The notes under the pieces: generated by a model
Told to the model about the DNA's origin: nothing
The model's input: the letters and a program-made list of their open reading frames with translations, nothing else
The model's database searches: none
Assembly (NCBI GenBank): GCA_965223325.1
Contig: CBDCWI010000002.1
Span: 3,456,001-3,520,000, forward strand
DNA length: 64,000 nt
Reading direction: 5' to 3'
From: Candidatus Multivoradales bacterium
GTDB lineage: Bacteria; Acidobacteriota; Thermoanaerobaculia; Multivoradales; Multivoraceae
Translations under genes and position numbers: made by a program
Part shown: piece after piece, positions 1 to 64,000 of the stretch
How positions within the stretch are numbered: the stretch's first letter is position 1
Layout of the letters: every line of letters starts with the position of its first letter

Positions 1-642
1 GTACGGGATGGCCGAGCGTGAGAGCTCCCAGGCCGTCAGGCGTGCACCTTGAAGCAGCGGCCGGGTTTCGTCGACCCAGACCGTCGCCAGGCGACCGGCA
101 GCCCAGGCCGACTGAATCACCCCAATCGCCGTGCCGTAACCTGCCGTGGCCAGCGCTCCGGCGTTGCAGTGGGTCATGACCCGATCGCCGGCCGCAAAGA
201 GCTCGGCACCGTGACGCCCGATGGCCTGGTTGGCTTCGATGTCTTCGCGGTGCAACCGGTCAGCCCAGGCAAGAAGCTCCTCCCCGAGCTCGCCGTCAGC
301 GAGCGCCCTGTGCCGGGCCTCGAGAGCTGCGCCCTGCTCCAGTGCCCAGCGCAGGTTGACTGCCGTCGGCCTGGTGCCCATCAAGAGATCGTAGGCTGCC
401 GAAACCCCTGCCCGCCCATCGCGCCGCACGGCGAGCACCAACCCGTAGGCCGCGGCCACGCCAATCGCCGGTGCGCCGCGCACGGCCAGGCGCACGATGG
501 CGTCGGCCACGTCTTCGGGACCGCGGCATTCGAGCCAGGTCTCCCGGTGGGGAAGAAGCGTCTGCTCGAGCAGCTCGAGATGATCGTCGCGCCAGCGAAT
601 CGGAGAGAAGATTGGTTCGTGAACCATTCGTTCGTCACTCAC
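1..642 (-). CDS. mtnA: S-methyl-5-thioribose-1-phosphate isomerase (3' end runs off the window)
   Basis: Absent from the ORF track; manual translation from GTG 642 (or ATG 627): MSDERMVHEPIFSPIRWRDDHLELLEQTLLPHRETWLECRGPEDVADAIVRLAVRGAPAIGVAAAYG, containing the VRGAPAIG motif of the MtnA/eIF2B-alpha family. Confidence 0.9.
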   Translation of the reverse strand, partial: MSDERMVHEPIFSPIRWRDDHLELLEQTLLPHRETWLECRGPEDVADAIVRLAVRGAPAIGVAAAYGLVLAVRRDGRAGVSAAYDLLMGTRPTAVNLRWALEQGAALEARHRALADGELGEELLAWADRLHREDIEANQAIGRHGAELFAAGDRVMTHCNAGALATAGYGTAIGVIQSAWAAGRLATVWVDETRPLLQGARLTAWELSRSAIPY

Positions 643-676
643 GGAGCGATGCTACCCGGTGCTACCGTTCCGGACC

Positions 677-1837
677 ATGAAGAAGAAGGACCACCACGCT
701 CACGGTTTCTCGACCCGTTCAATTCACGCTGGTCAGGACCCCGACCCGCGTACCGGTGCCGTCTCGGTGCCGATCTACCAGACTTCGACGTTCGCCTTCG
801 AGCGCTTCGGCGAACACAAGGGGTACGACTACTCGCGCGCCGGCAATCCCACTCGCGAAGCTCTCGAGGAGTGCTGCGCCGCGCTGGAGGCGGGAGTCGC
901 CGGCACCGCCTTCGCATCCGGTATGGCAGCGATCACTACTTTGATGACGATGGCACGCACCGGCGAGCGCGTGGTGTTCTCGCGCAACGTCTACGGCGGA
1001 ACCTGGCGGCTGCTCGACAAGGTGCTCGAACGCTACGGCATCGATGATGTCTGGGTTGACACCACCGACCTCACGGCGGTCGAGGAAGCGGTGAACGACG
1101 AGACACGCCTGGTGTTTCTCGAGTCACCCACCAATCCGATGATGGAAATCACCGACATCCGACGGGTCTCCGAAATCGCACACGCAAAGGGCGCCAAGGT
1201 GGCGGTCGACAACACGTTTCTGTCGCCGTACTTTCAACAACCTCTGGAGCTCGGAGCTGACATCGCGATGCACTCGACGACCAAGTACCTGAACGGGCAC
1301 AGCGATGGCATCGGCGGAATCCTGGTGGCCAAGCACACCGAAGATGCCGAGTGGTTCGAGTTTGTCCAGAAGTCCGCCGGGGGCGTCCCCGGCCCCTTCG
1401 ACTGCTTCTTGACCCTTCGCGGCATCAAGACCCTGGCCGTACGCATGGAGCGCCACCAGGAGAACGCCATGGCGCTGGCCGAGTACCTCGCCGAGCACCC
1501 CAAGGTTTCGCGGGTGCTCTACCCCGGCCTCCCCGGCACTCCTGGCCACGAACTGCAGAAGAGCCAGGGCGGGTTCGGCGGCATGATCACCTTCTTCGTC
1601 AACGGCCTCGATGAGGCACAGCGCGTACTCGAGAACGTCGAGATCATGTTGCTCGCAGAAAGCCTCGGCGGCGTCGAAACCCTGATCAGCCATCCAGCGT
1701 CGATGACCCACGCATCGGTCGAGCCCGAGCGCCGCGCAGAGCTCGGGATCACCGACGGGCTGGTGCGCATCTCGGTGGGCATCGAAGACTCAGACGACCT
1801 GCTTGCCGATCTCGATTCTGCCCTCGCGGCCGTATAA
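677..1837 (+). CDS. PLP-dependent cystathionine gamma-synthase/lyase family (trans-sulfuration)
   Basis: PIYQTSTF, YSRAGNPT, ESPTNP, DNTF, HSTTKYLNGHSD (PLP lysine), AESLGG, RISVGIE; start taken at ATG 677. Confidence 0.93.
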   Translation: MKKKDHHAHGFSTRSIHAGQDPDPRTGAVSVPIYQTSTFAFERFGEHKGYDYSRAGNPTREALEECCAALEAGVAGTAFASGMAAITTLMTMARTGERVVFSRNVYGGTWRLLDKVLERYGIDDVWVDTTDLTAVEEAVNDETRLVFLESPTNPMMEITDIRRVSEIAHAKGAKVAVDNTFLSPYFQQPLELGADIAMHSTTKYLNGHSDGIGGILVAKHTEDAEWFEFVQKSAGGVPGPFDCFLTLRGIKTLAVRMERHQENAMALAEYLAEHPKVSRVLYPGLPGTPGHELQKSQGGFGGMITFFVNGLDEAQRVLENVEIMLLAESLGGVETLISHPASMTHASVEPERRAELGITDGLVRISVGIEDSDDLLADLDSALAAV

Positions 1838-1879
1838 GGCATCGAGCGCCGCCGGGCCTCGCCTGGCCGCCGATGGCGC

Positions 1880-2530
1880 TCAACGCCAGCGGCCCGTCCG
1901 TGGATCGCGGATCGCGAGCATGAGGCGACCAGCCCGGTTGGATACCCGCACCGCCGCTAGGTGGTTGCGGTGGTCGGTGAGGTAGACGGTCCCGGGGGTG
2001 GCGCCGCCGAAGGGTGTGAAAGACGCGATGTCGGAGCGATTGAAGCGGATCGGGTCATCGAGGCGATCGAGCGGACGCGAAACACCTGGCGTGCGGAGAT
2101 CGGGCACCGGTGGAAACCCGAAGCCGATGCGACGCCCGAGGTGCGAGAGCGGTTTGATCGGTCCGATCAGCGGATCAACACCGGCCCGAATGTCCTCGGT
2201 GAGCACGCCGTCGCCATCGCCGTCGCGGTAGATGCCGTAGCTCACGCGCTCCTGTTCGTCGACCCAGAACTTGACACCGCAGCGCGCCGAATGCCTGATC
2301 GCGGTCGCCCGCGCCTGGTACAGCACCGACAGCACCTCGTGCGCGGCGAGCTCGACGCGCAGGCGCGCTGAGAGCGCCATTAGCGGAGGAACGGTCAGGC
2401 ACGCAACCAGCGACAGCACGCCGAGCACGATGAGCAGTTCGAGAAGGGTGTGGCCTGCGGCAACCTCGGGCGTTGCCGGGCCCGCAGGCCGCGTCTCAAG
2501 CGCGCGTTGTCGCCGCAGGCCAGGGAGCAT
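1880..2530 (-). CDS. GspH/FimT-like pseudopilin (prepilin N-methylation motif)
   Basis: G|HTLLELLIVLGVL class III signal with Glu at +5, then ARATAIRH helix and C-terminal FTPFGGATPGTVYL. Confidence 0.8.
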   Translation of the reverse strand: MLPGLRRQRALETRPAGPATPEVAAGHTLLELLIVLGVLSLVACLTVPPLMALSARLRVELAAHEVLSVLYQARATAIRHSARCGVKFWVDEQERVSYGIYRDGDGDGVLTEDIRAGVDPLIGPIKPLSHLGRRIGFGFPPVPDLRTPGVSRPLDRLDDPIRFNRSDIASFTPFGGATPGTVYLTDHRNHLAAVRVSNRAGRLMLAIRDPRTGRWR

Positions 2531-2537
2531 CTCTCAG

Positions 2538-2915
2538 CTACTCCTGCCGCTCGTTACTGGCGCTGTCGTCGTTGCTGGCACTCTTGCGCGGCGGGCGGAC
2601 CTTCTCCGCGAGGGTGGTCTTCCCCTCGAGGACGACGTAGGGCCGCAACAGATCAAAGGTCTTGTCGCCGATTCCCTCGACCAGCATGAGATCTTCGACC
2701 TGGCGGAATGGCCCTTCGGCCTCGCGATAGTCGATGATGCGCTTAGCGACTGCCGGACCGATGCGTGGCAGCAACTCGAGCTGTTCGGCGGTCGCCGTGT
2801 TGACGTTGACCTTGCCGTCGGCTGCACTGGCCATGCCGGCCATCGAGAGTGCGATGACCAGCGCTACGACGGCGACACGTGCGAACTGGGTCGCTTGACT
2901 GATTCTCTGGAACAT
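2538..2915 (-). CDS. comEA: ComEA-family helix-hairpin-helix DNA-binding protein, secreted
   Basis: Signal peptide; VNVNTATAEQLELLPRIGPAVAKRIIDYRE..GPF..VEDLMLVEGIG; SD AAGGAG upstream. Confidence 0.88.
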   Translation of the reverse strand: MFQRISQATQFARVAVVALVIALSMAGMASAADGKVNVNTATAEQLELLPRIGPAVAKRIIDYREAEGPFRQVEDLMLVEGIGDKTFDLLRPYVVLEGKTTLAEKVRPPRKSASNDDSASNERQE

Positions 2916-2989
2916 TGGTGTTTCTCCTTCACTCGTCGGGGGGCCAGATTCGAATCACTGATGCCGGGGGCGCCCTCCTTGGGCTCTGT

Positions 2990-3032
2990 GAAAAACGGAT
3001 GGGCCCCACGTTCTGTCTCGCAAGGCCCATCC
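2990..3032 (-). terminator. Intrinsic-terminator-like hairpin in the comEA leader
   Basis: Minus strand GGATGGGCC-N18-GGCCCATCC followed by GTTTTTC. Confidence 0.5.
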
Positions 3033-3175
3033 CCCCTAAAACATCGGTATCGATTCGGTCCGAGCCTCCTCTCCTGTGTCTGGCCCGGAGCGCCTGCTGC
3101 CACGGCGGCCACGGGTGCTCCGGAGATGGCCGCGCACTCTCGAGAGTGCGCAACCGGCTTCTGTCGGAGAGCTAT

Positions 3176-3191
3176 TGAAAGTCGCCTGCCA
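3176..3191 (-). promoter_or_regulatory. Possible sigma54 (-24/-12) promoter for comEA-pseudopilin
   Basis: TGGCAGGCGACTTTCA vs consensus TGGCAC-N5-TTGCA; the -12 GC is replaced by TC. Confidence 0.35.
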
Positions 3192-3486
3192 AGCTCGGCT
3201 CGGGCCACCAGAGCGTTTGCAAGACACTCAAAACAAACAAGTTGCGGCGGCCTCCTTGGCCGGCGCGGAGTGCCTGGCTGTCAGAGAAACCTGCCCCCTC
3301 GAGGCGCTATCGGGGCGGCAATGGCGCTCTCGATGCCGGTCTGCGCTCGCTCCGCGCCGGCGTGTGGAGGAGTGCAGAAGATTCTGGCCACCTGGCCAGA
3401 ATCTTCTGACGGTGGAATCGCCGGCGCGACTTTGCAGTGCAACTCGACCAGGCGGCTCAACGAAGAGTGCGATAGATTGCCCGGCT

Positions 3487-4149
3487 ATGCCTGAACGCTC
3501 CGTCACCCGAGAGTGGATCGAGGCCTTGATCGTCGCCGCGATCTTCCTGGGCTTCTCCAACACCTTCGTTCTCAAGACCTTCTACATCCCGAGCGGGTCG
3601 ATGGAGGACACCCTCCTGGTCGGGGACCACTTGATCGTCAACCGCTTCATCTACGGCGCGACGCTCGGCGAACTCGAAAAGAAGGCGCTTCCAGAGCGCG
3701 CGGTCGAGCGCGGTGACATCGTCATCTTCCGAGCCCCCGAGGAGCCCGAGCTCGACCTGGTGAAGCGATGTATCGGCGTGGCCGGCGACCGCGTCGAAGT
3801 TCACGATCGCCAGCTGGTGATCAATGGCACTCCAGTCGATGAGGCCGGCTACGTCAGACACAAGGTTCCCAACATCGTGCGCCCGGACTTCCCGACCTAC
3901 GTCGTGCCGCCGGACCACCTCTTCTGCCTGGGTGATAACCGTGACTATTCGAAAGACTCGCGGGTATGGGGGCCGGTACCGCTCGAACTGGTCAAGGGCC
4001 GCGCCTTCCTCATCTACTGGTCGAACGGCGGCGAAACACCAGATGGCACCTGGACAGGGATGAAAGACCGGCTGGCGATGGCGCTGCGAACCGCGAAGGG
4101 CTTTCCGACCAACACGCGCTGGTCGCGGACCTTCCAGCTCATTCGGTAG
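3487..4149 (+). CDS. lepB: Signal peptidase I (copy 1)
   Basis: N-terminal TM, IPSGSME (catalytic Ser), LVKRC (catalytic Lys), GDNRDYSKDSR. Confidence 0.93.
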   Translation: MPERSVTREWIEALIVAAIFLGFSNTFVLKTFYIPSGSMEDTLLVGDHLIVNRFIYGATLGELEKKALPERAVERGDIVIFRAPEEPELDLVKRCIGVAGDRVEVHDRQLVINGTPVDEAGYVRHKVPNIVRPDFPTYVVPPDHLFCLGDNRDYSKDSRVWGPVPLELVKGRAFLIYWSNGGETPDGTWTGMKDRLAMALRTAKGFPTNTRWSRTFQLIR

Positions 4150-4170
4150 GCCTTCGCGACAAACCTGTCG

Positions 4171-4866
4171 ATGCCTGGACCCAAGCACGGTCGCACCCGG
4201 CCGCGGCGCTCCCCAATCCAGGAGTACATCCACATCCTGTTGGTGTCGGTGATTCTCGCCACCTTCGCCCGCACCTTCCTGGTCCAGGCCTTTGCGATAC
4301 CCAGCGACTCGATGGAGCCGGAGCTGCTTGCCGGCGATCACATCCTGGTGAACAAAGTCATCTATGCACCGCGGCGCAACAAAGTGGAAATGGCATTCTT
4401 GCCGCAGAGGCAGGTACGGGCCGGTGACGTGGTTGTCTTTCGGCACCCCGAAGACGAGACCCGCGACCTGGTCAAGCGCTGCGTCGGCACGGCGGGCGAC
4501 ACGATCGAGTTGATTGACAAAACCCTGTGGCGCAACGGCGAGCCGGTGCGGGAGTCTTTCGTCCGCCACCGCGACCCCCACACCTACCCCGCATCGCGTT
4601 TCCTACAACCGGGTTTGCGCAATCGTGACAATTTCGGCCCAATCGAGGTGCCCGCGGGGCACCTGTTTTGCCTGGGCGACAACCGCGACTACTCACGCGA
4701 TTCTCGTTTCTGGGGTCTGGTAAGGGAAGACCGAGCGCGGGGGAGGGCACATCTGGTGGTCTGGTCGGAACGCCTTGGCGGGGCGGGCCCCGACTCCACC
4801 GAAGACGGCCCAACGGCTTCCCGGCAGCGAATGCGCTGGAATCGCACCTTGCGACTGATACAATAA
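4171..4866 (+). CDS. lepB: Signal peptidase I (copy 2)
   Basis: IPSDSME, LVKRC, GDNRDYSRDSRFWG. Confidence 0.92.
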   Translation: MPGPKHGRTRPRRSPIQEYIHILLVSVILATFARTFLVQAFAIPSDSMEPELLAGDHILVNKVIYAPRRNKVEMAFLPQRQVRAGDVVVFRHPEDETRDLVKRCVGTAGDTIELIDKTLWRNGEPVRESFVRHRDPHTYPASRFLQPGLRNRDNFGPIEVPAGHLFCLGDNRDYSRDSRFWGLVREDRARGRAHLVVWSERLGGAGPDSTEDGPTASRQRMRWNRTLRLIQ

Positions 4867-4979
4867 TTCTTGGATTCCTCGCCTGCGGGCGAGGGCCCCC
4901 TGCCTTCTACTCCGGGCGTCGACTGCGCCGCCCGTTCATCTCGTTCAAGACCGAACTGCTCCCCAAGGAGACCCCAGCG

Positions 4980-5357
4980 ATGACCAGGCCCCATGACCGT
5001 TTTCTAGAGCGCGGCGAAATCAAGCTCAGCGCAGTGATCTCGATCATCCTCTTGATCCTCGGCGGGCTGGCGCTCAAGGAATACCTCCCGGCTCGCATCG
5101 CCCGTGCCGAGATCAAGGACTTCATGGTCGAGCAGACGAAGTTCGCGGCCAAGGCGCCGATCGAGCGTCTACAGAAGCGGATCCTGGAAAAGGCCGCCGA
5201 GCTCGATCTCCCGGTCGAGAAGAAGGACATCAAGATCGAGAAGAAGAACGGGCGCATCAAGATGCAGATCAACTACACGGTCGAGCTGCGCTTCCCGGGC
5301 TACACCTATCCCTATGTCGTCGACGAGCGCGTCAACCGCGAGGTCTTCGACTGGTAG
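4980..5357 (+). CDS. Small membrane-anchored protein, DUF4845-like
   Basis: RG then a hydrophobic N-terminal helix, C-terminal INYTVELRFPGY; position directly after lepB; strong host codon usage. Confidence 0.55.
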   Translation: MTRPHDRFLERGEIKLSAVISIILLILGGLALKEYLPARIARAEIKDFMVEQTKFAAKAPIERLQKRILEKAAELDLPVEKKDIKIEKKNGRIKMQINYTVELRFPGYTYPYVVDERVNREVFDW

Positions 5358-5402
5358 CTGCTCCGGCGAGAGGCGCACCTTGCGCCATAATCGGCGGCCG
5401 CG

Positions 5403-7196
5403 ATGAAAAAGAGTGCCGCCCCAACATCTGAGGATCGGGACGCGACCGGCGCGAGCGCCAGGCCGCCGACTTCGCAGTGGCTGGTAAGCACTCTCCTCTG
5501 CACGCTCCCCGGCGTCGTGGGAGGGATTCAGCTCAGCGGCCTGTTGTTGTTCCTCAACCCGCACCTGCCGACGGAGTTGATGCCCTGGCTGCGTGCCAGT
5601 GCACTCTATGCACTGCTGCTCGGAGCGGCGAGCGCACTCACCCTCATGCCCTGGGTTCGGGGCCGCAGGCGGCGCGCGGCGCGCGTTCTTCCCTGGGCCC
5701 TGTCGGCGGTGTTCGCGATCGCCGCCGTCGTGGATTGGACTCAGGCATCGCTTCTCGCCTTCTACCTGCCACCCGGGATCAATCGCCGACTGATCAAGGC
5801 CGCGGTGCTCTTGTCGGTTGCCGCAGTCATCGCCTTCTACACCGCGCTCCTTCACACCCTTCACCGGCGCACCTACGGCACCCGCAGCCGTGTCGGACTG
5901 ACGCTCTTGGCGTTGTCAACGATCTACGTGATCGTCGAGCGACGGGAGGCCTTTCGGCCGCCGCCGGCCTCTACCCCAAGACCGTCGGCAATGGAGCCCG
6001 ACCAGCGGCCGACGCTGCTGGTCGTCGGCCTCGAGGGGGCGTCGCTCGACGCCATCCTGCCGCTCGCTGAGCAAGGTCACCTGCCCTTCTTCTCCGAGTC
6101 GATGGCGCGCGGCGTCTGGGGCCGGGTACGGTCGATTCGTCCGGTTCGCCGCGAGCCGCTGTGGACGACTCTCGCCACGGGCAAGCACCCCTACCAACAC
6201 GGGGTGGTTGGCAACCGGGCGTGGAACGCCAGCTACATCGCCCCGGGCGCTGAGCTTCGGCTGGCTCCCATCGGCCTCGGCTCTGGCTTCTGGGGAGCCC
6301 AGCGAGCGCGGCCACGTTCGATGCAGGAAGCCCGGCGCGCTCAACCGCTGTGGGGAATGATGGACCGGCTCAATGTCGAGACGGTGGTTGTTGACTGGCC
6401 GGGACTCGACGACCTGGACCGCTCGGGGCTGGCCGGCTTCCATTCGGTCGTCGGCGCACGACGTGTCGAGGCGGAGGCCTTCCCAATGTTCACCACGGCA
6501 CCCTCAGACGCTATGCGCACGGCGGTGCATGCCGACGCGACACGCCTGGCCAGGGTGCGCGAGTTGTTATCTTCCGCTCGGGCTGACACCGGGCTCGCGC
6601 CAGCGGGAGCTGTGGTGACGGTTCTGCCGGGGCTCCGCCTGGCCTCCGAAGAGTGGTTCGGCGGCTACGCGGCGGCACAGCTCGACGGCAGTCGTTCAGA
6701 GGAGCATCTGGCGGCAGCCCAGGACCTGTCCGCCTACTACAGCTTTCTCGATTCCCACCTGGCGACACTCTGGAACGAACTGCCCGAGCCACGCCTACTG
6801 GCCGTCGTCTCGGCCTACGGAACCACGGCCCCAGGCGGGCTCGGCAGAGCCTGGCGGCGCCTGCTGCGGGTCAGCGATCTCAAGGGTTCGACCAGCGGCA
6901 CTCCTGACGGGGTTCTCCTGCTTCGGGGAAATGGCATCGCCGCCGACGTGCGACTTTCGGAAGTCACCTTGCCCGATATCACTCCCGCCCTGCTCTACGC
7001 GATGGGGATGCCTCTGGCCAGAGACTTCGACGGCACCCTGCCAACCGAAGCCTTCACTGGGGACTTCCTGGCCCGGACTCCGCTCACCCTGGTGCCGTCG
7101 TACGAGACCCTGACCCCAGGGTTTCCGCCCGATTTGCGCCCACCGCCCGCAACGGAGTCGGCAAGCGAAGCGGCTGGCGCGTCGACCGGCCGCTGA
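5403..7196 (+). CDS. Membrane protein with alkaline-phosphatase/NPP-superfamily domain
   Basis: About 5 N-terminal TMs; LLVVGLEGA, WTTLATGKHPYQHGV, DITPALLYAMG..DFDG; metal ligands look degenerate. Confidence 0.7.
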   Translation: MKKSAAPTSEDRDATGASARPPTSQWLVSTLLCTLPGVVGGIQLSGLLLFLNPHLPTELMPWLRASALYALLLGAASALTLMPWVRGRRRRAARVLPWALSAVFAIAAVVDWTQASLLAFYLPPGINRRLIKAAVLLSVAAVIAFYTALLHTLHRRTYGTRSRVGLTLLALSTIYVIVERREAFRPPPASTPRPSAMEPDQRPTLLVVGLEGASLDAILPLAEQGHLPFFSESMARGVWGRVRSIRPVRREPLWTTLATGKHPYQHGVVGNRAWNASYIAPGAELRLAPIGLGSGFWGAQRARPRSMQEARRAQPLWGMMDRLNVETVVVDWPGLDDLDRSGLAGFHSVVGARRVEAEAFPMFTTAPSDAMRTAVHADATRLARVRELLSSARADTGLAPAGAVVTVLPGLRLASEEWFGGYAAAQLDGSRSEEHLAAAQDLSAYYSFLDSHLATLWNELPEPRLLAVVSAYGTTAPGGLGRAWRRLLRVSDLKGSTSGTPDGVLLLRGNGIAADVRLSEVTLPDITPALLYAMGMPLARDFDGTLPTEAFTGDFLARTPLTLVPSYETLTPGFPPDLRPPPATESASEAAGASTGR

Positions 7197-7210
7197 GGCG
7201 GTGCTGAATC

Positions 7211-7612
7211 TCAGCTGCCGTTGGCGCCGCCCGATGCGGTTTTCGGGACCGCGGTGGGGCTCTTCTTGCCGGCATTGGCCATCGCACACTGCCCCTCGAA
7301 GAAGGCTCCGTCGTGGATGACGAGCGACGGAGTCGAAAGCTCTGCGTAGACCTTTCCACCGGGGCTGATTTCGACCCGCCCTGAGGCGACGACGGACCCT
7401 CTGACCGTCCCCGAAACGAAGAGGCGTCCGACGTCGGTTTCGCCATCGACTAGACCGCCTTCGCCGACCACCAGATCGCCGCTCGAGGTGGCCTTGCCAG
7501 TGATTTTGCCGTCGACGCGAAACGTGTCGTCGAAGTGGAGCTCTCCCTTGATGTGGCTTCCGGCGTCGAGAAAGCCGTTGAGCTCCCCGCCAGGTGCATC
7601 GCGCCGGGCCAT
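7211..7612 (-). CDS. Bactofilin (polymer-forming cytoskeletal protein)
   Basis: FLDAGSHIKGELHFDDTFRVDG..G.V.G..LVIHDGAFFEGQC beta-helix pattern; TGATG overlap with the parB stop. Confidence 0.9.
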   Translation of the reverse strand: MARRDAPGGELNGFLDAGSHIKGELHFDDTFRVDGKITGKATSSGDLVVGEGGLVDGETDVGRLFVSGTVRGSVVASGRVEISPGGKVYAELSTPSLVIHDGAFFEGQCAMANAGKKSPTAVPKTASGGANGS

Positions 7613-8511
7613 CAGGAACCCCCGTCCAGAAGTTGTTCGTAGATACGCATGAGCTCCTCCTCGGAGTGAAAGTGGATTCGAACGGTGCCGCGCTTGCCGC
7701 GTCGCCGGATGTCGACGCGGGTCTGGAGGGCGCGCGTCAGTTTCTCAGCCGCGGCTGCGGTATTGGCGTCGAGAGCTGCAGCGGCCCTTCCGGAAGCTGG
7801 CTTTCCCGAGCCCTCGGCACCCGCCAACCTCTCCATCGCACGGGCACTGAGGTCCTCGCGCACCGCCCGCTGCGCGGCCTCGAGCTGGTTCTTCGGCCCC
7901 TTGATCGCCAACAGCGGCCGCGCCTGGCCGGCCGAAAGCGACCCGTCGCGTAACAGCTCCTGGACTTTCGCCGGGAGTTTCAGGAGGCGCAGCGAGTTGG
8001 TTACCGACGACCTACTGCGGCCGACGCGATCGGCGATCGCCGCCTGGGAGAGGCCGAACTTCTCACGCAAAGCATCGAACGCGAGGGCCTCCTCGATGGG
8101 ATTGAGGTCAGTCCGTTGCAGGTTCTCGACCAGCGCGACCTCCAGCAGCTCGCGGTCGCCTTCTACTTCGCGCACCACGACCGGAACCCGCTCGAGCCCG
8201 GCCAGCTGCGCCGCGCGGTAGCGGCGCTCGCCGGCCACGACGAGATAGCGGTTGCCCTGGCGTGTGACGATCAGCGGCTGGATGATTCCCTGCACCTTGA
8301 TCGACTCGGCCAGGCTCTCGAGCTCCGCCACTTCGAACTCGGTGCGCGGTTGCTGCTGGTTGGGCACCAGAAGGCTGAGCGGAAGTTCATTGGCAGGCGC
8401 CGCCGCGTTGCCTCCAGCCGCAGCGGCGCTGACCGTCGCTTCGACCTCTGCGGGGGTCGACGACAGCAGGGCATCGAGGCCGCGCCCAAGTCCTCGTTTG
8501 CGAGCAGCCAT
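7612..8511 (-). CDS. parB: Chromosome partitioning protein ParB
   Basis: LGRGLDALL, QPR, GIIQPLIV, VAGERRYRA, ENLQRTDLNPIEEA, HTH. Confidence 0.97.
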   Translation of the reverse strand: MAARKRGLGRGLDALLSSTPAEVEATVSAAAAGGNAAAPANELPLSLLVPNQQQPRTEFEVAELESLAESIKVQGIIQPLIVTRQGNRYLVVAGERRYRAAQLAGLERVPVVVREVEGDRELLEVALVENLQRTDLNPIEEALAFDALREKFGLSQAAIADRVGRSRSSVTNSLRLLKLPAKVQELLRDGSLSAGQARPLLAIKGPKNQLEAAQRAVREDLSARAMERLAGAEGSGKPASGRAAAALDANTAAAAEKLTRALQTRVDIRRRGKRGTVRIHFHSEEELMRIYEQLLDGGS

Positions 8512-9264
8512 CTAAGCGGCCCTGCCGAGAAACTCGCGCGCCAGGTCGAGGTAGGCCTGGGCACCACGACTGCGCGCGTCGTAGTCGATGATCGGCAGCC
8601 CGTGGCTCGGTGCCTCGGCCAGCCGGACGTTGCGCGGCACGATGGTCTCGAACACCCGCGCCCCGAAGTGTGCCTGCGCTTCTTGCATGACGTCGCGAGA
8701 GAGGTTGGTGCGCTCGTCGAACATCGTCAGCAGGATTCCAGCGACGTCGAGAGACGGGTTGAGGCTTTTCTGGACGCGCCCAATGGTTGCAACGAGCTCG
8801 GAGATACCCTCGAGGGCGTAGTACTCACATTGCAACGGCACGAGGATCCGATCGGCCGCGGTGAGCGCGCTGATGGTCAGGTGGCCGAGGGAAGGCGGGC
8901 AGTCGAGAAGGATGAGCGAATAGTCGGCGGCGACTTCGTCGAGCGCGCCCCGTAGCCGACGTTCCCATCCGGAAACACCTACGAACTCCACTTCCACCCC
9001 CACCAGGTCGCGATCTGAAGGCACCAGGTCCAAAGAGCGCATCCCGGTCGGCCGCAGAGCGTCCTCCATCGGCGCGTCGCCCGACAGCACGTCGTAGAGG
9101 TTGGGGGGCTCGGCCTGCTGCCCGAGCCCGCGCGTCGCATTGCCCTGCGGATCGCAATCGACCAGCAAGACGCGCTGGTCCAGCGTACTCAGGGCCGCCC
9201 CGAGGTTGATCGCGGTCGTGGTCTTCCCCACTCCGCCTTTCTGGTTTGCGATCGCAAGAATCAT
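8512..9264 (-). CDS. parA: Chromosome partitioning ATPase ParA/Soj
   Basis: NQKGGVGKTT, DCDPQGN, DCPPSLG, QCEYYALEG, EAPSHG. Confidence 0.97.
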   Translation of the reverse strand: MILAIANQKGGVGKTTTAINLGAALSTLDQRVLLVDCDPQGNATRGLGQQAEPPNLYDVLSGDAPMEDALRPTGMRSLDLVPSDRDLVGVEVEFVGVSGWERRLRGALDEVAADYSLILLDCPPSLGHLTISALTAADRILVPLQCEYYALEGISELVATIGRVQKSLNPSLDVAGILLTMFDERTNLSRDVMQEAQAHFGARVFETIVPRNVRLAEAPSHGLPIIDYDARSRGAQAYLDLAREFLGRAA

Positions 9265-9884
9265 CGCCGCTCCTTGGTTCCTCCGCCTCGGTCACCGATC
9301 ACCAGACACCGTCGCTCGCCACCTCGCAGCGGCTCGGTGGCGACGTGCCGCGCGCCCGGCGGGAGTCGCTCGTCGGTCTTCCAGAGCAGGAGCCGCCCGC
9401 CTGGCCCCAGGCGATCGATCAACGCCTGCCAGACCTCATCTTCTAAACGCACCGCCCGGGAGGTCAGGCAGTCTATCCGCTCGGGAAGCCCCTCCGGAAG
9501 GGGGCGCGCGACATGAGCGGTGAGTATTCGGCTTTCGAGCCCCATCTTGCGCGCCGCGGAGCGCAGGAAGGCGGATTTGCGCTCGCGGCTTTCCACCAGA
9601 ACGACGTCGAGATCAGGACGAGCCGCGGCCAGAACGAGCCCGGGGAACCCGCCTCCTGACCCTATGTCCACCAGAGCACCGCGGTCAGGCAGCCACGGTA
9701 CCGCCGCCAGAGACTCTCCAAAGTGGCGCTCGAAGGGGTCGTCACCGGCCGAAACAGAAACCAGGGACACCCGGGTGGACCACCGGCGGACCTCCTCCCA
9801 CAGGAGCTCGAGACGCTCGGCGACCTCTGGGGCTGCGGCCCGGGCGAACTTTCGGGGGTCGATCTCTGGCGGGATACTGGGCAC
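9261..9884 (-). CDS. rsmG: 16S rRNA (guanine527-N7)-methyltransferase
   Basis: RHFGESL, DIGSGGGFPG, VESRERK..FL, TSRA; start placed at GTG 9884 because the upstream ORF extension is translated parS DNA. Confidence 0.88.
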   Translation of the reverse strand: MPSIPPEIDPRKFARAAAPEVAERLELLWEEVRRWSTRVSLVSVSAGDDPFERHFGESLAAVPWLPDRGALVDIGSGGGFPGLVLAAARPDLDVVLVESRERKSAFLRSAARKMGLESRILTAHVARPLPEGLPERIDCLTSRAVRLEDEVWQALIDRLGPGGRLLLWKTDERLPPGARHVATEPLRGGERRCLVIGDRGGGTKERR

Positions 9885-9948
9885 GGCCGTCCACCCTACC
9901 GTTTTGCGGCCTCCGGCCCGTAGAGGGCCCGCCGGAGGCCTGGCGGAA

Positions 9949-10063
9949 TGTTTCACGTGAAACATCCGGGCGGGCGACCTGGGGGCTTCGGCTGAGGAAT
10001 GTTTCACGTGAAACATCCTCGGCGTGCGGTCTCAGGTCCCAGCGGAATGTTTCACGTGAAACA
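9949..10063. promoter_or_regulatory. parS: Three perfect parS centromere sites
   Basis: TGTTTCACGTGAAACA at 9949-9964, 10000-10015 and 10048-10063, directly upstream of rsmG-parA-parB. Confidence 0.96.
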
Positions 10064-10184
10064 TTCCCCCTCTCTAGGGCCCCGGCCAAGGGCGCTGCCC
10101 GGTGCCCGCTCATCTGTCAAAGTGGGGACTCCCCCGAGAGCAGCCAGCCTCCTGGCTTGATTGGTTTACAAAGGCGAGCGACCT

Positions 10185-12137
10185 ATGGCCACCACCCCGA
10201 AACCTAGCGACGAACCGACCCCTGCACGCGAGGCGGTGCCGAAGAAGTCGCGCTGGGGGTGTTTTCTGCGGGCTCTCGGCCTGGCCCTCCTGGTCCTTCT
10301 CTTGATCTACCCGGTCGTGGGCAACCTGCTGCTCAAGACCGAGAGGGGCCGCAACCTGATCCTGCCCCGCAACGACCGCGTCAAGATCGTCTGGTCGAGC
10401 GCCTACACGATCCTGCCCGGCATCGTTCACCTTGAGGGCTTCCACCTCGCCCACCAGGCACGGCGCCTGGACTGGCAGATCGACATCGACCAGGCGCGCA
10501 TCAACATCTGGCTGCCGTCGCTGTTGCGCAAGAAACTGGCTGTGCGCTCGATCGGCGGCTACGGCTTCTCCTGTCAATTCGACCGCGTTGGAGAGCCGCG
10601 GGTGTTTGAGAAGAAGACCCGCAAGCGGCCCTGGACGCTCGCCTTCTCCGGCATCGAGTTGCAGGGCTTCAGACACTGCCGGATGGGCGGGCACGAGCTC
10701 CAGCCCGCCGAGCAAGACGGCGAGGCGACCGTTCGCGGCAGCGTCGAGTTCGAGATCCGCGGCGACATGAAACTCGACAGCGACCTCGAAATCTCAACCC
10801 TCGCTCTGGTACGCGATGGGCGTCGGGTGGCCTTCGTCGACCAGTTCGACCTGGCACTACGTAGTGATGCTTTCGCTCCCCGCGAAGTCAAAGGTCGCCA
10901 GCTCCTGCGTCACGTGAGCGGCGAGCTGACGCTCGACACCGAGACCTCTAGCCTCGGCTTCCTCAACGCCTACCTATCGAAAGCCGACTGGCTCGACCTG
11001 ACCGCCGGCACTGGTCGACTGCAGGCTGACTTGAGCGTTGATCGCGGTGTGCTCGGTAGCGCCTCGCGCTTGCACTTCTTGAGCGAGGACCTGCGACTGC
11101 GCTACCTCGATTGGCAGGCACTGGGTAAGAGCGAGTTCATCGGACAAGTGGAAGCCGAAAGGCCGCGGTTCGCCGCCGCCTTCCAGGAGTTCGAAGTCGG
11201 CCCCAAGGATGCCGAGGTGGGCCACATCACCGGTCGCGAGCTCACGGTCTCCATGGATCTGTCCACCAACGATCTCGCCGAAACTCCAGATGTCGACCTG
11301 GTGCTGGACCTGCCGGAGTCAGACGTCGCCGATCTCTCGTCGTACGACGACTTCCTTCCACCCGGAGCGGGAATCGAAATCGTCGCCGGCAGTGGGCGCG
11401 CCTCGGCTCACCTCGAGCTCAGCACCCTGAACGATCACGGCGAGGGAACCATGACCCTGTCGTCCGACAACCTCGAGGCGCGCTCCGGTGGCCTCGAGCT
11501 GGCAGGCCAGATACGCCTCGCGGCAGTCCTCGACGAAGCCGATCTCGAACAGCGCACCTTTGCTCTCGACGGCACGCGCCTCGAACTCAACGGGCTCAGC
11601 TTGCGCCAGGAAGGCGAGCTGGTCCAGGAGGACTGGGCCGGCGCGATCGAACTCGCCGATGGGCGCCTCCGACTCGAGCGCCCGCTGACCGGCCAATCCC
11701 ACCTGCAATTCGAGATGACGGATGCGCGGCCAATCCTGGCCTTCTTCGCCGAGCGCAAGCCCAAGCTCGACACGGTGGCGCGGTTGCTCAAGGTGCGCGA
11801 CATCAAGGGCAGCACCGATCTCGGTCTCTCCAGCGAGACCACGATCATCGACGCGCTCGAGCTCGAGGCCAACCGCCTGAGGCTCGAAGGTCGCCTCTGT
11901 CTCGGCAAGGGGTCACGCAACGGCGCCCTGCACGCGCGCACCTTCGGCGTCGGGGCTGCGGCCTGGTTCGAAGATAGCGACCGTCGGTGGACGCTCCTGC
12001 GGCCGCGACGCTGGTACGAGGAGAAGCTGGCCGAAGTCGACTGCCAGCTCGACCAGGGGCAAGACGAACCGGGCTCCGTGGTCCCCGAGACCGCTACCGA
12101 GGCCGCGGCCCAAGCGCCGCCAGACGAAAGCCAGTAG
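10185..12137 (+). CDS. Membrane-anchored beta-rich periplasmic protein, AsmA/TamB-like
   Basis: One N-terminal TM, then about 600 aa of repetitive amphipathic beta-strands; host-like codon usage; family is an inference. Confidence 0.5.
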   Translation: MATTPKPSDEPTPAREAVPKKSRWGCFLRALGLALLVLLLIYPVVGNLLLKTERGRNLILPRNDRVKIVWSSAYTILPGIVHLEGFHLAHQARRLDWQIDIDQARINIWLPSLLRKKLAVRSIGGYGFSCQFDRVGEPRVFEKKTRKRPWTLAFSGIELQGFRHCRMGGHELQPAEQDGEATVRGSVEFEIRGDMKLDSDLEISTLALVRDGRRVAFVDQFDLALRSDAFAPREVKGRQLLRHVSGELTLDTETSSLGFLNAYLSKADWLDLTAGTGRLQADLSVDRGVLGSASRLHFLSEDLRLRYLDWQALGKSEFIGQVEAERPRFAAAFQEFEVGPKDAEVGHITGRELTVSMDLSTNDLAETPDVDLVLDLPESDVADLSSYDDFLPPGAGIEIVAGSGRASAHLELSTLNDHGEGTMTLSSDNLEARSGGLELAGQIRLAAVLDEADLEQRTFALDGTRLELNGLSLRQEGELVQEDWAGAIELADGRLRLERPLTGQSHLQFEMTDARPILAFFAERKPKLDTVARLLKVRDIKGSTDLGLSSETTIIDALELEANRLRLEGRLCLGKGSRNGALHARTFGVGAAAWFEDSDRRWTLLRPRRWYEEKLAEVDCQLDQGQDEPGSVVPETATEAAAQAPPDESQ

Positions 12138-12212
12138 CAGCGCCTCTGAGCCGCCCGGAGGCCGCTCACTCTTGGGGAGGCCGCGCCGGGCGTCCCCCGA
12201 ACAAAGACGCAA

Positions 12213-13256
12213 CTAGAGTTCGCGGATCATCACCCGCTTGAAGTAGCCATCACCGATGCTCTCGGTTTCGACGTCTTCATTGTTGGCGAGCTCGAGGTGA
12301 ATCACGCGGCGGTCGGCAGGGTGCATCGGGCGCAAGGTCTTGGGGCGCCCCTGGTCGGCGACCTGGCTGGCAACCCGGCGGGCGAGTTCGCGCAGCTCGT
12401 CTTCCCGGTCCTCTTGGTAGTTGTCGCAATCGACCCGGCAGTGAACGATGTGGCCGACATCCGAATGCAAAAGTCGCGGCAGTAGATGCTGCATCGCCCG
12501 CAACACCTGCCCGTCGTCTTCTACGGCAGCCGGCTCGTCCTCGCCGTGAAGCTCGATCTCGATGCCGTCGCGTCCAGACCAGATGTCTGCCGCTAACTCG
12601 AGCCTGGCAAGCTCGCACAAGCGCTTGACCCAGACCTTGGCCGCCGCGACCGCTTCCGGTGACGCGGCGTGATCCTCGTTGTCGCGGTCGCTGCCGGCCG
12701 CGGGAGCCTGGCGGCGACCTCTCCCCGAGCGCGAAGGCTTGCGCGCCGGCTCTGGTTCTCCCGGCTCTGGTTCTGTCGGCTCAGTATCTTCCAGCCCAGA
12801 ATCTTCCACACCTGGCTCGACCGCTGTTTCGGCCTCCTGTGGCTCTTCCGCAAGCTCTTCGGCAACTGGAGCCGCTTCTTCCTGATCCGCATGGTGCTCT
12901 AGCACCTCGCCCTCTGACGCGGGAGCGCTGTTGGGCCCGTCCGCCAGCTCCTCGGCCTCGACGAGCATCGTGCCCGGTTGCTCCTCGTCGGTTGCCGCCT
13001 CCGGCTCATCCGCCGCAACCACCGGCGCGGCCGGCGCGGCCGGCGGAACCGGTGGGGTCGGAGGCGCTGCCTCTGCCTGTTCGAGCCGCGGACTGTTGGG
13101 GTCGACCTTGAGCACCACACCGCGCCGGGCACGCACGAAGCCCTGCCGCTTGACCTCCTGGTAGGCCAGCTCTGCCGGCGGCACTCCGTGGTGACGTGCC
13201 GCTTTGGCGATTGCCTGCTCGAGGTTGGTTGCCGAGAAATAGGTGCGATTCGACAT
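12213..13256 (-). CDS. jag: Jag/KhpB (EloR) RNA-binding protein
   Basis: Jag_N (NLEQAIAKAA..LAYQEV), acidic Pro-rich linker, KH-like domain, R3H (PMHPADRRVIH..ETESIGDG); follows yidC. Confidence 0.9.
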   Translation of the reverse strand: MSNRTYFSATNLEQAIAKAARHHGVPPAELAYQEVKRQGFVRARRGVVLKVDPNSPRLEQAEAAPPTPPVPPAAPAAPVVAADEPEAATDEEQPGTMLVEAEELADGPNSAPASEGEVLEHHADQEEAAPVAEELAEEPQEAETAVEPGVEDSGLEDTEPTEPEPGEPEPARKPSRSGRGRRQAPAAGSDRDNEDHAASPEAVAAAKVWVKRLCELARLELAADIWSGRDGIEIELHGEDEPAAVEDDGQVLRAMQHLLPRLLHSDVGHIVHCRVDCDNYQEDREDELRELARRVASQVADQGRPKTLRPMHPADRRVIHLELANNEDVETESIGDGYFKRVMIREL

Positions 13257-13431
13257 GGTCTCTGTCTCCGCCGCCCCTCTCACTCGGGGCGCTCTTTTTT
13301 GGAAGTTGGGTTGATGCCGCAACCGAAGACTCGTGCATCGGAGGTGCGGTGCGGCGGTGGTCGTCGTCGATCGGGTCGGTAGAAGTTGTGCTTGGGTGTC
13401 GTCGAGGGCCCGGAGGCCGCCGTTCTTGTAT

Positions 13432-15297
13432 TCAGGTCGTCGAGCGGGCGGGGCGGTTCTTCTTGTGGCCCTTGTTGGAGGCCTTGCCGCCCCCTTTCTT
13501 TCCGCCCGCTTTCTTGCCACCGGATTTGCCGCCGCCCTTGCCACCACCTTCGGCAGCCTCGCGCGCTCTGCGAATCCGGTTGTAGAAGAGCTGTTGCACG
13601 ATCGTCAGCAGGTTGTTGGTCAGCCAGTACAGCACCAGACCAGCGGGGAAACCGAGCGCGAACACGGTAAACCAGATCGGCATGGTCGTCATTACGATGC
13701 GCTGCGCCGCCTGCGGCGGCGTAGGCATCAAGCGAGTGTGAACCAACTGCGTGGCGCCCATGATGAGCGGTAGCGCGTAAATCGGATCGGGCGCGGAGAG
13801 ATCCTGGATCCAACCGATCCAGGGGGCATGCCAGAGTTCGACGGCACCGCGCAGCAAATAGTAAAACGACAAAAACACGGGAAATTGCACGAGCATCGGG
13901 AGGCAGCCCGCCGCCGGGTTGACGCCCTCCTCGCGCATCAGCGCCGAGATCTCCTCGTTCATCTTGCGCTGCTGCTCGAAGTCGGCCTTGCCGTGCTTGT
14001 CGCGCAGCTTGGGCTTGTACTTCTTGCGCACCGCGTCCATGCGCGGCTGCAGCTGCTGCATGTCCTGCATCGACTTGTGGCTCTTGTGCCGCAGCGGGAA
14101 GAGCACGACGTTGATCATCAGCGTCATCAAAACGATGCACCAGCCGTAGTTCGGAGTGACGTTGTCGTGCAGCCAGTTGAGGAGAATCAGCAATGGGCGC
14201 GATAGCGGCCTGAAGATTCCCCAGCGAATCGTACGTTCGAGCCCAATCTCGCGAGCCGCAAGCTCGTCGTACTTCTTGTCGCCCCAGAAGCCGGTTGCGG
14301 CCAATCGGTCTCCGGTTGGTTCGACCACCAGAAAAAGGTCGCGTGGCTCCTTTTTCTCCTTGCGGGTGGCGTCGGGCGACAACGGCAGATACTCATACAG
14401 CGAGGCTGCCGCCGAGTCAGCATCGCTCTGGTTCCCCGACTGCCCTTCCTCTGCCGCCGGCTCAGCACCGGTTGCGACGACCCGCCGCGGCACGACGTGC
14501 ACCGCGGTAATCGGCGTGCTGGGTGTGAGCGCGGTCAGGAAGTAGGTGTCTTCGAGTCCGATCCACTCGAGCCCCGCACCGGAAAGAGTGCGCGGCTTGG
14601 CGACCTTGGTGGCCGCCAGAGTCTCGAGATCGCCATCGATCCGCGCCACCGCACCATGCAGCTGGATGCGACTGGAGAGAAAGTCGAGGTCGGGGTTGCG
14701 CAGTCCGGGGCCGAGGAGAAGCCCCCAGGGCTCACGTGAACCCGGGTACTCGGCTTCGATCTCTATCGCCGCCTTGCCCAGGAGAGCGACGCGGCGCGTA
14801 GCCTCTCCCAGCGCGCCGCGGTATCTGAAAACCGCCTCCCTGCCGCCATCGGTCCTTCGCGTTTCGACCTCGAAGAGCGCATCATTGAGCGCCAGAGGTT
14901 CGCCAGCGACATTCACCCAGGCGAGCGGCCAGGCGTTGCCGGGGGCGCGCTGGCGAATGAGCTCGGCCCCACCGGTGGCGTTGTCGGCTTTGAGGCGCAG
15001 CGACACCAATTGACCGCCGCGGTTGGTCAGCCGGGCGATCGCGTGGTCGGTTTCGATCTCGACGATCTCCTCGATCGTCGCCTCGATGGGTTCCGCAACC
15101 GGCGCCAAGGAAGGCTCCGCAGTGCCCGTCGGCTGTGGGGACCTTGCTTCGGGCTGCGGGGGCTCCTCGGCCGCGGGCGCTTCGGTGACAGCCGGCGGCG
15201 GCGCCTGGACGGGCACCGGCGGCGGGAAAACCGCGTACCAGAGCAGGATGACCCCCACCGAAAGGATCGAAGCCAGCAGTAGTCGTCTGTTGTCCAT
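13432..15297 (-). CDS. yidC: Membrane protein insertase YidC
   Basis: MDNRRLLLA, NYGWCIVLMT, GVNPAAGCLPMLVQFP, WIQDLSAPDP, GLVLYWLTNN. Confidence 0.97.
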   Translation of the reverse strand: MDNRRLLLASILSVGVILLWYAVFPPPVPVQAPPPAVTEAPAAEEPPQPEARSPQPTGTAEPSLAPVAEPIEATIEEIVEIETDHAIARLTNRGGQLVSLRLKADNATGGAELIRQRAPGNAWPLAWVNVAGEPLALNDALFEVETRRTDGGREAVFRYRGALGEATRRVALLGKAAIEIEAEYPGSREPWGLLLGPGLRNPDLDFLSSRIQLHGAVARIDGDLETLAATKVAKPRTLSGAGLEWIGLEDTYFLTALTPSTPITAVHVVPRRVVATGAEPAAEEGQSGNQSDADSAAASLYEYLPLSPDATRKEKKEPRDLFLVVEPTGDRLAATGFWGDKKYDELAAREIGLERTIRWGIFRPLSRPLLILLNWLHDNVTPNYGWCIVLMTLMINVVLFPLRHKSHKSMQDMQQLQPRMDAVRKKYKPKLRDKHGKADFEQQRKMNEEISALMREEGVNPAAGCLPMLVQFPVFLSFYYLLRGAVELWHAPWIGWIQDLSAPDPIYALPLIMGATQLVHTRLMPTPPQAAQRIVMTTMPIWFTVFALGFPAGLVLYWLTNNLLTIVQQLFYNRIRRAREAAEGGGKGGGKSGGKKAGGKKGGGKASNKGHKKNRPARSTT

Positions 15298-15359
15298 GAA
15301 GTCTCTTGGGGGCCTGTTGGGCTATGAAATCGAAAGGTGTCGGGGCGCTCGAGCGATAG

Positions 15360-15602
15360 CTACGGATGACGGTGCCCATGGCTTCGCCCCGGCGCAGACG
15401 GCAGGTCGAGCCCGCCGGCCGAAAACGGCTGGCAGCGCGCCACCCGCCACAGGGCCAGGGCGGAGCCCAGCACCGGGCCCCGGGTACGGATAGCAAGCGC
15501 GGCGTACTCGGAGCAGCTGGGCGTGAACCGGCAGCTGCGCGGCAGAAGCGGCGACACGAAGCGCTTGTAGCCAGAAAGCACAACGAGCAGCAGCCGGCTC
15601 AC
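15360..15602 (-). CDS. yidD: Membrane protein insertion efficiency factor YidD
   Basis: YKRFVSPLLPRSCRFTPSCSEYA..RCQPFSAGGLD. Confidence 0.93.
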   Translation of the reverse strand: MSRLLLVVLSGYKRFVSPLLPRSCRFTPSCSEYAALAIRTRGPVLGSALALWRVARCQPFSAGGLDLPSAPGRSHGHRHP

Positions 15603-16000
15603 GACCTTCGTCTCCGGCGTGAAGAGCGCCCGCGGCGCGCGTCGCGCAGCAGGCGATAGAGCTCGCTCTGTAGCTCGTCGAACGTCGCCGCGGCCGCCGG
15701 CGGCTTCACGTGCACCACCAGATCAAGGGCTGGCATTTCCCGACGCTCTTCGAACCGCCGGTAGCTCTCCCGCAGGCGCCGACGAATCCGGTTCCGAACC
15801 ACGGCCTTGCCGACCTTGCGGCTGGCAGTGATTCCAAAACGCGGGTGAGTGAGGTCATTGGCAATCCAGTGAAGAACGAAGAAGGGTCCACCGCGACGTC
15901 GACCCAATCGGTAGCAACGCAGGTAGTCTGCACCCCGGCGAAGTCGCTCCTCGGGGAGCAACACCTCGGAGGCCACGGCCGGCTTACCGGCTCCCTGCAC
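15599..16000 (-). CDS. rnpA: Ribonuclease P protein component (start 16000 or 15976)
   Basis: RFGITASRKVGKAVVRNRIRRRLRE. Confidence 0.95.
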   Translation of the reverse strand: MQGAGKPAVASEVLLPEERLRRGADYLRCYRLGRRRGGPFFVLHWIANDLTHPRFGITASRKVGKAVVRNRIRRRLRESYRRFEERREMPALDLVVHVKPPAAAATFDELQSELYRLLRDARRGRSSRRRRRS

Positions 16001-16071
16001 CTCCGCAGCGGCTGGCTCGCGGTCCTCGCCGAGGGGGCGCGGGTTCCGAGTCGCCCTGGGCGCTCGAGGAG

Positions 16072-16206
16072 TCAGACGCAGAGCCGCTTGCGGCCCTTGC
16101 GGCGCCGGCGAGCGAGGATCTTGCGGCCGTTCTTGGTTTGCATGCGAGCGCGAAAGCCGTGCTTCTTCTTACGGCGGCGGTTGTTCGGCTGATAGGTACG
16201 TTTCAC
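16072..16206 (-). CDS. rpmH: 50S ribosomal protein L34
   Basis: Below the ORF cutoff; GTG start, [44 protein letters not shown]. Confidence 0.97.
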
Positions 16207-16592
16207 GGCAGTTGCCCTTCCATTCTTGGAAAAACCGTCTTGGTGCCAACCACTCCTTGTTCGTTCGGCGGGAACCTGAGGCCAACCTATGCCCGGTCAT
16301 GCCGCCAGCGGGAGCGAACTGGCTGTCGCACAGAGAATCGGCTGATCACTAGCGAAAAGATGTCTCGAGCGACGATCTACTACGACCAGCCAACCGACGG
16401 TTTCACAGCGGCCCCTGAGCTGTTTGGCGGCACGCGTGAGTTCGAACTCCGGCGAACGATGGAGGTTATCTGCCCACTGGCGCGTCGGTCAAGACGCCCC
16501 GCAGAGCCGCGGCTTCGCTGGTTCGGTGGCCAGGTGCTCCCCGATTCGTCTATCATCCCGCGGTCGGGCCGCTTGTGGCCGGCTTCCTCGAC

Positions 16593-17048
16593 ATGAATGA
16601 CCTCGACTGGATGCAGATCGCGTTGGTTGAGGCGCGTCGTGGCGGAGAGGCGGGCGAGGTTCCGGTCGGGGCCCTGGTGGTCGAAGGAGAGCGCCTTCTC
16701 GCGAAGGCCCACAACCTCCGCGAACAGCAAGGGAACCCGGTAGCGCACGCCGAAGTGCTCGCGCTAGAACGAGCGGCCAGGCAGAGATCCGGTTGGCGAC
16801 TCGACGGGTGCACGCTCTACGTGACCCTCGAACCCTGCGCGATGTGCGCCGGGGCCCTGGTCAACAGTCGGATCGAGCGCCTGGTCTACGGGGCTCCGGA
16901 CCCCAAGGCTGGCTACTGCGGATCACTCGGAAACCTGGTCACCGACGAGCGGCTCAACCACCGCCTGACCGTCACGGCCGGGGTGCTGGAAGAGCAGTGC
17001 GGCGCCATCTTGCGAGACTTCTTCAGGAGGCTTCGCCAGGAAGGCTAG
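16593..17048 (+). CDS. tadA: tRNA adenosine(34) deaminase
   Basis: EVPVGA, AHAE, TLEPCAMC, DPKAG. Confidence 0.95.
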   Translation: MNDLDWMQIALVEARRGGEAGEVPVGALVVEGERLLAKAHNLREQQGNPVAHAEVLALERAARQRSGWRLDGCTLYVTLEPCAMCAGALVNSRIERLVYGAPDPKAGYCGSLGNLVTDERLNHRLTVTAGVLEEQCGAILRDFFRRLRQEG

Positions 17049-17159
17049 CGGCACACCGCAGCGGATCTTTGAAACGTCGATGAACAAACCCGATCGGTTC
17101 CCTGAACCGTCGGCTTGGCGAAGCAGTGCTTCAGAACAAGGCAACGTTTTCGAGTTCGA

Positions 17160-17730
<571 letters not shown>

Positions 17731-17970
17731 ACGCTGGAAGGACCTGACTAAACCGGCTCCCCTGGGGTTCTGTGCTGAGGATGGGCCGGAGAAGATGGTC
17801 TCCGGACTTCGCGCTTCGCGCGCCTGAATCTGGCTCTCGCTTCGCGCCGGAGGACTTGCTCGCGGATTACGGCGCCATCCGCCGCATCGACCCGGGGCCC
17901 TGCTGACAGCGATGTTTCTTCCCCGCTAAGATCAACGGCTGTTCCCCCTCCGTTCGGTTCGGTTCGAAGC

Positions 17971-18096
17971 GGGAATCTACGAAGGGCTCGGGCCCTGTGC
18001 ATCGAACGTCTCCGAACCTCGTCAGGCCCGGAAGGGAGCAGCGATAAGGTGTACGCGTCGAGTGCCGCAGCAAGCCGGAGTCCTTCGTAGATTCCC
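17971..18096 (+). ncRNA. ffs: Signal recognition particle RNA (4.5S type)
   Basis: Domain IV motif GTCAGGCCCGGAAGGGAGCAGC; long closing stem; canonical position before dnaX. Confidence 0.93.
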
Positions 18097-18140
18097 CTTC
18101 TCGGCGGCCACCCTTTCGCGTCGATCCCCGTGAGCACCTC

Positions 18141-19616
18141 ATGAGTTACCAGGTCCTGGCCCGCAAGTGGAGGCCACAGGAGTTTTCGGAGCTCATTGGC
18201 CAAGAGCCGATCGTTCAGGCGCTCGAGAACGCGCTGCGCGACGAGCGCATCGCCCAGGCCTATTTGTTTGCCGGTATTCGTGGAGTTGGCAAGACCACCG
18301 CTGCGCGGCTGTTGGCCAAGGCCCTGAATCGTGGGAGCTCGTCGGAGGACTCTCGGGCGGGCCGCGAGATCGTCTCTTCGGGTGATCTCGACGTGATTGA
18401 GGTCGACGCAGCGACCTACTCGAAGGTCGAGCAGGTGCGTGAACTCACCGAGAGCCTCCAGTATGCGCCGGCGGGAAGCAAGTACAAGGTGGTGATCATC
18501 GATGAGATCCATCGCCTCTCGCGACAGGCTTTTGATGCGCTGCTCAAGATCGTCGAAGAGCCGCCGCCACATCTCGTTTTCATCTTCGCCACCACCGAGA
18601 TCGAGGCTGTGCCGGCGACGATTCTCTCGCGTTGCCAGGAGTTCCACTTTCGGCGCGTGCCGGCGGCGGCGCTGGCGGGGTACCTCCGCAAGATCGCTGA
18701 CGCCGAGGAGATCACCGTCAGCGATACGGCCTTGCGCCTGATCGCCCGCGCCGGCGAAGGCAGCGTGCGCGATTCCGTCGCGCTTCTCGATCAGCTGGGA
18801 ACCTTCGGGTCGGGCAGCATCGATGACCAGGACGCCGTGCGACTGCTGGGCGGGCTCGACACGACCCTCTTCGAAGACCTGCTCGACGCAGTCCTGGGAG
18901 GCGAAAGCGCGCGAATCTCAGAGATCGTGCGCGACCTCGAGGCCGACGGGCACGACCCACGCAGTGCCTTCACCCAGTTTCTTTCCTACTGCCGCGATGC
19001 GCTGCACGTGGCGCTGGGGTCGGACCCGACACAGATCGATCTGCCGGCCGACGAGGTCGAGCGTCTGTCCGAGCGGGCGCGTGCGGCTGGCTACGAGAAC
19101 CTGTTGCGGATGCTCAACCAGCTCCTGCAGAGCGAGCAGGTCGTACGGCGATCCGAAGCCGGAGCCCTGGCACTCGAGGTTGCCTGGCTACGAGCGGCCG
19201 AGTTGCCGAAACTGGTTCAGATCGAGCGCATCCTCGCCTCCGGAGCCGGAGGTGGAGGCGGCGCCAAGTCACCGGAAACACGGGGGCGAAGCGGTGGCTC
19301 GGAAGTCTCTGGAGCTCGCGGCGCCAAGCGAGCCGCACCTCGCCCCCCAGCACCTCGCTCCCCAGCACCGCGCTCGTCAGCCAAACCTCCCCGCCGCCAA
19401 CAATCGAAACCCTCGAGGAAACCGACCGCTTCGAAGCCACCGCAGGCGCCAGCGGTTGAGCAGGCCGCCTCCGCTAATGCCGGGCCGAACGCCGAGTTGC
19501 TCGCCGAGGTCGAGAAGAACCCGACCGTCCAGGCAGTGCTCGACGTCTTCGGCGGTCGCATCGAGCGGGTCGAAAAGACCGAGCCCGTCGAATTAGCGGA
19601 ACCGGACCCCGCCTGA
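18141..19616 (+). CDS. dnaX: DNA polymerase III subunit gamma/tau
   Basis: YQVLARKWRPQEF, GIRGVGKTT, IIDEIH, LKIVEEPP, TILSRCQ, GSVRD. Confidence 0.96.
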   Translation: MSYQVLARKWRPQEFSELIGQEPIVQALENALRDERIAQAYLFAGIRGVGKTTAARLLAKALNRGSSSEDSRAGREIVSSGDLDVIEVDAATYSKVEQVRELTESLQYAPAGSKYKVVIIDEIHRLSRQAFDALLKIVEEPPPHLVFIFATTEIEAVPATILSRCQEFHFRRVPAAALAGYLRKIADAEEITVSDTALRLIARAGEGSVRDSVALLDQLGTFGSGSIDDQDAVRLLGGLDTTLFEDLLDAVLGGESARISEIVRDLEADGHDPRSAFTQFLSYCRDALHVALGSDPTQIDLPADEVERLSERARAAGYENLLRMLNQLLQSEQVVRRSEAGALALEVAWLRAAELPKLVQIERILASGAGGGGGAKSPETRGRSGGSEVSGARGAKRAAPRPPAPRSPAPRSSAKPPRRQQSKPSRKPTASKPPQAPAVEQAASANAGPNAELLAEVEKNPTVQAVLDVFGGRIERVEKTEPVELAEPDPA

Positions 19617-19687
19617 CGCCACGACACGACGCGTGCGATGATTCGGTGAAACGCACCCGCGCCCCCCTGGAGCGCGAACCCTGAGGA

Positions 19688-20002
19688 ATGTCGATGAACA
19701 TCAAGAAGCTGATGAAGCAGGCCGAGCAGATGCAGGCCCAGATGCAAGAGCGGGTCGCGGCCGTCGAAGTCGAGGCGACTTCCGGCGGCGGCATGGTGAC
19801 CGTCAAGATGAGCGGCACAAAAGAGCTGGTGGCAATCACGATCGACCCAGAGGTCGTTGACCCGGAAGACGCCGGCATGCTCGCCGACCTGGTGCTCGCA
19901 GCGGTCAACGAGGCCGGCCGCAAGGTCGACGAAGAGATTCAGGGTTCCCTCGGCGGTCTAACCGGCGGCATGCCCGGCCTTCCGGGAATCCCCGGCCTCT
20001 AG
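19688..20002 (+). CDS. ybaB: YbaB/EbfC nucleoid-associated protein
   Basis: MKQAEQMQ..SGGGMVTV..MLADLVLAAVNEA; between dnaX and recR. Confidence 0.94.
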   Translation: MSMNIKKLMKQAEQMQAQMQERVAAVEVEATSGGGMVTVKMSGTKELVAITIDPEVVDPEDAGMLADLVLAAVNEAGRKVDEEIQGSLGGLTGGMPGLPGIPGL

Positions 20003-20029
20003 AGAGCCGCGAGGGAACAGGAAAAGCGC

Positions 20030-20620
20030 GTGGCATCGGACGACCCACTGGCCCGGCTCACAGGAGAGCTCGGCCGCCTGCCGGGCATCGGCCCCAAGAC
20101 CGCCGCACGCCTTGCGCACCACGTGTTGCGAAGCGGCCGGACAGAGGTCGAGGCGCTCGCCTCGTCTCTGCTCGAGGTCAAAGACAAGCTCTTCCACTGC
20201 AGCCAGTGCAACGCGATCACCGCCGTCGACCCGTGCAGGTACTGCAGCGACGACCGCCGCGACCGAACGCGCATCTGCATCGTCGAAGAACCTTTCAACA
20301 TTGAACCGATCGAGCGCACCGGTGAGTACAGCGGCACGTACCACGTACTGCTCGGTGCCCTCGCGCCGCAGCGCGGCATCGGTCCCGATGAGCTCGCCAT
20401 CCCGCAGCTGCTGGCCCGCCTCGACGGGGTCGAGGAAGCGGTTCTCGCCACCAACCCCAACGTCGAGGGCGAGGCCACTGCGCTCTATCTCGCTCGCCTC
20501 TTGTCCGACCGAGGCATCCGGGCGACCCGGCTGGCCTTCGGGCTGCCCGTAGGTGGCGACCTCGACTACATCGACGAAGTCACCTTGGCGCGCTCTTTCG
20601 CCGGTCGGCGGGAGATGTAG
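20030..20620 (+). CDS. recR: Recombination mediator RecR
   Basis: LPGIGPKTAARLA, C4 zinc finger, YHVLLG, ATNPNVEGEATA. Confidence 0.96.
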   Translation: MASDDPLARLTGELGRLPGIGPKTAARLAHHVLRSGRTEVEALASSLLEVKDKLFHCSQCNAITAVDPCRYCSDDRRDRTRICIVEEPFNIEPIERTGEYSGTYHVLLGALAPQRGIGPDELAIPQLLARLDGVEEAVLATNPNVEGEATALYLARLLSDRGIRATRLAFGLPVGGDLDYIDEVTLARSFAGRREM

Positions 20621-20682
20621 TTGAACTTCGCAAGGAGTGGGCGCTGAGCGCTTCGCTCGAGCGCGGCGATCTTCTGCCGAAG

Positions 20683-21930
20683 ATGCTCGTAGCGCCCCCG
20701 GGACCGCGGGCCCGCGCGCTGGCAGAACGCCTGGCCAGGTTTGAGGCACCGGGCATCAACACGCTTCTTCGGGGAGAGCCGGCTATCGCCTGGCGAGAGG
20801 CGCTGGGAAGTAACGTTGTCGACCTCGACGGCAACCGCTACCTCGACTTCACGGCTGGTTTTGGAGTGGCGAACATCGGCCACCGCCACCCGGCGGTGGT
20901 CTCGGCCATCAAGCAACAGGCCGAGTCTCTCGTTCACGGCCTCGGCGACGTCCACCCCCATGAGCAGCGCGTCGACCTCGCCGAACGACTGGCTGCCCTG
21001 GTGCCAGTTGACGACCCGGTCGTCTACTGGGCGATCTCGGGCGCCGACGCGGTCGAGGTCGCGCTCAAGACAGCCATCCTGGCGACCGGCCGCACGGGGC
21101 TTGTCGCCTTCGCTCCCAGCTACCACGGCCTGACCCTCGGTGCGCTTTCCGTGACCTCGAGGAGGGCCTTTCGAGAACCCTTCCAAAAGCACCTTCACCA
21201 GCACGTCGAGCGCTTGCCTTTTGGCGCACCCGCCTCCCGACTCAACGCGTGCCTGCTGGGAGGCGACCGCAAAGCAGCGGTGGTGGTCGAACCGATCGTC
21301 GGCCGCGAGGGCGTCCTCATTCCTCCCGATGGCTGGCTAGGCGAGCTCGCCGAGATCTGTGCGCGCGCGAGAACGCTCCTCATCGTTGACGAGATCTTCA
21401 CGGGCTTCGGCCGCACCGGCAGGGTCTTCGCCTCCGAGCGCGACGGGCTAAAGCCCGACATCGTGTGCGTCGGCAAGGCTCTCGGTGGCGGCACACCCAT
21501 CGCAGCTGCTGTTGGATCGCGCCGGGTCATGGAGCACTGGCAAAGCGACGGCGAAGCGCGCCATACCGCTACCTTCGTCGCCAACCCCATCGCCTGTTCT
21601 GCCGCGCTCGCCACAATCGAAGTTCTAGAGCGCCAAGAGCTCACCGCCCGCGCCGCGCGCCTCGAACACACTGTCGAATCAGTTCTCAATGAAGCAAGCG
21701 GCCGCGGCTCATCGCTTCGCGGTCGCGGCCTCCTCTGGGGCATCGAAATGCCCACCGCCGCGTCCGCCTCGAAAGTGGCCACCAAAGCGGCCGCGGCCGG
21801 CCTCCTTATCCTCGCCGGCGGAGAGCGCGGAAACGTCCTCCAGATCGCACCACCTCTGGTGATCACCGAAGAGCAGCTCGCACACGGAACGCGGTTGCTG
21901 TCTCGCCTCGTCGACGAGAGCCGTGGATAA
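20683..21930 (+). CDS. Class III PLP aminotransferase (GABA/acetylornithine-AT-like)
   Basis: DLDGNRYLDF, SGADAVE, YHG, EPIVG, DEIFTGFGRTG, PDIVCVGKALGGG; may start at CTG 20644 behind AAGGAG. Confidence 0.88.
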   Translation: MLVAPPGPRARALAERLARFEAPGINTLLRGEPAIAWREALGSNVVDLDGNRYLDFTAGFGVANIGHRHPAVVSAIKQQAESLVHGLGDVHPHEQRVDLAERLAALVPVDDPVVYWAISGADAVEVALKTAILATGRTGLVAFAPSYHGLTLGALSVTSRRAFREPFQKHLHQHVERLPFGAPASRLNACLLGGDRKAAVVVEPIVGREGVLIPPDGWLGELAEICARARTLLIVDEIFTGFGRTGRVFASERDGLKPDIVCVGKALGGGTPIAAAVGSRRVMEHWQSDGEARHTATFVANPIACSAALATIEVLERQELTARAARLEHTVESVLNEASGRGSSLRGRGLLWGIEMPTAASASKVATKAAAAGLLILAGGERGNVLQIAPPLVITEEQLAHGTRLLSRLVDESRG

Positions 21931-23095
21931 GTTGAACATCCTCTGGATGGCGACCAAGTCGCCCTGGCCCCCACGCGACGGCGGGCGCCTGGTTGCGTCT
22001 TTGACCATCGAGGCGCTCGCCGAGCGAGGTCACCTGGTCACCGTGGTCACACCTGCCGAGGACCGAGACCAGCCGCCGCCTTCAACGCCCGGCATCGAAG
22101 TGGTCAGCGTTCCTGCACCGACACGCTGGAAACCCCTCTCGCTTCTCGATAGCGCTTTGACCGGCCAGGCCTACTCGATGGTCCAGCACAAACGCCCGTC
22201 AGTCCGCCACGCGGTCGCCGATCTCCTTGCGTCACGAAACTTCGATGTCATTCACGCCGAACAGATTCAGGCCACGGCGTCTCTTCCACCCACCAAGGTT
22301 CCCGTCGTCTTGCGCACCCAGAACGTCGAGTCGTCACTCTGGCGCCAGATCGCGGAAAGCCCTGGCTCGGTCTCACCCCTGGCGCGCGGCATGTTCCGCC
22401 GCCAGGCCAGTCGTCTGGCGCGCGCCGAAGCGCGTGTCGTTGGCTCAGCTTCCATCGCCATCGCACTCACCGAACCCGATGCCCGCACTCTCGAAGCACT
22501 CAGCAAGCGAAAGGTGGTGCACCTTCCGGCGCCCTTCCCCGGAGAACTCCCCGCTGGGCCAGCCCTCCCGGGCAACCCTGCCCTCATCGCCCTCGGCGAT
22601 CCCACCTGGATACCCAACCGCGACGGCGTCCGCATGCTCACCGGCGACCTCTGGCCGCTGTGCCGTCGGGCGCTCCCCGGCGCGCACCTCCATCTCTTCG
22701 GCCACCCCGGCCCTGCTATCGACGGCGTCACCAGACACCCCGCTCCCGACGAAAGCATCGAGGCGTTCGCCGCTGGTGCGATTCTCCTGGTGCCCTTGCG
22801 CATCGCATCCGGCGTGCGGATGAAGATCCTCGAAGGCTGGGCGAGGGGCCTGCCCGTGGTTGCGACAAGCGAAGCCGCCGCTGGTCTTGCCGACGAAGGC
22901 GGTGCGATCAGCATTGCTGACATCGCCGCGGAACTCTCCGCGGCCGTAGAGCGGCTTTCCCGGCAGGAAGAGTACGGAACCGCAAAGGAAGCGGGGCAGG
23001 CCGCTCTCGTTCGCCACCACGATGCCGGAAAAATCGGGTCACAACTCGGCGAGCTTTACAACCAGGCCAGGGACCGCGGGCTCGAGAGGGCCTGA
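21923..23095 (+). CDS. GT4-family glycosyltransferase
   Basis: PWPPRDGG, QNVES, PNRDGV, SGVRMKILEGWARGLPVVAT. Confidence 0.88.
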   Translation: MDKLNILWMATKSPWPPRDGGRLVASLTIEALAERGHLVTVVTPAEDRDQPPPSTPGIEVVSVPAPTRWKPLSLLDSALTGQAYSMVQHKRPSVRHAVADLLASRNFDVIHAEQIQATASLPPTKVPVVLRTQNVESSLWRQIAESPGSVSPLARGMFRRQASRLARAEARVVGSASIAIALTEPDARTLEALSKRKVVHLPAPFPGELPAGPALPGNPALIALGDPTWIPNRDGVRMLTGDLWPLCRRALPGAHLHLFGHPGPAIDGVTRHPAPDESIEAFAAGAILLVPLRIASGVRMKILEGWARGLPVVATSEAAAGLADEGGAISIADIAAELSAAVERLSRQEEYGTAKEAGQAALVRHHDAGKIGSQLGELYNQARDRGLERA

Positions 23096-23186
23096 GCGCA
23101 CTACAGCGTCGCCCTCGGGTAACCTCCCGGGGCGCCCCCCCAATTTGAGAAAGGCACCCGGCCCCCCCACCCATCTTCCAACCACC

Positions 23187-24659
23187 GTGCACACAACCAG
23201 CAAACTCACCTCGCTGATCAAGACCGCTGACCGATGGCGTCGGCGGCGAGCCTTTTCAGATCAGAAGTCGATCGACTTTCTCGACTTCGGCGCCTCTGCC
23301 GGCGGATCGATCGAGCTCGCTACGTCCATGCTCGACGGCGACCGCGGCATTGGCATCGACATCGATCTGCGCAAGATCCGCAAGCTCGTGGCGGCCGGTC
23401 ACGACGCCGTCGCCGCCGACATCACGCGCCTCGCCTTCCCGGAGAACGCCGTGCGATTCGTGGTCATGAGCCACATCCTGGAACACCTCCCCAACTGGGA
23501 GCTCGTCCAGGCCACGCTCGAGAGCGGCGCCCGGGTCGCGAACGACTTCCTCTACATCGCCGGCCCCTACTTCGACCCCGACCAGTACCTCGAAGGTCAC
23601 GGCCTCAAGTTCTACTGGTCTGACTGGAGCGGCCACCCCTGCCACGTCACCATCGAGCAGGTCCTGGCCTGGGTCTCCAGCCGCGGCTTCGAATCTCAGC
23701 TCTTCTTGACGCGCCCCCTGATTAGCAGCCTGGACGGCGCGATTCACTCCCTCAAATCTGCCCGAAACTCGATGGAGTACGACGAGAGCGAGCACCCACC
23801 CAAACCACTCGTGGTCTTCCCGACACCCTTCTACCGCGAGTTCCTCATGCTGGTACACGTTGGCGGTGGGCCGTTCCCGACCGCGGTCGCCGAGCGAATC
23901 CAGAAACTCCGTCGCGCCATTCCCGCCGATCACGCAACGCCCTTGACCGCAAGTCAAATCGCGACACTTGACCGGCGCCCAGCCGAGCCCCCGCAACCAA
24001 CCGAAGGCAAACTGGTACAGGCGCTGCTCGCCATGCGTCGCTGGTCATGGGTTCGCTACTGCCACCAAGCCGAGTTTTTGGCGTCCAGACCGGGCGCAAG
24101 GAGCGTCCTCCTCGACTACAGCGAAAGCGCACTGGCGGCCCTTGCCCTGGCTCGGTCCAATCCCAGCCATGACGTTCACCTCGCCTGCAGCGGCGGCGAA
24201 GAGCTCACTCGATGCGAAGCCTCACTCGCCGGCCAGGTCTTCGAAGCCCCGCCGAACCTTCACATCGTTCGGCTAGACGACCCCATCGTGCGGGGCCGCC
24301 GGTTCGATGTCGTCATGAGCGGCGGCACAAGGCCGCGCGAGTCGCGGTCCCTGCGGGCTCACCTGAGACACCTCTCCAGAATCAACGCAGACCACCGCAT
24401 GTTCATCATCCCTTGGACAGACCACGCCAAAGATGAAGCGGCCATGACTCGCTCCGAAGTCCGCCAGTTGCTGGGTCGTGGCGAGACGAAGGGCTGCTAC
24501 TGGAGCGACCGCGGGGGAGCGTTGCGGGTGACGCTGCAAGAAATGGCCGACGACCAGATTGCTGAACACGCCGGTCACCTCGAGCGCTTCGGGTGGCTCG
24601 ACATTCGAGACGCGCCACCACGACCCGGAATCTGCGCCGCGCTGCGTATCGAGCGCTGA
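23187..24659 (+). CDS. Class I SAM-dependent methyltransferase, possibly with a second degenerate MTase domain; start uncertain (23022-23187)
   Basis: FLDFGASAGG, GIDID, DITRLAF, MSHILEH. Confidence 0.65.
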   Translation: MHTTSKLTSLIKTADRWRRRRAFSDQKSIDFLDFGASAGGSIELATSMLDGDRGIGIDIDLRKIRKLVAAGHDAVAADITRLAFPENAVRFVVMSHILEHLPNWELVQATLESGARVANDFLYIAGPYFDPDQYLEGHGLKFYWSDWSGHPCHVTIEQVLAWVSSRGFESQLFLTRPLISSLDGAIHSLKSARNSMEYDESEHPPKPLVVFPTPFYREFLMLVHVGGGPFPTAVAERIQKLRRAIPADHATPLTASQIATLDRRPAEPPQPTEGKLVQALLAMRRWSWVRYCHQAEFLASRPGARSVLLDYSESALAALALARSNPSHDVHLACSGGEELTRCEASLAGQVFEAPPNLHIVRLDDPIVRGRRFDVVMSGGTRPRESRSLRAHLRHLSRINADHRMFIIPWTDHAKDEAAMTRSEVRQLLGRGETKGCYWSDRGGALRVTLQEMADDQIAEHAGHLERFGWLDIRDAPPRPGICAALRIER

Positions 24660-24859
24660 CGCTTGCAGCCTTTCGAAGCGACACGCTCTTGAAATGGAAG
24701 CGCCGTCCGCCAAGTCCGTGGAACGTCAGTTCGCTCAGTCGGCGGAAAGGCTCTCGTTGAACTCACGATGATGCCCGACGGCAGGCCGCGCCGTGCTCTC
24801 TCGTGCAGGACTGCGGCATCTGCTACGGGTCCACTGACAGAGTTGAATCTTCCCGACAA

Positions 24860-25034
24860 GGCTGCGGAAACTGACGCCCCGCGGAAATCGCTGCGCGATT
24901 CCACGTCAAGGCTTGGAGAACGCGATGCGTTTCCCACACTTACGCACAGCGCCTACGACGACGATCTGTCGGACACTTCTACGAGTGTCCAATCCAAACC
25001 GGTGAAAGTGTCCAAGTTACAACCGGTGGTGACC
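24860..25034 (+). mobile_element. Orphan IS end, IS21-like, with structured trailer
   Basis: Tandem subterminal repeats GTGTCCAATCCAAACCGGTG / GTGTCCAAGTTACAACCGGTG ending ...GGTGAC; no transposase ORF adjacent. Confidence 0.5.
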
Positions 25035-25149
25035 TCCAGGGGGTCAGCAGGCGCAAGGGTCCGCGCACGACACAGCGCGACGAGGGCCGCCGCCCTGCAC
25101 CGGACCTCGTCGAGCGTGACTTCCCGGCCGAGAGGCAGGACCAGCTGTG

Positions 25150-25551
25150 GGCGTTGCGAGAAGCTGGGAATCGAGATTTCGATGGGATCAGTCGGCGACT
25201 GCTGTGACAACGCGATGTGCGAGAGCTTCTTCGCCTCGCTCGAGTGCGAACTCATCGATCGTCGCCGTTTCGAGAAGCGCACCGAAGCTCGGCGCGAGGT
25301 CTTCCCCTGGATCGAGGGTTGGTACAACGCCGAGCGCCGCCACTCCTCGATCGACTACTTCTCGCCGATGCGGTTCGAACAACGTCATCTGTCCCAGGAA
25401 GTAGCAGCGTGAGCAGCTCGCTCGCACGCGATCCCTACGGGACTGAAAGGCTGATGGTCGCTCGGGCTCCCATTAGCTCTCGGAGAGGGTACTCTCGTCA
25501 TCGAGCCGACTGACCACAATTCAAACCGTCCACGAAAACGGGGCAGGCTCA
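25150..25551 (+). pseudogene. IS3-family transposase C-terminal remnant plus right inverted repeat
   Basis: GIEISMGSVGDCCDNAMCESFFASLECE..WIEGWYNAERRHSSIDYFSPMRFE (stop 25412); IRR CCGTCCACGAAAACGGGGCAGGCTCA at 25526-25551; orfA and most of the DDE core are absent. Confidence 0.88.
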
Positions 25552-25925
25552 CTATCGCGACGCCTGGCAGGGTGCAGCCGGCTATGGGGGCGCCGCCGCC
25601 CTCTCGGTTGGTCTCGCGATCCTTTTCAAGTCATCGTTCAGCCCGCGCTTCGAAGAGCAGGGGTAAGGGGACTCGTTGATAGCGAGGTATTCGGCCAAAA
25701 GGGTATAGCTTTCGGCCATACTGAACCCACCACCAAAGGCCCCGGGAAACACTGGCTCCAAGCGCTCATCTGACGGAGGCGGTTTTGGCCACCTCTTTAC
25801 CCCACCCGAGGCGACCCTTCGGATGGGGTAAACGCGCTGTCGGGAGCGCCTACTGGATACACCTTGTGAGCAGAGACGAACCGGGCTGCTGACAACCGCC
25901 TTGTGACTGTCTGTGCATGCTGAGG

Positions 25926-27170
25926 CTAGTTTGTGCAAGTGGTCGCTGAGTAGCTACACGTAGTGTTACCGCTTATCGTGCCGAACTGCCCGACCTCGTC
26001 GACGATTCCTCCAGAGTTCGTGCACGTTGGTGAGGACAGTGACTGAATAAGGTCCCGGAGGCAGAAGGCCGTGTTGCTGTCCTCCACAGTTACGTTATCA
26101 ATCTCGGTAGCTAGGTCATCATGCTGTGGGTCTGGCTCCAACACCCGAAGCCCCGTTGCGACGTTCTCGATGATGCCGTTCTTGACGGTGACATTCCTTG
26201 CCCCGACTTCGATGCCAAACCCTTCGCCTTCGAGACTGGAGATGGTGAAGTTCTGAAGGCTCGAGTTGTGCCCACCGGCACCGTTGGTTGAGGGAGGAGT
26301 GGCTTCGCCGTGGCGAAAGCGGATGCCTCGATCGCCGGGGCCGAGCTCATCTACCGTGATGTCGACGAGTTTGACTTTTCCGCGAACGTCAATGCCCGCT
26401 TTGCCTTGCTCGAAGCCGGGTCGCCTGACAAGAATGTTCTTCAGCAAGATGTCGGCACTGATGCTCGGTCCGTTCTTGAAGTCAATACCGTCATCACCCG
26501 AGTTCAGAACAACCACATCTTCGACGGTCATGTGTTGATAGCTCCCTTCTGAGAAACCTATTCCGTAGCCTTGCGTGTTCTTTACAAAGACATCACTGAT
26601 GAGGAGATTCCGGCCATTTGCGATGCGAATCCCCTGGTGCCCAGTAGCGATGGAGTCGTTGGGTCTTCGGCTTGCGTGAATACGGAGGCTTTCGATGGAA
26701 GCATAGTCAAGCGTGGATGCCCCTGGTTCGGGTCGCCCGTCAATCGGGCGTCTGTTGTCATCCCAATCGAGCTGGAGGATGGCTCCATTCCTTGACTCAC
26801 CGAGCAGACAAACATGAGAGCGCAAGTTCACCATGATGTTCCCGGTGCCGGGGCGCCGCAGGTTGTAGACCCCGTTAGGGAAGTAAACCTCTCCGCACTT
26901 GCCCGACTGGTTCTTGTAGGCGTCGTGTGCGTCGTCGATGGCTGCTTGAATGAATACCCAGTCGTCGGAAGCGTTGTTTGCCGTATCGGCGCCATACACA
27001 GTCACGTCGTAGTTCCCCATTCTCTGAGGGCAGGTCGGTTCGCAACCGGACTGAGCCATCGCGCTAGTGGGAACGGAGAAGGTGGCGGCGATCGCAGCGG
27101 CCAGAATGAACGTTGTTCTCCACCTAAGAACCTCGAACACGAAGGGAAAGATTGGTCTAGTCATCTTCAT
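25926..27170 (-). CDS. Secreted right-handed parallel beta-helix protein (pectate-lyase-3/GH28-related)
   Basis: SD AGGAGA, signal peptide, YDVTVYGA..DD..IQAAID..VYFPNGVY, DDGIDFK repeats. Confidence 0.8.
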   Translation of the reverse strand: MKMTRPIFPFVFEVLRWRTTFILAAAIAATFSVPTSAMAQSGCEPTCPQRMGNYDVTVYGADTANNASDDWVFIQAAIDDAHDAYKNQSGKCGEVYFPNGVYNLRRPGTGNIMVNLRSHVCLLGESRNGAILQLDWDDNRRPIDGRPEPGASTLDYASIESLRIHASRRPNDSIATGHQGIRIANGRNLLISDVFVKNTQGYGIGFSEGSYQHMTVEDVVVLNSGDDGIDFKNGPSISADILLKNILVRRPGFEQGKAGIDVRGKVKLVDITVDELGPGDRGIRFRHGEATPPSTNGAGGHNSSLQNFTISSLEGEGFGIEVGARNVTVKNGIIENVATGLRVLEPDPQHDDLATEIDNVTVEDSNTAFCLRDLIQSLSSPTCTNSGGIVDEVGQFGTISGNTTCSYSATTCTN

Positions 27171-27470
27171 ACTCTCCTGCAAAGAGGCAACATCGCCTTG
27201 TAGGGGGACATCGCAATGGACGGGATCCAGGCTCAGGTGTGGATTCAGAGAAGCAAAAAGACTCAGGCCAGGTGCGAACCCCGACTATAAGCTATTGGCA
27301 AAAGGGCGAAGCACAAATGTTGCCCTGGGCAACGCGCCGTCTGAGTGTCAAGCCGGCCCTGCGCCCGGAAGCGGGCGGCGAATTGCGGCCAACCCGCCCG
27401 GACAAGGTAGTGTCGGTCCGAACCCTAAGACCGTCTCGCGATTGCCAGAACCTAGAGTAGGCGAGCCACC

Positions 27471-27761
27471 GTGAGTGTCGTAGCAAGAAAGGAAGGCCCC
27501 CGCGGCCCTGTTCGGTATCGAGGCAGAGGGTGTCGCCCTCTCCTCAGCCTGGTCTGCACCGTCCTTGCTCTCGGAACCAGCTCCTGCTCAAGTCCAGAGC
27601 CGCCCCGCCTCAGCAGTAGGGGGTACGCAGAAGACCTCTTGTGCTCCTTGCAGTCCGCGGTCGGCCGCCCGCCGGACACGACCGGTGCTGCTCTGGAGCT
27701 TGCAGCCGGCTGTGAAGATGTAAGACGGCAGCGAAGAATCGATCTTCCATGTGGGGAGTAG
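27471..27761 (+). CDS. Lipoprotein-signal-bearing ORF, probably the frameshifted N-terminus of the next gene
   Basis: LLSLVCTVLALGTSSC lipobox; overlaps the open reading frame of the downstream sulfatase-like gene. Confidence 0.5.
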   Translation: MSVVARKEGPRGPVRYRGRGCRPLLSLVCTVLALGTSSCSSPEPPRLSSRGYAEDLLCSLQSAVGRPPDTTGAALELAAGCEDVRRQRRIDLPCGE

Positions 27762-30372
27762 GGACCGTCGACGGTCTGCCCTGCTACCCGCAGGCGTTTC
27801 AGTCGTTGTCCCGTTGGAGCTTCGGGCCGGAACAGAACCCCGCCTGAAGTTCTCTCTTCGGACTGTTTCAGGCAGCGTCAGCGATGTGGGTATCTCCATC
27901 CGGGGAGCTCGCCAAGCAAACGGATCACCGCTCGACCTCGAGACTGAGACCACTCCGGATAGTTGGCGCGACTTTGACGTCATGCTCCTAGAGACCGACT
28001 GTCCCTGCAGTCTTCGGCTCGAAGCTCATGCGACGAACGGAAAAGCAGCGACGGTTGCGGTCGCAACTCCGCGAGTCGTCTATCCGCCCGAAGGAGCCGG
28101 CTCGAAGGCCCAAAGGGACGTGGTCGTCTACCTGATCGACACCCTCCGCGCCGACCGCACCTCCGCTGCGGGCTATTCCCGTCCAACGACGCCCTTCATG
28201 GAGGAGCTTGCGGCCGAGGGGATTCTGTTCGAGAACAACTACAGCACAGCGGCGTGGACCCGGCCCGCGGTAGCCAGCCTCATGACCTCGCTCTTCCCCA
28301 GCTACCACAACACCAGCACGGACACCGGGCTTCCTCGGGGAGTCGAGACCCTCGCTGAGAGCTTCCGCGCCGCGGGCTTTTCAACCCTCGCCGTCGTCGC
28401 CAACAACCATGTGGGGCGCGCGGGGCTCGGCTTCGAACAGGGGTTCGACCAGCTGATTCAATTGTCGCTGGCACCTGCGGGGCGAATTCATGCTGCCGCA
28501 CTCGAGCACATGGATCGACTTGGGGACGAGCCGCTGTTCTTGTACATCCATACGATCGAGCCCCACAGTCCCTACGACACCCCCGACCCACTCCGGAGCA
28601 TGTTCGCGAATCCGGACTACCGTGGCCCCGTCCAGGTAGCTTCAACGCACCGGGCGACTCTGAACAAGATGACCCTCGACGGTGACGACAGAAAACACAT
28701 CAGCGATCTTTACGACGCCGGCGTGCGAGAGGCAGACGAGGGTCTCCGCCGCTTCGTGGCGGATCTCGAAAGCAGGGGGCGATTGCGCTCTACCCTTCTA
28801 GTGGTGACCTCGGACCATGGGGAAGAGCTCTACGAGCATGACGGCTGGGGGCACGGTCACCGTCTGTTCGAAGAGCAGATCCGCATACCCCTTCTCATCT
28901 GGGATCATGCGTTGTTCGATCGCCACCGCCATCGAATTCATTCGCCCACTCAGATCATCGACATCATGCCGACTCTTCTCGATTGGTTTGGAGTCGCGAA
29001 GCCGCCAGGACTTCACGGGACGCAACTGCCGCTCGAAGATGGCGGGATTTTCGCACCAGGCGGAAACCAGCGCCCGATCTTCGGTGAGGAGATTCGATAT
29101 GACGTAGATCGCCAATTGACGTCGTTTCGAATAGGTCATCGGAAGATCATCCGGCATCGTCGCCAAGGCGGAAAGTCCCTGGGCACGCTGTACTTCGACC
29201 TCAAAGCGGATCCGTCGGAACACGCAAAGTTGAGCGTCGACGAACGCCCAGAACTCGAAGAGGCCATGGACGACTTCATCCGCGAACTAGAGCGGGCAAC
29301 GAGGGCCAGCGCCCCGGAGATCGTTGTTGCGACCGATGAGATCCCTGAGCTCGCAGCGCTGGGCTACGTAGACGACCCAAGAAGAGCCTGCCTGGAGCAA
29401 GCGGGGACCGTCGCCCCTCACAGCGATATCGTCCGCCGAGCTGTGGTCTCTCCAAGTGGAAGGTGGGCTCTTTCAGCTGGATACGATCGCAACGTCGCAC
29501 TACACAGAATCGACACCAGTGGCGAGAACCCTCTCGCGCACCTCGACACGATCGAGATCAGCGACCGGAGGCTCTACACGGTGGCGTGGTCACCCGATGG
29601 CCTTTGGGCGTTAGCTGGCGGCGTTGGCGAGCGTGTTCACCTGTTTAGAGTCGACACGAGTGCAAAGCGACTGGTAGCGATCGGAGAATCCGGCGAGCAA
29701 ACGAGCCCAACACGAGATCTGGCCTGGGTCGACAAGCACACGGCAGTGATGGCTACTCAGAAGGAGCTTCGCTTCCTTGAGATCGACACTTCGTCCGGAG
29801 CCATCAGCGTAAGGTCGAGGATTCGCCCCCATGCAACATCACTCAACAGCATCGATGTCTCACCGTCTGGCAATCACCTCCTTACGACCTCCCACGACCG
29901 CACGCTCAAGTTGTTCCGGATCGACCCGCGAGCGCTGCTCTTCGAGGAGCTGGACACCTTCGCCGGGCCGCTTGATGTTCTTTATGACACGTCATGGTCG
30001 CCAAACGGAGCGCACGCGGTCCTCACCGGCTCGGTTCCGCTTGCATGGCTTCTCTCGGTCGACTCAGCAAGTGGTCGGCTCGCCCTGGTCCAGTCCGTTC
30101 AGCTTGCTGATGCTAAGAACAGGGCCATCGCTTGGGCTCCCCACGGGGGACAGATCGTGGTCGGCTCCCGAGCGCTAGAACTGACGGAGCTTCTCGCCAT
30201 TCCGGAGAACCGCTTCTTCGGCATACTCCGAGAGCCGGTCCGTCTACCCAAGCAGGAACGAGATGCCGTCTTCAGTGCGGAGTGGTCGCCCGACGGGCGC
30301 CTGCTTCTTCTTGGTCGGGCATCGGGAAAGGTCGAGCTGTTGGTGAACAAGTGCCTTCAAGAAGATGAGTAG
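27751..30372 (+). CDS. Sulfatase-like hydrolase/transferase fused to a WD40 beta-propeller
   Basis: YLIDTLRAD, WTRPAVASLMT, HTIEPHSPY, TSDHGEE, LAALGY, then repeats such as WSPDG, VSPSGNHLLTTSHDRTLKLF. Confidence 0.85.
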   Translation: MGSRDRRRSALLPAGVSVVVPLELRAGTEPRLKFSLRTVSGSVSDVGISIRGARQANGSPLDLETETTPDSWRDFDVMLLETDCPCSLRLEAHATNGKAATVAVATPRVVYPPEGAGSKAQRDVVVYLIDTLRADRTSAAGYSRPTTPFMEELAAEGILFENNYSTAAWTRPAVASLMTSLFPSYHNTSTDTGLPRGVETLAESFRAAGFSTLAVVANNHVGRAGLGFEQGFDQLIQLSLAPAGRIHAAALEHMDRLGDEPLFLYIHTIEPHSPYDTPDPLRSMFANPDYRGPVQVASTHRATLNKMTLDGDDRKHISDLYDAGVREADEGLRRFVADLESRGRLRSTLLVVTSDHGEELYEHDGWGHGHRLFEEQIRIPLLIWDHALFDRHRHRIHSPTQIIDIMPTLLDWFGVAKPPGLHGTQLPLEDGGIFAPGGNQRPIFGEEIRYDVDRQLTSFRIGHRKIIRHRRQGGKSLGTLYFDLKADPSEHAKLSVDERPELEEAMDDFIRELERATRASAPEIVVATDEIPELAALGYVDDPRRACLEQAGTVAPHSDIVRRAVVSPSGRWALSAGYDRNVALHRIDTSGENPLAHLDTIEISDRRLYTVAWSPDGLWALAGGVGERVHLFRVDTSAKRLVAIGESGEQTSPTRDLAWVDKHTAVMATQKELRFLEIDTSSGAISVRSRIRPHATSLNSIDVSPSGNHLLTTSHDRTLKLFRIDPRALLFEELDTFAGPLDVLYDTSWSPNGAHAVLTGSVPLAWLLSVDSASGRLALVQSVQLADAKNRAIAWAPHGGQIVVGSRALELTELLAIPENRFFGILREPVRLPKQERDAVFSAEWSPDGRLLLLGRASGKVELLVNKCLQEDE

Positions 30373-31816
30373 GGGAGCGTGCCGCCACCCGGTTGACGCC
30401 AGCTGCCGACAGCCCTGGAGACCTTGCACCATTCTCCGGTAACAAACGGGGCGCGGCAAGCCGAGCCTTCCCGTCCGTGGTGAAGCCATCGACGGATCGG
30501 CCGTTCGCGGTGCAGCCATCTAGGCGCACCTCGCTCCTCGTCTTCGGGTGATCGAGCTCGAAAGCTCTGTCTGGTGACGCGCCCGCCGCGGTTCGGACAC
30601 GAACGTCGATCAGCTCTACACCCGAGTGGAGCGACTCCGAGAACCCTTCCGCCAACGGATAGATCAACACCCCCTTCAAGGTGCCTCGGATCTCTCCATC
30701 GCGCACGGTGACTCCACGCGAAGAGACCACAACTCCGCTCGAACGGGAGCCCGGAACCGCCTCGACCTCAAACCCCTCTAGCCTCGAGCCGTGCCCGCCC
30801 AGCCCGTTGAAACGCGGCGTTTCCGTTGCAAGGTGGCGGTGCCCATCGGGCGACGCACACCCCAGGTGAGGGCCGGGGAACTCGAGCCACCTCCTGCCTT
30901 GAGGGTCGACGCTGGTGGCGGGTTGGACTCCAGGCCGAAAACGAACACCGATGTCATCCCCCATCAGACCAAGAACGCGTATCCCGCTCAGCTCGGTGGC
31001 GCCACGGACGTCAATGCCAGCGTCCCGGGAACCCAGGCCTTTCGCGACTCCCGGCCGAATCACCTCGACGTCACGGATCTTGATGCCGAAGTTGCTACCT
31101 TCGCGATTCTTGATGTCGATGCCGTCTCCACCTGTATCCACGATCCGAACATTCTTGATCAAGACGTTTCGGAATCTACCAGAAATGCCGCGTATCTTCT
31201 GGAGCGCGATACCGTAGCTCATCGTGTTCTTGACCTCGAGATCGATCAAGACGACATCTTCAGCATCGCCGAGCCGGAGGCCATGGCCACCCCGGGCGTT
31301 ACGGCCCTTGAGACCCTCTCGATTGCCATCGATGGTCAGGCCGGCGACGACGAGATCTCTGACGGCGGCACCATTCATCACATGAGACGCGGGCGGATCA
31401 GCTTCGCTCCCATCGGCAAGACGGATCACCGTCAGGCCTTTTCCCGCGCCCCGAACCGTCAGGTTCGAGTAAAGACAGAGTGCGCTCCTCCGCCCGGGTC
31501 GACCATCACTATCCGAGTCGTGGACCAGGTACTCGCCCGCCGGAAAACGGACGACCCAACCTTCGCGGGCAGCTACCAGGAAGGCTGAGCGAATCGCCGC
31601 AGTGTCGTCGTGCTCGCCATCCCCGCGTGCGCCACAGTGAACCTTTACATCGAGAATGCCGGACTTGGTCGGTCGACACTGATCTGGCGACGGTTCGCAC
31701 GAAGCGCCCGCGCCGGCACTCAACGCGAGAAACACACCAAACGAAGTCACGGCGTGTCGAACAGCGGACGCAACCCTCTTGTTGGCGAAGAGGACACTGC
31801 TGTTCATCGGGTACAT
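30272..31816 (-). CDS. Secreted parallel beta-helix protein, paralog of 25926-27170
   Basis: LDVKVHCGARGDGEHDDTAAIRSA..VRFPAGEY, GDGIDIKN, AGIDVRG; 3' end uncertain. Confidence 0.78.
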   Translation of the reverse strand: MYPMNSSVLFANKRVASAVRHAVTSFGVFLALSAGAGASCEPSPDQCRPTKSGILDVKVHCGARGDGEHDDTAAIRSAFLVAAREGWVVRFPAGEYLVHDSDSDGRPGRRSALCLYSNLTVRGAGKGLTVIRLADGSEADPPASHVMNGAAVRDLVVAGLTIDGNREGLKGRNARGGHGLRLGDAEDVVLIDLEVKNTMSYGIALQKIRGISGRFRNVLIKNVRIVDTGGDGIDIKNREGSNFGIKIRDVEVIRPGVAKGLGSRDAGIDVRGATELSGIRVLGLMGDDIGVRFRPGVQPATSVDPQGRRWLEFPGPHLGCASPDGHRHLATETPRFNGLGGHGSRLEGFEVEAVPGSRSSGVVVSSRGVTVRDGEIRGTLKGVLIYPLAEGFSESLHSGVELIDVRVRTAAGASPDRAFELDHPKTRSEVRLDGCTANGRSVDGFTTDGKARLAAPRLLPENGARSPGLSAAGVNRVAARSPTHLLEGTCSPTARPFPMPDQEEAGARRATTPH

Positions 31817-31916
31817 CGCGTTTCTGCCAATGTCTCGGGCAAGGGTCTTCTGGCCGGGTCCTCTCGGTCTGGACAGCCTCCGATCTCCTCATCAACGACG
31901 TGGCCGACTGGGGCGT

Positions 31917-33578
31917 CTACGGCAGCCACAGGCTCCACTCGGTCGTACCTGAACTCTCGAAGTCGTCGAAGAAGAGCGGCTCCCGACCACACCATCGATC
32001 TGCTCGCAGAGCACCGACGCGTGTACGCCAGGTTGAACCTGTCTCGGCGAAGTACTGGCTTGTGAAGTAGAACGTGCAGTCATCGACCGGGTCGACGACC
32101 ATGGACGATACTTCGCCCCATTCGGCGGTCAGGGAGTTGGAACCGGTTCCGGCAAGAAGGGTCGCCTCGGGGCTGAACGAGCTTTCGCTGGCACGGCGTG
32201 TCGCGGAATCGATTCGAGGAAAGATGGCGCTGCTCGTGGTGCTATAACCGATGGCCATGTTTCCCGCTCCGTCGAGTGCGAGGGAGGCGAGGGTGCGGTC
32301 GTGTCCGTCACCGGGGTCGTGCGTACCTTCCGTATGGAGGCTCCAGCCGGCACCAGTCTTCCGGAGCTCGAACCAGTGTGGTGCAGCGCCCGACTCTCCG
32401 CTCCCACCTCCCACGGTGAAGACTCCGGCCAGGGCGTCGTGGTCGGCATATCGCCGAAACACGAGCCGAGAAGTCGGGTGGCCGCTTGCCAGTGCATTCA
32501 GCCGCTGGTCGGTACCTCTTTGGCGCAGGCAGCTCAAGCCTGAAGGACAGACTCCAGGCTGGTACGGATTGAGGTCGACCTGGCCGATCCTCGTCCACGT
32601 CGCGTTCGCGGGATTCGCGAAGTCGGGCACGAACTCGAAGAGTCTAAGGCGAGGGGGTACAACGGTCTCGCCGTAGGACTCACCCTCGAGCGGAAGGTAG
32701 AAAAGGCCTGGGGTCTCGACCGCAGGCGCAGCCCCGTCGAGATCTGCGGGTCTGGGGAAGCGGAGCGGCTCGCAGATCTTGTTGTACATTGCGTCGGTGC
32801 CCGCGACCATCGCTTTCCGATCCAGAGCGTAGACGGCGCGGATCCAGACGGGCTGCTCCTCATCGCTGTCTTCCTTGAGAGTGGCGTAGTAAGCACTTGG
32901 CCACACTGACAACTCGATGGCTGCGATGTCTACGACTCTCGGGAGTTCGTAGAGCGAGTACGCCCCCGCCGGGTCCGATGTCTGCGACACCGCAACGCAC
33001 AGAAGCTCTTGCTCACGGCGATTATCCCAGTCCGGAATGTCGATGTAGTTGAAACCGGCATGTCCAAGAACCCAGCGATCGGCCATCGGGTCCCAATTCA
33101 CCGTTGGTTCCCCTGCAGAGGTCGTGCAAGGACCGGTCGCCCAGAGATCACTCAGCGAAAAGGGCCCGACGAGAAGCTCCCCCGTCTTCGAATAGATCGC
33201 GACGCCTTCTGGGCTGACTACCTGAACGTAGTGGTTAGGCCCGACGTCACCCCGAGGGTCGGGCGTAGGGCACTCTACGCATGTCCCCTCCGCGCTCATC
33301 CCCTCCCACGAAAAGGGTCGGCCTGCGCGGACTCCGCGGCGGGCAGTTTCGAAGTCCGGTTCGAGATCAACGAGGGGCGAACCGGCACCTTCAAGCGCGC
33401 GCATCGACGGGAGCGTGTCCACGCGCGGGCTGACCTTAACGGAAAGCAGAAATCCACCGCACGGGTGAGGGTGGTTTGCCGATGCACTGCCGACGGCCAA
33501 AGCCAGCGCGAGGATGGCCGCGCCCGATGTCCGCCCGGTTCGGGAAGAGGGCTGACGCTTGGAGAGAAACCGTGACAT
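31917..33578 (-). CDS. Secreted protein of unknown function (likely beta-propeller) with C-terminal PLFFDDFESSGTTEWS tail
   Basis: Signal peptide, PDPRGDVGPNHYVQVV, DRWV, CVAVSQTSDP, VDPVDDCTFYFTSQY; terminal tail. Confidence 0.75.
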   Translation of the reverse strand: MSRFLSKRQPSSRTGRTSGAAILALALAVGSASANHPHPCGGFLLSVKVSPRVDTLPSMRALEGAGSPLVDLEPDFETARRGVRAGRPFSWEGMSAEGTCVECPTPDPRGDVGPNHYVQVVSPEGVAIYSKTGELLVGPFSLSDLWATGPCTTSAGEPTVNWDPMADRWVLGHAGFNYIDIPDWDNRREQELLCVAVSQTSDPAGAYSLYELPRVVDIAAIELSVWPSAYYATLKEDSDEEQPVWIRAVYALDRKAMVAGTDAMYNKICEPLRFPRPADLDGAAPAVETPGLFYLPLEGESYGETVVPPRLRLFEFVPDFANPANATWTRIGQVDLNPYQPGVCPSGLSCLRQRGTDQRLNALASGHPTSRLVFRRYADHDALAGVFTVGGGSGESGAAPHWFELRKTGAGWSLHTEGTHDPGDGHDRTLASLALDGAGNMAIGYSTTSSAIFPRIDSATRRASESSFSPEATLLAGTGSNSLTAEWGEVSSMVVDPVDDCTFYFTSQYFAETGSTWRTRVGALRADRWCGREPLFFDDFESSGTTEWSLWLP

Positions 33579-33869
33579 AAAGGCCGAAAAGGATGAGAAC
33601 CCAAGGGCAAGGGGACCCGCCTGGTCGCCCGCTAGAGTTTATCAGGCCACTGTTCTCTCAACACCGCCGGTTAGAGGCAGGCGTACGGTCCAGCCGATCC
33701 GTCGTCCAACTCAAGCCCCCCTGGGTACCGGCAGGGTTGTTCCACCTTGGGCACCCGACGAGCGCTGCCGCCGGTCTCAGTTACTCGCGTCTTCTCTCGC
33801 TGGGCTTTTTCGAGCACCCGAGGCCTAGCTCATGACGACACCCCCGGGCGTCTATTGACTCCCTACGAA

Positions 33870-35279
33870 CTAGTCCTCGTCGACGTAGCCGAGGGCTTCG
33901 AGCTGCTCGCGGACCTCGTCGGGCATGGTTGCGACATCGCGGAGCTTCGAAGCCAAGCCGCGGCGCTCCTTTCGCAGTCGATCAATCGTCTCTAGGTGCT
34001 CTGCGGCACCAGCAGGTTCCCCGGAGACGAGTTCACCGTTCAAGAGGTTGTAGGTCGTCTTCGAGCCAACGCGGGTGTCCCACACCACGTGTCGCGGTTC
34101 CGGACTGAGGGAGGACACTGCCATCAGGCCGCCGTAGGAGGAGTAGGAAACCCTTGTGCCCCCCTGGCGTGATGTCCCATCACAGATCGAACGAACCCCG
34201 CACTGTCCATCCCAGGCCTTCTCGGCAGGCACCTCCGCGATCGCCGCCAGAACGGGCGCGATGTCGACCTGCGGACACAGGCCATCTTCTACAACGCCCG
34301 TCGGCTCCCACGAACGGTGATAGAGAAGCGGAACTTTGACCAGTTCTGGCTCGAGACCTTTTCCGTGCCCCAAGCGACCGTGCTCCAGGAAAAGGTCGCC
34401 GTGGTCTCCGGTGACGACAACAACGAAGCGCTCGCTAGAGGTCTCAGCGAGCTGCACAACCCTTTCGACAAGGGAGTCCACGTAGCGTATCCCCGCATCG
34501 TAGAGGTCAACCATGTATTGGAGGTCGGTCTCTGAAACGCGCTCCGGCGGAACACCGTTGCGATAGCGATCCACCCCCTTCGCACCGACAAACATCTCGC
34601 GAAACTCGCGCGGCGGCCAGTAGGGATTGTGTACATCCATGAAGTGGAGGTACGCGAACCAGGGTCGCTGGGGCGGATCTCGCTGCGTCCAGGCCTCGAA
34701 GGCTCGCACGACCGTTTCACCCTTCGCATATGCGATCTTCTTGCGGCGCCCCTCCTCACGATGGCTGTCGAGCTCCAGCTGGGCAACCTCGAACAGCTCC
34801 GGGTAGCCCGAGCCGTCGGCCATGTGAGGGTTCGTCAGCACCGCGAACGTCTCGTAGCCTGCGCTGGCGAATGCTCCGGGGAGGGTCTCGGAGATCGGGA
34901 CTAAGGACGAACGCCGCTCGGTGCCTGAGGAGGTGGCGACCACCGGGGGAGGCGACATACTGGTCAGCAGGGCAGCGGTCGAGAGGAAGGTCTGAGAGCC
35001 ATGGGAGAGCCCGACGCGACAGCTGACGCTCCGTGAGGCTAGCTGGTCGAGGAAGGGGCTGACGGGACGCTGATACCCGGCAAACCCGAGGTGGTCGCCA
35101 CGAAGCGCATCGATATTGATGAGGAGGATGTTCGGGGCCCTCTTCTCGCCCGTTTCTTCGCCCACTGGGTTCGAAGCAGACGAATGGCCAGCTGGGTCCG
35201 GAGAGCACGAGCCGAGCGTGACCGCCGCAGAGACGACCAGGACAACGAGAATCTCGTGGCATCCGCGGGGAATGGTCAT
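33870..35279 (-). CDS. Sulfatase-like lipoprotein
   Basis: LGSC lipobox, PNILLINIDALRGDH, HFMDVHNPY, TGDHG, EQLEALGYV. Confidence 0.85.
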   Translation of the reverse strand: MTIPRGCHEILVVLVVSAAVTLGSCSPDPAGHSSASNPVGEETGEKRAPNILLINIDALRGDHLGFAGYQRPVSPFLDQLASRSVSCRVGLSHGSQTFLSTAALLTSMSPPPVVATSSGTERRSSLVPISETLPGAFASAGYETFAVLTNPHMADGSGYPELFEVAQLELDSHREEGRRKKIAYAKGETVVRAFEAWTQRDPPQRPWFAYLHFMDVHNPYWPPREFREMFVGAKGVDRYRNGVPPERVSETDLQYMVDLYDAGIRYVDSLVERVVQLAETSSERFVVVVTGDHGDLFLEHGRLGHGKGLEPELVKVPLLYHRSWEPTGVVEDGLCPQVDIAPVLAAIAEVPAEKAWDGQCGVRSICDGTSRQGGTRVSYSSYGGLMAVSSLSPEPRHVVWDTRVGSKTTYNLLNGELVSGEPAGAAEHLETIDRLRKERRGLASKLRDVATMPDEVREQLEALGYVDED

Positions 35280-35419
35280 TTGGCTGGGCTCCGGCTCGTT
35301 GGTTTCGCAAAGAGGCAAGAACCTAACAGCTCGAAGCTACACGTTCCAAGCCGAAGCGCCCGAGTCTGAGGAGCCCTGCCAATGGAGTACCGCAGCTGGC
35401 AGCACACGGGTACAAACGG

Positions 35420-35443
35420 AAGGGCCACCCGAGGGTGGCCCTT
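35420..35443. terminator. Intrinsic terminator hairpin downstream of the 35491-36138 gene
   Basis: AAGGGCCACCC-GA-GGGTGGCCCTT perfect inverted repeat. Confidence 0.75.
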
Positions 35444-35490
35444 TCTATTGCCAGACTTCGCAGTCTCGCGTTCTTCTGGCTAGGCGCTGC

Positions 35491-36138
35491 TCAGGGGCTG
35501 AGCGTGCGAAACGACACGAAATCGTCGAAGTAGTGTGAGCCGACCGTACCGGCATCCACACTGCTCGCCAAGAGACCGACCTTCACATTCTTGACGCCCT
35601 GGGAGGCGGTGGGGATTTCCGTCTGCTCCCGGATGGTCGCATCGTCGACCATGATCCGCAGCAGACCATCCGTGGCACCGGCTGACGCTGCCGCGCGGAA
35701 CTCGATCGTGATCTTGTGGGCCTGGTTCGGCTGCAGGTCGATGACGCCAGTCTTGCGGCGCTTGGTTCCGCCCGTCGCCTGGTACAGGGCGCGGATGTCG
35801 TAGCCGCTGCCGCCAGCCTTGCGGCGGAGCTGAGCCGAAACCACGCGATTCCCGTTGTTGGAGTCGTTCGTGGTGCTGAAGATGATGTGACGGGCGCCGA
35901 TGTCCATCGTCATGTTGTTGACGTTGAACATGAAGGAGGCGGAGTAGACCGGCTCCTGGGCCGGGGTGTCGTCCTGGACGAAAGCATTCGTCTGGGATCC
36001 GTCTGCGGTTACCTCGAGGCCGAAGTTCCCGGCCATTGCAGCGTTGCCGTTGACGTCAAGGGACGAGTCCGCAACTGCTGCCCCGGCAAGACAGAGCAGG
36101 CCCGAAAGGGCGATGGTCATAGTTCTCTGAAGTTTCAC
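35491..36138 (-). CDS. Secreted single-domain beta-sandwich (ConA/LamG-like jelly-roll) protein
   Basis: SD AAGGAG + GTG, signal peptide ending AVA, strong codon bias, ends GSHYFDDFVSFR; fold is inferred. Confidence 0.75.
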   Translation of the reverse strand: MKLQRTMTIALSGLLCLAGAAVADSSLDVNGNAAMAGNFGLEVTADGSQTNAFVQDDTPAQEPVYSASFMFNVNNMTMDIGARHIIFSTTNDSNNGNRVVSAQLRRKAGGSGYDIRALYQATGGTKRRKTGVIDLQPNQAHKITIEFRAAASAGATDGLLRIMVDDATIREQTEIPTASQGVKNVKVGLLASSVDAGTVGSHYFDDFVSFRTLSP

Positions 36139-36199
36139 GTTTCTTCTCCTTTGGGCTTCAGCCCGGGCGGGCCGGGTCCTTGAATCCATTGTTGGGTTG

Positions 36200-36691
36200 T
36201 TACTGTTGGGTTGAGTCTTCCGAGATCGTCAGCCGCGCCGCCGGGCCCAGCTCGCCGTCTTCGAAGTCAAAGGTCGAGAGTGGCACCGCCTCTACTCCTG
36301 CAACTGTTGGGTTGGCATCCGGACCCCCTGCCTCTATCAGCGAATCAAACGCACCTCCCGCGGCGGCGAGAATGCCTGAGAGTGCGAGCACACAGGCTGC
36401 TGCGGCCAGAGGAATTCTGGCCTTGGCCGTCACCTCGGCGGATGGAGCCACGGTCGCCAGGTCCCAACTCACGGCTTCGACCAGCTCGCGGCATTCGGCA
36501 CAGGAAGCAACGTGCCGCTCCACTGATTCAGAAACACATGATTTGCCATTTCTTGCGCCGAGTGCGTGCTCGACAAGGGCGTCTGCATCAGGATGCTGGT
36601 CGAGCGCCTTGAGCACCTGAGCGAAGGCCGTCTCGGCACCTTGGGGGACAGCGTTTGCGGCTTTGTCGAAGTCTAGGGTTGAGTGACTCAT
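36200..36691 (-). CDS. Zinc-binding (zf-HC2/ZAS) transmembrane anti-sigma factor
   Basis: HP..DAL, HVASCAEC (HxxxCxxC), one TM, short external tail with PLSTFDFEDG; downstream of an ECF sigma. Confidence 0.82.
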   Translation of the reverse strand: MSHSTLDFDKAANAVPQGAETAFAQVLKALDQHPDADALVEHALGARNGKSCVSESVERHVASCAECRELVEAVSWDLATVAPSAEVTAKARIPLAAAACVLALSGILAAAGGAFDSLIEAGGPDANPTVAGVEAVPLSTFDFEDGELGPAARLTISEDSTQQ

Positions 36692-36731
36692 CTGGGGTTC
36701 CTCTGGCCTCGGGCTCCCTGCCCGGTTGCTC

Positions 36732-36760
36732 TATAGTCGAGCGCCCGTGGCTTTTGTTAC
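36732..36760 (-). promoter_or_regulatory. Candidate ECF-sigma promoter
   Basis: GTAAC-N16-CGACTATA on the minus strand, about 40 bp upstream of the anti-sigma start. Confidence 0.6.
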
Positions 36761-36859
36761 CGACTTTCTTGAGGTGCCCACAAGACGTCCCGATTCTCGG
36801 CCTTCCCCGTGCGAGAAGCGTAGCCGCCGGTCGACCCCCCGGTCGTTGCCGCTCTCAGA

Positions 36860-37408
36860 CTACTTGGCGCCTGGACCCTCTTCAAACAATCGCGCCCGTA
36901 CCCCGAGGGCAGCCTTCCGACACCGGCTGATTCGCACCCTCAATGCCCCCTCTTTGATGCCCAGGGCGGCTGCCATCTGCGTGTAGTCCTGACCCAGCGC
37001 GACCCGGCGCAGCAGCTCCAGGCACTCGGGCTTCAGCTCCTCCTCCAGCGCCCGGAGCAGGCGGTCGGTGTCGGCGGCACCGAGTTCTGCGGCTCGAGGG
37101 TCCTCGCCCGCGATCTCCGTTGCCTCATCACCAAGGGACTCGCTGGGCCTGCGACCCCGAAGCCTCACGCGGTCGATGCACTTGTAGTGCGCGATGCGGC
37201 GGGCGTAGCTCGCCAAGGTGCTTTCGCCGCGAAAGCGACCCTCTCGAACCGCAATCAGTAGGGCCGAAAGGGAGTCCTGCTCGACGTCTTCGAGGTCGCC
37301 TGCGGCAAGGCTGTGGGCGGAGAAGGCGACGCGGATGGCTCGCCGTACCGCCGCGACAACCTCGGCGTCACCGGCGAGGAAGCGCGCGCCGTCGCTCTTC
37401 TCGGTCAT
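36860..37408 (-). CDS. ECF RNA polymerase sigma factor
   Basis: Region 2 DLEDVEQD..FRGESTLASYARRIAHYKCIDRVR; region 4 YTQMAAALGIKEGALRVRISRCR; ATGA overlap with upstream gene. Confidence 0.9.
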   Translation of the reverse strand: MTEKSDGARFLAGDAEVVAAVRRAIRVAFSAHSLAAGDLEDVEQDSLSALLIAVREGRFRGESTLASYARRIAHYKCIDRVRLRGRRPSESLGDEATEIAGEDPRAAELGAADTDRLLRALEEELKPECLELLRRVALGQDYTQMAAALGIKEGALRVRISRCRKAALGVRARLFEEGPGAK

Positions 37409-40400
37409 GCACTTGCCCGGCCCGCAGCCCTCGACTGCTGTCCGAGGACGCGGAGTTCGGAGGCTGCGGCTGCTTCGATGGTGAAGCGGGCAGCGATTCG
37501 CTGCCCGCGAGCTGCGAGTAGCTTGCGCAGGTCCCCGTCCTCGACCAGGCGCTGGAGGGCAGACAGGCAAGCACTCCGATCGGCTGTGTCAACGACCAGA
37601 GCGGTGTCGCCATCGATCGCGTACTCACTGGCGCCGCCAGCCTTCGGAACGATGACGGCGCAGCCGCAGGCCATCGCCTCGAGGCCAGTGCGGCCGAAAG
37701 CCTGGTAGTGCGAAAGGTCGACGAACACGTCGGAGCGTTGCAGGAGCCCGGCCACGCCCTCCCGTGTCATAACGCCGCATCGTTCGAATGTGCCGTCGGT
37801 AGCAGCCTCATAGATCGGGTCATCGACTGGCAAGCCAAACGTCAGAACTTCTACGCCCGAAGGGTACTCGCGAGCGATCGCGCGAAGTACCTCGAGCGTG
37901 CCTTCGGCGTTGCGCCGCGGAGTGCTCGGCCGGAGCATCGCAGCAACACGGACCGCTCCGGTGGCTGGCTCGCGGCCCCGGGGGTTGTAGACCGAGTGGT
38001 CGATGCTGGGCGTCACCTTGGCCACCGGAACGCCATGCTCCTCGAACACCTTGGCGCGAATCCAATCGGTCTTGGCGAACAGCTGCGACCGCGGGACCCG
38101 AGAGTAGGACAGCCGCGCCTCGCGCTCGAGATTCGGATCGTGCGCCACGATCCTCGGTTCGTAGTCCTGGACGTAGTACCCCAAACCGAGGTCAGGAAAG
38201 CTGCGCGACAGCTGCTCGAGGAGCTTGACGGAGGTAAAAATCGTGGCGACGGCATGGGTCGCCTGGCGTGCGAGCCGGGCCAACTCATCAATCCCCTGAA
38301 AGCCGACGAAAAGGTCCGCCGGAACAGATGGGTAGTTGTCGAGGAACCAATGGCGGTGCTGCTTGGGAACCGCGATGCGTGCCGCAGCCCCTAGCGCGCG
38401 CATGCCCAGCGCCTCCTGAACGATCGAATGCACGCCGCCGCCGCCGCGACTGACCGGAAGAATAAAGAGAACCGACATGGCCTCGGGATCTGGGTCGACA
38501 CCTGCTCCGGCGATGGGCGCTGCACGATCGATTCGGCCGAGGGCCTCCTGAATCCGAGCTCGCACCTTCGCCATCTCAGGGTTGTGGCGCATGAACTCGC
38601 TCGCCTGCTTGATCACCTCTGCGCCGTGCTTCTCGTCGAAGGCCTGACGGCTGCTGCTGGCGAGCTCGCGCCGGCGCTCGTGGCTGTAGCTCTTCGATTT
38701 GGCGTGGAAGACGAAGACGTCGTCGACCACCGCAAGTTCGAATCCTTCTGCCCGCGCGCGCAGGCAGTAGTCGTTCTCTTCGCCGTAGCCACGCGGGAAG
38801 GACTCTTCGTCGAGCAACCCGATCCGGTCGAGAAGCTCGCGCCGGATCATGAAGCAGAAGCCGTTGAGAAACGGCATACGCGGCCGTGCACGGGCCGACG
38901 CCCGCTTCACCACGTCGTCCATTCCGTTGACACCGAGACCCTCGGGCAACTCGTTGACGGCCCAGTCGCCCGCTTCGTCGAAGCGCTTGGGTACCGACTG
39001 GTAGCTCGCCGCGTTCGACAGTGGCCCGACGACGCCCAGCTTGCCGCTCGAAGCACCGGCTTCCACCATCCGATCGAGCCAGCCGAAAGGCACAACGACG
39101 TCGCTGTTGAGCAATACCACCCAGTCGGCCTCGCTCGCTCGCAGGCCACGATTAGCGGCCCGGGTGTAGCCGGTGGCCCGGTCGCTTCGCAGCAGTTGGC
39201 TCTCGTGCCTGGTTGCAAAACCTCGCAGGTACTCGGCCGTTTCCATGTCCGAACCGTCATCGACGATATAGAGCGTGTACTGTCGCCGGGTGTTGCGAAC
39301 CAGCGATTCGAGACAAGCTGTCACATCCTCGAGGGCGTTGTGAACACATACCACGACGTCGACGGTGAGTTCGTCGACCGACCTGGCGCCGGCGATGCTT
39401 TCCGGCGCAACTCTGGGCCCGGGAGCAGTGGCTGTAGATGTGGATGTGGATGTGGATGTGGATGCGGGCGCCACGCTCAGCGGGCGAAAAAGGCCTTGGA
39501 CCCGATTGCGAAGGCCCCTGAGCTTCCCGATCAGAAGCCAGCTGCGCGACTCGTAGATCGCCCGCAGCTGCTGCTCGAGCCGGCGCTCTTTCCCCTTTCT
39601 GCGCTCATAGGCTTTTGAGTACTCGCTCTTCTCGCGACGCACCTTGCGAAGCGCGCGGGCAGCGAGCCGGTGACGGTCGATGTACTCCTCGAGTTCGCGC
39701 TTCTGTCTCTGGAGCTTCTCGTTGGCCGCGGCCAGGGCGGCTCTGAGTTCGCGCTCGTCCTCTCGGCGGCTGGCAAGCTCGTCGGCCAGCTGTCGCAAGA
39801 TGCGCCGCATATCGGTATCGCGAACCGCTATCTCCTTGGAGTCGGCCGCCATCTGCTCGCGCCGCTGCCGTTCGCGCTGACGGCCGATTTCAACCCGAAT
39901 CCTTTCGGACTCGATGGTTTCGATAATCGCCTCGCGCGTTTCCCTGCTATCGAGCCGTTCGGCAAAGGCTGCCAGTGCCGGCGATGTACGAAGGCGCTCC
40001 TCGGGCAGGAGGACGGCGAGGCCATGAAGGCCACGCACGACCCGGAACCGAATGTCGCACTGTGTTCCCGCCAGGAAATCCTCGACCGCGGTGAGGACAC
40101 CGTTCCTCTCGCCGCCTTCGACTGCCGCGTGGTGAAGGTGACCGTTAAGACCGCCGGCATCAACCAGTAAGGGATGGTCCGGGTGCACACCGCGCCGGGC
40201 AAAGGGTTGCCTGTCGAGTTCTGGAATGCGGTCGGGCTCGTAGTAGAGGTCTCGCCGCCCGTAGGGCCAGCCGACGTCATGGAGCAAGACCACCGGAAAC
40301 GGAACGCCTGCGCGCTGGCTGATCTCGTGCAGAAGGCGAAGCTCGTGAAAGACGGTGTACCAGTTGTGGTCTCCGTCGACCAGCGCCACGTCACACGCCG

Positions 40401-40647
40401 GGAGACCGGGAAGGACGTCGTGGCTCGTGCCTCGGTGAAAAACGAGCGCCGGGCCCCACTCCTGCTGCCACTCGTCGACGTCGTACTTCGGCAGCGGGTC
40501 GATGACGTGCAGCGTTGCGGCGTTCTGGCGGCAGTATCCGAGCAGCTCCCGCGTTTGCAGACCGCCGTCAGAACCGATTTCAACCAGAACTTTGGGCGAC
40601 GTCGCCTCGAGCAGCGGCTCGGTGACGGTCTTCCAGAACCTTCTCAT
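37405..40647 (-). CDS. Multidomain glycan synthase: methyltransferase - coiled coil - GT2 - GT4
   Basis: VEIGSDGG..DGDHNWY..LHD (MTase), E/R/L-rich heptads ending SRSW, VVCVHNA..VDDGS..LLNSD..GYGEENDY (GT2), AFGRTGLEAMACG (GT4). Confidence 0.88.
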   Translation of the reverse strand: MRRFWKTVTEPLLEATSPKVLVEIGSDGGLQTRELLGYCRQNAATLHVIDPLPKYDVDEWQQEWGPALVFHRGTSHDVLPGLPACDVALVDGDHNWYTVFHELRLLHEISQRAGVPFPVVLLHDVGWPYGRRDLYYEPDRIPELDRQPFARRGVHPDHPLLVDAGGLNGHLHHAAVEGGERNGVLTAVEDFLAGTQCDIRFRVVRGLHGLAVLLPEERLRTSPALAAFAERLDSRETREAIIETIESERIRVEIGRQRERQRREQMAADSKEIAVRDTDMRRILRQLADELASRREDERELRAALAAANEKLQRQKRELEEYIDRHRLAARALRKVRREKSEYSKAYERRKGKERRLEQQLRAIYESRSWLLIGKLRGLRNRVQGLFRPLSVAPASTSTSTSTSTATAPGPRVAPESIAGARSVDELTVDVVVCVHNALEDVTACLESLVRNTRRQYTLYIVDDGSDMETAEYLRGFATRHESQLLRSDRATGYTRAANRGLRASEADWVVLLNSDVVVPFGWLDRMVEAGASSGKLGVVGPLSNAASYQSVPKRFDEAGDWAVNELPEGLGVNGMDDVVKRASARARPRMPFLNGFCFMIRRELLDRIGLLDEESFPRGYGEENDYCLRARAEGFELAVVDDVFVFHAKSKSYSHERRRELASSSRQAFDEKHGAEVIKQASEFMRHNPEMAKVRARIQEALGRIDRAAPIAGAGVDPDPEAMSVLFILPVSRGGGGVHSIVQEALGMRALGAAARIAVPKQHRHWFLDNYPSVPADLFVGFQGIDELARLARQATHAVATIFTSVKLLEQLSRSFPDLGLGYYVQDYEPRIVAHDPNLEREARLSYSRVPRSQLFAKTDWIRAKVFEEHGVPVAKVTPSIDHSVYNPRGREPATGAVRVAAMLRPSTPRRNAEGTLEVLRAIAREYPSGVEVLTFGLPVDDPIYEAATDGTFERCGVMTREGVAGLLQRSDVFVDLSHYQAFGRTGLEAMACGCAVIVPKAGGASEYAIDGDTALVVDTADRSACLSALQRLVEDGDLRKLLAARGQRIAARFTIEAAAASELRVLGQQSRAAGRASA
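39437..39464. repeat. (GATGTG)4+ in-frame microsatellite encoding an STSTSTST linker
   Basis: GATGTGGATGTGGATGTGGATGTGGATG. Confidence 0.85.
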
Positions 40648-40656
40648 GCCACGGTT

Positions 40657-42114
40657 CTACTCGACATAGCCGAGCGCCTCGAGTTCGCGGCGCTCCTCTT
40701 CGGAGTAGTCGCGTCCTGTATTGTCGCGGACCGTCACCGACGGCTTCCCCATTTCTTGATGGATGAACGCGAGGTCGCGCTTGAAAGCTGTTTCGAGATC
40801 TTGATCCCCTCCGGGGAGTCCCAGTAGTTGCTGACCATCCATGTGCGCCAGTTGTGAGGCATGGGGAACCTCATACTGGAAAATCACTTGCCGATCCTCG
40901 CGCAGCAGCGTGACTCCCGAAACCCAGGTCGGGTCGTGCCGAACATGCTCGGAGATCGCGAAAGGGGGATCTCCGTTGTCAGGGGTCGGTGGAGCCAGGA
41001 AGAGAGCCGTTTGGTCGACACCGTCGAGACCATCCGGAACTTCTATGTCGGCAAGGGTTCCGAGGGTGGGGAACAGATCGATCTGCTCGATGATGGTCTC
41101 CTCGAATCGCGGCCCGGCGCCCATGTTTCGAGCCCGAAGCGCCACGGGCAAGCGCACGACCAGGGGTATGCGCACGACTTCTTGGTGAAGTGAATGGCCG
41201 TGCGCCCAGCCACCGCGGTCATAGAGCTCTTCGCCGTGATCGGCCGTCACGATGATCAGAAAGTCGTCGAACTGCCCGGCGTCCCGCAACGTTTCGAAGA
41301 GGTGCGCAACATGGTCACCGTCGAAATAGGCGAGTTCTGTGTCATAAAGCGCCCGCGCCTCTTCAATGTCAGCGGGAGTGAGATCGCTCCGCTTCTTGTA
41401 GGTGAGCACGCTGAAGTCGACCGTGCTGTCGGTCGTCGGAAAACGGTCCCGGTAATGCGCGGCCTTGCCCTTCTTGATCACGTAAGGGTCGTGCGGCCCG
41501 ATGAAGTGAACGTAAGCGAAAACCTTGTCGGCTTCGTCGAGGTCGCTGAACCACTTTCGAAAGTGGCGTGCCGCTGGCTTGAGGCGGCCGTAGACTTCGA
41601 ACCCTCGGCCGAAGCCTTGTTGTTCCGAGATGTGCGAGTTTTCGACAAAGCCAGCGGTCCTCCAGCCCGCATCTGTGAACGCCTGGCCAAGGCTCGGCAC
41701 GTCGCTCGGAAAGCTCACCGTGCGCTCCTCTTTCGTGCCATCAGGAAGCACCATGTGCCGGCCGACGGTGACGCCGTGGTGGCGCGGGTAGAGCCCCGAA
41801 AAAAGCGAAGCGACCGAGGGCTTGGTCCAGTTCGCCTGGGCAAATGCGCGCGTAAAGACGACTCCCTCGGCTGCCAACGCGTCGATTGTCGGAGTGGTTG
41901 GCCGCGGATAGCCATACACGCCGAAGTGATCTGGCCGCGCGCAGTCGATCGACACCAGGAGGATTTTCTCGACCGGGCTCTCGATTTGGGCAGCCGGCTC
42001 TACCATCCCCCGCCCTTCTCCCGCAGGCGGCGCCGGCGAGCAGGCCAGCGGGAGCGAGGCCATCGCAACCAACAGGCCAGTGGACCGCGGGCGGCTGAAG
42101 AAGCGGGGGATCAC
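40657..42114 (-). CDS. Sulfatase-like lipoprotein
   Basis: PLAC lipobox, ILLVSIDCARPDH, WTKPSVASLFSG, HFIGPHDPY, TADHGEE, ELEALGYVE. Confidence 0.87.
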   Translation of the reverse strand: MIPRFFSRPRSTGLLVAMASLPLACSPAPPAGEGRGMVEPAAQIESPVEKILLVSIDCARPDHFGVYGYPRPTTPTIDALAAEGVVFTRAFAQANWTKPSVASLFSGLYPRHHGVTVGRHMVLPDGTKEERTVSFPSDVPSLGQAFTDAGWRTAGFVENSHISEQQGFGRGFEVYGRLKPAARHFRKWFSDLDEADKVFAYVHFIGPHDPYVIKKGKAAHYRDRFPTTDSTVDFSVLTYKKRSDLTPADIEEARALYDTELAYFDGDHVAHLFETLRDAGQFDDFLIIVTADHGEELYDRGGWAHGHSLHQEVVRIPLVVRLPVALRARNMGAGPRFEETIIEQIDLFPTLGTLADIEVPDGLDGVDQTALFLAPPTPDNGDPPFAISEHVRHDPTWVSGVTLLREDRQVIFQYEVPHASQLAHMDGQQLLGLPGGDQDLETAFKRDLAFIHQEMGKPSVTVRDNTGRDYSEEERRELEALGYVE

Positions 42115-42197
42115 GGGGGTCCTATCGGGACGTTTGCCCGATGCATTGGGGGCGTCTTGACGGATTCTGGATGGAAGCAGCAGGGCCAGGACTGTGG

Positions 42198-43514
42198 CTA
42201 GCCAGCCGAAAGCAAGGAAAAATACTGCGCCGCCATGCTAGCGCAGTCCTCCAGTTCGATGCGCTGAACTCGCTCGACGCCAGTCAGCCACTTCTCCCGA
42301 TTGCCAACAAGCGACTTGATCTGTGCAAGCACATCCTCAGGAGCCGTTGGGGATACCGTCCACCCTCCGCCGGTTTCGATGATGCGTTCACCGACCGCCC
42401 CACGATCACTGGCGAGCACGGGGACGCCGAGGGCTAAGACTTCTGTCAGTGTGTGGCTCCAGGTTTCGGACCAGATGGGGAGAAGAATCGCCAGGCTGGG
42501 CTGAATCCGCTCCACCAGCCCGGGAAGTTCTGTCGGCGCATAGGGCCCGTGCTCCACCATAACGCCATGGGCGGCGTAGCGGCTGAGCTCTTCACAGTGC
42601 GGGCCGAGGTGGTGAAGAACCAGCTTCGGGCCGCCGCGCAGGCTTTCCTCTAGAACCGCCGCCAACTCGTTGCTGCCCTTGTGTCGATCGAGCTTCCCTA
42701 GGGTCACGATCCGGATGGTCTCGCCCGCTACCGGTGGCGCCGCGAGATCGTGGCGCTCGAGATCGCGGCCATGCGGAATCCGGTGGATACGATCGGCGAG
42801 CGACGGCAGGCTGCGGGCAAGAATCTCTTGCGACGACCATGAGGTCACAACAACCGCCGAAACCTGCGCGAGGGCTTCCTCTACTTCCTGGACCCACTGT
42901 GCCCGGTAGCCCGACTTGAGAACCGGCAACCCTTCGAGCCAGGGCACCGGAAGTTGGCACTGGCCTCGCCCTTCGGTGCACTGACCACCGCAATCCCTGG
43001 CCTGGTCGTCGAGCAATACGAAGCTCGGACACACCAGATAGTGGTCGTGGGCCGACACGACGACGCGCACCCCGCGCTCGGCGCACAGGTCGAGCAGGTC
43101 GAAGGTGTGCGCGAGCAGGTGCCTGAGGTGCACCGCGTTGGGCCTTGTGGCATCGAGAACCCCACGGTAGAGCTCGCGAAAATCGGCGCGGCGATGGTCC
43201 GTCGCCTGCCAGGGTCGTCGATGGTGGAAGGCTCGATCAACCGCGCGACCCTTACTGTCGGAGCCTTCGAGGACCATGCGAAAGGGGTCGGCCCGCAACA
43301 CTGAAGCGTCGAGTCTCGTTCCCAGTGCGGCCAACAGGTCGCGGCTGGTTCTGTCGACCCCACCCGGCGCATCGTGGAGAACGGTGAGCACGCGCAGCGC
43401 ATCCTTCTCGGCCCCAACCATCTGTGGCCGGAAATCGCGCTCTCGGCCAAGGAGCGTCTCGCGCAGCCTGCGCGCAAAGCGGTGCCGGCGACTTCCCCAG
43501 GCGAGCAGGTCCAC
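42198..43514 (-). CDS. GT4-family glycosyltransferase
   Basis: GGVD, HDHYLVCP, IPHG, HKG, SETWSHTLTEVLALGVPVLASDRGAVGERI. Confidence 0.85.
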   Translation of the reverse strand: MDLLAWGSRRHRFARRLRETLLGRERDFRPQMVGAEKDALRVLTVLHDAPGGVDRTSRDLLAALGTRLDASVLRADPFRMVLEGSDSKGRAVDRAFHHRRPWQATDHRRADFRELYRGVLDATRPNAVHLRHLLAHTFDLLDLCAERGVRVVVSAHDHYLVCPSFVLLDDQARDCGGQCTEGRGQCQLPVPWLEGLPVLKSGYRAQWVQEVEEALAQVSAVVVTSWSSQEILARSLPSLADRIHRIPHGRDLERHDLAAPPVAGETIRIVTLGKLDRHKGSNELAAVLEESLRGGPKLVLHHLGPHCEELSRYAAHGVMVEHGPYAPTELPGLVERIQPSLAILLPIWSETWSHTLTEVLALGVPVLASDRGAVGERIIETGGGWTVSPTAPEDVLAQIKSLVGNREKWLTGVERVQRIELEDCASMAAQYFSLLSAG

Positions 43515-43515
43515 G

Positions 43516-44361
43516 CTAGTGCCCGGAGAGTTGGGTCTGAAGGTGGGCGCGCAGCCCTGCGAGGGGGTCGGCTTCGAGGAACTGCGAGACGCTTCCCAGG
43601 TAGTCCGGGTGCCGCACTTTCAGGACCCTCAGGCCGCGCCACAACAACCAGCGCTTCTTCCAACCGATCGAGCGCGACCCATGGTGGAAGACATAGACCG
43701 AGTCAGCGAGGACATGACGCATCCCGAGCGCGGTCGCTCGCACGCAGAAATCGTTCTCTTCGCCCGCACCCTCCGGAAACGCCTTCTCGTCAAAGCTACC
43801 CACTGCCGCGAGCGCCGCTCGGCGCACGAAGAGACAGAAGCCGTGGCCGGTGGGGACTTCGGGAGAAAGCCCTGGGCTCCACTTCGCCACCAACGCCGCC
43901 ATGCGCGCGTCGTCTATCGAAATGTTCGGAGCCGGCCCGTCGTAGGGCACCGAAAAGGGGCCGGCGTTGTTCGACAGCGGGGTGACGGTAGCGATCTTCG
44001 GATCGGTCGCAGCCACCGCAACGATTCCGGCCAGCCACCCCTTCGTTACCCGAGTGTCGCTGTTGAGCAGCACCACATCGCGGTCGCGAGCGAGGGCGCA
44101 TCCTGCATTGATGGTGGCGGTATAGCCACGCCGCTGCGGATGAATGTGGAGCGCCCAGCCTGGGTTGCGGCGCCTGGCTTCTTCGAGTTGTGGTCGCGTC
44201 GAGTCATCGCGGCTCGCATCGTCGATGAGAAGAACCTGCTCGCCCTCGGCATGGCGTTCGAGCGCAGCGATACACTCCGCCACAACCCCCGGGGCGCCGT
44301 GGACTGGTACGACCACCGTCGTGTTGGCTACAGATGGGCTGCCTGATGAATCTGAGGGCAT
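43516..44361 (-). CDS. GT2-family glycosyltransferase
   Basis: VVVPVHG, IDDAS, LLNSD, TPLSNNA, GFCLFVRR, GEENDFC; ATG at 44361. Confidence 0.87.
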   Translation of the reverse strand: MPSDSSGSPSVANTTVVVPVHGAPGVVAECIAALERHAEGEQVLLIDDASRDDSTRPQLEEARRRNPGWALHIHPQRRGYTATINAGCALARDRDVVLLNSDTRVTKGWLAGIVAVAATDPKIATVTPLSNNAGPFSVPYDGPAPNISIDDARMAALVAKWSPGLSPEVPTGHGFCLFVRRAALAAVGSFDEKAFPEGAGEENDFCVRATALGMRHVLADSVYVFHHGSRSIGWKKRWLLWRGLRVLKVRHPDYLGSVSQFLEADPLAGLRAHLQTQLSGH

Positions 44362-44364
44362 GGA

Positions 44365-45123
44365 GTGCGCCGCCTCACCGACCTGATCCTCTACAAGACC
44401 TACGCTGACCTGAAGTCGGAGTCCGAGCGGACCTACGTCGGTTTCCTGTGGTGGGCTATCGAACCGGTCATCGCGATGGCGGTGTACTACGTGGTCTTCG
44501 AGCTGGTCTTCCAGCGCGACGTGCCCAACTATGTCACCTTCCTTTTCGTGGGTCTGGTGCCGTGGCGCTGGTTCAACACCAGCGTGATGCGCGGGGCGAA
44601 TTCGATCATCGGCGCGCGGGGCCTGATCCAGCAGGTTTACGTGCCGAAGGTGGTCTTCCCGCTGACCAACTTCGTCGTCGACACCATCAAGTTCCTCGTC
44701 GTTCTCCTCTTGGTGTTGATCGTCGTTCGCGTCGGCGACTTTCCCATCGGTGCGCCGTACCTCGCGTTTCCCGTGTTGCTTCTGGTCCAAGGATTGTTTG
44801 TTGTGTCGCTAACCCTCCTCATCGCCGCAGTCGCTCCCTTTCTTCCAGACGTTCGGATCGTGATCGAGAACGTCATGCGGCTCCTTTTCTTCCTCTCCGG
44901 CGTCTTCTACGACATCGGCGACATGTCCCCCCGCATGCAGGCCTGGTTTCGAATCAACCCGATGACGACCATCATCGAGGCTTACCGCGACATCCTCATG
45001 CACGACGAATGGCCGGCTTTCGGAGCGCTGGCTGTCATCACCGTCTTGTCGCTCATGATTCTGGCGCTTGCTGTCTGGCTGCTCCGGCGGCTCGACTTCG
45101 CCTACGCCAAGATCGCCCTCTAG
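44365..45123 (+). CDS. wzm: Polysaccharide ABC exporter permease
   Basis: GFLWWAIEP, six TMs, FFLSGVFY, NPM..IEAYR. Confidence 0.92.
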   Translation: MRRLTDLILYKTYADLKSESERTYVGFLWWAIEPVIAMAVYYVVFELVFQRDVPNYVTFLFVGLVPWRWFNTSVMRGANSIIGARGLIQQVYVPKVVFPLTNFVVDTIKFLVVLLLVLIVVRVGDFPIGAPYLAFPVLLLVQGLFVVSLTLLIAAVAPFLPDVRIVIENVMRLLFFLSGVFYDIGDMSPRMQAWFRINPMTTIIEAYRDILMHDEWPAFGALAVITVLSLMILALAVWLLRRLDFAYAKIAL

Positions 45124-45139
45124 AGTGTCTGAATCCGTC

Positions 45140-45946
45140 ATGCCTGACACCGAACTCAATGCGGACAGGGACTCCCCGGCGCCCGTGGTCGGCGAAACCC
45201 CTCACGGGCGGCCCATCCTGTCGCTCGAAGAAGTTGGCGTGTCGTATCGCCGCCGGCGGGGGCTCTTTTCGCGCCCGACCGATCTGTGGGCAGTGCGCTC
45301 AGTAACGATGGACATCTACGAAGGCGAAACCGTTGGCGTGATCGGCCGCAACGGTGCGGGCAAGAGCACTCTTCTCAAGGTGCTCGCCGGGATCATCAAG
45401 CCTGACCGCGGACACCTCGAGGTCCACACAGACCATCGGGTGTCCCTGTTGTCACTCCAGGTGGGTTTCTTGCAGTACCTGTCGGGGCGCGAGAACGTCT
45501 ATCTGAGCGGTCTCCTGCTCGGTATGACCCGCCGCGAGCTCGACGCCAAGATCGACGACATCATCGCCTTCGCAGAGCTCGATCAGTTCATCGATGAACC
45601 GATTGGCACTTACTCGGCGGGCATGCGCGCGCGGCTCGGGTTCTCGACCGCCTTTCACGTCGATCCCGAGATCCTCCTGGTCGATGAGGTGCTGGGCGTC
45701 GGAGACGCCGAGTTCGTCGCCAAGTCACAAGCCGTTATGCGCGAGCGCATCCGGTCCGATAAGACGGTGGTTCTGGTCTCGCACAGCGCCGCCTCGATCC
45801 GCGAGCTTTGCGATCGCGCCGTGTGGATCGACAAGGGGCGCTCTATGGCTTCTGGCCCAACCGAAGACGTTCTCGTCGCCTACATCGAGTCAACCAAGAA
45901 GGCCAAGACCAAGCCACCCGAAGAAGAAACCAAAGAACCGGGCTAG
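45140..45946 (+). CDS. wzt: Polysaccharide ABC exporter ATPase, no C-terminal CBM
   Basis: GRNGAGKST, SGRENV, YSAGMRARLGFS, LLVDEVLGVGD, VSH. Confidence 0.93.
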   Translation: MPDTELNADRDSPAPVVGETPHGRPILSLEEVGVSYRRRRGLFSRPTDLWAVRSVTMDIYEGETVGVIGRNGAGKSTLLKVLAGIIKPDRGHLEVHTDHRVSLLSLQVGFLQYLSGRENVYLSGLLLGMTRRELDAKIDDIIAFAELDQFIDEPIGTYSAGMRARLGFSTAFHVDPEILLVDEVLGVGDAEFVAKSQAVMRERIRSDKTVVLVSHSAASIRELCDRAVWIDKGRSMASGPTEDVLVAYIESTKKAKTKPPEEETKEPG

Positions 45947-45957
45947 AGGGTTGGGCA

Positions 45958-46977
45958 ATGCCTCGAAGTGAACGAGCGCCCGCGGCCGGCTGGACGATCG
46001 TCATCCCAACCCACGACACCCGAGAGCTCACCCTCGCGTGTCTCACAAGGGTTATGGAGGAAGCGCCTCAGGCGACCGTCGTCGTTGTCGACGATGGCAG
46101 TCGCGACGGCACGAGCGAAGCGATCGCGGTGGATTTTCCTTCTGCCCTGGTGCTGCGCAACGAAGAGGCACTTGGCTACACCGGTGCGGTGAACCGGGCG
46201 CTCGAGGGCGCCGCGGGTGACTACGTTCTGCTCCTGAATTCGGACGCCGTGCTGCTTTCTGGTTCGCTCGCCGCCGCTGCCGATGCCTTCGCGCGCGATC
46301 CTCGGCTGGGGATCATCGGCGCAGCACTCGAGAATGCCGATGGCAGCCCACAGTGGAGCGGCGGCCGGAAGCCGTCAGCGCTGTGGCTATTCGCCCTCGC
46401 CTCTGGCCTAGCGAAGCGCCTTGGGCAGAGCGGGCTCTACCGAAGGCTTCGGCCGCCCGGCGGTTGGAAGCGTGAGGCTGTTCCTGGGGCCGATAAAACG
46501 GCGCCTGTCGACTGGGTCTCCGGGGCGGCGATGGCGATTCGCCAGCCGGTGCTCACGGCGCTTGGACCCCTTCCCGATGTCTACCGGTTCTTCTGCCAGG
46601 ACCTCGAATACTGCCTTCGGGCCGGGGTCTCTGGTTGGCGTGTGGCCCTGGTGCCAGCGTTTCGCGTACGCCACCACCTCGGCGCCAGCTCGGTCGCCGA
46701 GCTCGCCTCGGATGGCGGTCTGACTGGCGAGCCTGATGAGGATGCTCTGCGCTTTTCGATCCTCCTCGAAGACCTGGTTCGCTTCTCTGGTCGTGACCTC
46801 GGAGGCCCCGGCCCGCAGCAGGCGCAGCGCGCGCTGGCCGCCGGCCTGCGTTTACGCGGGCTGCTCGAGGTGTTCTTGGGGCCGACTCCGGGGTTCGAGA
46901 ACGCGGAACTGGATGTCATCGACCTGGCGTGGCGCCTCCGAACCATTGCCGAGAACGGCGCCGCGACAGGGAGCTGA
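45958..46977 (+). CDS. GT2-family glycosyltransferase (WbbL-like)
   Basis: IVIPTHD, VDDGS, LLNSD, VDWVSGAAM. Confidence 0.85.
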   Translation: MPRSERAPAAGWTIVIPTHDTRELTLACLTRVMEEAPQATVVVVDDGSRDGTSEAIAVDFPSALVLRNEEALGYTGAVNRALEGAAGDYVLLLNSDAVLLSGSLAAAADAFARDPRLGIIGAALENADGSPQWSGGRKPSALWLFALASGLAKRLGQSGLYRRLRPPGGWKREAVPGADKTAPVDWVSGAAMAIRQPVLTALGPLPDVYRFFCQDLEYCLRAGVSGWRVALVPAFRVRHHLGASSVAELASDGGLTGEPDEDALRFSILLEDLVRFSGRDLGGPGPQQAQRALAAGLRLRGLLEVFLGPTPGFENAELDVIDLAWRLRTIAENGAATGS

Positions 46978-47074
46978 CAGACGCCCCAGAGGCCTCTCAA
47001 GGTGGGCCTCGGCCGGAGAGCGGCCGGTCGCCTTCGGCTAGAATACATATGGGAACGCGCGCCCGCGGCAATTC

Positions 47075-48097
47075 GTGAGGCGCCTCATTGTGATGACTTC
47101 GCGTCCCCTTAGGACTCTGCCGAATCTCATGGATCTGCGCCAGGCACCCATCTTCAGCCACTTCAGCCGCGAGCACATCGTGGTCCTGGGCAAATGCGGT
47201 ACCCGGCGGCGCTATGCCGCCGGCGAACGCCTCCTGCCTGCTGAAGACGGAACCGTTATGGCGCACGTGATCTTGCGCGGGCGCGTACGCTTTCACCGCG
47301 AAACGCCCTACGGGCCCTTCGAGCTCACCACCATTGGGGCGGGAAACATGGTCGGCGAGATCGCCTTTCTCGACCCCACGATGATGTCGCTCGACGTCAG
47401 CGCCGAGACTGACGTCGACTGCCTGGTTCTCGACACGGCCAAGGTTCAAGAAGAAATGAAGAACGACAAGTTCTTCGACGTCGCCGTCTACTGGACGGCC
47501 TGGAAGAGCCTGTCGCTCAAGCTCCGCGACACCAACGCCAAACTGATGCGCTTCTTCTCGATCGGAGGTCCGATTCCCGAAGAAGAAAAAACGCCCCAGG
47601 ATCTCTCCGGCGAATTCCGCATCGATATCGAAGCCAAGCGTGCGGTCTTCCGCGAGCAGAAACTCTCCAACATGGAGATCAACTTCCTTGCGTCGCTTTC
47701 GAAGGCGCGGCGGTTAGCGCCCAACGAGGTCATCTTTCGCGAGGGCGACCCCGGCGACCGCATGTACCTGGTCGTCGACGGCCGCGTGATGATCAGCAAG
47801 GACATCCCGGGCGCCGGTGAAGAAGCCTTGGCGTTTCTCGAGCGTGGTGAGATCCTCGGCGAGATGGCGTTGATCGACGACGCCCCGCGTTCGGCCGACG
47901 CCAAGGCCGACGAGAACGGCGCCATTGTTCTCTCTGTACGCAAAGAGGTCCTCGAGAAGCTTCTCAACATCGAGAAGGTCTCCTCGTCGCGCCTGCTGCG
48001 CGTCTTGTGCCTCTTGATCTCGCGTCGCTTGCGTGACGCGCACGAGAAAATCGTCGGCTGGTACATCCTCTCCGGCGGCACCCACGCCTCCGCCTAA
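47075..48097 (+). CDS. Tandem cyclic-nucleotide-binding domain protein (start uncertain)
   Basis: Two cNMP domains: GNMVGEIAFLD and IFREGDPGDRMYLV..GEMALIDDAPRSADA; no HTH. Confidence 0.85.
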   Translation: MRRLIVMTSRPLRTLPNLMDLRQAPIFSHFSREHIVVLGKCGTRRRYAAGERLLPAEDGTVMAHVILRGRVRFHRETPYGPFELTTIGAGNMVGEIAFLDPTMMSLDVSAETDVDCLVLDTAKVQEEMKNDKFFDVAVYWTAWKSLSLKLRDTNAKLMRFFSIGGPIPEEEKTPQDLSGEFRIDIEAKRAVFREQKLSNMEINFLASLSKARRLAPNEVIFREGDPGDRMYLVVDGRVMISKDIPGAGEEALAFLERGEILGEMALIDDAPRSADAKADENGAIVLSVRKEVLEKLLNIEKVSSSRLLRVLCLLISRRLRDAHEKIVGWYILSGGTHASA

Positions 48098-48129
48098 GAG
48101 GTCTGCGGCGCGCATTCAGACGCCAACAC

Positions 48130-49353
48130 TTAGCGGCTCAAATCTTGGCGGCTCAGATCTACTGGCTTGGGCCCAACGGCGGCAGCGGCCGCGAGACACT
48201 TACCGACCATCGCAGCAAGCGGAAGCGAAGCGAGGTCTTCTTCGCTCGCCCAAACGGCCTCGTAGGGAACCTCGGCGACATCAGATCCTCCCGTCGTCCT
48301 GTCGGCAGACCACACCGCGGTGCATATCTCGTAAGTGATCTTGTGATTGGTGATCGAGTGCCGGGCTTCTGGTAGCCGCCGTATCGTCTCGCTACCTTCG
48401 GAGCGCCCTACGGCGCAGAAGCTGAACTTGCCGCCAACCCGACGTGCGAGGCGTTCGGCTGTTTCCTCGCTCGGCCAGAGACGTTCGGCCGCGACCTCAA
48501 CGTTGGGCAGCTCCCACATCCCCGCTGCGACGCCCTTCTGACGGCCCCCGCGAGCCGCCCGTTCCCGCGCTAGCAGGTACCGGCCGCTCTTGTCACGCAC
48601 CAGAGCCACAACGCGACGCACGAGTTTGGGTTCCGCGCGCTGTGGGCGTAGCGGATACTGGTCCACCGCCCCGATCTCGAAGGCGCGGCAGTCCTCCTTC
48701 AGCGGACATCGCCCGCAACGCGCCTTCTTCGGCCGGCAGATGGTCGCCCCGAGCTCCATCATCGCCTGCACGCTGTCGCCAGAACGTTTCCGGTCCAGAA
48801 GCCCGGTCGCCACCTCCTCGATGACGCGGCGACCGACCGCGCGCTTGGGGTTCTCATCGAGCGCCACCAGTCGTGCGATGACACGCTCTACGTTCCCGTC
48901 GATCGCAGCGACTGGTTCGTTCCAGCAGATGCTGGCGACGGCAGCAGCGGTGTACGCACCGACGCCCGGCAGCTCGCGCAATACCGCAACGCTACGAGGA
49001 AAACCGCCGCGCGCCACCAACTCACGCGCCGCTGCATGAAGCATTCGCGCTCGACGGTAGTAGCCGAGGCCCGACCACTCCGTCAGCACGTCGTCTTCAG
49101 TTGCCGTCGCCAGCGCGGCGGGATCGGGAAAGCGCTTCATGAACGATTCGAAGCGTTCGATCACGACTTCGACGCGCGTTTGTTGGAGCATCACTTCGGA
49201 TACAAGAACCGGCCATGGTTCTCGCGACGCGCGCCACGGAAGTTCGCGTTGGTGCTTCAGGTACCAAGTGAGAAGCTTGGCGCTACTAGCGTCGACTCGC
49301 TTGTTCAAACCCGTCGATACTCCTCGCAACGTGATCTCTGACGGTCGTGACAA
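48130..49353 (-). CDS. mutY: A/G-specific adenine glycosylase
   Basis: LPWR, SEVMLQQT, WSGLGYYRRAR, LPGVGAYTA, DGNV, C-x6-C-x2-C-x5-C Fe-S motif. Confidence 0.95.
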   Translation of the reverse strand: MSRPSEITLRGVSTGLNKRVDASSAKLLTWYLKHQRELPWRASREPWPVLVSEVMLQQTRVEVVIERFESFMKRFPDPAALATATEDDVLTEWSGLGYYRRARMLHAAARELVARGGFPRSVAVLRELPGVGAYTAAAVASICWNEPVAAIDGNVERVIARLVALDENPKRAVGRRVIEEVATGLLDRKRSGDSVQAMMELGATICRPKKARCGRCPLKEDCRAFEIGAVDQYPLRPQRAEPKLVRRVVALVRDKSGRYLLARERAARGGRQKGVAAGMWELPNVEVAAERLWPSEETAERLARRVGGKFSFCAVGRSEGSETIRRLPEARHSITNHKITYEICTAVWSADRTTGGSDVAEVPYEAVWASEEDLASLPLAAMVGKCLAAAAAVGPKPVDLSRQDLSR

Positions 49354-49575
49354 GTCGACCCGCGGCCATCCTTGCGCACCCGCAAACTTTTTTTTGCTGA
49401 CTCGGATCGCGTAAGTTTCCGTGCTGCGTCACCTTACGCCGAACGACAAGTGCACCTGGGATAATTTCTCTCTTCAAGACGTTCCCACGCCGTGCATCGC
49501 GTGGTATGTTGCCCCTCCTTCGCGGCGCATCCATTGATTCAGTTTGGGGAGTCGGTAGGTAACCGACAAAATCGT

Positions 49576-49606
49576 TTTTCCGCATTGAGGAAAACTCTGT
49601 GGAAAA
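49576..49606. promoter_or_regulatory. DnaA boxes upstream of dnaA
   Basis: TTTTCCGCA (49576), TGAGGAAAA (49586), TGTGGAAAA (49598). Confidence 0.65.
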
Positions 49607-49623
49607 AGACAGGTGGGGTGTAC

Positions 49624-50934
49624 ATGGCTGATTCGACGTGGATTGACCTCCTCGAGGTCATCCAGGACGAAGTACCTGCAGACGAGTTCAAGACGTGGTT
49701 TCGGCCCCTGGCCGTTGAGCACGAAGACCCGAACCGGTTGATCGTTCGAACTCCCAGTCGACGCTTTCGCAACGTGCTCGAAGAAAGCTACCGACCGCTG
49801 GTCAACCGCGCGATTGCGGGTGTCAAGGGCCAGGCCTACGAGGTCTTGTTCTCGGTCCAGGAAGAGCCGGAACGGCGCAGTGCCGCACGGCCGAGAAGCC
49901 GAAAGGCACATGCACCGACGACCCGCTTCAACTCCAAGTACAGCTTTGAATCGTTCGTGGTCGGTTCGTCCAATCAGTTTGCCCACGCCGCGGCGCGAGC
50001 CGTCGCAGAGAGTCCCGGTCAAAGCTACAACCCGCTCTTTCTCTACGGCGGAGTAGGACTCGGCAAGACTCACCTCCTGCACGCTGCGGGACAGGAAGTG
50101 CTGCGACGCAACCCTGGCACGCGCATTCTGTACCTGCCGGCCGAACAGTTCGTCAACGAGCTGATCAACTCGATCCGCTTTGACCGCATGCCGAAGTTCC
50201 GCGATCGCTATCGCACGATCGACGTTCTCCTGCTCGACGATGTGCAGTTCCTGGCCAACAAGGAACGTACCCAGGAAGAGTTCTTCCATACCTTCAACAC
50301 GCTCTATACGAGCCAGAAGCAGATCATCCTGTCTTCGGACTCGTCGCCACGGGACATCCCGATGCTCGAGGAGCGGCTGCGAAGTCGCTTCGAGTGGGGC
50401 TTGATCGCCGACATTCAATCTCCCGATCTGGAAACTCGAGTCGCGATCCTGCGCCGCAAGGCCGATCTGGATGGCATCGAGATGCCGCATGACCTGGCCT
50501 TGTTCATCGCCCAGCAGGTGCGCAGCAACATCCGTGAGCTCGAGGGATTGCTCAATCGGGTCGTTGCTTTCGCGTCTCTGACCGGTCGCAAGATCGATAT
50601 CGAGCTGGCGCGAGAGACCTTGAAGGACATCCTGCCGCAGACCGATCACCGAGTCACTGCCGCCAACGTCATCAAGACCGTTGCGCATCACTATGGCTTG
50701 AAGGTGCGCGAGATCAAGAGCAAGAACAACTCTCGCCAGATCGCCTTTCCGCGTCAGGTGGCGATGTTCCTGTGCAAGCGCCTCACCGACCTTTCCTTCC
50801 CGGAGATCGGTCGGCAGTTCAACGACAAGCACCACTCGACGGTGATGTATTCGGTCGAGAAGATCGAAAAGCTGCGACAGGAAGACCGTGACCTCGACCG
50901 CACGCTCGAGCGCCTGACGCGGCAACTCGCCTAG
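49624..50934 (+). CDS. dnaA: Chromosomal replication initiator DnaA
   Basis: [56 protein letters not shown]. Confidence 0.98.
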
Positions 50935-51273
50935 CTCGCGCCACCCGAAGGTGATCTCGCCAACCCTCGCTGCTGCCGGGGCCGCCCAACCCTTGAGGCT
51001 GGGCCGCGCCTCAGCGCATCCACCGCCGCGGTAAAGGTGGTGGAAAGCCTGTTGATAAAAGGGTCGGGCTGCGGAGGGCCTCAGCAATCCACATTCCTTC
51101 CGCATTTCATCCGCTCGTTCTCCGCAGGCTCTCCGCTGCCGGGTAAACAGTTCGCCCCTCGCTCAACTCACTCAGCCGGCGGTTCTTGCAGGATCGCTCC
51201 GAACTCTCCACCGCACCTACTCCTCCTACTACGACTACCTATATAGTCCCGTTCACTGAAAGGAGAGGGACCC
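50935..51273. other. oriC: Replication origin oriC (dnaA-dnaN intergenic)
   Basis: TGTTGATAA at 51050, five phased degenerate boxes 51085-51137, box 51204-51212 + GCACC + trios TAC TCC TCC TAC TAC GAC TAC (51218-51238) + TATATA. Confidence 0.85.
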
Positions 51274-52371
51274 ATGGAACTGCGGATCGATCGAGCCGAA
51301 TTGCTCACCGAGCTCGCCCCGATGCAGGGAGTCGTGGAGCGTAAATCGACGATTCCCGTTCTGTCTCACCTGCTGCTGCGGGTGCGCGACGGCAAGCTGC
51401 ACCTGGCTGCCACTGACCTGGACGTGTCGCTGACGTCCTGGTGTGAGGCAGACGCCCAGAGCGAAGGAGCTGTTGCAGTTCAGGCTCGCAAGCTGGTCGA
51501 GATCGTGCGCGCAATGGCCGGCGACCAGATCCATCTGGCGCTCGAAGACGGCAACCAGCTGCGTATTCGTTCCGGTGCTTCGGATTTTCGGATTCACGGG
51601 CTGTCTGCTGATGATTTTCCAAGCCTGCCCGAGGTGGGTGATGGCCCCGCGTTCAGTATTCCGGGCGTCGAGTTCAAGCGCCTGGTGTCGAAGATCTTGT
51701 TTGCGGTCTCGGCAGAGGAGTCACGCTTCCAGCTCAACGGTGCGCTCCTCAAGCTCAAGGGCGGTGGCGTTGAGATGGTGGCCACCGACGGTCACCGGCT
51801 GGCGCTCGTTGAAGCCGCCGAGGATGGCGCCAAAGAAGCCGAGGGGGTTCTGGTGCCGCGCAAGGCGCTTCAGGAGTTACAGCGCTTCGAGAGTGGCGAA
51901 GACGTGACCTTCCGGCGTTCTGAGCATCACCTTTCGTTCGCCGTCGGTCGCCGCGAGTTGATTTGTCGCATCCTCGAAGGCACCTTCCCGGACTACGAGA
52001 AGGTGATCTCAAAGGACAACGAACACATCGCCGTGTTCGAGAAGAGTTCGCTGGCCGACGTCGTCAGCCGCGTGGCGCTTCTGACCGGCGATCGGGCGCG
52101 AGCTGTACGCCTGCGCTTCGGTGAAGGTCAGCTCCAGGTTTCGGCACAGAATCCCGACCTCGGCGAGGCAAAAGAGGAGCTCGAGTGCAGCTACTCCGGG
52201 CCCGAGATCGAAATCGGCATCAACCCGGACTATCTGGGCCAGTTCCTCCAGGCCGTCGAGACGGACAAGGTCGAACTGCAGCTCAAGGACGAGCAGTCAC
52301 AGTGCGTCGGCGTGCCGGTCGAAGGCGCGGATGCGCGCTACCTGTGCGTCATCATGCCCATGCGCATCTGA
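51274..52371 (+). CDS. dnaN: DNA polymerase III beta clamp
   Basis: TIPVLS, ATDLD, VATDGHRLA, GTFPDY, IMPMRI. Confidence 0.98.
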   Translation: MELRIDRAELLTELAPMQGVVERKSTIPVLSHLLLRVRDGKLHLAATDLDVSLTSWCEADAQSEGAVAVQARKLVEIVRAMAGDQIHLALEDGNQLRIRSGASDFRIHGLSADDFPSLPEVGDGPAFSIPGVEFKRLVSKILFAVSAEESRFQLNGALLKLKGGGVEMVATDGHRLALVEAAEDGAKEAEGVLVPRKALQELQRFESGEDVTFRRSEHHLSFAVGRRELICRILEGTFPDYEKVISKDNEHIAVFEKSSLADVVSRVALLTGDRARAVRLRFGEGQLQVSAQNPDLGEAKEELECSYSGPEIEIGINPDYLGQFLQAVETDKVELQLKDEQSQCVGVPVEGADARYLCVIMPMRI

Positions 52372-52459
52372 TTCACACGCCTCCCCTTCCAGACCACGCG
52401 AGCGCGGCAGTGACTTCGGTGCAAGATGACCGGAGTCTCGGAGCGGACGGTGGGTTCGA

Positions 52460-53569
52460 ATGGCGCGCGTTGACGCCCTGACGGTCCGCGGGGTGCGCAA
52501 CCTCGCCGACCAGGAGTGGCAGCCGGGTGCCGGTGTCCAGCTGCTGCTCGGTGGAACCGGAGCGGGCAAGACGAGCCTCCTCGAGGCTCTCTACATCGTC
52601 GCCACGACCCGGAGCTTCCGGGCACAGCGTCTAGCCGACGTCCAGCGGCGCGAAGGCGCCCAGGAAGCGCCAACTTCGGAGCAGCAACCGGCAGAAGGCC
52701 TCTTTGTGCGTGCCGAGGTCCACGACGTCGGTCGGCGTACACGTCTCGAGACGGGCTGGAGCCGCAGAGCGGGTCTCGTGCGGTCGGTCAATGGGGACTC
52801 CTCGACCCTGGCTGAGCACCTGGCGGTCCTGCCGGTGCTCTGCTGGACCTCGGCCGATTCCGAAACCCTCACCGGCGAACCCGAGCTGCGTCGGCGGCTC
52901 ATGGACCGTGGAGTGGTCAACAAGCGCCCCCTTGATCTTGAACTGCTCGGTCGCTACCGGACGGTGCTTCAGCACAAACGCGGACTGCTCGAGCAACGCG
53001 GAGGCGGTCTGGAGGCCTGGAACGGCGTTTTCGCCTCGGCTGCGTCTGCTCTGGTGGCAGCGCGCGCGGCATATGTTGCAGACCTCGAGCGAGCGTTCTC
53101 CGGCGTTCTGGCTGCCACCTCGTTGGGGTGGGATCCCATGCAGTTCGAGTATCAACCCTCGCCTCGCGAGGCGCTCGACGGCGAAGAGGCGCTTCTGGCA
53201 GCTCTGGAAGCCGCGGCGGGCCGCGAGCGCGACGAGCGCCGGCCGCTCCTCGGGCCGCATCGAGACCGCCTCAAGCTGGTCTGGAAGGGCGAAGAGCTGC
53301 GCCGAGTGGCCTCGGCGGGAGAGCGCAAAGGAATCGGCCTCCTGCTTCTGGCAGCCCAGGCGCGGCTACTCCGGGAAGCCCAGCGGACCCCCATCCACCT
53401 CCTGGATGACGCCGATACCGAGCTCGACCGCGACTCCCTCGAGGCCCTCTGGCAGGTGGTCACCGAGGCCGATCAGACCTTCGTCACATCGAACCGCGGA
53501 GGGGTCTGGAAGGGGCTTTTGACGGCGCAGACCTGGAGGGTCGAAAAAGGGCGAATTTCAGGGGAATAA
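52460..53569 (+). CDS. recF: DNA replication/repair protein RecF
   Basis: VRNL, GGTGAGKTSLLEA, SFR, P..RRRLMD, GPHRD, LLDD..ELD; between dnaN and gyrB. Confidence 0.9.
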   Translation: MARVDALTVRGVRNLADQEWQPGAGVQLLLGGTGAGKTSLLEALYIVATTRSFRAQRLADVQRREGAQEAPTSEQQPAEGLFVRAEVHDVGRRTRLETGWSRRAGLVRSVNGDSSTLAEHLAVLPVLCWTSADSETLTGEPELRRRLMDRGVVNKRPLDLELLGRYRTVLQHKRGLLEQRGGGLEAWNGVFASAASALVAARAAYVADLERAFSGVLAATSLGWDPMQFEYQPSPREALDGEEALLAALEAAAGRERDERRPLLGPHRDRLKLVWKGEELRRVASAGERKGIGLLLLAAQARLLREAQRTPIHLLDDADTELDRDSLEALWQVVTEADQTFVTSNRGGVWKGLLTAQTWRVEKGRISGE

Positions 53570-53596
53570 CCCCTTTGTTTTCAAGCACTTAAACCC

Positions 53597-53626
53597 TTGT
53601 AAAACAGCAGTTTCACGTGCTAGAAT
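53597..53626 (+). promoter_or_regulatory. Candidate sigma70 promoter for gyrB
   Basis: TTGTAA-N18-TAGAAT with extended -10 TG, in an AT-rich patch. Confidence 0.55.
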
Positions 53627-53782
53627 AGGGGCCTACCTCGAGCGGGCTCAAACGGGTCTCGGAAGGGTCGATCCGGGGCCTTCTGGGGTCTCAAAAGCGG
53701 TGGTCTCAAGGGCGCCCTGGAGCTCTGGGCGAACCTCCCATCGATGGCTTCTCCAGGCATTGGGGAGGTCGAAGAATCCTAG

Positions 53783-56612
<2,830 letters not shown>

Positions 56613-56660
56613 GGCCACCCATCAGAACCCTCTTTCCCACCACCTTGACCACAAGCCCTT

Positions 56661-59216
56661 ATGAGCGAATCTGACGCTAAGGATCCTTCGGGATCGCCCC
56701 CACCTGAACCTCCCCTCGAGACGACGATCCCTGTCGATCTCGAGGATGAGATGAAGCGTAGTTATCTCGACTATGCGATGTCGGTCATCGTCGGTCGGGC
56801 GTTGCCTGATGTGCGCGATGGGTTGAAGCCGGTTCATCGCCGGGTGCTGTTCGGTATGTGGGAGCAGGGCAATCTGGCGAATCGGCCGTACAAGAAGTCG
56901 GCGCGCATCGTTGGTGATGTCATGGGTAAGTACCACCCGCATGGCGACAACGCGATCTACGACACGGTGGTGCGTATGGCGCAAGACTTCTCGCTGCGCT
57001 ATCCGATGGTCGATGGGCAGGGCAACTTCGGGTCGGTGGACGGTGACAACCCGGCGGCTATGCGCTACACCGAAGTGCGCATGACGCGCCTGGCGCAGGA
57101 GCTTCTGCGCGAGGACATCGACAAAGAGACCGTCGACTGGATTCCGAACTACGACGGCTCGGAGCAGGAGCCCGCGGTTCTGCCGGCGCGCTTTCCGAGC
57201 CTCCTGGTCAATGGGTCGGCGGGTATTGCGGTGGGCATGGCCACCAACATTCCGCCCCACAACCTCACCGAAGTCATTGCGGCGCTCAAGTTGATGATCG
57301 AGAACCCGCAGGTGACGCTCAAGGAGTTGATGGAGGCTCTGCCGGGGCCCGACTTTCCGACCGGCGGCACGATCAGCGGTGCGGCGGGTATTCAGAGCGC
57401 CTACGCCACCGGTCGCGGCACGGTGATCATTCGCTCGAAGGCGCACTTCGAGGAGCGGAAGGGCGACCGGGAGTCGATCGTCGTCACCGAGATCCCCTAC
57501 CAGGTCAACAAGGCGCGCCTGATCGAGAAGATCGCCGACCTGGTGCGCGACAAGCGCATCGAGGGCATCTCCGACCTGCGCGACGAGTCAGACCGCGATG
57601 GCATGCGCATCGTCATCGAGCTCAAGCGTGGTGTGATCGCCGATGTCATCCTCAACCAGCTCTACAAGATGAGCCAGCTGCAGGTCTCGTTCGGCATGAA
57701 CATGTTGGCGATCGTCGACGGCCAGCCCAAGCTGCTTGCCTTGCCAGACTTCTTGCGGCACTTCCTCGACCACCGCAAGACGGTGGTCATTCGGCGGGCA
57801 CGCTACGACCTTAGAAGAGCCGAGGAGCGCGCCCACATCTTGGAAGGGCTGCTCAAGGCGCTCGACCACATCGACGAGATCATCACCACGATTCGCCAGA
57901 GCGCCACTCCGCCCGAGGCCAAGGAAAGCCTCATCGAGCAGTTCGCGTTCAGCGCGGTTCAGGCGCAGGCGATTCTCGAAATGCGTTTGCAGCGCCTGAC
58001 CGGTCTCGAGCGCGATAAGTTGCTCGAGGAGTTCCAGACCCTTATGGCCGAGATCGAGCGACTACGCGCCATTCTCGGATCCGACCAGCTGGTGCTCGAG
58101 GAGATCAGCCGCGAGCTCGACGAGATCCTCGAGGCCTACGGCGACGAACGGCGATCCGAGATCGTTGCGACGACCGACGAGATCACCATCGAAGACATGA
58201 TCGCCGACGAAGACATGGTGGTCACGGTCTCGAACTCGGGCTATATCAAGCGCACGGCGCTCTCCGAGTACCGCGCCCAGGGGCGCGGTGGCAAGGGTCG
58301 CAAGGGCATGCAAACCAGGGATGAGGACTTCGTCGCCCACGTCTTTGTCGCTTCGGCGCACAGCTACCTCCTCGTGATTACCGACCGCGGTCAGATCTAC
58401 TGGCTCAAGGTCCATCGCATTCCCGAGGTCGGGCCGGCGGCGCGCGGCAAGGCGATCGTCAACCTGCTGCAGCTCGACGAGGAGAAGCTCGCTGCCGTCG
58501 TCGCGGTCAAGGAGTTTCCCGAAGATCGCTACCTCGTGTTTGCGACCGAGAAAGGCACGATCAAGAAGACCCCGCTCTCGGCCTACTCGCGACCGCGCCC
58601 GAGTGGAATCATCGCCATCCGCATTGACGACGACGACTCGCTTCTCAGCGTGCGCGTAGCCGATGGAGGTACCGACGTCTTCATGGCCACTGCGGCAGGC
58701 TACTCGGTGCGTTTCCCCGAAGACGACACCCGCGCCATGGGCCGCGTCGCGCGGGGTGTGCGCGGCATCAAGCTGCGCGAAGGCGACCGGGTGGTGTCGA
58801 TGGAGGTGCTCGAGGCCGAGGGCGACATTCTGACCGTTACCGAGAACGGTTACGGAAAGCGCACCCTCATGAGCGAGTACCGGCGCCAGGGTCGTGGTGG
58901 CCTGGGAATCATCAACCTCAAGGTCTCCGAAAAGACCGGGCAGGTTGTTGGCGCACGACAGGTCCTCGAGGAACAAGGCGCCATGCTGATCACCGAGGAA
59001 GGAAAGATCATTCGCATTACCGCGAGCGACGTTTCGAGGATCGGGCGCTCGACCCAGGGCGTCAAGGTCATGGACCTCGATGAGGGCGACACCCTGGTGG
59101 CGATGGCGAAGATTCCGGAGACCGAAGACGAAAACGAGGAAGGTTCTTCCGAGGAGCGTGCTTCCGAGGAGGGCGCGCCAGACGCTCCCAACGAGCCCGA
59201 CGAACCGGTCAACTAG
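56661..59216 (+). CDS. gyrA: DNA gyrase subunit A
   Basis: [29 protein letters not shown], GyrA-box QGRGGKG, acidic tail. Confidence 0.98.
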
Positions 59217-59307
59217 CGGCGCCTTGGCGCTCCCGGCCAGCCTGAGGCCCTGATACCCTCGGCTCCGTTCCTCCCATGTCCAGACAACCGAAGGAGACGG
59301 AGACCAA

Positions 59308-59964
59308 GTGCTCTTCTTTCTCGACACTGCGGATCTTGAAGAAATCGAGACCGGCCTCTCCTGGGGCATGGTCGACGGCATCACGACCAACCCGAGCCTG
59401 ATCGCCAAACAGGGCAAGCCCTATCTGCCGACCGTCAAGGCGATCACCGAACTCGTGCCCGGCCCGGTCAGTGGCGAGGTGCTGGCGACCGACGAGGAAG
59501 GCATGCTCGACCAGGGCCGTCGGCTGGCGGGGCTTGCCGACAACGTGGTCGTCAAGCTGCCCCTTGGGCCGGTGGGCTTGAAGGTCGCTCAGCAGCTGCA
59601 CGAAGAGGGCGCGAGAACCAACGTGACGCTCTGTTTCTCGGCCAACCAAGCGCTCCTGGCAGCCAAAGCCGGTGCAACCTACATTTCGCCCTTCGTCGGT
59701 CGTCTCGATGACGTTGGCCACGACGGAATGGAGCTGATTCGCGAGATCGTCCAGATCTACTCGAACTACAACTACCCAACGCAGGTCCTGGTGGCCTCGG
59801 TGCGCAACCCGCTGCACGTCACCCAGGCAGCCCTGATGGGCGGCGACGTGGTGACCATCCCGTTCAAGGTCCTCTCACAGCTCTACAAGCACCAGCTCAC
59901 CGACCTCGGGCTCGACCGCTTCCTCGCCGACTGGGAGAAGACCGGCCGCAGCTTCGACGACTGA
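59308..59964 (+). CDS. tal: Transaldolase (short FSA/TalC family)
   Basis: FLDTA, GITTNPSL, SGEV (Glu) and SPFVGR (Phe) indicate transaldolase rather than FSA. Confidence 0.9.
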   Translation: MLFFLDTADLEEIETGLSWGMVDGITTNPSLIAKQGKPYLPTVKAITELVPGPVSGEVLATDEEGMLDQGRRLAGLADNVVVKLPLGPVGLKVAQQLHEEGARTNVTLCFSANQALLAAKAGATYISPFVGRLDDVGHDGMELIREIVQIYSNYNYPTQVLVASVRNPLHVTQAALMGGDVVTIPFKVLSQLYKHQLTDLGLDRFLADWEKTGRSFDD

Positions 59965-59972
59965 CGAGAACC

Positions 59973-60695
59973 TTGATGGAAGCGCACGAGCGCTTCGAAG
60001 GCGGCCAGCTCTATCGCGCGGCCTGGGTCTTCTACCTGCTGCTGGCGACTGCCGGGATCGTCTGGGTCGGCCTGCGCGAGGGCCCGATTCCAGTCGAGCT
60101 CTTCTTCGACTCGTCTCGTTGGTGGATCGACCTGGCGCTCGGTGTTCTCGTCGGCGCTCTTCTCATCGGCTTCTCGTGGGGTGCGGAAGCCGTCGTGCCC
60201 GCCGCGCGCGGGCTGCGCGACATGCTGGTCGCGCGGCTGGGCCGGCTTCCTTCCGACGAGGTCCTCGGCATCGCCGTGCTCTCCGGTTTCGCCGAAGAAC
60301 TCTTCTTTCGGGGCGCCGTACAGGGGTCGCTCGGGTTATTGTGGGCGACGCTTCTGTTCGCCGTGCTACACGCCGGTCCCGGCCGCGGCATGGTCGCGTG
60401 GGCGCTCTTTGCAGCCGTCGCAGGCTTGGCCTTCGGTGGCATCATGGAGTGGACGGGCAACCTGCTTGCCCCGGTCACGGCCCACATGCTGGTCAACGCA
60501 GTGGGCCTGTGGCGCCTGGGCCGGCTGGCCGAGGAAGGCGTATCGCCCGAGGGCGCGGCGGAGTTCCCAGAGGCAGGGCCCTCGGAGACGGAACCTTCGG
60601 ACACAGAACCCTCGGAGAGGGCACCCTCGGAGAACGGGAGAGAGGGCGAGAACACGACTTCGAGACAGGGAGAGGCCGATGACAGAGACCCATGA
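59973..60695 (+). CDS. CPBP/Abi (CAAX-type) intramembrane protease
   Basis: AEELFFRG, FAVLH, AHMLVN. Confidence 0.88.
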   Translation: MMEAHERFEGGQLYRAAWVFYLLLATAGIVWVGLREGPIPVELFFDSSRWWIDLALGVLVGALLIGFSWGAEAVVPAARGLRDMLVARLGRLPSDEVLGIAVLSGFAEELFFRGAVQGSLGLLWATLLFAVLHAGPGRGMVAWALFAAVAGLAFGGIMEWTGNLLAPVTAHMLVNAVGLWRLGRLAEEGVSPEGAAEFPEAGPSETEPSDTEPSERAPSENGREGENTTSRQGEADDRDP

Positions 60696-62076
60696 CATCC
60701 TCGAACGGCTCGCGGGCCACGAAGAGCAGCACCTCGAGACGCTCCTCGACTACCTTCGTATTCCCTCTGTCTCGACGGATCCGGCCTACCGAGACGACGT
60801 TCGCCGCTGTGCTGGTTTCGTTCGTGACCAGATGATCGCCGCCGGGCTCGAGGCGCGCATCATCGAAGCCTCCGAGGCGGGAGTGCCCGAGGGGCACCCG
60901 CTCGTCTACGGTGAGTGGATGGGCGCACCCGGGAAGCCAACGCTCCTGTTCTACGGCCACTACGACGTGCAGCCGCCCGACCCTCTCGATGCGTGGGACA
61001 GCCCGCCCTTCGAGCCAACCATCACCGACGGCCGGATCGTTGCTCGCGGCGCGACCGACGACAAGGGGCAGTCGCTGACCCACGTCCTGGCGGTGGGCGA
61101 GTTGCTGTCGGCGCGCGGTGAGTTGCCAGTCAACGTGCGCTTCCTGGTCGAGGGCGAAGAAGAGGCCGGCGGCGAGACCATCGAAGCCTGGGTGCGTGGA
61201 GCCGGTCGCGACCGCCTCGAGGCCGATGCGGTCGTGGTTTCCGACACCTCAATGCTCGCTCCCGGCTGGCCGTCGCTCATCTACGGCCTGAAAGGCATGC
61301 TCTACACCCAGATCGACGTACGCGGGCCGAACCGGGACCTGCATTCGGGTAGCTTCGGAGGGGCGGTACAGAACCCCGGTAACGCCCTTGCGACGATCGT
61401 CGGCGCCTTGCGCGACCCGCACACCGGCCGCGTCCAGATCCCCGGCTTTTATGACGACGTTCTGCCGCTCGAAGACTGGGAGCGCGAAGGCTTTTCTGCC
61501 ATCGAGTTCGACGAGGAGGCCTACTGCGCCGAGATCGGTATACCGGTTGCTACCGGCGAACGCGGCTACAGCACGCGCGAGCGCGCCTGGGCGCGGCCGA
61601 CCTGTGACGTCAACGGCATGTGGGGTGGGTACTCGGGCGAAGGTGCCAAGACAATCATCCCGGCAAGCGCCGGCGCCAAGGTGTCGATGCGGCTCGTTCC
61701 CGGTCAAGACCCAGAGAAGATCGAGCGCCTCTTTCGCTCCTACGTCGAAGCGTTGACACCTGACGGCGTAGAAGTCGAGGTGACGGCGCTTTCGGCGGCC
61801 GAAGCGGTGCTCGTCGACGTCCAGGGGCCGATCGCCGAGGCCGCTCTTTCCGCCCTCGAAGACGAATGGGGGCGCGCCCCGGCGAAGGTTCGCGAAGGCG
61901 GCTCGATTCCGATCGTCGGCGACTTTGCACGCGAACTCGAAGCACCTGTCTTGCTGATGGGCTTCGGCCTTTCCGACGATCGACTGCATGCGCCCAACGA
62001 GAAGTTCGAGGTCGCGCACTTTCACGCCGGGATTCGCACCATCGCGCGCTTTATCGATCGGGTTGGTGCTCTCTGA
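60679..62076 (+). CDS. M20-family dipeptidase
   Basis: YGHYDVQP, RGATDDKG, EGEEE, DLHSG, GGSIP, HAPNE. Confidence 0.93.
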   Translation: MTETHDILERLAGHEEQHLETLLDYLRIPSVSTDPAYRDDVRRCAGFVRDQMIAAGLEARIIEASEAGVPEGHPLVYGEWMGAPGKPTLLFYGHYDVQPPDPLDAWDSPPFEPTITDGRIVARGATDDKGQSLTHVLAVGELLSARGELPVNVRFLVEGEEEAGGETIEAWVRGAGRDRLEADAVVVSDTSMLAPGWPSLIYGLKGMLYTQIDVRGPNRDLHSGSFGGAVQNPGNALATIVGALRDPHTGRVQIPGFYDDVLPLEDWEREGFSAIEFDEEAYCAEIGIPVATGERGYSTRERAWARPTCDVNGMWGGYSGEGAKTIIPASAGAKVSMRLVPGQDPEKIERLFRSYVEALTPDGVEVEVTALSAAEAVLVDVQGPIAEAALSALEDEWGRAPAKVREGGSIPIVGDFARELEAPVLLMGFGLSDDRLHAPNEKFEVAHFHAGIRTIARFIDRVGAL

Positions 62077-62095
62077 GTCGCCGAGGAAGACGCTC

Positions 62096-62695
62096 GTGGT
62101 AGGCGACGGCGATGCGGCAGGGCCCCAAGGAACAGCGGTCGAGCGTGAGCTCAAGATCGCAGTTGCACACGTCGACACGGTTCGCGCCGCGGTCGAGGCG
62201 GCGGGTGGCGAGTACCTGCACGGCCCGAGTTTCGAAGACAACGTGATCTTCGATCGCGACAGCCGGCTCTACTCGCGCAGCGAGGTCTTGAGATTGCGCA
62301 CCGACGACCGAGGCTCACGCCTGGCCTGGAAGGGCGCGGCGCACTTCGAGGACGGGGTCAAGGTCCGCGATGAGCACGAGGTGGCGCTCGATGACCCGGA
62401 CGCGATCACTGCCATTCTCATCGCCATTGGCTACCAGCCGGTGCGTCGTTATCAGAAGATTCGCGACGAGTGGCTTCTAGGCGGCTGTCACGTGGCCCTC
62501 GACCAGACGCCCATGGGCCACTACGTCGAGGTCGAAGGCGACGAGCCGGGCGCGGTCTTCGAACTCCTGGGCCTCGATCCAGAGCAGGCCGAGCCGCGTA
62601 GCTACCTCAGCCTCTGGAACGACCACCGCAAAGAAAACCCCGAGGAGGGTGAAGACATGCTCATGCCCGAGCCACCGGCGAGGGGTGCCTCATGA
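62096..62695 (+). CDS. CYTH-domain protein (class IV adenylate cyclase-like)
   Basis: ERELK, LRLR, WKG, R.EHE, YQKIR, EVEG, SY. Confidence 0.85.
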   Translation: MVGDGDAAGPQGTAVERELKIAVAHVDTVRAAVEAAGGEYLHGPSFEDNVIFDRDSRLYSRSEVLRLRTDDRGSRLAWKGAAHFEDGVKVRDEHEVALDDPDAITAILIAIGYQPVRRYQKIRDEWLLGGCHVALDQTPMGHYVEVEGDEPGAVFELLGLDPEQAEPRSYLSLWNDHRKENPEEGEDMLMPEPPARGAS

Positions 62696-63747
62696 GCCGC
62701 GCCCCGTACCGAGTCCGGGGCATCGTGGTCGCCGGAGCGGCGGGTCGCCGCCTCGAGCCGCTCACCAGTTTCGTGCCACCGCTCCTCCTGCCAATTACCG
62801 GCGGTCCGGCAATTCGATTTACCCTGCGGGCACTCGAGCGTGCCGGAGTCGAGCGTGCGACCCTCGTCCTCGGTCCGGAGGGCGAGCGCGTCGAGCGCGT
62901 GCTCGGCGACCATTTCGGAGAGCTACCGCTCGACTACAGTCACCGCGAGACCGCCGTTGGTTCGTTCGAGGCGTTCAAGGAACTGCCGGACGGTGCGGCA
63001 GCGGCCGACGCTCTGGTGGTCGTCGATGCCACGGCGCTTTGCCGCTGGCCGCTCAAACGCATGTTGCGTCGCCACCGCAAGCGCGAGGCCGATGCGACCC
63101 TGCTGCTTTCGAAGCGCGCACGGCCCGCGGAAGAGTCTGGTGTCGTGACCGTCGGCCAGAAGGGGCAGATCCTCGCCCTCCGTGACGCCGACCTCGATCT
63201 CGAGGCCGGCGAGAAAACCCGCCGGCTGGTGTTTGCGGGTGCCCAGGTGCTGTCGCCAAAGCTGGTTGCCCAGGGAGGGCCGCGCGGAGACCTCATGCGT
63301 GATCTCTACGAGCCACTGATGATTGGCGGCGGCAGGCTGCAGACGGTTACAACCGGGCGGCATTGGCACCGCGTCACCAGCATCCGGCGCTACCGCGAGG
63401 CAGCGTGGGACTGGGCACACGGCCGTTGGCCACTGCGCGCCTTTCGCTCGCGCTGGATCGCCTCGGAGGCACGTCTCGGCAACCGCGTCCGCATTCGGCA
63501 GAGCGTTCTCGAGGGTGGCGTCGAGGTCGGCGACCGTGCCCGCATCGATCGCAGTTCGGTTCTTCCGGGAGCGCGCATTGGCGCCGGTAGTCGGGTCGAG
63601 GGGTCGATCATCGCGCCGGGAGTCGAGCTCCCCGAGTCGACACGCGTCTCGGGTCGCCTGGTCACGCCGCTGACAGCGGGGCGCGACCCCGGCGCCAACG
63701 ACTCGGTCGTTGGCAAGCTCGTCTATACGCCGATCGGAAAGCGCTGA
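62692..63747 (+). CDS. NDP-sugar synthase-like protein with left-handed beta-helix, divergent active site
   Basis: VAGAAGRRLEPLT..P, C-terminal hexapeptide repeats. Confidence 0.75.
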   Translation: MSRAPYRVRGIVVAGAAGRRLEPLTSFVPPLLLPITGGPAIRFTLRALERAGVERATLVLGPEGERVERVLGDHFGELPLDYSHRETAVGSFEAFKELPDGAAAADALVVVDATALCRWPLKRMLRRHRKREADATLLLSKRARPAEESGVVTVGQKGQILALRDADLDLEAGEKTRRLVFAGAQVLSPKLVAQGGPRGDLMRDLYEPLMIGGGRLQTVTTGRHWHRVTSIRRYREAAWDWAHGRWPLRAFRSRWIASEARLGNRVRIRQSVLEGGVEVGDRARIDRSSVLPGARIGAGSRVEGSIIAPGVELPESTRVSGRLVTPLTAGRDPGANDSVVGKLVYTPIGKR

Positions 63748-63748
63748 G

Positions 63749-64000
63749 GTGGCAAGACCCCACCTCGTGGTCTTCGACTGGGACGGCACCCTCTCCGACT
63801 CGGTCGGAGCGATCGTTGGCTGCGCTCAGGAGGCATTGGCGGCCGCCGGGCTCACCGGCCGCGACGAAGACATCCGTCAGACCATTGGCCTGGGCCTCGA
63901 TGTCTCGGTGCCGCGCTGGAGCCCGGGCATCAGCGAGGCCGACCAGGCCAGGGTGCTGGCTGCCTATCGTTCGCGTTGGATCGGCCATTGGTCTGCCACT
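63749..64000 (+). CDS. HAD-family hydrolase (partial)
   Basis: Manual translation MARPHLVVFDWDGTLSDSVGAI..IGLGL. Confidence 0.88.
   Translation, partial: MARPHLVVFDWDGTLSDSVGAIVGCAQEALAAAGLTGRDEDIRQTIGLGLDVSVPRWSPGISEADQARVLAAYRSRWIGHWSAT

Follow-up and report, generated by a model that had tools for sequence, protein, structure and literature searches.

The C-terminal tags of about 70 exported proteins and a single secreted protein encoded in the window (the whole 64,000-nucleotide stretch of DNA analyzed here) appear to be the two parts of one jelly-roll domain that is split between genes, the tag completing the acceptor outside the cytoplasm. Based on sequence comparison and structural modeling, we assign this reading a probability of roughly 0.6. 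According to it, some 70 Sec-exported proteins would end in a 19-residue tag equivalent to strand 1 of a concanavalin-A-like domain, and a single gene would supply the rest of this domain as a separate secreted protein, whose mature N-terminus would start where the tag hands over. No description of this tag and acceptor pair was found in the databases and literature searched.

Organization of the locus

The minus strand carries an ECF sigma factor, a zinc-finger anti-sigma factor, the acceptor, and an exported client (Table 1), and the coordinates of these four co-oriented genes, as reported in the first-pass annotation, were all confirmed. However, the genes are not contiguous, since a co-oriented sulfatase gene lies between the acceptor and the client. 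The sulfatase is a neighbor, and its membership in the system is only putative; at 7 of 19 acceptor loci, the neighborhood includes sulfatase-family genes. Beyond sulfatases and the sigma factor, no conserved neighbor was found at these 19 loci, and this includes secretion-system, chaperone, and usher genes.

The acceptor gene was also described as having a strong Shine-Dalgarno sequence and its own terminator, and the sequence shows AGGAG ahead of the start codon and a terminator-like hairpin past the stop. The hairpin folds at -33 kcal/mol (z of -4.57, with 0 of 200 shuffles folding as well), although it is not listed by a consensus terminator scan. The signal peptide of the acceptor, of the Sec type and ending in AVA, is its only targeting feature, with no anchor of its own, and the mature protein begins with DSSLDVNGNAAMAGNFGLEV and ends with HYFDDFVSFRTLSP.

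Table 1. Features of the locus, with positions given in the window
Feature	Position	Strand	Remarks
ECF-type sigma factor, 182 aa	36860..37408	-	TIGR02937, 47.4 bits (cut-off 42.9)
Membrane anti-sigma factor, 163 aa	36200..36691	-	Zinc-finger N-terminal part, membrane-like segment 95-115, 48-residue external tail
FDFEDG, possible degenerate tag copy in the anti-sigma external tail	36254..36271	-	Sequence reading
Shine-Dalgarno AGGAG	36146..36150	-	7 nt before the acceptor GTG start; read from sequence
Acceptor, secreted 215-aa jelly-roll protein	35491..36138	-	Signal peptide 1-23, mature 24-215; first strand of the domain family missing
Terminator-like hairpin, 10-bp GC-rich stem, then UCCGUUUGU	35420..35443	-	48 nt past the acceptor stop
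Sulfatase gene	33870..35318	-	PF00884, 4.9e-33; between acceptor and tailed client
Tailed client	31917..33578	-	553 aa, exported, no Pfam family; C-terminus EPLFFDDFESSGTTEWSLWLP
C-terminal tag of the client, 19 residues, LFFDDFESSGTTEWSLWLP	31920..31976	-	Tail profile 25.9 bits; read as a candidate donor strand

The domain family and its split point

The acceptor domain is present as a single copy in this genome and belongs to a family of 2833 representatives, gathered with a profile seeded by the acceptor itself, which is absent from Pfam and NCBIfam; the acceptor gives zero matches in both even at E ≤ 10. Its match runs over the whole domain, second strand through final Y-x-D-x-F strand, and it can be aligned over its full length with 42 other stand-alone members (mean column identity of 32%); Lys and Asn are absent from the invariant columns, which are G, G, P, F, G, D, S, and R. 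Regarding the fold, the AlphaFold model of P0107, a natural protein in which a tail ending in ...WSKVRP is joined to an acceptor, shows a two-sheet concanavalin-A-like jelly roll with pLDDT > 90 over the domain. Foldseek relates it with a probability of 1.00 and TM values of 0.42-0.47 to PL7/PL18 lyases, galectins, and the lectin-like domains of clostridial neurotoxins, and the nearest folds include PL7 and PL18 polysaccharide lyases and an ulvan lyase. This likeness is at the fold level only, as no sequence relative of the domain was found in the PDB (best E of 0.39).

A comparison of embedded and stand-alone copies of the domain, made on the best 150 of the 2833 representatives, reveals the split point. 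An FxDGFESG..W strand precedes the domain in 187 of 214 embedded copies (those with 30 or more residues upstream), and the tag motif falls in register ahead of these domains in the alignment, whereas 43 of 44 stand-alone copies (proteins of at most 260 aa) pass directly from the signal peptide to an NSLDVN-type second strand. This is the pattern that the first-pass annotation expected from a profile of the acceptor. The strand is also missing in 16 of 16 stand-alone frames of related genomes. Moreover, the stand-alone copies form one clade of 44 (support 0.964) that contains the acceptor and lies apart from 218 cis copies, and P0107 is nested in this stand-alone clade.

The homologs of the client complete this picture. 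Many different C-terminal modules occupy the place of the tail in these proteins; of the 120 homologs listed, 12 have the tail at their end, and a single one, P0186, carries in the same place the tag together with the whole domain. Truncation of the domain is the likely origin of both the tail and the acceptor, with the cis form of P0186 corresponding to the ancestral state.

A conserved C-terminal tag on unrelated exported proteins

A FESG..W tail at the C-terminus of secreted proteins had been described in the first-pass annotation, and in this genome it holds far beyond chance, with 35 matches for a DNA pattern of the tail plus stop codon and 0 for the reversed control pattern. When the 46,187 open frames are searched with a tail profile, 73 matches reach i-E ≤ 0.01. 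Of these, 68 end no more than 6 residues from the stop, and 56 of these 68 frames have a signal-peptide-like start according to a crude heuristic. Among 21 tails, conservation is restricted to the last ~19 columns, the consensus being LFxD[DG]FESGxTxxWSxxxP followed by the stop codon. The tails keep one length, F, E, and W are invariant, and F, D, and P reach 90% or more.

A scan of 41 tailed proteins placed them in unrelated extracytoplasmic families, and among the tagged proteins are subtilases, other peptidases, a GH9 cellulase, beta-helix proteins, phosphatases, and giant adhesin-like proteins. Also, the tails end in proline and lack both a hydrophobic stretch and a basic end, and they correspond to none of the known C-terminal sorting signals (PEP-CTERM, LPXTG, GlyGly-CTERM, and the T9SS C-terminal domain). 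Searches of five 40-residue tails against NCBIfam and of one tail against Pfam gave zero matches at E ≤ 10.

Co-occurrence of tails and acceptors

If tail and acceptor work together, as the first-pass annotation supposed, they should be found in the same genomes, and for the most part they are. Among 41 related genomes, tails are present in 21 of the 24 with a domain match and in 0 of the 17 without, counts that are not independent because these genomes are kin; the reversed control pattern matches once in total over the 41. Many of these relatives have tens of tails per genome, up to 92, even though the pattern counts the commonest tail length only. In a 201-genome sample of the phylum, the genomes that reach 4 or more tails are limited to G000, three others from its order, and G194. 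The last one has 76 tails and a stand-alone acceptor, and neither tails nor acceptor are found in G174, from its sister genus, or in G062. The exceptions are G035 (97% complete), with 70 tails, no strand-less acceptor found, and a weak cis-like frame (E of 1.3e-4 and 8.3e-6), and G014 (79% complete) and G040, which have strand-less acceptors and 0 tails of the searched pattern. G039 has cis copies of the domain only.

Model of the tail-acceptor complex

The modeled complex of tail and acceptor reaches an ipSAE of 0.78 (0.78, 0.83, and 0.75 in separate runs), the best of three controls reaching 0.20, a score that may come from the knowledge that the model has of the uncut domain family. In the calibration, 58 of 80 solved complexes attain this mark, as do 2 of 110 mismatched pairs, which is only a rough guide here because alignments made for this analysis were used. 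Agreement between the runs covers 97% or more of the contacts, and the partner pLDDT is at least 67. Tail residues 21-26 are placed antiparallel to acceptor residues 207-211, on the last strand, and tail residues W35-W38 touch acceptor residues 54-55; overall, the contacts of the tag fall on acceptor residues 204-212 and 50-59. This is the position foreseen for the tail, next to the YFDDFVSF segment. In the AlphaFold model of P0107, on the other hand, the strand region has a pLDDT of about 50-67 and is unplaced, the cis geometry thus finding no confirmation there.

The split point, the co-occurrence, and the modeled fit are computational observations, and from them we infer the binding of the tag to the acceptor. 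The identification of the tail as the missing strand derives from these three results together with the cis homolog P0186 and the presence of the re-fused P0107 within the stand-alone clade. Every computational test run supports this half of the original proposal, completion of the acceptor in trans by its missing first strand, whereas the regulatory half is weak, as discussed below. Outside the cytoplasm, the tag would insert antiparallel to the last strand of the acceptor, YFDDFVSFR, and the tag tryptophan would pack on its AFVQDD strand, both parts probably snapping together as a natural tag-and-catcher pair.

Possible function of the module and alternative explanations

Completion of the fold in trans would give each tagged protein the same module, and this module could retain or dock the clients at the envelope or matrix. 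Retention is suggested by acceptor fusions in relatives, where the protein lacking the strand is joined to an SLH domain (PF00395, 2.3e-11, in G032) or to an fn3/Ig part (G010 and G015). An unlikely alternative grants that tag and acceptor bind, with the latter as a periplasmic chaperone or export adaptor instead of a docking module; it would cap or carry the clients during their passage through the outer membrane, or hold them for quality control. This would agree with an acceptor that has just a Sec signal peptide and no anchor, with the strict C-terminal position and terminal proline of the tag, reminiscent of a sorting signal, and with client homologs in which a true secretion signal, the T9SS C-terminal domain (PF18962), replaces the tail. 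Nonetheless, the SLH and fn3 fusions indicate a fixed location, conserved secretion-system genes are absent beside the acceptor at the 19 loci, and in other organisms mature multidomain proteins keep the domain permanently, frequently in tandem, which fits a structural or binding module better.

In a rather improbable reading, other machinery, such as a protease, a transpeptidase, or a secretion gate, recognizes the tail for sorting or processing, its likeness to strand 1 reflecting only a truncation origin and the stand-alone protein having an unrelated role, for example, as a lectin or lyase. The 70 tails of G035 with no acceptor detected, the acceptors of G014 and G040 without tails of the searched length, and the lyases among the nearest folds are in line with it. 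However, it leaves unexplained why the residues borne by the tails are precisely those missing in 43 of 44 stand-alone copies, why tails and domain co-occur, and why the modeled fit is confident relative to the controls; moreover, the tail has no hydrophobic segment and matches no sorting-signal model of NCBIfam or Pfam even at E ≤ 10. Finally, the idea that nothing here is functional, the tails being what decay has left of lost C-terminal domains and the acceptor a domain eroded at its N-terminus, is compatible with the probable truncation origin of both parts and the cis state of P0186, but is close to refuted by conservation: ~70 tails in one genome keep their length and invariant residues, tens are kept in many relatives, and the acceptor clade is conserved over distant lineages with invariant residues.

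The sigma/anti-sigma pair

Turning to the regulatory half of the proposal of a split domain completed in trans, the sigma factor is a short protein with only regions 2 and 4, as in ECF (group 4) sigma-70 factors. Its TIGR02937 match spans residues 22-165 of 182, with Pfam Sigma70_r2 (22.1, gathering 24) and r4_2 (19.5, gathering 25.7) both below threshold, and its ATG overlaps the TGA of an upstream gene for a 1080-aa glycosyltransferase (ATGA). A zinc-finger membrane protein encoded 168 nt downstream corresponds to the cognate anti-sigma factor. A candidate ZAS (zinc-binding) factor, it has an HxxxCxxC motif at residue 60 (HVASCAEC) and scores 15.4 bits with zf-HC2 (gathering score 22.2), which its L033 ortholog passes with 33.6 bits.

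The external tail of this anti-sigma factor contains STFDFEDGELG, in which the first-pass annotation saw a mimic of the donor strand. In favor of this, F[ED][SDG]G is present in the short external tail of 4 of 4 acceptor-linked anti-sigma factors (against 0.44% of random 50-residue segments), and two of them, L033 and L036, have recognizable tail copies (10.8 and 12.4 bits); on the contrary, the FDFEDG of the window itself gives no significant match to the tail profile (-1.3 bits). Anti-sigma orthologs adjoin acceptors in L021, L033, and L036, with the sigma factor paired likewise. However, ECF and anti-sigma genes adjoin the acceptor in only 4 of 19 loci, and in several relatives sigma-70-like hexamers, read by eye, lie upstream of the acceptor instead.

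Sensing of the acceptor by the sigma/anti-sigma pair is weakly supported. As more speculative steps, the pair would be co-transcribed with the acceptor in this lineage, and the short external tail of the anti-sigma factor would report free acceptor by serving as a weak decoy tag. The complete scheme, a natural tag-and-catcher economy of one abundant acceptor and ~70 exoproteins in which a decoy-strand gauge tunes acceptor synthesis through the ECF sigma factor, is doubtful as a whole, with a modest chance of being right. If true, exoproteins would recruit a shared module by a 19-residue strand, sparing each of them the 190-residue domain, and the cell would gauge the remaining free acceptor through the decoy strand.

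Comparison with known systems

PEP-CTERM, LPXTG, GlyGly-CTERM, and the T9SS C-terminal domain are C-terminal sorting signals, in which a membrane helix and basic residues come after a signature, or which form a beta-sandwich domain of ~80 residues. The tag resembles them as a shared signature on dozens of exported proteins in one genome, and the T9SS domain occupies its position in client homologs. However, it is a 19-residue tail with neither membrane segment nor basic end, and its partner appears to be a soluble protein rather than an enzyme.

In the Sigma-E pathway (DegS/RseA, AlgW/MucE), a PDZ protease reads client C-terminal peptides. AlgW is covered in PMC8545111. Here, an ECF sigma factor would also be controlled via short C-terminal peptide motifs in the envelope, but with the peptide on the anti-sigma factor itself and a jelly-roll protein as its reader.

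In cohesin-dockerin systems, cellulosomal enzymes are docked on SLH-anchored scaffoldins, with SigI/RsgI anti-sigma sensors. RsgI is covered in PMC12203970. The likeness lies in many secreted hydrolases that share a C-terminal docking tag for a common receptor module, which is fused to an SLH domain in one relative (G032), and in the alternative sigma/anti-sigma pair beside the system. Nonetheless, a dockerin is an autonomous calcium-binding unit of ~70 residues that binds a complete cohesin, whereas a 19-residue strand and an incomplete fold are proposed here, and neither family was matched in the acceptor, the client, or the 41 tailed proteins.

Chaperone-usher pili rely on donor-strand complementation and exchange, with an Ig-like pilin that lacks its last strand, a chaperone in the periplasm, and an usher in the outer membrane. 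A related Gram-positive case is reported in bioRxiv 10.64898/2026.10.17.759780. As in the pili, an incomplete beta-sandwich would be completed in trans by a short strand of another polypeptide. However, the fold is a concanavalin-A-like jelly roll without its N-terminal strand, and the donors are C-terminal tags on ~70 unrelated enzymes for one acceptor, with no polymer; together with the absence of conserved chaperone or usher neighbors at the 19 loci, this places the pair outside the chaperone-usher class, alike only in the way it would work.

Finally, SpyTag/SpyCatcher and split GFP are engineered split domains in which a beta-domain is divided into a single strand, used as a peptide tag, and a remainder, the catcher, the same division as proposed here. 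In contrast to SpyTag/SpyCatcher, there is no sign of a covalent bond, the invariant acceptor columns being without Lys or Asn. Moreover, those pairs are man-made, whereas the one described here, if real, would be natural and in genome-wide use.

Organization of the locus

The locus contains all four genes described in the first-pass annotation, although that list was incomplete, as a sulfatase gene lies between the acceptor (gene 3) and its putative client, gene 4. The gaps are 168 nt from the sigma to the anti-sigma gene and 61 nt from the latter to the acceptor, with AGGAG 7 nt upstream of the acceptor GTG and a hairpin terminator downstream of the gene. A consensus scan of the locus, which also missed this hairpin, found no promoter. 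The zf-HC2 match of the anti-sigma reaches 15.4 bits, under the gathering score.

Genes at the acceptor locus and neighbouring sulfatases (positions in the window)
Feature	Position	Strand	Remarks
Sulfatase	27751-30372	+	
Gene 4, exported protein, 553 aa, no Pfam family	31917-33578	-	ends LFFDDFESSGTTEWSLWLP
Sulfatase	33870-35318	-	between acceptor and gene 4
Acceptor, 215 aa	35491-36138	-	GTG start, signal peptide ending AVA
Anti-sigma membrane protein, 163 aa	36200-36691	-	HVASCAEC, one membrane-like segment, 48-residue external tail with STFDFEDGELG
ECF sigma	36860-37408	-	TIGR02937, 47.4 bits versus a cut-off of 42.9
Multidomain glycosyltransferase, 1080 aa	37405-40647	-	methyltransferase/GT2/GT1 fusion gene
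Sulfatase	40657-42114	-	

The ATG of the sigma gene overlaps the TGA of the upstream glycosyltransferase gene (ATGA, 37405-37408), an arrangement suggesting that the sigma may be read from the glycosyltransferase transcript. Also, the neighbourhood is rich in sulfatases, one of them fused to WD40 repeats, and sulfatase-family genes occur near the acceptor in 7 of the 19 loci (17 genomes) whose context was compared. A link between the system and sulfated glycans of the envelope or matrix is possible.

The acceptor lacks the first strand of its domain

The acceptor, single-copy in its genome, has no match in Pfam or NCBIfam. A word-based search returned only 4 relatives; a profile search of 1.84 billion representatives gave 2833 at E ≤ 0.001 and 172 at E ≤ 1e-30. 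In the Atlas, the closest clusters are annotated "hypothetical protein", Acidobacteriota and Pseudomonadota being the commonest phyla.

We examined 270 domain copies, taken from the best 150 of the 2833 representatives plus the seeds. In this set, 214 embedded copies have 30 or more residues of upstream sequence; 187 of these carry [IL]FxDGFESGxLSxWS...TDGG ahead of the domain, with DLSV next, and many of the remaining 27 carry a visibly degenerate strand motif, whereas 43 of the 44 copies in proteins of at most 260 aa run from the signal peptide directly into the second strand (N-SLDVN..AAM.G.FGLEV). The expectation that fused homologs begin with the tag strand and stand-alone ones lack it is thus borne out. 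In the alignment, the strand columns are occupied in the fused forms and blank in the stand-alones, and the layout of signal peptide and then domain recurs in all 16 stand-alone frames from related genomes. Moreover, the tails end (WSxxxP) immediately ahead of the TDGG loop with which the mature acceptors start; therefore, tail and acceptor together make up a single domain, with the cut placed in a loop.

In a tree, the stand-alones form a single clade (44 tips, support 0.964) separate from 218 cis copies, the choice of the latter being biased by a profile seeded from stand-alones. The representative P0107 (255 aa), the sole short copy that possesses the strand, is nested within this clade. 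It reads as an acceptor with a tail ending in WSKVRP attached, apparently through a later re-fusion of the two. Variant acceptors in three genomes (L040 and L041 in G010, L042 in G008 and L043 in G005) have a Cys-containing insert of ~100 residues between the signal peptide plus first acceptor strand and the remainder of the domain, and these genomes hold few tails (7, 2, and 1 in G010, G008, and G005). Two other ideas about the acceptor were discarded: a lipoprotein, since by eye the residues ahead of Cys16 are not lipobox-like, and a covalent Spy-like bond, since the acceptor has no invariant Lys or Asn.

A C-terminal tag used across the genome

The six-frame translation of the genome (6.69 Mb, two contigs) contains 156 matches to a loose tail motif, and in 76 cases a stop follows within 25 residues. 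With a profile of 35 canonical tails, 73 matches (i-E ≤ 0.01) were obtained among 46,187 open frames; for 68 of these, the match ends no more than 6 residues from the stop. The tail, given in the first-pass annotation as common on secreted proteins, is here a genome-wide C-terminal tag. In an alignment of 21 tails, conservation is confined to the last ~19 columns (LFxDxFESGxTxxWSxxxP), where F, E, and W are invariant and F, D, and P reach at least 90%. By a crude hydrophobicity rule, 56 of the 68 tailed frames have a signal-peptide-like start. The 41 tailed proteins compared with Pfam belong to unrelated extracytoplasmic families, including subtilase (four), beta-helix (five), DUF1501 (three), M36, M14, GH9, purple acid phosphatase, CotH, and others. 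At E ≤ 10, five tails are without any NCBIfam match and the gene 4 tail is without any Pfam match.

A small number of strong tag matches lie inside a protein, for example in a minus-strand frame of 1413 aa on contig C1 and a plus-strand frame of 1138 aa on contig C2. One is followed by ~330 further residues, including YD/RHS-like text, and the other by ~160; in these two frames the tag may lie at a junction or at a site of processing.

Tails and acceptors co-occur across genomes

A DNA pattern for the tail (D-[DG]-F-E, six codons, W, five codons, stop) was searched in 41 related genomes. It matches 35 times in the own genome, up to 92 times in relatives, and never in the ten genomes of genus g11; a reversed control pattern gives 1 match in total. 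As predicted, acceptor presence follows the tails: a domain match is found in 21 of 21 tail-bearing genomes and no tail in 17 of 17 genomes without one, and a strand-less acceptor frame in 18 of the 19 genomes with at least four tails, counts that overstate independence because the genomes are kin. The exception is G035, with 70 tails and no strand-less acceptor detected. Its sole candidate is a frame of 460 aa in which an internal tag motif precedes a weak, cis-like domain match (G035 loci include L038 and L064). A strict DNA pattern for the acceptor FRTL.P end has no match in G035, and it also missed the known acceptors of G012 and G036. Either the G035 acceptor was missed or is divergent, or this genome is a genuine exception. 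Two genomes (G014 and G040) have acceptors and no tails of the searched length, and G039 has cis copies only. In a sample of 201 genomes of the phylum, tails in multiple copies are confined to the own order and G194, which has 76 tails and a stand-alone acceptor; G174 and G062 have neither.

Modelled complex of acceptor and tail

An AlphaFold model of gene 3 from 4 sequences was too poor for use (pLDDT 61.8), and P0107, modelled from 51 sequences, reached a pLDDT >90 across the domain. Its N-terminal strand was left unplaced (pLDDT ~50-67), so that the cis geometry was not confirmed directly. Foldseek places the P0107 model among concanavalin-A-like jelly rolls (TM 0.42-0.47), its neighbours being PL7 and PL18 lyases, an ulvan lyase, galectins, and lectin-like domains of clostridial neurotoxins; no sequence relative was found in the PDB.

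For the complex, the mature acceptor (43-row alignment) was paired with the 40 C-terminal residues of gene 4 (21-row alignment). The ipSAE is 0.78 (runs of 0.78, 0.83, and 0.75) versus 0.20 for the best of 3 controls. Among solved complexes, 58 of 80 attain the mark used, as do 2 of 110 mismatched pairs. Between runs, at least 97% of contacts agree, and the partner pLDDT is at least 67. In the model, tail residues 21-26 (PLFFDD) lie antiparallel to acceptor residues 207-211 (FVSFR), which is where insertion had been predicted, W35-W38 touch V54/Q55 of the acceptor, and the interface includes the first mature acceptor residues (24-27) and the last residues of the tail (35-40). This score may come from the model's knowledge of the uncut family. 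What the model shows is the tail as the structural equivalent of the missing strand, binding in the cell being outside its reach.

Possible role of the completed module

At E ≤ 1e-10, a search with gene 4 gives 526 relatives. Of the 120 that were listed, 12 (counting the query) have the tail at their end, P0186 carries at the same position the tag motif and then the whole domain in cis, and others have there a T9SS domain, SLH, PKD, Big_1, or similar modules. Judged from this interchange, the tail takes the position of a module for C-terminal anchoring or sorting. One gene 4 homolog, P0237 (583 aa), ends in two tandem tails.

Strand-less acceptors may also carry C-terminal additions, namely SLH in G032 (L039:1685-3367, 2.3e-11), fn3/Ig parts in G015 (L011:1390-2955) and G010 (L016:805-2949), and another, unassigned extension in G014 (L019:1135-2283). 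In other organisms, the uncut domain lies within large, often tandem, surface-type proteins. The main rival reading is that the acceptor acts as an export adaptor. Based on the acceptor fusions and the surface-type proteins with the uncut domain, we favour retention or docking of clients at the envelope or matrix by the completed lectin-like module.

The sigma/anti-sigma pair

The sigma/anti-sigma/acceptor triad had been expected to be conserved; it is present in 4 of the 19 loci (the window, L021, L033, and L036, with the ECF sigma upstream of the acceptor). In the remaining ones, a local sigma profile detected no further adjoining ECF genes. By eye, no shared promoter motif is seen upstream of 17 acceptor genes, some having sigma-70-like hexamers (L028, L030/L032, and L031). 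Therefore, ECF control would be at most a lineage-specific addition.

Each of the four acceptor-linked anti-sigmas combines HxxxCxxC with a single membrane-like segment, and F[ED][SDG]G lies in its external tail, which is 48-73 residues long. Of random 50-residue windows, 0.44% contain this pattern, which was chosen post hoc and is shared by four orthologs. With the tail profile, the L036 protein has two clear tag copies at its end and that of L033 one (12.4 and 10.8 bits), and the window and L021 proteins score below zero. The recurrence of the motif in the orthologs speaks for the proposal that FDFEDG mimics the tag, and the score of the window copy speaks against it; a decoy-tag gauge acting through the anti-sigma tail is possible, though less likely than not. 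The anti-sigmas of L033 (4285-4938) and L036 (6994-7755) have two HxxxCxxC each, the latter also an FESG on the cytoplasmic side.

Significance and relation to known systems

Neither tail nor acceptor is in Pfam or NCBIfam. Literature searches returned nothing on the motif, the split domain, or a system of this kind, and within what was searched there is no description of a C-terminal strand tag that is used throughout a genome to complete a jelly roll secreted on its own. If tag and acceptor bind as modelled, this would be a previously unrecognised route for equipping or docking exported bacterial proteins, in which a domain split across genes is rejoined outside the cell by dozens of proteins per genome in many lineages. 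Moreover, it would assign a role to a large "hypothetical protein" family and to a recurrent C-terminal motif unnoticed by annotation pipelines, and provide a natural peptide tag/binder pair ready for protein engineering.

The principle of strand complementation is familiar from pili, and docking by means of a tag is familiar from cellulosomes. If tag and acceptor bind, donor-strand complementation would be extended past pili.
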